Origin: Thermoplasmatota archaeon
GTDB taxonomy: Archaea; Thermoplasmatota; E2; DHVEG-1; B18-G2
Reading direction: 5' to 3'
DNA: 19,462 bases
Assembly: GCA_029259115.1 (NCBI GenBank)
Contig: JAPDJO010000007.1
Coordinates: forward strand, 1 to 19,462
This document shows positions 1-19,462 of the stretch, piece after piece. The translations under genes and the position numbers were made by a program. How positions within the stretch are numbered: the stretch's first letter is position 1; the number at the start of each line of letters is the position of its first letter. Under the pieces are notes generated by a model. The model did not search any database. It was not told the DNA's origin and was given only the letters and a program-made list of their open reading frames with translations.

Positions 1-300
1 GAGCAAAGAGAACGGAAAGAAGAAAATAAATCACATCGCTTTGAGATATTATATAGAGTGATTTTGGAATTTTGATTACGTTATCTTCCATCAAAGCTAC
101 ATCCCAATCAGATTTTTATATATTTTTTAGGAGAACTAAAATCGACGAGCAAATCAGTGTAAAGAAATCGCCATGTAAGTGCTACATTACAAACGATTCT
201 CATAGGCATTAATGATAGAACTATCCTAGCGGATTCATATCTCGGTGTGCAATCTACAATTTGGGGTGAGAAATTGTTGATAGTCTCTTAGAACTTGATA

Positions 301-314
301 GAAAAATTTATATA
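301..314 (+). promoter_or_regulatory. Archaeal BRE + TATA box upstream of hsp20
   Basis: Purine run GAAAAA (301-306) directly followed by TTTATATA (307-314), about 60 nt upstream of the hsp20 start; Shine-Dalgarno GGAGGT at 365-370. Confidence 0.7.
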
Positions 315-373
315 GAAGATCTTGTCTACTTATATTGTAGTTTGAGGTTCAATACAGTGGATGAGGAGGTGGT

Positions 374-952
374 ATGATGGTTGGAAGAAAGTATCCATTT
401 AGGAGAGACAGAGACGATTGGTTCGACGACATCTTCGATGACATCTGGTCAAGGAGATGGGGAGATATTTTCGATGAATTCGATGAATACTTCAGAGACA
501 TGAGAAGAAGGATGGACAGATTAATCAGGGATGCGATGAGCGGAAAGCTACCAGAGCCTGGAAAAGGAGGACCGTACATCTATGGATGGAGCTTCAGAAT
601 CGGACCAGATGGTAAACCAGTATTCCAGGAATTCGGAAACATTCCCCATGTGGGCACGGTAGAAATTCCAGGAAGCAGAGAACCTCTAGTTGATGTGCAG
701 GAGACAGAGGATGAGGTGCAGATAACCGCAGAGGTTCCTGGTGTGAAAAAGGAAGACATAGATCTGGAAGTTACAGGGAATACACTAATAATTAAAGTTG
801 AAGGCAAGGACAGGAAGTACTACAAGGAGGTAGAACTTCCAGCAGAAGTGGATCCAGATTCAGCCAAAGCCAGTTACAACAACGGAGTATTAGACATACA
901 GCTGAAGAAAGTAAAACCAAAAGCTAAGGGTAAGAAGATAAAGATCAAGTAA
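374..952 (+). CDS. hsp20: Archaeal small heat shock protein (Hsp20/alpha-crystallin)
   Basis: Archaeal Hsp20 pattern: GPYIYGWSFRIGPDGKP, REPLVDV, AEVPGVKKEDI, ASYNNGVLDI and C-terminal IxI motif (IKI). Start is 374 or 377. Confidence 0.95.
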   Translation: MMVGRKYPFRRDRDDWFDDIFDDIWSRRWGDIFDEFDEYFRDMRRRMDRLIRDAMSGKLPEPGKGGPYIYGWSFRIGPDGKPVFQEFGNIPHVGTVEIPGSREPLVDVQETEDEVQITAEVPGVKKEDIDLEVTGNTLIIKVEGKDRKYYKEVELPAEVDPDSAKASYNNGVLDIQLKKVKPKAKGKKIKIK

Positions 953-964
953 TCATCTCCCTAA

Positions 965-3169
<2,205 letters not shown>

Positions 3170-3170
3170 A

Positions 3171-4226
3171 TCAGGAATAGAACCTCCTCCCATCCTTTCT
3201 AACTACTAAACTTCCATAATTTCCAATAGATACATCACTCACCTCAACAAAGGGTTTCATCTCGATTTTTAATCCCTCCTCGTATCTAACTCTTACCCCT
3301 CTGCTTGATAGGGCTAAAGACTCATTTGTTCCATTATCTACAAATAATCTTAGATGAAAGGCATCCTCTATTCCAAAATTCTGATGAACCTCTGCCTCTA
3401 TATCTTTAGAGATACCGGCGCACTCCACGGGTATCCATCCATCTTTTCCAAAGCCAACATATATTTCAGCCCATGCATGAGGAGTAGCTATATACTTCCC
3501 ATTTTTCTCTTCAATCAGGTATCCTCTAACTAACCTAGATGGAATTCCCACGGCTCTGCATAGAGATATGTATAGAATCGAAAGATCATCACAATCTCCA
3601 GATTTTAGATTCAAAGTTTCCTTGGCTGATTGGGGAAGAGATTGCTGGGGATGATATACATAATTCGTGTTCTCCTTTAACCACTCGAATATACTCTTTG
3701 CCACTTCAAAAGCATTGTCAGAGATCTTTAAACTGTATGCGAGGTTCTTTATCTCTAAATCTGAGGGTTGAATCAAGGTTTTATTCTCTATGGATTGATC
3801 CCTACAATATTTCCTTTTGATATCCATACTGATGTTCTTTATATCCAGATATTTAGTAGAGTCTAAATCAACCAAGAAGGCATTAGTTTTTACAGAAACT
3901 TCAATTCCTATCTTTATGTTCTTTCTTCCATTTTCATCAAATGACCAAGTTATTATCCTGTTGCTTCCGATCTTCAAATCATTGTAAGAGTAGTTCCCTA
4001 TAACGGAGAGATTTGAAATGTATCCGTTTATGGGTTGAGGAACGAAGCATGTATAATTTACATTGAAATCACCCTTTCCACTTGAATTTATATAATAGCC
4101 ATACGATATTTTGTACTCCAGAGATATAGGCGTAGACTCATATCTTACCTCACTAATTATACTTTCAAGGCAGCCAGACATGAATAGAGAGAAAATTACC
4201 AAAATGAAAATCGCACATCTTCTCAT
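3171..4226 (-). CDS. Transglutaminase-like (Cys protease fold) domain lipoprotein
   Basis: GDCDD (Cys), RAVGIPSRLVRGY, PHAWAEIY (His), GWIPVE. Start moved from 4286 to ATG 4226 (MRRCAIFILVIFSLFMSGC: basic N-terminus, hydrophobic core, lipobox-like SGC), which overlaps the upstream stop as ATGA. Confidence 0.85.
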   Translation of the reverse strand: MRRCAIFILVIFSLFMSGCLESIISEVRYESTPISLEYKISYGYYINSSGKGDFNVNYTCFVPQPINGYISNLSVIGNYSYNDLKIGSNRIITWSFDENGRKNIKIGIEVSVKTNAFLVDLDSTKYLDIKNISMDIKRKYCRDQSIENKTLIQPSDLEIKNLAYSLKISDNAFEVAKSIFEWLKENTNYVYHPQQSLPQSAKETLNLKSGDCDDLSILYISLCRAVGIPSRLVRGYLIEEKNGKYIATPHAWAEIYVGFGKDGWIPVECAGISKDIEAEVHQNFGIEDAFHLRLFVDNGTNESLALSSRGVRVRYEEGLKIEMKPFVEVSDVSIGNYGSLVVRKDGRRFYS

Positions 4227-6037
4227 GCTATCATCTTCTTTTTTAATCTGTATCTGCATCTTTCTCTCATTGGGCATCTTATGCACTCGGGCTCCTCCTT
4301 GCAGAACTTTTCTCCTAACTTTGCTAGAGTTTGTAGATATTTAAAGGGATCCTCACCCATCTTTTTTGCCTCATTTGAAAGTATGGAAATGGTTTCATCT
4401 GGAGTGCTCGTGGATACCCATCCTAGTCTGTTTGCAACTCTATGAACAATTTCAGCTTTCTTTGGTTTTTTCTTCTCCTTTGTCTCTGTAGATGGTAAAT
4501 TACTTGGAGTTACGAGAACCATATTTTCTTTTACCTTTGCTGGCTTGTATTCAGGTATGGATTCTTCGCCAGATATTATCGCTACAGATCTACCTCCATG
4601 ATTTGTTTCTCTTATTCTTATCTCCACCATTATTGGCTTAGCAAGGCTCCCTCCTGCAACCAGAGCTACTCCTACCTGTAATCTTTGAATCTCATCAGCC
4701 GTATCAGTAGTAAGACCTTCAACAGATTGAACTATAGCTCTTAGATCGTTTGGATTCGTGACTTTGAGGATTATATGGGTGTTGCACTGGGATATAACGT
4801 TTTTATCAACCTTAGCGGGTCTTTGACTTACTACGCATAGACCCATACCAAACTTTCTACCTTCGGATGCTACTGTTCTCAATATAGGAGATGATACTGC
4901 ATTTCCGAATCCCCTCTCTGGACAGTAATTGTGAGCTTCTTCAACTATATACATGAAAGGAGGTATTATTCCAGCTTTTCTCGCATCAAACAACTCTTTA
5001 GTTAATCTCGCAACAACAATCTCCTGAATATCTGGAGGAACACCTTTTAAATTTATTATAGAGCATCTACCTTTCTTAACTATCTCTTGCGGAGATACAC
5101 CTTTGTCTGATAATATACCTGTTGAATCTAAAGCATCGAGTACGGTCATAACATTCCATTTTGCATTACTTTTAGATGCTGCTACCCTGTCTATTATATC
5201 TCTCAGCGTGTAATTCTCCTTAAACTCTTTTATTTCCTTTATGGCCTGATACAAAACACCTATCTGAGGTCCGGTCAGCTTAGCTGATAGAAGGTCGAGA
5301 ATCTCTCTAGCTTCTAGATTTAGCCCATTCAAAGTCAATCTTACAGATTTTCCTCTTTTTGGGATGGGTGAAAACTCTACTATCTGATTTGCATAGCCTT
5401 TAGGCTTTATCTTGAATCTACCCATTTGCTGCAAATCTTTCTTACTCTTGTTTGGTTCAGCCAGAGATACATACTCACCATGGGTATCAATGATAACAAC
5501 GGGAATCTTCTTCTTGAGTAATTCCTCAACTAGGACACCACATGCATAACTCTTTCCAGCCCCTGTTTTTGCCAGTATACAAACATGCTTTTGAACCAAT
5601 GTATCTATGGATAGATAAACTGGAATATCGTGACCTTTGAGTAAACCTATATATGCCCCTCCTTTCTCATCCGCATACAGTCCCAAAACATGTCTTATTA
5701 AGGATTCATCAGCTTTGTACACAGGTTGTCCTATCTCAAAAGGAGTCCTTGGAGTCTGTAGCAAACCCCTCTCATCTCTATAGCCTATGACCTCTGCCTT
5801 TGCTGACAGATCACTTTCAACGTACTTTGGAGTTTTATCCTTTCCGTAAAGAGCCTTTATACTCTCATATGAGAGGTCTGAGTATCTTTTGATATCAACA
5901 ACTTGAGCGAGAACAGAACCTTCTTTGTGATACACAGATATGTAGTCGAATCTCTGCAATGTAGGATCCTCTACTATAAAACTGAATTTCGTTGATCCAA
6001 CATCCCCGTAGATGAGGCCAGCCGGTTGTTTCTCCAT
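4223..6037 (-). CDS. HerA/FtsK-family ATPase with N-terminal HAS barrel and C-terminal EndoIII-like Cys4 module
   Basis: N-terminal beta-rich HAS-like region, Walker A AKTGAGKS, Walker B YIVEEAHNY, HerA motifs EGRKFG and SQRP, plus NPND; C-terminal extension with CKEEPECIRCPMRERC. Confidence 0.9.
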   Translation of the reverse strand: MEKQPAGLIYGDVGSTKFSFIVEDPTLQRFDYISVYHKEGSVLAQVVDIKRYSDLSYESIKALYGKDKTPKYVESDLSAKAEVIGYRDERGLLQTPRTPFEIGQPVYKADESLIRHVLGLYADEKGGAYIGLLKGHDIPVYLSIDTLVQKHVCILAKTGAGKSYACGVLVEELLKKKIPVVIIDTHGEYVSLAEPNKSKKDLQQMGRFKIKPKGYANQIVEFSPIPKRGKSVRLTLNGLNLEAREILDLLSAKLTGPQIGVLYQAIKEIKEFKENYTLRDIIDRVAASKSNAKWNVMTVLDALDSTGILSDKGVSPQEIVKKGRCSIINLKGVPPDIQEIVVARLTKELFDARKAGIIPPFMYIVEEAHNYCPERGFGNAVSSPILRTVASEGRKFGMGLCVVSQRPAKVDKNVISQCNTHIILKVTNPNDLRAIVQSVEGLTTDTADEIQRLQVGVALVAGGSLAKPIMVEIRIRETNHGGRSVAIISGEESIPEYKPAKVKENMVLVTPSNLPSTETKEKKKPKKAEIVHRVANRLGWVSTSTPDETISILSNEAKKMGEDPFKYLQTLAKLGEKFCKEEPECIRCPMRERCRYRLKKKMIA

Positions 6038-6074
6038 CTAATCGTGGTATTGAGAAGAGCTCATGTTTAAAAAT

Positions 6075-6857
6075 CTATCGCATTTTTCTATATCCAGCGA
6101 ATACCTCCAGAGCTTCTTCCTCAACAAAATGTAAATTTCCAGGAATTACTAAGGTATGGGGAGTATCTCCAAAGTCTATCCCCCTCAGGATCTTTGCAGG
6201 CGCAGCCCTTGCTATACAATCTTCTGAACCAGCTCTTGCTACACCACACATGAGCGTATCTTCTTTTATTATTCCTCCTTTGGCTTTCTCTTCCATCCCA
6301 AAAAGAAGGTCTATTCCTTCTTTTATGGTCATAAGTTTACCTTTCTCTCTGTCTATATCTAAAAGCACAAGAGTGTGTAATCCTCTGTCAAGATTTTCTT
6401 TTATGACATAGTATGGACTTAATGGGAAGTACTCATTTTCAGGATATGCTAGAGTTGTTGTTCTTCCAAACTTGTAATGCTGAAGACCTAGAATACCAGG
6501 AACAACTGTAATTACACTTACACCATTGATAACCTTGGTTTTTATCCTCCTTTTTTCAGCCTCTATCCTGAGAGAGACATGAGTTGTTGCAACCATAGGA
6601 TCTCCAACAACAAGAAAAGCAACTTTCTTTTCAAGAGCTTTTTCTATCAATATACTTCCATCTTCGACCTCTCTCCTCTCCAACACATTTATCTTTTTCC
6701 CAACCAATCTTTCTAAATCCTTTATCTCATAATCAGATGGTTTTGATGTGTAGAGTTCGCAAAAGATCACATCACATCTTCTTAAAACATTTAATGCCTT
6801 TATCGTTAAATCTCCTTTACCTAAGCCCATTCCAATGAAAATCAACTCTCCAGACAT
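6075..6857 (-). CDS. dph5: Diphthine synthase
   Basis: LIFIGMGL, ELYTS, GDPMVATTH, GLQHYKFGRTTT, GLHTLVLLDI, PHTLVIPG.LHFVE.EAL: typical Dph5 motifs. Confidence 0.96.
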   Translation of the reverse strand: MSGELIFIGMGLGKGDLTIKALNVLRRCDVIFCELYTSKPSDYEIKDLERLVGKKINVLERREVEDGSILIEKALEKKVAFLVVGDPMVATTHVSLRIEAEKRRIKTKVINGVSVITVVPGILGLQHYKFGRTTTLAYPENEYFPLSPYYVIKENLDRGLHTLVLLDIDREKGKLMTIKEGIDLLFGMEEKAKGGIIKEDTLMCGVARAGSEDCIARAAPAKILRGIDFGDTPHTLVIPGNLHFVEEEALEVFAGYRKMR

Positions 6858-6937
6858 GGTGGAAAAAAATTAGAAAATATTAATAATGGTTACTGCATAA
6901 CTAAATAAGGGCACTTGACAACTATCAGCCTTTGACC

Positions 6938-7183
6938 TTATTTTCCCTTTAAACTCTCGCTCGTGAGGAGAGTCTTTGTGTCTATAACTCCGGGTATCGC
7001 TCTTATCTTCTTTATAACGACAGACCCAACCTCATCAAAATCGTTAGCCTCTATTTTCGCTAGAATATCATACTCCCCAAACAACGGATATATCTCCTTA
7101 ACCTCATCTATGGAGGATATCCTATCAAAAACCTCCCTCTCCTTCATAGGGCTTACGCTTATCAGTACAAATCCTGTTGCCAT
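6938..7183 (-). CDS. Stand-alone Lrp/AsnC ligand-binding (RAM) domain protein
   Basis: About 81 aa from ATG 7183: MATGFVLI...LFGEYDILAKIEA...IRAIPGVIDTKTL, no HTH. ATG 7183 preferred over the ORF-track start at 7201. Confidence 0.88.
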   Translation of the reverse strand: MATGFVLISVSPMKEREVFDRISSIDEVKEIYPLFGEYDILAKIEANDFDEVGSVVIKKIRAIPGVIDTKTLLTSESLKGK

Positions 7184-7296
7184 ACTCTCAAAGAATAACA
7201 AGCAACTTATTAGATTTTTCTGTTATCCTCTTTGATTACCACATAAATTTAAGTAGGTGTATCTATTTACCAGATTCCCACCAAGGGGGAAGAAAC

Positions 7297-8106
7297 ATGG
7301 CGAAGGCAAAAGCTAGAGCTACCGCAAAAAAACTCAAGGACAAATGGAAGGCAAAAGTATGGTATAGAGTTTTGGCTCCTGCTTTATTCAATAATGTAGC
7401 TATAGCTGAGACGCCAGCCGCAGACAGAGAATTATTAATAAATAGAGTAACAGAAGTATCTCTTCAGGATCTTACCGGAGATTTCAGAAAATCGCATGTT
7501 AAGCTTTATTTTAAGATAGATAGAGTAGAGGGAACAGATGCTTACACTTATTTTATAGGCCATACTCTAACCAACGATTATGTGAGAAGACTTATCAGAA
7601 GGAGAAGATCAAGGATCGATGGAGTTTATGATGTTACAACAAAGGATGGTGCTGTTATAAGGGTTAAACCTCTGGCAACGACAGAGAGAAGGGTTCAAAC
7701 CTCACAGAAACACAAGATAAGAGAGATAATGAAGGAAGTTGTCTTCTCCTATGCAAAGGAAAGAACATTGGATGAACTCATAAAAGGTATCATAGAAGAT
7801 GAACTTCCTAACGAGATAGCAAAGAGGTGCAAGAAGTTCTATCCCCTGAGAAGAGTCGAGATATACAAAACAGAACTCATGAAGAGACCAACTACAGAGG
7901 AGAGAGCGGAAACCAAAGAGAAAAAGGAAGAGAAAGAAACTAGCGAGGAGGAAGTAGAAGAGAAAAAGGTCGAGGAGGAGAAAGAGGAGACGAAGACCAA
8001 AGAGGAACAGACAGAGAAGGAAAAAGAAGTTAATGAAGAGGTTGAGATAGAAGAGAAGAAGGCAGAGGATAAGGATAAGAAAGAGAAAGAACCAGCAGAA
8101 GAATAA
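7297..8106 (+). CDS. rps3ae: 30S ribosomal protein eS1 (S3Ae) with long E/K-rich C-terminal tail
   Basis: KDKWKAKVWY..LAP, RVTEVSLQDLTGD, GHTLTNDYVRRLIRRRRSRID, YPLRRVEIYK. Start placed at ATG 7297, downstream of a G-rich SD-like run (AAGGGGG). Confidence 0.95.
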   Translation: MAKAKARATAKKLKDKWKAKVWYRVLAPALFNNVAIAETPAADRELLINRVTEVSLQDLTGDFRKSHVKLYFKIDRVEGTDAYTYFIGHTLTNDYVRRLIRRRRSRIDGVYDVTTKDGAVIRVKPLATTERRVQTSQKHKIREIMKEVVFSYAKERTLDELIKGIIEDELPNEIAKRCKKFYPLRRVEIYKTELMKRPTTEERAETKEKKEEKETSEEEVEEKKVEEEKEETKTKEEQTEKEKEVNEEVEIEEKKAEDKDKKEKEPAEE

Positions 8107-8146
8107 ACTTAAATCTCTTCTCTCTTTACATGTTCGGGGAGTTTTA

Positions 8147-9496
8147 ATGGCTAGAAGCATAGTGATTATAGGCGGAGGAGCAGCAGGAGGTACGGCAGCT
8201 CAATTTGCAAAGAAGACAGATAGAAACGCAGAGGTTACGATCTTTGAGAAAGGAAAATATCCTCAATATTCCAAATGTGCTCTACCATATTTTATATCTG
8301 GCAAAGTCGAAGATGTCATAGAGTTTTCTGAAAAATGGTTTGAAAGAGCTGGAATAGATCTTTATCTTGAAACAGAGGTAAAAGAGGTAGATCTGAAAGA
8401 TAGAGTTGTGATAGCTGAAAAAAATGGAGAAAGCATAGAGAAAAAGTTTGATTCCCTTATAATAGCTACAGGCGCAGACCCAAGTGTACCACCTATAGAT
8501 GGTATATATGACGGTGAGAAGATCAAGAAAGGTGTTTTTTCTTTGAGGACCTTGGATGATGCCAAGGAGATTAAAAATTTTTTGAGAGAAGTCGAGGACA
8601 TCTCTATAATTGGAGCAGGATTGATAGGATTAGAGTTATCCGAAGCGTTCTATGAGTTAGGGAAGAGTGTAAAGATCATAGAGATCCTTCCGAGCATACT
8701 TCCCGGCATGATTGATCAAGATCTTGCAGAATTAGTTTATCAGAAAATAAAAGATAAGGTGGAGATATTTGTAAATCACAGGGTTAAGAAGATCAATGGC
8801 AAGGATGAGGTTGAGAGTATCGTTGTCGAGGGTAAAGATGGAGATGAGAAAGAATTTGATGCTGATATGGTTATCTTGGCTACTGGAATAAGACCTAATA
8901 CAAAAATCGCTGAAAGTATCGGATGCAAAATGGGAGAGACGAGAGGAATAGTCGTAGATAAAAGATCCATGACGTCGATAAAAGATGTCTATGCTGCTGG
9001 AGATTGTACCGAGTACAAAGATTTTGTTACAGGTAAAGCTATACCCGTAGGTCTTGGTAGTATTGGAGTGAGACAAGCTATGGTTGCTGGTGTAAACGCA
9101 GCTGGAGGAAATGCTCTGCTACCGGAAGGATTTCTACAAACAAGGACTACGCGAATATTTGATGTAGAAATATCTGCTGTCGGTCCTTTATCTAAAGAGA
9201 TAGAGAACAGTGTTCAAGGAAAATACTCAGGAAAAACCTTACCTCATTATTTCCCTGGAGGCGAAGATATTGTGATAAAGACGGTTATCAACAATTCTGG
9301 AGAGATAGTTTCTGCTCAAGCTGTAGGTGTAGGAAGCGCTTTGAGAATCAATACGTTCGCATGTGCTATCTATAACAAGATGAATGTTGAAGAGTTTGTA
9401 AAACTTGAAACAGCCTACGCTCCACCAATCGCACCAACTTTAGATCCTATGATAATATCTGCAGATATCGCAAGGTATAGGTATGGGAGGAAATGA
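8147..9496 (+). CDS. FAD-dependent pyridine nucleotide-disulfide oxidoreductase, CoA-disulfide reductase/NADH oxidase family
   Basis: FAD motif GGGAAG, single redox Cys in YSKCALPY, ATGA, NAD motif GAGLIGLE, YAAGDC, C-terminal YAPP. Confidence 0.88.
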   Translation: MARSIVIIGGGAAGGTAAQFAKKTDRNAEVTIFEKGKYPQYSKCALPYFISGKVEDVIEFSEKWFERAGIDLYLETEVKEVDLKDRVVIAEKNGESIEKKFDSLIIATGADPSVPPIDGIYDGEKIKKGVFSLRTLDDAKEIKNFLREVEDISIIGAGLIGLELSEAFYELGKSVKIIEILPSILPGMIDQDLAELVYQKIKDKVEIFVNHRVKKINGKDEVESIVVEGKDGDEKEFDADMVILATGIRPNTKIAESIGCKMGETRGIVVDKRSMTSIKDVYAAGDCTEYKDFVTGKAIPVGLGSIGVRQAMVAGVNAAGGNALLPEGFLQTRTTRIFDVEISAVGPLSKEIENSVQGKYSGKTLPHYFPGGEDIVIKTVINNSGEIVSAQAVGVGSALRINTFACAIYNKMNVEEFVKLETAYAPPIAPTLDPMIISADIARYRYGRK

Positions 9497-10622
9497 GGTA
9501 AGATTTGTACATCTTGCAGATACTCATCTCGGATACTCAGCCTATCGAAAGATAGGTAGCGATGGCATAAATCTTAGAGAAAAAGATATTTACAAAGCGT
9601 TTATCGCTGCTATTGATTACATACTGGAGAAAAAGCCTGACTTTGTTATTCACGCTGGAGATCTCTTTGACAGCGTTAGACCAACAAATAGGGCTATAAC
9701 CATAGCTCTGGAGCAACTTCTCAGATTATCTAAAGCAAGAATACCAACTATAATTATAGCAGGAAATCATGAGACACCAAAGTTGAAAGAAACGGGTCAT
9801 ATCTTCAGGCTATTTGATCATTTAGACTATATTTATCCAGTTTACAGAGGTGCAGAGAAAATAGATCTGGAAGTAGATGGAAAAAAGATATCGATACATG
9901 CTATTCCTCACTGCAGGGAGAAAGAAGATTTCTCAGAATCTTTAAAATCTGCAGCTCCAGATTCGTTATCAGATTACAACATACTAGTAACTCATGGAGC
10001 TATTCAAGCGATACAGGTATTCAAGATGAATGAGTTTAACGAGTATATAATCCCTATCTCCCTCATATCTAAAGGTTTTGATTATGTAGCTCTAGGTCAC
10101 TATCATGGGTTTACGAGAATAAAGAACAACATAGTATACTCTGGATCTACAGAGAGGATGAGTTTCTCTGAATCTAGAGAACAGAAAGGAATCGTTGATG
10201 TGAGGATTTCATCTTCCACAATCACAGATTTTATACCCCTACCAACAAGAAACATGATAGAGATAGGACCTATAGATTGTAAAGATCTCAAGCCCAGAGA
10301 AATCATTGAGAGGATAAAGGAAAAAATTGGAAATAGAGATTTTAGAGATTCTATAGTTAGACTCTCTCTGACAAATGTTGATCCTGCAATCTACAAGTCC
10401 ATAGACTTCTCTTCCATAAATAACATATTTTCAAGGGCTATGCATTTCGAGATAAGGCATTCTATAGGCAAGGAGCCTGAGCAGATAGTACCAACTGATA
10501 TAATGATAGCAGATTTGCTAACAGAATTTGAAAAATTCTTGCGAAGAGGAGATTACAAAGATAAAGATATATTGCTGGAGATCGGGAAGAGATACATACG
10601 CCAGGCGGAGGGAGAGGAGTGA
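9483..10622 (+). CDS. mre11: Mre11/SbcD metallophosphoesterase nuclease
   Basis: Motifs DTHLG, GDLFD, GNHE, TH and LGHYH, then YSGSTER; directly upstream of Rad50. Confidence 0.92.
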   Translation: MGGNEVRFVHLADTHLGYSAYRKIGSDGINLREKDIYKAFIAAIDYILEKKPDFVIHAGDLFDSVRPTNRAITIALEQLLRLSKARIPTIIIAGNHETPKLKETGHIFRLFDHLDYIYPVYRGAEKIDLEVDGKKISIHAIPHCREKEDFSESLKSAAPDSLSDYNILVTHGAIQAIQVFKMNEFNEYIIPISLISKGFDYVALGHYHGFTRIKNNIVYSGSTERMSFSESREQKGIVDVRISSSTITDFIPLPTRNMIEIGPIDCKDLKPREIIERIKEKIGNRDFRDSIVRLSLTNVDPAIYKSIDFSSINNIFSRAMHFEIRHSIGKEPEQIVPTDIMIADLLTEFEKFLRRGDYKDKDILLEIGKRYIRQAEGEE

Positions 10623-12727
10623 TACTAAAATCCATAAAGATGCAGAACTTTAGGAAATTCAAAAGCGTTGAGATAGATTTTCCAGATGGAGTCGTTGGTA
10701 TATTCGGATTAAATGGCGTTGGCAAATCTACGATATTCGAAGCTTTTGCATGGGCTCTATATGGTCATACGGCTGCAAGAACATCATCTGATAAGATAAA
10801 GAGGGATAAGGCTCTTCCAACAGATAGATGCAGAGTCGAGGTTGAATTTGTTTTCAATCAGAACAATATAAGAGTAATAAGAGAAATGATAGGAAAGAAT
10901 CTCTCCCCATCAGCTATGGCATTTGTGAATAATAGACTCGTAGCGAATGGAGCAGAAGCTACAACAAGATTTGTCCAAAATCTTTTTGGCATGGATGCGA
11001 AGACCTTTTTTACATCGATCTTTGCAAAACAAAAGGAGCTCAATGCCTTATCAGCGATGAATGCAAGTGAAAGAAAACAGCTAATCATGAGGATGCTTGG
11101 TATAGACGCGTTGGATAAAGCGATAAGGAACATAAGATCAGACATAAGAAAATCTCAGGAGATTATACAGCACTATCAGATATCACTAAAAGATGAAAAA
11201 ACCGGAAGAGATAAAGAGGAGATATTTAAGGAGGAGATTGAGAGAGACAAAGAAAAACTAAACTCTGTTGAGAAAAGGATTGATGAAAAGAAGAAACTCT
11301 TGGATGTTTTGAATATAGATTTGAAAAATCTTGAAGAAGAAAAGAATCGCATCCAGAATGTATATGAAGACATTCAGAGAAGATTGGAAGAAGAGAGAAA
11401 GAAGAAGGAACTCTTTGATAAGAAGAGGAGATTGGAAGATGAGATAGAGAAACTGAGGAAATCTGTTGAGGAAAGAAAGAAGAGTTTAGAAGAGAAAGAG
11501 AGAGAATTGAGAGAACTGCAGAGGGTTAAGGAGGATTACGATGACGTTGAAAAGAAACTGGAGGAAGCAAAGAATAGTATATCTAGCATACTTGGAGAGA
11601 TAGAAAGGGAGAAAGCAAAGATAGATGGATTCGAAAGAGAAAAGAGAAAGGCGGAGAACAAGAAGAGTAGAATAGAATCTCTAGGTCCCTCCGCCCTATG
11701 TCCGACATGTGAAAGACCTCTAGGAGAACAGTATGTTAAACTCATAGAGAAGTTTAATAGCGAGATAAAAGAAAGTGAGGAAGAAATAAGAAAGATAAAG
11801 GAAAACATCAAGATGCTAGAGGAGAAGTTGGAGAAGAGCAGGAATCTAGAAGAAGCTTTGATCAAAAAGAGGAAATATCTTTTAGATGCGAAAATGAAGT
11901 GGGAGAGGATATCCACTTTCATTCAATCTGTCAATAGAGAAATCGATAGGGAGGAGAAAGATATCGAGACAAGGAAGAGAGAAATATCTCTTATGGGGGA
12001 AGTAAAGTTTGACGGAAGTCTTTTCAAATCTTTGGAAGAGAGAGCGAGGCAGGAGTATGAGAGATATAAGGAGAGTATGGAAAGGTTAAGAAAAAAACAG
12101 ATAGAATTTGACAGAGTAAAGGAGGAAATAAAGGAAATAGAGGGAGAAGCAAATCTACTGAGGCAACATATCCAAGAGTTGAACCAGAGGATAGAAGATT
12201 TGAGAGAGATGAGGAAGAGGATGTTAGAGGAGCAGGATAAACTTTCAAAGTTAAACGTTTTGGAGAAGATAATGGGGGATTTCAGGATAGACCTAATATC
12301 GAGGATAAGACCGACATTATCAGCTTATGCATCGAGTTTATTAGAAATACTTACCGACGGAAAGTATAGCGAGATGGAGCTAAACGAGAACTATGATATA
12401 ATGATCTACGATGGAGGAACACCTTACGAAATAGGAAGATTCTCCGGAGGCGAAGAGGATCTAGCAAACCTATGCATAAGATTATCCATATCCCAAATGC
12501 TAGCTGATAGGGCTGGAGGAGAGTTTAACATGATAATACTAGATGAAATCTTTGGTTCGCAGGATGTAAATAGAAGAAGAAACATACTTAACGCCCTCAA
12601 TTCCTTGTCAAACAGATTTAGGCAAATATTCGTTATAACCCACATTGAAGAAGTAAAGCAGATGGTAAATAATGCTATAATGGTCTATGAAGCTGAAGAC
12701 GGAGCAAGCAAAGTTAAGATAGAGTGA
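10619..12727 (+). CDS. rad50: Rad50/SbcC SMC-like ATPase
   Basis: GTG start overlapping the mre11 stop (GTGA); Walker A GLNGVGKST, coiled coils, zinc hook CPTC, signature FSGGE, Walker B IILDE with D-loop FGSQD, H-loop ITH. Confidence 0.93.
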   Translation: MILKSIKMQNFRKFKSVEIDFPDGVVGIFGLNGVGKSTIFEAFAWALYGHTAARTSSDKIKRDKALPTDRCRVEVEFVFNQNNIRVIREMIGKNLSPSAMAFVNNRLVANGAEATTRFVQNLFGMDAKTFFTSIFAKQKELNALSAMNASERKQLIMRMLGIDALDKAIRNIRSDIRKSQEIIQHYQISLKDEKTGRDKEEIFKEEIERDKEKLNSVEKRIDEKKKLLDVLNIDLKNLEEEKNRIQNVYEDIQRRLEEERKKKELFDKKRRLEDEIEKLRKSVEERKKSLEEKERELRELQRVKEDYDDVEKKLEEAKNSISSILGEIEREKAKIDGFEREKRKAENKKSRIESLGPSALCPTCERPLGEQYVKLIEKFNSEIKESEEEIRKIKENIKMLEEKLEKSRNLEEALIKKRKYLLDAKMKWERISTFIQSVNREIDREEKDIETRKREISLMGEVKFDGSLFKSLEERARQEYERYKESMERLRKKQIEFDRVKEEIKEIEGEANLLRQHIQELNQRIEDLREMRKRMLEEQDKLSKLNVLEKIMGDFRIDLISRIRPTLSAYASSLLEILTDGKYSEMELNENYDIMIYDGGTPYEIGRFSGGEEDLANLCIRLSISQMLADRAGGEFNMIILDEIFGSQDVNRRRNILNALNSLSNRFRQIFVITHIEEVKQMVNNAIMVYEAEDGASKVKIE

Positions 12728-13609
12728 CTACTTTTTCCTTTTTCCTGCTTTTGACTTTTTGATTATCCTTTTCTTTATATCCTCTGCCGACTTGAACAAT
12801 CTGTCAAACAGCTCAGCGTTTGACTCGTACCACTGGCGCCATCCTTCCACTTCTTCTTTGAGTCTGTTGTTTTCTTCCTCTAGATCTTCATATAACTTGT
12901 ACAGCTTTGTGAGCCTTTCTCTCTCCTTATTGTATTCAAGCTGAAGCTTTTCGTATTTCTCCTTGTATTCTGCAAATTTCTTGTACTTGTTGAGTTCATT
13001 TAACTCTTTCTTGAGGTTATTTAACTCCTTCTCTTTTTCATTCAGTGTATTCCTCAGATTGTTTATCTCCTCCTCTAACTTTCTATTCCTTTCCTCGTAT
13101 AGATCGTGTTTTTTCTTAATCTCCTCATATTCTTTCAAAAGATTCTCTTTTTCTTGAAGTTTTTTCGAAAGCGTTTCTATTCTCTCCTTGAGATCGGTTT
13201 CTATTTCGTTTATCTTCTTTTCGTACTCCTTTATCTTATCCTCCAACTCGTTTATCCTTTTTTCCTTTTCAGCTAATTCATCCTCTTGAAGCTTATAGGC
13301 ATCCCACAGTTTGATTAACCTTTCTTTTTCCTTTTCTAGTTCCTGGCTAAACCTCTTTGCATTTTCTATAGCTTCATCTCTCTCCCTTTCTATCTTGGAT
13401 AGCCTATCTTCGAATTCTGTGATTATATCAGAGAATCTACTAATATGTTCAGCATCCAAGACCTTCTTTATCCTCTCTATCTCTTCGACTCCTTGATAAA
13501 AGGAACTTCTTATAGCTTCCAGCTGAGATGTAACCCTCTGTAAACTTTCTCTAAAAGCATCCAAATCAGTAATACTCTTAGAAACATTTGTCATCTCTTC
13601 ATCAGTCAT
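12728..13609 (-). CDS. Long coiled-coil protein of unknown function
   Basis: E/K/L-rich heptad pattern along nearly the whole length, no catalytic motif. SD-like GAGGGGG 6 nt before ATG 13609 favours that start over 13624. Confidence 0.85.
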   Translation of the reverse strand: MTDEEMTNVSKSITDLDAFRESLQRVTSQLEAIRSSFYQGVEEIERIKKVLDAEHISRFSDIITEFEDRLSKIERERDEAIENAKRFSQELEKEKERLIKLWDAYKLQEDELAEKEKRINELEDKIKEYEKKINEIETDLKERIETLSKKLQEKENLLKEYEEIKKKHDLYEERNRKLEEEINNLRNTLNEKEKELNNLKKELNELNKYKKFAEYKEKYEKLQLEYNKERERLTKLYKLYEDLEEENNRLKEEVEGWRQWYESNAELFDRLFKSAEDIKKRIIKKSKAGKRKK

Positions 13610-13659
13610 CTTAAACCCCCTCATCTAATCTTCACTTAGAAGGATTAGTTTAATAATAT

Positions 13660-14967
13660 TTAAGTATTGTGTCCCAAAACAAGGATTCTTCTCAGATTTT
13701 CCAGATTGGTTATGATGGATAAAAACACGAGGGTCAAGAATATCTGATTCATCAAAGCACCAGCCATAATTATGAACAGCCTCACATCTCTTCCAAATCT
13801 AAATTTCATCTTTTTTTCTCTTATAACCTGATCGTACTTCATCGCTGTGTAACTATTAAGTAAACTTCCTGTCAACGCGAGAAATCCAAATATCCAAACC
13901 AATGCATCTTTAAATCCTAACCAGCAGCCATACGACATCCCAAGAATAATGATGGCATCTGCATATCTGTCTAGCACAGAGTCTATCCATCTTCCATACT
14001 CGCTACTCTGGAATTTCAATCTTGCTATCTCTCCATCACATCCATCTATTATAGAAGAGATCTGAGTAAGTATGCCTGCTAAAATAAAATTCATCCATCC
14101 GCCAAGAAAGAATATAAGACCTGATAGTAGTGATAAGAGAAAACTCAATCCAGTTATTGCATTTGGAGTAACTCTGGTATTTACTAAAATCCTACTTATT
14201 CTGAGAGAAATAGGTCTATTTATGTATCTTGAGATTGGTCCATCAGTATCCTTTATTAATGATCTCAGCAACTCTTTTTCAGCAATTTCTAGAGTATTTT
14301 TATTATCCACATCGATCCAGAACCTACCCTTGATATCCAAATACCCCATTCTACCTTTTCTAGCCAATACCTTAACTCCTCCGGAGAGAGAGTCATCCCC
14401 TTGTTTTATGCTCTCTTCAATAGCATCGAATATCTTTGGAGAAAAAAGGAATATGCCACAATCTATCCCATTATAATCTTTGAGATCTTTGCCTATATCC
14501 TTTATAAGTTCTTCCTCTACTTTCACCTTGGTTGCATCCTTTAGATCAACATAATCTCTCATATCTCTATCAACAACCAAGATACCATCTTTACCTTTCA
14601 GTCCCTCTCTAGTTAATTCTTTTAGAATATCAGAATCAAAAACATGATCAGCCATTAACAGAACAAAATTATCTTTAATACGATCCCTCGCCTTAAGAAC
14701 AGATAGACCATTTCCCTTTCTCCACTCCTTGTTTTCTATATACTCTATCCTGACGTTGTATCTGCTTCCATCTCCAATCCTTTCCTTTATTTCTTTCCCT
14801 TTATAACCTACAACTATAACAAAATCCTTTATTCCTGCTTCCCTAGCTGATAGTATAACCCTTTCAATAAGAGAAAGACCAAGGAGGGGGATTAAAGGTT
14901 TTGGTAGATCTCCTGATATCTCTCTTATTCTTTTTCCTTCGCCTGCCGCTATTATTAGAGCCTTCAT
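13660..14967 (-). CDS. Bifunctional inositol-1-phosphate cytidylyltransferase / CDP-inositol:inositol-phosphate transferase (IPCT/DIPPS)
   Basis: N-terminal NTP-transferase (AAGEGKR...PKPL, GNGLS, MADH, WIDVD) fused to a CDP-alcohol phosphotransferase membrane domain (DGPISRYINR, TPN, DGCDGEIAR...G...DSVLDRYAD, GRDVR); ATGA overlap with inositol-phosphate synthase. Confidence 0.92.
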   Translation of the reverse strand: MKALIIAAGEGKRIREISGDLPKPLIPLLGLSLIERVILSAREAGIKDFVIVVGYKGKEIKERIGDGSRYNVRIEYIENKEWRKGNGLSVLKARDRIKDNFVLLMADHVFDSDILKELTREGLKGKDGILVVDRDMRDYVDLKDATKVKVEEELIKDIGKDLKDYNGIDCGIFLFSPKIFDAIEESIKQGDDSLSGGVKVLARKGRMGYLDIKGRFWIDVDNKNTLEIAEKELLRSLIKDTDGPISRYINRPISLRISRILVNTRVTPNAITGLSFLLSLLSGLIFFLGGWMNFILAGILTQISSIIDGCDGEIARLKFQSSEYGRWIDSVLDRYADAIIILGMSYGCWLGFKDALVWIFGFLALTGSLLNSYTAMKYDQVIREKKMKFRFGRDVRLFIIMAGALMNQIFLTLVFLSIITNLENLRRILVLGHNT

Positions 14968-16058
14968 CTCTCTCGCTTCCCTTGTATAAATTCTTTGACC
15001 ATATCCCTTGCTACATCATCAGGATACTGAATTGGTGGATGCTTCATAGTGTATGCAGATATAGATATCAGGGGACCACCTATGCCTCTATCAAGAGCAA
15101 GTTTGCAGCATCTTATCGCATCTATTGCAGAGCCAGCTGAGTTTGGAGAGTCTTCCACGCTTAGTCTGAGCTCCAGATTCATTGGAACGTCCCCGAATAT
15201 TCTACCCTCCATTCTCAGGAAACAAAGTTTGTTATCATTGAGCCAAGGTACATAATCTGAAGGTCCTATGTGTATATCGTTGCTTTCTAGAGGTATATCT
15301 AGAACAGACTGGACAGCCTCGGTCTTTGATATCTTCTTAGACTTTAATCTATCTCTGGCAAGCATATTCAGGAAATCTGTATTTCCTCCAACATTCAGTT
15401 GATAGGTTCTATCTATCTTTACTCCCCTGTCAACGAACAGTTTTGCCAGAGTTCTGTGTACTATGGTTGCACCTATTTGGGATTTTATATCATCTCCTAC
15501 CACGGGCAGATTCTTTTCTTCGAATCTCCTTGCAAACTCTTTGTTACTTGCTATAAACACAGGTATACAGTTCACAAATGCAACACCAGCATCGAGGCAG
15601 CAGTTCACGTAGTATCTAGTAGCTTCTTCGGAGCCAACAGGTAGGTAGTTTACAGCAATCTCTGCACCACTCTCTTTTAGAAGATCCACTATGTCAACTC
15701 CCTTTCCATTTGACACAACAAAAGTTTGATCTTCTGGATATTTACTCATGTGTGGCGCTACTCCATCGAGCACTTTACCCATCGCAACCTCAACGCCCAT
15801 CTTTGGTATATCTTTGCAAAATACCTTGGTACAATTCGGTTTTGCAAAAATAGCTTCACTCACATCCTTTCCAACCTTTCTTCTATCTATATCGACAGCT
15901 GCTACAACTTCGATATCATATGGCTTATATCCACCTATATCCCAGTGCATAAGACCTATTGCATCCTCGGGGTTTTTATCTCTGTAGTAGTAGATACCCT
16001 GAATTAGAGAGCTTGCACAGTTTCCAACACCAAATATAGCAATCTTTATCTTCCCCAC
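14964..16058 (-). CDS. ino1: myo-inositol-1-phosphate (inositol-3-phosphate) synthase
   Basis: GVGNCASSL, NYLPVGS, GDDIKSQIGAT, YQLNVGGNTDFLNM, SKKISKT, EDSPNSAG; GTG start preceded by SD GGAGGTGA. Confidence 0.96.
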   Translation of the reverse strand: MGKIKIAIFGVGNCASSLIQGIYYYRDKNPEDAIGLMHWDIGGYKPYDIEVVAAVDIDRRKVGKDVSEAIFAKPNCTKVFCKDIPKMGVEVAMGKVLDGVAPHMSKYPEDQTFVVSNGKGVDIVDLLKESGAEIAVNYLPVGSEEATRYYVNCCLDAGVAFVNCIPVFIASNKEFARRFEEKNLPVVGDDIKSQIGATIVHRTLAKLFVDRGVKIDRTYQLNVGGNTDFLNMLARDRLKSKKISKTEAVQSVLDIPLESNDIHIGPSDYVPWLNDNKLCFLRMEGRIFGDVPMNLELRLSVEDSPNSAGSAIDAIRCCKLALDRGIGGPLISISAYTMKHPPIQYPDDVARDMVKEFIQGKRER

Positions 16059-16061
16059 CGT

Positions 16062-16118
16062 ATCACCTCCCTTTGAATTTCTTTGATCCCAAGCAGGCGG
16101 AAACCCAAAGAGAGGGAT
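16062..16118 (-). promoter_or_regulatory. Leader hairpin occluding the ino1 Shine-Dalgarno
   Basis: On the minus strand CCUCUCUUUGGGUUUC (16115-16100) pairs with GAAAUUCAAAGGGAGG (16081-16066): 16 contiguous pairs including 3 G-U, with an 18-nt loop. Confidence 0.55.
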
Positions 16119-16169
16119 TTATATAGAAATATATATTAAGAAGCAAAAAAGTGAATAGAGTTTTTATAT

Positions 16170-17228
16170 TTAAAACTTTCGAAACTCTTCCAGAAGAAAG
16201 AGATTGCCTATATTTACCCTTCTAAGATATTTTTTGGCAATACTGTAGCATTCATAAACCAATCTTCTTGGAGTTACTGGCAGATCCATCATCTTGAAGT
16301 CTGGATGGAAGACCAACAGAGAGTAGGGTATGTTAGGGTTTAGTGAGGAAATAAATTTGGCTATATCTTCAACTTCTTTCTTATCTATATATCCAGGCAC
16401 AAGTAAGGTCGTTGCTGTCAGAAGATCATTTCCATCAAAATTCTCCGCTATATATTCAAAGTTTTCAAGTGTAGAATCGTTTGGTCTACCTGTTAGAGCC
16501 ATGTGAAGGTTCTTATCAAAGGCCTTGATATCAAACTTTATGATACCTCCACTTTCATAAGACATCTCTGCAGCCCTTTTAACAAGACTCCTGTTTCCTG
16601 TGCCATTCCATTCCCAGCATATCCTAACTTTTCTTTCCTCTAGAATTCTCTTGCTTGCTTCCAACAGGAAAGGCAACTGAGGCTCCGGAGTTCCACCAAA
16701 GTAACATACACAGTATGCTTTCCTGGACATTTCAACCAAATCTTCTATTTCTATCCTTTTCTTCGAATCAATCAACTTGTGTTCCCAATTCTGGCAAAAA
16801 AGACAGTTAAAAGAACATCCATATGGAAAAACCGCGAGATTATATCCTATTTCTTTACTTCCTGGACAGAACCATGAGGCACAACAATTTGTAGGTAGAG
16901 AATCATAGTATGCAGTTATTACACCTTCTAGAGTTTCTAATCTTCCACCTATATTTCTCCTCAATCCGCAGTATCCTGTTTCGCCATTTCCTATCTTGCA
17001 GTTATTCGAGCAGATTTTACACTCTATTCCTCCATTACTTCTTGGCGGTTGTTCAGGTAATCCAAATTCTCTCCTTACTTTCATATGAACCTTCTTGCAT
17101 ATCTCCAGAGACTCCTCTGGTTTGTTTCTTATACAAGACAGACACACCCCAAGAATCTTAGAAATCTCTCTGCTTATTTTTCCACATATTCTGCATTTTG
17201 CTATCCTACTTCTTTCACTACGTATCAT
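16170..17228 (-). CDS. Radical SAM protein, PFL-activase-like / AmmeMemoRadiSam-like, with Cys-rich N-terminus
   Basis: CxxxCxxC motif CSFNCLFCQN, CYFGGTPEPQ, RICWEWNG, FDIKA, TTLLVPGY, IPYSLLVFHP; extra Cys clusters CRIC..CLSC, CKICSNNC..YCG and CCASWFC. Confidence 0.88.
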   Translation of the reverse strand: MIRSERSRIAKCRICGKISREISKILGVCLSCIRNKPEESLEICKKVHMKVRREFGLPEQPPRSNGGIECKICSNNCKIGNGETGYCGLRRNIGGRLETLEGVITAYYDSLPTNCCASWFCPGSKEIGYNLAVFPYGCSFNCLFCQNWEHKLIDSKKRIEIEDLVEMSRKAYCVCYFGGTPEPQLPFLLEASKRILEERKVRICWEWNGTGNRSLVKRAAEMSYESGGIIKFDIKAFDKNLHMALTGRPNDSTLENFEYIAENFDGNDLLTATTLLVPGYIDKKEVEDIAKFISSLNPNIPYSLLVFHPDFKMMDLPVTPRRLVYECYSIAKKYLRRVNIGNLFLLEEFRKF

Positions 17229-17253
17229 GTTTCGAACTCTTAAAATAGTTCTT

Positions 17254-17392
17254 AACTGTCGGATGCCAGGGTATCCTCCTCATCATTCAGGGACTCCAAG
17301 TCCCTTGATCTGGGAGGGACCCCTACTGGCATCCCTGTGGCCTTGCGCTTGCACCTCTGATCACGAATCACAGAGGCCTTCGATACAAGGCC
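17254..17392 (-). ncRNA. Two-hairpin archaeal box H/ACA pseudouridylation guide RNA
   Basis: GC-rich island in an AT-rich intergenic region. Hairpin 1: GGCCUUG/CAAGGCC stem, internal pocket, GCCUCUG/CAGAGGU stem, K-loop UGA-UUCG-UGA, then ACA (17338-17336). Hairpin 2: GGAUGCCAG/CUGGCAUCC stem, pocket, CCUCC/GGAGG stem, K-turn-like AGA...AUGAUGA, then ACA (17259-17257). The ACA boxes lie 14 and 15 nt from the pocket tops. Confidence 0.88.
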
Positions 17393-17412
17393 AAGAAATC
17401 TATTGTTTCATC

Positions 17413-17419
17413 TAATAAA
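17413..17419 (-). promoter_or_regulatory. Putative TATA box for the H/ACA RNA
   Basis: TTTATTA on the minus strand, 21-27 nt upstream of the first paired nucleotide (17392). Confidence 0.5.
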
Positions 17420-17425
17420 TTAAAT

Positions 17426-18223
17426 TTACGGTCTAAATTTATTTATCTCATCTCTGTATCTCTCAGCAGTTTTCCTTATACCTTCTGGAGATCCCCCCTC
17501 AGCGTAGATTATGCCCCTCGATACATTTATTATCACATTCTTTCCTTCCACGCATCCATAACCCAGAGATTTTTTCAGATCTCCGCCTTGCTTGCCTATG
17601 CCTGGCACAAGCAAAATTCTATCTTTACCGATGATCTCTCTTATTTCCTTTACCTCATCTGGGTATGTTGCTCCAACCACAGCTCCGCAATTCTCTCCCC
17701 AATCTTTTATCTTCTCTGCTACAATTTGGTAAAGTTTTTTATTTCCTACTTTTAAATCCTGAATGTCTCTGGCTGAGGGATTAGAAGTTTTACAAAGTAT
17801 AAAGGTGTACCTATCCTTATAATTCAAGAAGGGCTTTACAGAATCATAACCAAGATAGGGATTCACGGTTGTAGCATCCCCCTTTAATACCTCAAATATC
17901 GCTTTTGCGTACATTCTAGCCGTATTCCCTATATCGTTTCTCTTACCGTCGATTATTACAGGTATACCATCTGGTATCATATCTAAAGTCTCCAAGATAG
18001 AGAAGAACCCTTCTTTTCCATAAGCTTCGTAGAAGGCGAGATTTAACTTGTAGCAACAAACAAAATCACATGTATTTGTTATCACTCTCTCGTTAAACTT
18101 GATTATACCATCTGGTTTTTCTCTCAAGTCCTTCGGTATTTTATCTCTATCAACATCGAGACCTACACAGAGCAAAGAATCATTTTTTGACACAGCCCTA
18201 TTTAATTTCTCTATGAATCCCAT
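17426..18223 (-). CDS. pyrF: Orotidine-5'-phosphate decarboxylase
   Basis: LCVGLD, YKLNLAFYE, catalytic DGKRNDIGNT (DxKxxDIxxT), NPYLG, KTSNPS, GAVVGAT, LVPGIGKQGG, NVSRGII. Confidence 0.96.
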   Translation of the reverse strand: MGFIEKLNRAVSKNDSLLCVGLDVDRDKIPKDLREKPDGIIKFNERVITNTCDFVCCYKLNLAFYEAYGKEGFFSILETLDMIPDGIPVIIDGKRNDIGNTARMYAKAIFEVLKGDATTVNPYLGYDSVKPFLNYKDRYTFILCKTSNPSARDIQDLKVGNKKLYQIVAEKIKDWGENCGAVVGATYPDEVKEIREIIGKDRILLVPGIGKQGGDLKKSLGYGCVEGKNVIINVSRGIIYAEGGSPEGIRKTAERYRDEINKFRP

Positions 18224-18275
18224 TGATTGTGAGAAAAACCCATCAATATTTAAGGGTTTAGAATTTACGGAAAAT

Positions 18276-19385
18276 GTGAAGGTTCTCTATGGTATATGCT
18301 CCTGGGGGTTAGGACATGCTACGAGATCCTTGCCAGTAATAAGAAGACTCATCAAAGAAGGCGCAGATATCACTATAATCTCTCATGGAAACTCCCTAGA
18401 ATTTTTGAGAAAAGAGTTGAGAGGAGAGGAAATAAGATTCTTTGATATCAAGGACTACCCTATACCTGTATCCGAAACGAAAGGCGCCTTTATTGCAAAG
18501 AGCATTATGTATTGGCCTAAGTTTATGCGGAGGATGAATAGAGGGATAAAATTCGTTGCAAAGTTATCGGAGAGGGAAAAATTTGACGTCATAATATCTG
18601 ATGGTAGATATGATATCTATAGCAGGAGGATACCATCCTTTTTAATTACTCATCAAGTTAGGATACTGAATCCCTTCAAGTTACGCATCTTTGAGTTTGG
18701 TAGTGAGATATTCAATTTATTCTTTCTTAAAAGATTCGTAAAGTTCCTGATACCAGACTATGAGAATAGTGACAATCTCTCCGGGAAACTTTCCCATGAT
18801 CTTAGACTGATAAAGAGGAACCAACTATCGTACATAGGGGTTCTTTCAGATTTTAGAAAAAGAGATCTCAGGAAAGATATAGACCTTCTTGTCTCTCTTA
18901 GTGGTCCAGAACCCCAGAGAGGTATTCTAGAGAGGATACTGATGAGCCAAATCAAAAATCTAGACGGAAGAATCGTTTTTACCCTGGGAAGGCCTGATAA
19001 AGACATTTTTAGGAGAGAGAAAAACATAGAGATTTACAGCATAGTTAGTAAAGAGAAAAGAGAGGAGCTAATGAATAGAGCCAGAATGATAGTAGCTAGA
19101 TCAGGATATTCAACAATTATGGATTTAGCCATAGTAAAAACTAAAGCTCTACTTATACCGACACCTGGACAAGTAGAGCAAGAATATTTGGCTAAATATC
19201 ACTTGAGAAAAAGGAGTTTCTACTGTGTTGAACAGAGTGAGATAGATCTACCGAGAGATCTTGAGATAGCGAAAGACTTCACAGGGATTAAAAGAGAGTG
19301 TGATGTCGAAAAAAGTGTTGAGAAAATAATGGAAGAGATAACAGAGACTGTCAACTTTTTGACTCGAAGATCAATTCCCTCCTAG
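18276..19385 (+). CDS. GT-B fold glycosyltransferase (MurG/GT28- or GT1-like)
   Basis: Start moved to GTG 18276 (MKVLYGICSWGLGHATRS); ISD, ITHQ, RSGYSTIMD and IPTPGQVEQEYLA nucleotide-sugar binding motifs. The ORF-track start at 18099 would overlap pyrF. Confidence 0.88.
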   Translation: MKVLYGICSWGLGHATRSLPVIRRLIKEGADITIISHGNSLEFLRKELRGEEIRFFDIKDYPIPVSETKGAFIAKSIMYWPKFMRRMNRGIKFVAKLSEREKFDVIISDGRYDIYSRRIPSFLITHQVRILNPFKLRIFEFGSEIFNLFFLKRFVKFLIPDYENSDNLSGKLSHDLRLIKRNQLSYIGVLSDFRKRDLRKDIDLLVSLSGPEPQRGILERILMSQIKNLDGRIVFTLGRPDKDIFRREKNIEIYSIVSKEKREELMNRARMIVARSGYSTIMDLAIVKTKALLIPTPGQVEQEYLAKYHLRKRSFYCVEQSEIDLPRDLEIAKDFTGIKRECDVEKSVEKIMEEITETVNFLTRRSIPS

Positions 19386-19406
19386 GGGGAAGCCCTAGGA
19401 GGGGAT
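19374..19406 (+). repeat. GC-rich inverted repeat spanning the glycosyltransferase stop and the next gene's SD
   Basis: CCCTCCTAGGG (19377-19387), loop GGAAG, CCCTAGGAGGG (19393-19403): perfect 11 bp, extendable by 3 pairs. Confidence 0.8.
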
Positions 19407-19412
19407 GTAAAA

Positions 19413-19462
19413 ATGGGTAAACATCTCGTAGAATTGCTCAACGAAAAAAGAATTTTTCGGTG
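19413..19462 (+). CDS. 5' end of a CDS truncated by the window edge (MGKHLVELLNEKRIFR...)
   Basis: ATG at 19413 preceded by SD GGAGGGG (19398-19404); open to the window end; too short to identify. Confidence 0.5.
   Translation, partial: MGKHLVELLNEKRIFR

Follow-up and report, generated by a model that had tools for sequence, protein, structure and literature searches.

Archaeal HerA, the ATPase of the HerA-NurA end-resection motor, combines a DUF87 core bearing Walker A and B motifs with a beta-rich N-terminus, and these features of the S. solfataricus protein (PDB entry 4d2i) are common to the protein described here. The FtsK-HerA superfamily was reportedly treated in a comparative-genomics study of 2004. 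The second relevant group of enzymes comprises the DNA glycosylases endonuclease III (EndoIII), MutY, NTHL1 and ROS1. Residue 138 of EndoIII is presumably the catalytic aspartate, and in EndoIII and MutY the loop between the first and second cysteines of the C-terminal cysteine motif (Cys1-Cys2 loop) contacts DNA. Fe-S clusters of other DNA motors and nucleases, namely the XPD/DinG-type helicases, AddB, Dna2 and Cas4, are among the subjects of a review (PMC3378879).

The window analysed here, a stretch of 19,462 nucleotides from an uncultured Thermoplasmata archaeon, carries on its minus strand an open reading frame (4223..6037; 604 amino acids plus stop) whose product joins a HerA-family ATPase to a putative Fe-S tail. 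Full-length homologues are 61-94% identical to it and, where they are named in databases, are called 'DUF87 domain-containing' or 'hypothetical'. Residues 1-482 (4592..6037, minus strand) make up a HerA-like core, delimited with Pfam, PDB and AF2, in which a beta-rich, HAS-barrel-like N-terminal region precedes a RecA-type ATPase. The Pfam model DUF87, or 'Helicase HerA central domain' (PF01935), matches residues 129-348 with an E-value of 3.4e-37 (129.1 bits, gathering threshold 23.2), and HerA_C is matched at 1.9e-7. The HAS-barrel model PF09378 reaches an E-value of 0.1 (13.1 bits, cut-off 25.2) in the window protein and is annotated in some of its homologues; residues 7-143 are beta-rich in the AF2 model. 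A sequence search of the PDB aligns residues 28-478 with residues 24-465 of S. solfataricus HerA (E 1.1e-33); HerA-family chains align to the core only, their best stretches ending by query residue 488, and the tail is matched in this search by EndoIII chains alone. Two motifs read from the translation, AKTGAGKS (residues 156-163; 5549..5572, minus strand) and MYIVEE (residues 362-367; 4937..4954, minus strand), are the Walker A motif and the Walker B region. Across an alignment of 43 homologues, A156, K157, T158, G159, G161, K162 and S163 of the former are invariant, as is the IVEE stretch (364-367) of the latter, including V365, E366 and E367. The DUF87 score and the Walker motifs thus assign the protein, by sequence, to the HerA/FtsK superfamily, and homology to solved hexamers suggests that it presumably forms a hexameric ring that translocates double-stranded DNA.

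An earlier sequence-only reading of this DNA had called the protein HerA, a name that holds for the family, given the DUF87 match, but not for the NurA-linked protein: against the NCBIfam HerA equivalogs NF040819 and NF040937 it scores 160.1 and 137.3 bits, compared with cut-offs of 970 and 800. The gene is the sole DUF87 gene in its genome (98.7% complete), in which Pfam finds no NurA at E <= 1, a NurA too divergent for the model being possible; similarly, Pfam NurA is found in none of 57 sampled genomes of the window's order. In three genomes NurA adjoins a different paralogue that is 34% identical. As judged by these sequence comparisons, the window ATPase is a paralogue distinct from the HerA partnered by NurA. 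A complementarity in which the tail replaces NurA was considered and rejected: NurA pairs with another paralogue, the two occur together in several genomes of one family of the class (f4), and numerous families across the phylum lack both. The tail is present in 56 of 57 genomes of the window's own order, as opposed to 0 of 57 for NurA, and the reverse is seen in families f3 and f6 (0 of 26 versus 21 of 26). This pattern represents one or two evolutionary events and is no basis for a functional argument.

The C-terminal module itself (residues 525-604; 4226..4465, minus strand), defined by sequence, fold and conservation, is composed of three helices, a loop with four cysteines and a basic C-terminal helix. 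A phmmer search with these 80 residues against 177,635 PDB sequences matched residues 142-202 of the EndoIII chain 9nzc_A (E 1.9e-6), and a profile built from 81 homologous tails matched ROS1 (2.4e-9), EndoIII (2.2e-7) and MutY (2.3e-4), in addition to weak matches to the zinc-cysteine region of GAL4 (E 0.11-0.9). Of the NCBIfam models, mutY (TIGR01084) matches the tail over positions 140-209 (E 2.4e-5) and nth (TIGR01083) over model positions 139-192 of 192 only. The tail and its 55 closest glycosylases have in common the pattern THVHR[IV]xNRLGWV..T..PE.T together with the cysteine spacing, and the tail's feature matches in the Atlas are clusters carrying PF10576 or PF00730. Pfam applied to the tail alone returns no family at E <= 1, the Fe-S model PF10576 included.

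Structural comparison points the same way. The AF2 model of the isolated tail has a pLDDT of 92.1, and a VIA-align search of 48,161 chains puts Fe-S HhH-GPD glycosylases in each of the first nine places, with Z from 8.0 to 5.6 and the alignment running through their C-terminal ~75 residues. NTHL1 superposes with a Z-score of 8.0 (rmsd 2.0 over 72 amino acids) and residues 136-209 of E. coli EndoIII (2abk) align with residues 2-77 of the tail model at Z 7.9, the tool cautioning that a Z of about 8 lies within the range reachable by common helical arrangements; the first unrelated fold appears at Z 4.3. A Foldseek comparison of the last 80 or so residues, which the sequence-only reading had proposed, was weaker: ranks 1-17 are EndoIII or MutY throughout, but all have E > 0.001, with nothing in the PDB at or below that threshold and a best value of 0.097. 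Taken together, the sequence and model comparisons confirm, beyond chance, the proposal that the tail shares its ancestry with the Fe-S segment at the C-terminus of EndoIII and MutY.

No match to the HhH-GPD domain (PF00730) is found by Pfam in the window protein at E <= 1, the glycosylase family models of NCBIfam match only from about position 139 onward, and the region that bears the catalytic lysine of bifunctional enzymes is missing entirely. The position before the shared THVHR, two before 'HV.R', is alanine in 96% of the 81 tails. On this sequence evidence the tail is non-catalytic, lacking the HhH and the lysine and having alanine in place of the aspartate, and base excision has been lost, as had been supposed from the absence of the HhH and the catalytic aspartate in the window protein. 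Three HhH-GPD paralogues are encoded elsewhere in the window's genome, in open frames of 239, 242 and 248 amino acids, and the possibility of a split glycosylase, in which the tail would complement a truncated enzyme in trans, was rejected because each of them has its own Fe-S segment.

In the 81 tails the loop from Cys1 to Cys2 has an acidic or neutral character, with a mean net charge of -0.99, as opposed to +1.72 in the 53 closest glycosylases. Since this loop is no longer basic, its DNA-contacting role has probably been lost, which weakens the earlier analogy with a cluster that positions a DNA-binding loop. The peptide after the fourth cysteine is strongly basic in the tails, with a net charge of +6.2 over a mean of 18 amino acids. 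A further segment, in helices 2-3, is variable and gapped in glycosylases, and within it E32, A33, M36, E38, Y43 and L44 (numbered in the 80-residue module) are invariant in tails specifically; this motif is conserved within the window's order only, the tails of families f4 and f5 lacking it. Such tail-specific conservation would fit a protein-protein surface as well as DNA binding.

On balance, we favour the reading that the tail serves the HerA-family ATPase as a tethered, non-catalytic [4Fe-4S] adaptor. The module descends from the C-terminal third of a glycosylase of the EndoIII type, comprising the helices after the catalytic aspartate and the cysteine loop, and a linker of ~42 amino acids, predicted to be disordered, joins this 80-residue unit to the C-terminus of the core. 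A hexamer, if formed, would display six tails per ring, one per subunit. The tail, together with the basic peptide after its last cysteine, may bind and hold either nucleic acid or a partner protein, by which the motor would be targeted or loaded; through the cluster, this capture would come to depend on iron and on redox status. DNA is a tentative but plausible candidate for what is captured, and a protein partner appears somewhat unlikely.

An alternative that we regard as unlikely is that the tail never touches DNA and is a protein-docking module recruiting a partner, such as a nuclease standing in for NurA, or Mre11-Rad50. This would be consistent with the conservation of helix 2-3 residues that glycosylases do not conserve, with the lost positive charge of the glycosylase DNA-contact loop, with the lack of Pfam NurA across the 57 genomes of the order and with the presence, in other classes, of another kind of module, a helical one, at this C-terminal position, as expected of exchangeable adaptors. 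It could also draw on the gene neighbourhood, as an Mre11-like gene (9483-10622, plus strand; Pfam, and NCBIfam Mre11 E 1.9e-37) and a Rad50-like gene (10619-12727, plus strand; Pfam, and NCBIfam Rad50 E 1.9e-52), neither of which reaches its equivalog cut-off, form a pair (9483..12727) that lies 3.4 kb from the fusion gene on the opposite strand. However, the helix 2-3 motif does not extend beyond the order, and no candidate partner co-varies in position: Mre11 or Rad50 lies within the available flanks of none of 80 related loci, and a functional link by neighbourhood was rejected as a conserved feature on this count. The neighbours that are conserved make implausible partners. Upstream is a diphthine-synthase-like TP_methylase gene (6075..6857, minus strand; Pfam TP_methylase E 4.9e-23), found in this position in 72 of the 80 loci, and downstream, in 75 of them, is a gene for a transglutaminase-core protein (3171..4226, minus strand; Pfam Transglut_core E 2.2e-22), which is apparently exported and has an N-terminal hydrophobic segment that ends in cysteine, and whose ATG overlaps the stop codon of the herA gene (ATGA).

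The cysteine motif, C579-x5-C585-x2-C588-x5-C594 (4256..4303, minus strand), is present exactly as first reported, and its residues, identified by their invariance in alignments, are putative [4Fe-4S] ligands. All four are invariant in 43 of 43 homologues and in 81 of 81 tails, which bears out the expected conservation in orthologues; the motif is likewise present at 80 of 80 genome loci and in 119 of 120 database homologues, the lone exception being a partial sequence that ends inside the tail. The spacing originally noted is correct for the window but is not the norm of the module: 78 of the 81 tails have C-x6-C-x2-C-x5-C, and the 5-2-5 arrangement is confined to the window protein and its two closest relatives, in which it is, by alignment, a one-residue deletion peculiar to these three. 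Beyond the cysteines, 16 other columns are invariant amongst the 81 tails, which are 46-94% identical. The PDB glycosylase entries aligned to the tail in the profile and fold searches hold, as we take it, a [4Fe-4S] cluster. As the four cluster ligands are kept, the tail most likely binds such a cluster, which would hold the mini-domain together. Zinc is an improbable substitute. Four-cysteine sites can bind it, the window's loop is one residue short of the canonical spacing and the GAL4 matches are to a zinc-cysteine region, all of which could describe a small structural zinc module with no Fe-S cluster; against this, the tails with 6-2-5 spacing reproduce the EndoIII/MutY cluster signature exactly, and the homology spans the whole 75-residue segment of enzymes that are presumably [4Fe-4S] proteins.

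A bolder version of cluster function, that through its tail the ring translocase scans DNA under redox control in a lineage lacking recognisable NurA, is a long shot. Tethered clusters would, as proposed for Fe-S glycosylases, sense DNA damage or the cellular redox and iron status, and would thereby turn the motor's loading or translocation on or off.

The tail is joined to the core by a linker rich in P, K, E, S and T (residues 483-524, ~42 amino acids; 4466..4591, minus strand), which the sequence-only reading had recognised as P/K/E-rich and which AF2 predicts to be disordered: in the full-length model its pLDDT is below 50, and the tail blocks reach 81-90. Across the class the linkers behind the core are disordered and range from ~45 to 300 amino acids, and other families keep the tail behind P/A/E-rich linkers of 150-300 residues. 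The same module (47% identity) also sits on an unrelated P-loop ATPase of 309 amino acids, P0134. These observations describe the tail as an independent, tethered module. A complex prediction of core (residues 1-482) with tail gave scores of 0.19 and 0.16, the mark being 0.32, and we count it neither for nor against docking. It is very improbable that the tail is instead an intramolecular regulator that docks on the ATPase ring or pore and gates its activity, perhaps being freed when the cluster is oxidized. A long flexible linker would let it reach either face of the ring, and some other proteins are known to be switched through a cluster, but a disordered connection of ~45 to ~300 residues would be unusual for a precisely docked element, and P0134 bears the same tail on an unrelated ATPase.

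Sequence comparison also shows the fusion to be genuine and of old date. It is found in 56 of the 57 sampled genomes of the window's order, and four more families of the class have it as well; among 15 class loci the tail is present in nine, and one more is cut by a contig end. The fusion is missing from two sister families of the class, and the cysteine motif occurs in none of 20 orthologous loci read from other Thermoplasmatota classes (one cut by a contig end). Since orthologues in these sister families and other classes lack the module, it is an accessory and not a requirement of the core. That the tail, a truncated glycosylase piece without catalytic residues, has no function and is merely what decay has left of an adjacent nth gene, joined to the ATPase gene through a deletion, is effectively refuted by the conservation pattern, with 20 invariant columns in 81 tails down to 46% identity and with the tail kept, beyond freely diverging linkers, in six or more families of the class; its confident independent fold also speaks against this.

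The architecture is widely conserved and, to judge from the literature searched, undescribed; its two components, HerA-family rings and Fe-S glycosylases, are well studied. No description of a HerA-EndoIII or HerA-Fe-S fusion was found in the literature, in agreement with the initial impression that it is not known amongst characterised HerA proteins, although the text or supplements of the 2004 study might mention fused domains. Nor did these searches bring up a glycosylase of which just the third that binds the cluster is left, serving as a tethered accessory of a DNA motor. A module of about 75 residues offers a natural minimal system for the role of the EndoIII/MutY cluster beyond catalysis, in which it could be asked whether that role is structural, DNA-contacting or redox-active. 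As this is the sole HerA-type ATPase found in genomes with Mre11-Rad50 and without recognisable NurA, its partners could reveal how DNA is resected or moved in widespread sediment archaea. Naming the tail would improve annotation in hundreds of species-level genomes and, if the redox-scanner reading were true, there would be a repair or chromosome-handling pathway without a characterised counterpart.

Compared with the orthologues of this paralogue in other Thermoplasmatota classes, the window protein has a similar core (44-54% identity by tblastn over 20 loci; 47-57% among the genome-search matches listed) and a different C-terminus. Fifteen of the 20 orthologues have a C-terminal extension of 81-253 amino acids, often acidic and then helical, which ends in a basic peptide in about six; the other five have merely 6-12 residues after the core. 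With respect to archaeal HerA, the window protein adds the linker and the putative Fe-S tail. EndoIII, MutY, NTHL1 and ROS1 resemble this tail over their last ~75 residues in the order of helices, the RLGW-type motif and the C-x6-C-x2-C-x5-C signature; in contrast to these enzymes, the tail comprises the C-terminal third only, without the six-helix barrel and HhH, and is not a glycosylase. Finally, XPD/DinG-type helicases, AddB, Dna2 and Cas4 share the concept of a DNA-processing ATPase paired with a four-cysteine cluster domain. Their cluster domains differ in fold and form an integral part of the helicase or nuclease body, whereas in the window protein a linker predicted to be disordered tethers an EndoIII-derived module to a RecA-type ATPase that presumably forms a ring.

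The ATPase portion of the fusion protein (ORF 4223-6037, minus strand, 604 aa) is a HerA-family protein carrying at its C-terminus a segment derived from endonuclease III (EndoIII)/MutY glycosylases. The Pfam DUF87 'Helicase HerA central domain' spans residues 129-348 (E 3.4e-37), accompanied by weaker HerA_C and HAS-barrel signals, and the closest solved chains in a PDB search are HerA-family proteins, among them 9x1l, a 592-aa 'DNA helicase' (E 5.4e-38), and the S. solfataricus HerA 4d2i, aligned over residues 28-478 (E 1.1e-33). Walker A (AKTGAGKS, 156-163) and Walker B (IVEE, 364-367) show no variation among 43 homologues. The sequence-only reading, which had called this ATPase HerA, therefore holds at the level of the family but not of the curated protein: canonical HerA is defined by NCBIfam equivalog cut-offs of 970 and 800 bits, whereas the window protein reaches only 160 and 137. 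Scores so far under the cut-off make it a HerA-family paralogue, distinct from the HerA curated for double-strand breaks.

The last 80 aa (nt 4226-4465, minus strand), hereafter the tail, match the C-terminus of HhH-GPD glycosylases in both sequence and fold. The tail sequence quoted by the sequence-only reading is present there, as are its four cysteines (nt 4256-4303, minus strand). Pfam matched no family to the tail, but the NCBIfam mutY model matches it through positions 140-209 (E 2.4e-5) and the nth model through no more than positions 139-192 of 192, and phmmer against the PDB finds residues 142-202 of Endonuclease III (9nzc, E 1.9e-6). A profile built from 81 tails recovers ROS1 (2.4e-9), EndoIII (2.2e-7), MutY (2.3e-4) and NTHL1 (8.5e-3). 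Folded in isolation with its alignment, the tail yields a model (pLDDT 92.1, pTM 0.78) made up of three helices and a loop region, closed at the C-terminus by another, short helix. In an exhaustive VIA-align search of 48,161 PDB representatives, ranks 1-9 are nine Fe-S HhH-GPD glycosylases, including NTHL1 (Z 8.0, rmsd 2.0 over 72 aa), D. radiodurans EndoIII-1 (Z 8.0), E. coli EndoIII (2abk, residues 136-209, Z 7.9), MutY (Z 7.0) and ROS1 (Z 5.6); OGG follows at rank 10 and unrelated folds from Z 4.3 down. A Z below 8 may reflect a common arrangement, although here the ranking concurs with significant sequence matches (E 1.9e-6, 2.4e-9), and the proposed likeness to the EndoIII C-terminus is thereby upheld. 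Foldseek bears it out in part: its ranks 1-17 are EndoIII/MutY throughout, but nothing in the PDB is reached at E <= 0.001 (best E 0.097).

The cysteine motif is conserved in orthologues. Among the 120 best database homologues, which cover 98-100% of the protein at 61-94% identity, 119 have it, and the one without is a partial entry whose sequence stops within the tail. Each of the 80 loci taken from species-representative genomes has it too. Across 81 tails, with identity to the window falling to 46%, 20 columns are without variation, and the four cysteines are under purifying selection. The C-x5-C-x2-C-x5-C spacing noted in the window is confirmed and is common to only two other tails (L006 and L007); the remaining 78 have 6-2-5. 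When AF2 models the whole protein, the linker (residues 483-524) falls below pLDDT 50 and blocks of the tail reach 81-90, a picture in which the tail would sit on its linker as a bead on a string.

Among 401 sampled genomes of the phylum, tails were counted at a profile E <= 1e-12 within a frame of > 450 aa. They occur in 4/4 genomes of the window's own family (f1), 52/53 of f2, from the same order, and, among further families of the class, in 11/19 of f4, 1/1 of f7, 1/1 of f8, 0/14 of f3 and 0/12 of f6. Direct reading of 15 class loci shows this count to be too low for f4 and f5: nine carry the four-cysteine tail (f4 five, f5 two, f7 one, f8 one), preceded by P/A/E-rich linkers of 150-300 aa, five lack it (f6 three, f3 two) and one is cut by a contig end. 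In eight f3 orthologues (G001, G072, G105, G171, G409, G413, G417 and G425) the match begins at about query residue 71-82, in frames of 457-474 aa, so their N-terminal barrel may be truncated or their start may lie elsewhere; several contain one in-frame stop inside the match, of varying kind (TGA, TAA or TAG). The ATPase core is found in 106/111 genomes of the class (64/64 of high quality) and, at E <= 1e-30, in 235/401 of the phylum.

Outside the class, the tail profile matched just three ordinary glycosylases (212-220 aa) in the 401 genomes, and none of 20 orthologous loci from other classes has the motif, one of them running off its contig. Fifteen of these carry a post-core extension of 81-253 aa, often acidic and low-complexity, then helical-looking, with about six ending in a basic peptide; the other five continue merely 6-12 residues past the core. 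The paralogue's C-terminus thus has the look of a site where tethered modules can be swapped, occupied in the window's class by the EndoIII piece. In a search of 1.84 billion representatives the profile gave 512 matches at E <= 0.001. Only nine reached E <= 1e-30. One of them is a HerA fusion in full length; the other eight measure 93-251 aa, and the pair that was read (P0124, P0125) consists of C-terminal pieces of HerA fusions. Two more distant HerA fusions (773 and 715 aa) lie below this group. Most remaining matches listed have glycosylase-like lengths, with the matched region near the C-terminus. The database protein P0134 (309 aa) joins a 47% identical tail, also with an acidic loop between Cys1 and Cys2, to a different small P-loop ATPase whose own family matches are weak (ArlH E 0.0027, nSTAND3 1.2e-4), which suggests that the EndoIII-derived module moves between ATPases.

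Across the 80 loci a one-strand order recurs, in which a diphthine-synthase-like gene (72/80) precedes herA and a transglutaminase-core gene (75/80) follows; in the window the latter lies at 3171-4226 (minus strand), likewise downstream of herA among L006-L084, and the herA stop overlaps its ATG as ATGA. This order is treated as inherited synteny without visible functional logic. At its N-terminus the transglutaminase-core protein carries a hydrophobic stretch that terminates in Cys and gives it a lipoprotein-like look. The diphthine-synthase-like gene and herA are separated by 37 nt (6038-6074, minus strand). This spacer contains an A/T-rich TTTTTAAA box, some 26-33 nt ahead of the herA start codon, and the box could act as an archaeal TATA element giving a transcript with a short leader. 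P0130 (506 aa), in which a partial tail runs on into the transglutaminase gene, probably owes its form to an artefact, either of gene calling or of a frameshift. A basic-Gly-hydrophobic C-terminal peptide, e.g. K-K-G-L-F-[KR]-[KR], ends 56/81 tails (L008-L085) and is missing from the window's own protein; f6 proteins, which lack the tail, and some six orthologues from other classes, which have a different extension, finish in a comparable basic, aromatic stretch (L086-L088, L101-L118). The basic-Gly-hydrophobic peptide resembles short membrane- or partner-targeting C-terminal peptides of other ATPases.

The window's genome (1.40 Mb, 98.7% complete) has one DUF87 gene and no Pfam NurA at E <= 1. 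Pfam NurA is found in 0/57 sampled genomes of the window's order, 13/14 of f3, 8/12 of f6 and 9/19 of f4, and in G072, G143 and G307 it adjoins another HerA paralogue, just 34% identical to the window protein. The fusion protein is therefore not the NurA partner. Mre11, Rad50 and a HerA paralogue are present although Pfam NurA is missing from the window's genome and order, where the nuclease's role may be filled by a divergent NurA or another nuclease. Complementarity between tail and NurA was considered and set aside, as very few evolutionary events lie behind the pattern and f4 carries both. The window's Mre11-like and Rad50-like genes (9483-12727, plus strand; 379 and 702 aa, 4-nt overlap) encode proteins well under the NCBIfam equivalog cut-offs, the latter shorter than the matched Rad50 models (872-895 positions), and such genes are near herA in 0/80 related loci. 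Three HhH-GPD glycosylase paralogues elsewhere in the genome (C2:16482-16673, C10:11669-11869 and C32:3389-3601, the last with one TAA within the match) have their own Fe-S segments, 32-35% identical to the tail.

Aligned to the tail profile, 55 of the closest glycosylases (those of 190-300 aa among hits P0141-P0270, other lengths left out) share with the tail the first helix and turn (T-H-V-H-R-[IV]-x-N-R-L-G-W-V..T..P-E.T), the Leu/Gly preceding Cys1, the Pro preceding Cys2 and the four cysteines. Since enzymes that bear a cluster have this signature set in this fold, the module probably binds a [4Fe-4S] cluster. The tail begins two residues ahead of THVHR, where glycosylases would place the catalytic Asp (EndoIII residue 138), and 96% of tails have Ala there; Pfam and NCBIfam find no counterpart of the HhH motif, Lys or six-helix barrel anywhere in the 604 aa, so that the reported absence of Asp and HhH stands. 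The tail is very probably a tethered adaptor and not an enzyme. The Cys1-Cys2 loop has a mean net charge of +1.72 in 53 glycosylases but -0.99 in the 81 tails (consensus H-E-x-N-P-x), and because of this acidity a straight copy of the glycosylase mode of DNA contact is disfavoured. The 8-30 residues after Cys4 average a net charge of +6.2, and this basic peptide may capture DNA or another nucleic acid, the likeliest single target. The helix 2-3 segment is variable and gapped in glycosylases but holds residues invariant specifically in tails (E32, A33, M36, E38, Y43 and L44 of the module); capture of a protein partner by this surface is a somewhat less likely possibility. The remaining odds fall to a docked auto-regulatory element or a pure redox/iron sensor.

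Outside the scope of the 2004 FtsK-HerA comparative paper, no description of a HerA-EndoIII/Fe-S fusion was found in the full-text literature. Those public records that carry a name call such proteins 'DUF87 domain-containing', 'ATP-binding', 'helicase HerA domain-containing', 'DNA helicase HerA-like ATPase' or 'hypothetical', and no Fe-S or HhH-GPD family is among the Pfam assignments precomputed for the database homologues. The new part is rated as an accessory domain on an otherwise known HerA-family ATPase, and its moderate to high interest lies in the EndoIII cluster module standing here apart from catalysis.

Follow-up and report, generated by a model that had tools for sequence, protein, structure and literature searches.

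Positions 17392–17257 on the minus strand of the 19,462-nt stretch of DNA analysed here (the window) very probably encode a box H/ACA guide sRNA, ~140 nt long and built of two guide hairpins. The RNA is a further H/ACA guide RNA related to a described family and not a new kind: it is the Thermoplasmata-like counterpart of the HgcG/Pab40/Pf7/Afu-4 family. Our first-hand evidence comprises sequence, fold, conservation, covariation, guide–rRNA complementarity and genes for Cbf5, Nop10 and L7Ae; transcription, assembly into an RNP and pseudouridine formation are the steps that this evidence would imply.

A sequence-only reading had quoted the minus strand from 17392 to 17254 and described two hairpins, each with a lower stem, a pocket, an upper stem, tandem-GA K-loop or K-turn elements and an ACA box at 14 or 15 nt from the top of the pocket. 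The quoted sequence is identical to the window letter for letter, and all of these parts were found (Table 1). Its end at 17254 lies three bases beyond the last ACA (17259–17257), a deliberate choice in that reading. The minimum free energy structure, at −66.7 kcal/mol, confirmed the two-hairpin fold; 200 dinucleotide shuffles averaged −47.8 kcal/mol (sd 4.1), which gives z = −4.62, and none of them folded as well as the locus RNA.

Table 1. Coordinates of the H/ACA locus, its parts and its flanking genes within the window.
Feature	Position	Strand	Basis or remark
pyrF	17426-18223	minus	TIGR02127, 248 bits
Promoter-like element: BRE-like ACCGTAAA then TATA-like TTTAATTTATTA	17413..17432	minus	sequence and position-specific conservation
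Hairpin 1 lower stem, 5′ strand GGCCUUG	17386..17392	minus	fold; helix 1 covariation
Hairpin 1 pocket, 5′ guide strand UAUCGAAG	17378..17385	minus	core CGAAG conserved
Hairpin 1 upper stem GCCUCUG/CAGAGGU and K-loop UGA...GUGAU	17353..17377	minus	helix 2 covariation
Hairpin 1 pocket, 3′ guide strand GCAAGCG	17346..17352	minus	GCAA 50/50
Hairpin 1 lower stem, 3′ strand CAAGGCC	17339..17345	minus	covariation
Hairpin 1 box ACA	17336..17338	minus	14 nt past upper stem
Hairpin 2 lower stem, 5′ strand GGAUGCCAG	17326..17334	minus	helix 3 covariation
Hairpin 2 pocket, 5′ guide strand UAGGGGUC	17318..17325	minus	GGGUC 47-50/50; target pairing predicted
Hairpin 2 upper stem CCUCC/GGAGG, bulged A and 2 bp	17275..17317	minus	helices 4 and 5 covariation
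Hairpin 2 K-turn, GA (5′ strand) and AUGA (3′ strand)	17310-17309 and 17286-17283	minus	
Hairpin 2 apical stem-loop GGGAC/GUCCC	within 17275..17317	minus	caps the K-turn
Hairpin 2 pocket, 3′ guide strand AUACC	17270..17274	minus	
Hairpin 2 lower stem, 3′ strand CUGGCAUCC	17261..17269	minus	covariation
Terminal box ACA (ANA in homologues)	17257..17259	minus	15 nt past upper stem
TTTT run, possible archaeal termination signal	17242..17245	minus	sequence only; 11 nt past ACA
Radical-SAM gene	16170-17228	minus	flanking

The dimensions of both hairpins bear out the archaeal H/ACA architecture that the earlier reading had recognised. In the published ranges the lower stem has 7–9 bp, the ACA or ANA box lies 14–16 nt downstream of the pair closing the pocket at its upper-stem end, and the GA stem has 8–11 steps, with 10 in crystal structures (PMC4652768). 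Hairpin 1 combines a lower stem of 7 bp with pocket strands of 8 and 7 nt and an ACA 14 nt past the upper stem; its upper stem consists of 7 bp, a U.U pair and tandem G.A/A.G pairs, a 10-step GA stem that places the tandem pairs 10 steps above the pocket. In hairpin 2 the lower stem has 9 bp, the pocket strands 8 and 5 nt, and the ACA lies 15 nt past an upper stem of 5 bp, a bulged A and 2 bp followed by G.A/A.G, so that the GA stem of the K-turn counts 9 steps along its 5′ strand and 10 along its 3′ strand. The G.A pairs of both hairpins would be of the sheared type, and the K-loop of hairpin 1 is a putative L7Ae-binding site. The 3′ strand of hairpin 2 reads AUGAUGA and is C-box-like; a C/D-box interpretation was rejected, as AUGAUGA and CAGA make up the K-turn inside hairpin 2 without the guide-plus-D-box layout. 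Another candidate, a sub-threshold match to SNORD5 (E 0.14), falls in the coding end of pyrF.

We searched related genomes with a covariance model (R1) built for the RNA. R1 identified one copy per genome in 104 of the 118 genomes of the order, among them 42 of its 43 high-quality genomes; in a sample of 151 genomes from the class, 106 were matched. The locus RNA is a single-copy gene conserved across the order and most of the class, and not a rare oddity. Standard Rfam annotation is silent at the locus.

The alignment of 50 sequences revealed that the stems covary. Compensatory (double) changes occur in 23 of 32 pairs, against 4–9 with slid partners, 94.7% of cells are paired, against 37–44% with slid partners, and the observed covariation was reached by none of 500 shuffles. 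All four main helices are backed by compensatory changes, which affect five of the seven pairs of helix 1 (96% of cells paired), six of seven in helix 2 and seven of eight in helix 3 (99% of cells paired). The predicted conservation of the ACA boxes and GA pairs was likewise borne out in this alignment. The hairpin 1 box is nearly invariant (A 50/50, C 49/50, A 50/50), and the hairpin 2 box follows A-N-A, with both A residues in 50/50 and N variable (A, U, G or C). The G and A positions of the K-loop and K-turn are kept in 47–50 of 50 sequences (hairpin 1 UGA 47–50 and UGAU 46–48; hairpin 2 GA 47 and 50, AUGA 48–50), as is the guide core CGAAG of hairpin 1 (C 47/50; G, A, A and G 50/50 each).

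Because of this conservation and covariation, the locus RNA goes beyond chance. We assign a negligible probability to the view that the locus is a fortuitous GC-rich hairpin pair or lies antisense to a genuine protein-coding gene, the plus-strand ORF at 17095–17415. Although this 106-aa ORF does overlap the locus, it has no Pfam match at E values up to 1, while the fold z-score of −4.6 speaks against chance hairpins, as do the class-wide conservation and the compensatory changes.

The genomic setting invites a different question, whether the hairpins belong to the flanking mRNAs as a cis element, either a pyrF terminator or a radical-SAM leader. The locus sits in a gap of 197 nt between two genes of the same strand, and one metatranscriptome contig (X6) runs through pyrF, the hairpins and the radical-SAM start. 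Against such a role, sequence and structure are kept in the 104 genomes of the order while the neighbours change: among genus mates synteny is lost immediately past the terminal ACA, and in G011 the element stands upstream of the 16S rRNA gene. The invariant single-stranded pockets complementary to rRNA would be needless for a terminator or a leader, and the element has a conserved BRE/TATA-like sequence of its own. We thus regard a cis element as highly improbable and retain the independent guide RNA gene.

The TATA-like box that the sequence-only reading had placed upstream is present, and its position is kept in homologues. The BRE/TATA-like element is centred ~27 nt before hairpin 1 and overlaps the pyrF stop codon (17428–17426); across 49 homologous upstream regions, positions −29 to −26 are A or T in 96–98% and positions −34/−33 are A in 82–86%. 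This pattern suggests a promoter role, and transcription of the locus RNA probably starts from a BRE/TATA promoter of its own that overlaps the end of pyrF. Logan contigs (X20, X6) from two metatranscriptome runs of one sample cover the locus, one of them 214 nt long (17239–17452). These contigs carry no information on strand, ends or true transcription, also span neighbouring genes and may contain DNA; as marks of presence in an RNA library, they provide weak transcript evidence. The 214-nt contig and the uncovered parts were set aside as indicators of transcript ends, assembled contigs not being evidence of ends.

Relationships to known RNAs were examined with Rfam, which returned nothing at gathering score for the locus. 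The earlier reading had proposed that the lack of a hit would suggest a new family; the locus RNA is instead a sub-threshold relative of HgcG/Pab40/Pf7/Afu-4. Below the gathering score of 77 bits, the only strong match is HgcG/Pab40 (RF00064), which scored 37.9 bits with an E value of 3.4e-9 for the whole 1.4-Mb genome. As 37.9 bits is below 77, the locus RNA lies outside RF00064 by Rfam's rule, and the E value together with the alignment of both hairpins points to homology with HgcG. No other RNA class was matched, the only meaningful Rfam match being this H/ACA family. Among more distant homologues, 5 of 20 also match HgcG below threshold (18.5–29.1 bits), and the f2 homologue L070, searched singly, gave no HgcG match at E values up to 0.01.

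Comparison with HgcG/Pab40/Pf7/Pho40 of Pyrococcus and Thermococcus shows that each hairpin of the locus aligns to the motif of the same number. Motif 1 likewise has a K-loop with GA pairs 10 steps above the pocket and a guide complementary to what would be the same 23S site (Pab U2588, putatively E. coli 2496), and motif 2 shares GGUCCC...AACC. In contrast, HgcG has three consecutive motifs, and its third hairpin (67 model positions) is deleted in the alignment with the locus, which has two hairpins and where the radical-SAM start codon follows the second ACA by 29 nt. In the alignment the CGAAG of the locus stands opposite cGAgG in the HgcG consensus guide; cGAgG fits the CCUCG found in E. 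coli, and CGAAG fits the CUUCG of these archaea, whose rRNA has U in place of C. The hosts are Thermococcales for HgcG and a Thermoplasmata-like lineage for the locus. Afu-4 of A. fulgidus, compared through statements in the papers and numbering offsets, is described in PMC2377435 and PMC4652768 as the counterpart of Pab40 with its motif 2 site at L2601; it has three motifs, unlike the two of the locus RNA. A literature search outside the subscription journals yielded no Thermoplasma H/ACA guide sRNA among the matches listed, and the passages of PMC3608112 that were consulted mention Thermoplasma solely in connection with how its rRNA genes are organised.

The guide strands of hairpin 1 identify one 23S site with high consistency. 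The 5′ strand pairs with 23S CUUCGAUG, directly 3′ of the target U, and the 3′ strand pairs with GCUUGC, directly 5′ of it; in the 23S rRNA of four relatives, 14 of 15 pairs form in register with GGCUUGC-UA-CUUCGAUG. Among the 564–720 uridines of their own 23S, this site ranks first in G008, G013, G015 and G017. Over 967 LSU and SSU uridines it ranks first for 46 of 50 guides and third or better for 49. The target U maps to position 2496 of E. coli (K-12 rrlH), where E. coli has C. In eukaryotes, H/ACA snoRNAs guide the equivalent 25S/28S sites, an example being yeast snR46 for psi2865. Eukaryotic H/ACA snoRNAs resemble the locus RNA in chemistry and pocket logic; they carry an H box between their hairpins and are not known to have K-turns or L7Ae binding at that place.

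Several observations bear on a putative correspondence with the Pyrococcus system. The aligned guide strands of HgcG and of the locus are both complementary to the 23S segment E. coli 2490–2505, and in numbering the spacings to Pab positions 2647 and 2678 agree. From spacing and guide complementarity, Pab U2588 would therefore correspond to E. coli 2496. The action of Pab40 motif 1 on P. abyssi U2588 was validated in vitro (PMC2377435, Table 1).

The target tests used rRNAs from another family of the same order because no usable rRNA is assembled in the source family. Neither LSU nor SSU rRNA was found in the source genome, and no LSU was found in any of the eight genomes of its family; in G001 the SSU is represented by a 5′ fragment alone. 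When metagenomes were scanned with a 24-nt word taken from it, one contig was recovered, which holds just the same 5′ fragment. Separately, a search for guide complements across the source genome with G.U pairs allowed gave dozens of chance sites and was uninformative.

For hairpin 2, the target is most probably A-loop U2555 (E. coli numbering), with less certainty for the source family. Of the 50 guides, 25 place U2555 first and 37 place it among their three best sites. Under strict geometry the locus guide forms 11 of 14 pairs at U2555, a result that no other site surpasses and that five sites, U2555 included, share. At two positions of the guide the only variation is between C and U, in keeping with pairing to G2553 and G2557. 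The two predicted sites are 59 nt apart, the distance from Pab 2588 to 2647, and PMC2377435 and PMC4652768 assign motif 2 of Afu-4 to A. fulgidus 23S L2601, the equivalent of Pab 2647; by spacing, L2601/Pab 2647 would be A-loop U2555. The 5′ duplex of hairpin 2 is imperfect at every candidate site, and by unconstrained duplex energy U2555 ranks 18–32 of 967 for the seven guides of the source family.

Family-specific changes in the hairpin 2 guide raise an alternative that we consider unlikely, namely an H/ACA guide whose hairpin 2 has been retargeted in the source family, either to the 3′ minor domain of 16S rRNA (the E. coli U1376 region) or to 23S U2586. The family's 5′ strand, G(U/C)AGGGGU, can pair over 8 bp with SSU GCCCCUGC, with energies of −15.1 to −17.1 kcal/mol, and by unconstrained duplex energy the adjacent site in the U1376 region ranks first for six of its seven guides. 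However, five rRNA bases would separate the duplexes at this site, against the canonical two, in-register pairing reaches only 3/6 + 7/8, and the duplex is broken in G007, a member of the same family. At a position that would face a G, the locus has U and its genus mates C, which would allow pairing in both. The 3′ strand of hairpin 2 is one base shorter in this family than elsewhere (AUACC, against the A-Y-A-A-C-C of the order's other families), and Muller et al. (PMC2377435) describe how a single substitution changed the specificity of Pab40 motif 2. For the G011 guide, a search of G011's own 16S produced no convincing 16S target. As for U2586, its equivalent is favoured for motif 2 of Pf7 and Afu-4 by Muller et al. 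(PMC2377435), yet for none of the 50 guides does it come among the ten best of 967 sites, and the class's other families have a guide C where A2589 would need U. This rule-based proposal for Pf7/Afu-4 was set aside on the ranking and the C-containing guides, and U2555 is kept as the most probable target.

Modelled on the established archaeal H/ACA RNP, the predicted mechanism would have Cbf5 binding each hairpin at the lower stem and the ACA, with Nop10 also binding, and with L7Ae recognising the K-loop of hairpin 1 or the K-turn of hairpin 2. The two strands of a pocket would pair with the rRNA that flanks a U-N dinucleotide; the U-N, left unpaired, would place its U in the active site of Cbf5 for isomerisation to pseudouridine. 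Hairpin 1 would direct this reaction to the 23S uridine aligned with E. coli C2496 in the peptidyl-transferase-centre (PTC) region, and hairpin 2 most probably to A-loop U2555, the putative equivalent of A. fulgidus L2601. The source genome encodes Cbf5 (449 bits, C16:21176-22117), Nop10 (67.7 bits, C7:43106-43255) and an L7Ae-family protein (104.9 bits, C9:51795-52067), all above their cut-offs. Gar1 (PF04410) was not detected there, and the cut-off was reached in none of 31 genomes of the order, in a search of poor sensitivity, since only 2 of the 14 controls, which included four archaeal genomes, reached it.

In the rest of the order and in the sister genera (G005 and G006), the RNA takes a three-domain form. 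Hairpins 1 and 2 are orthologous to those of the locus, and the promoter position, boxes and pockets are shared. The three-domain form differs in an extra third domain of ~100 nt, with a three-way junction and an invariant CUGCUG loop, and in the box after hairpin 2, which is ANA, with A, U, G or C at N, and not a strict ACA. The third domain was not found anywhere in the source genome, nor in its genus mates or G007: the source genus has lost a domain carried by most relatives. In those relatives the third domain lacks both a K-turn and a pocket of canonical size, and its identification with the third hairpin of HgcG was rejected, the model deleting that hairpin in all sub-threshold alignments. 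Its CUGCUG(C) loop is complementary to 23S GCAGCAG (G008 LSU 2570), between the predicted sites at 2537 and 2596.

This complementarity bears on a reading that we hold to be quite improbable, in which the RNA of the class is more than a double guide. The particle would clamp ~60 nt of the PTC region during ribosome assembly in a chaperone-like manner, with Gar1 unrecognisable and the source genus representing a deletion variant. By analogy, such a role could be likened to that of some eukaryotic H/ACA snoRNAs, and within this scheme hairpin 2 of the source family may have gained a second, 16S-directed complementarity.

The double guide RNA remains our preferred interpretation. For specialists its value is that of a useful annotation and not of a surprise; the 50-sequence alignment and R1 could widen RF00064 or seed a new Rfam family. 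With this locus, a large uncultured archaeal lineage from vents and marine sediments gains a well-supported H/ACA guide, and two pseudouridines are predicted for its 23S rRNA, at the equivalents of E. coli 2496 and 2555. The Pab40/Afu-4 guide type and its PTC-region target appear to be conserved well beyond Thermococcales and Archaeoglobus.

The 197-nt gap separating pyrF and the radical-SAM gene holds the sRNA element, a two-hairpin RNA encoded on the minus strand (17392-17257); the minus-strand sequence quoted in the sequence-only reading for 17392-17254 proved identical to the window on re-reading. Single-strand folding returned two hairpins at -66.7 kcal/mol, against a mean of -47.8 kcal/mol for 200 dinucleotide shuffles (z = -4.62; 0/200 as stable). 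For an overlapping plus-strand ORF (17095-17415), Pfam gave nothing at E up to 1. Among the relatives found for the window's pyrF, the closest (54-65% identity) are in three MAGs with the title Thermoplasmatales archaeon, and the next are bacterial (Zixibacteria, Ignavibacteria and Chloroflexota, 45-54%), a hint that the gene may be a bacterial-type pyrF (TIGR02127, pyrF_sub2) gained by transfer.

At gathering scores, the whole window was without an Rfam match, a result that the sequence-only reading had proposed would suggest a new family. That suggestion was not borne out: with E-value reporting, the locus matched HgcG (Pab40; RF00064) with 37.9 bits, where the gathering score is 77, and an E-value of 3.4e-9 that was unchanged when the whole 1.4-Mb genome was searched. 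In this alignment hairpins 1 and 2 match the model's motifs 1 and 2, respectively, and the model's third hairpin is deleted. The same register recurred below threshold (18.5-29.1 bits) in 5 of 20 homologues taken from a different family within the order; one homologue searched singly had no HgcG match at E up to 0.01. Other sub-threshold identities (SNORD5, 5.8S and lncRNA; E 0.14 to 6.3) were dismissed as noise. The element is a real H/ACA guide, divergent but belonging to the HgcG/Pab40/Afu-4 lineage, not a new family.

Both hairpins lie within the published H/ACA rules, stated in PMC4652768 as a lower stem of 7-9 bp and a distance of 14-16 nt between the ACA and the pocket-closing pair. The loop of hairpin 1 can form a K-loop, in which 5' UGA and 3' GUGAU would supply a U.U and tandem sheared G.A pairs; counted upward from the pocket, the second G.A pair is step ten, and the same source describes GA stems of 8-11 steps, with 10 in all crystal structures. 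Genes for three partner proteins are present in G000, the genome holding the window (table). Gar1 (PF04410) was not found there, and none of the 31 genomes searched in the order (G000 and 30 relatives) had it above the cut-off. Gar1 may be highly divergent, or else the RNP functions without it; a divergent Gar1 could still be present, because the same search passed its cut-off in only two control genomes.

Features of the sRNA locus, of the relatives' third domain and of the partner proteins (window positions unless a contig, C, is named)
Feature	Position	Strand	Details
Radical-SAM gene	16170-17228	-	
pyrF (OMPdecase)	17426-18223	-	TIGR02127, 248 bits
Hairpin 1 lower stem		-	GGCCUUG/CAAGGCC, 7 bp
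Hairpin 1 pocket strands		-	UAUCGAAG and GCAAGCG
Hairpin 1 upper stem		-	GCCUCUG/CAGAGGU
Hairpin 1 terminal loop		-	UGAUUCGUGAU
Hairpin 1 ACA	17338-17336	-	14 nt past upper stem
Hairpin 2 lower stem		-	GGAUGCCAG/CUGGCAUCC, 9 bp
Hairpin 2 pocket strands		-	UAGGGGUC and AUACC
Family-specific hairpin 2 pocket 5' strand	17318-17326	-	complementary (8 bp) to G008/G011 SSU GCCCCUGC, E. coli 1379-1386
Hairpin 2 upper stem		-	CCUCC/GGAGG, plus C-G and A-U across bulged A
Hairpin 2 K-turn		-	5'-strand GA opposite GA of 3'-strand AAUGAUGA; cap GGGAC/GUCCC
Hairpin 2 ACA	17259-17257	-	15 nt past upper stem
Third domain closing stem			UGUCGC/GCGACA
Third domain second stem			loop CUGCUG, invariant
Third domain third stem			CACCCAAC/GUUGGGUG, then ACA
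Metatranscriptome contig	17239-17452		214 nt
Second metatranscriptome contig	16953-18078		
Cbf5	G000 C16:21176-22117		TIGR00425, 449 bits
Nop10	G000 C7:43106-43255		67.7 bits
L7Ae-family proteins, three	G000		best 104.9 bits

Homologues found by blastn came from the genus, the family and two further families of the order. A covariance model of hairpins 1 and 2 (R1), built from nine of these with the H/ACA structure imposed and the pockets left open, revealed that the sRNA is widespread in its class. R1 gave a single strong match in G000. Within the order it matched 104 of 118 genomes, among them 42 of the 43 with completeness of 90% or more and contamination of 5% or less. Across the class, 106 of 151 sampled genomes matched; one large family had none (0/32) and several others nearly all (24/25, 10/13). 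In 50 sequences aligned to R1, a fit that favours the structure by construction, 94.7% of cells were standard pairs against 37-44% with partners slid by 1-3 columns, and 23 of 32 pairs had two-sided changes against 4-9 after sliding; none of 500 column shuffles matched any observed covariation measure. An earlier, independent MAFFT/RNAalifold analysis of nine sequences had found 16 compensatory pairs. Functional letters were likewise conserved (n = 50): the hairpin 1 ACA (50, 49, 50), each A of the terminal A-N-A box (50/50), the K-loop UGA (47-50) and UGAU (46-48), the K-turn GA (47 and 50) and AUGA (48-50), and the pocket cores CGAAG (47-50), GCAA (50), GGGUC (47-50) and A.ACC (50). With two-hairpin architecture, conservation and covariation all found, the H/ACA guide reading was right in kind.

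Because no 23S rRNA is assembled in G000 or its whole family, targets were evaluated on the 23S and 16S of G008, G013, G015 and G017, which share the order but not the family. In the window's genus, the 16S gene stops at roughly one internal point, near model position 690-830, in both a genome bin (L042, G001:C119) and an independent metagenome contig (L044), probably because assembly broke in a conserved stretch. The hairpin 1 pocket of the window makes 14 of 15 in-register pairs with the relatives' 23S GGCUUGC-UA-CUUCGAUG. When each guide was tested against its own 23S, this site came top of the 564-720 uridines in each of the four genomes, and among the 967 uridines of G008 LSU and SSU it ranked first for 46 of 50 guides, in the top three for 49 and in the top ten for 50. 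Alignment to E. coli K-12 rrlH places it at position 2496 (C in E. coli, U here; E. coli numbering hereafter unless stated). The Rfam alignment sets the consensus guide of HgcG, cGAgG, over the window's CGAAG; the former is complementary to CCUCG, the E. coli sequence at 2498-2502, and the latter to CUUCG, the sequence in these archaea. Guide and rRNA therefore differ together. Muller et al. showed that Pab40 motif 1 modifies P. abyssi 23S U2588 (PMC2377435, Table 1). Subtracting 92 converts 2588 to 2496, and likewise Pab 2647 and 2678 to 2555 and 2586, and the spacings of 59 and 90 between sites hold in G008 too; from this numbering and spacing we infer that Pab U2588 is position 2496.

For hairpin 2, the best-supported site over 50 guides was G008 LSU 2596, equivalent to U2555 in the A loop (helix 92), which ranked first for 25 guides, in the top three for 37 and in the top ten for 40 (own-genome ranks 1, 1, 3 and 2). 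The 3' strand A-Y-A-A-C-C pairs with GGUUGU (2549-2554), its Y (C in 29 sequences, U in 21) fitting the partner G2553. By spacing, U2555 corresponds to A. fulgidus L2601 (Pab 2647), the site first given to Afu-4 motif 2 (PMC2377435) and accepted for fold Af4.2b by Toffano-Nioche et al. (PMC4652768). On structural rules Muller et al. favour U2586 for Pf7 and for Afu-4 motif 2 (PMC2377435), a site in the top ten for 0/50 guides here; elsewhere in the class, other families carry C and not U at the fourth position of GGG-Y-C, which suits G2557 and not the A2589 of that rival site.

The window's own family departs in hairpin 2, its 3' strand AUACC being one base shorter and its 5' strand carrying GGGG. 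By unconstrained duplex energy, U2555 ranked 18-32 for the family's seven guides, and a 16S site near U1376 ranked first for six of them because of an 8-bp duplex with GCCCCUGC (-15 to -17 kcal/mol); this pairing would leave five rRNA bases between the duplexes, a spacing not canonical for pseudouridylation. Under strict U-N geometry, 11 of 14 pairs form between the window's guide and U2555; no site is strictly better, and five sites, U2555 included, tie. Given the low energy rank, the 16S competitor and this tie, U2555 has about an even chance of being the hairpin 2 target in the window's genus, with retargeting as the rival reading.

Pab40, Pf7, Pho40 and Afu-4 are H/ACA sRNAs with three motifs (PMC2377435), whereas the window RNA has two hairpins. 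In most homologues, a third domain of ~100 nt lies directly 3' of hairpin 2; by signature search, 38 of the 49 other sequences carry it, with variants in the relatives G005 and G006. It is a three-way junction ending ...GUUGGGUG-ACA-GCGACA (L070:1393-1503 (-), L059, L060 and other loci; alignment A3), off canonical H/ACA spacing and with no obvious K-turn. A model of this domain (R2) detected it in G005 and G006 and did not find it in G000, its genus mates (two matches, at E 0.2-0.4 only) or G007, and a motif search of G000 returned nothing. Unlike the relatives' RNAs, which extend past hairpin 2, the window RNA is therefore a two-hairpin derivative. GCAGCAG, the complement of the CUGCUG loop, occurs once in G008 23S, at G008 position 2570, between the two predicted pseudouridine sites, and also once in 16S, at 328.

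Upstream, 49 homologues have in common, at -37 to -23, an element that begins A-rich and turns A/T-rich (96-98% A/T at -29 to -26), the position expected of an archaeal BRE/TATA box if transcription begins at the foot of hairpin 1. The stretch is present in hydrothermal-vent and marine-sediment runs from 11 studies; two metatranscriptome runs of one sample contain it as RNA-library contigs, which are no proof of a discrete transcript. DNA contigs of that sample fork at the sRNA 3' end, 17257 (site listed 17257 / 17286), where a loose contig end matches the differing downstream sequence of genus mates. Co-occurring strains differ 3' of the sRNA: G002/G003-like strains have another arrangement where the window has the radical-SAM gene. 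In the relative G011, the 16S rRNA gene (C14:927-2398, -) is preceded on the same strand, at a distance of ~300 nt, by the sRNA gene (C14:2769-2915 (-), third domain to about 2701; loci L043 and L057, region C14:927-2915), so that sRNA and rRNA may be co-transcribed in that lineage.

The value of these results is modest: a useful annotation, a clear predicted target and material toward a broader Rfam model.
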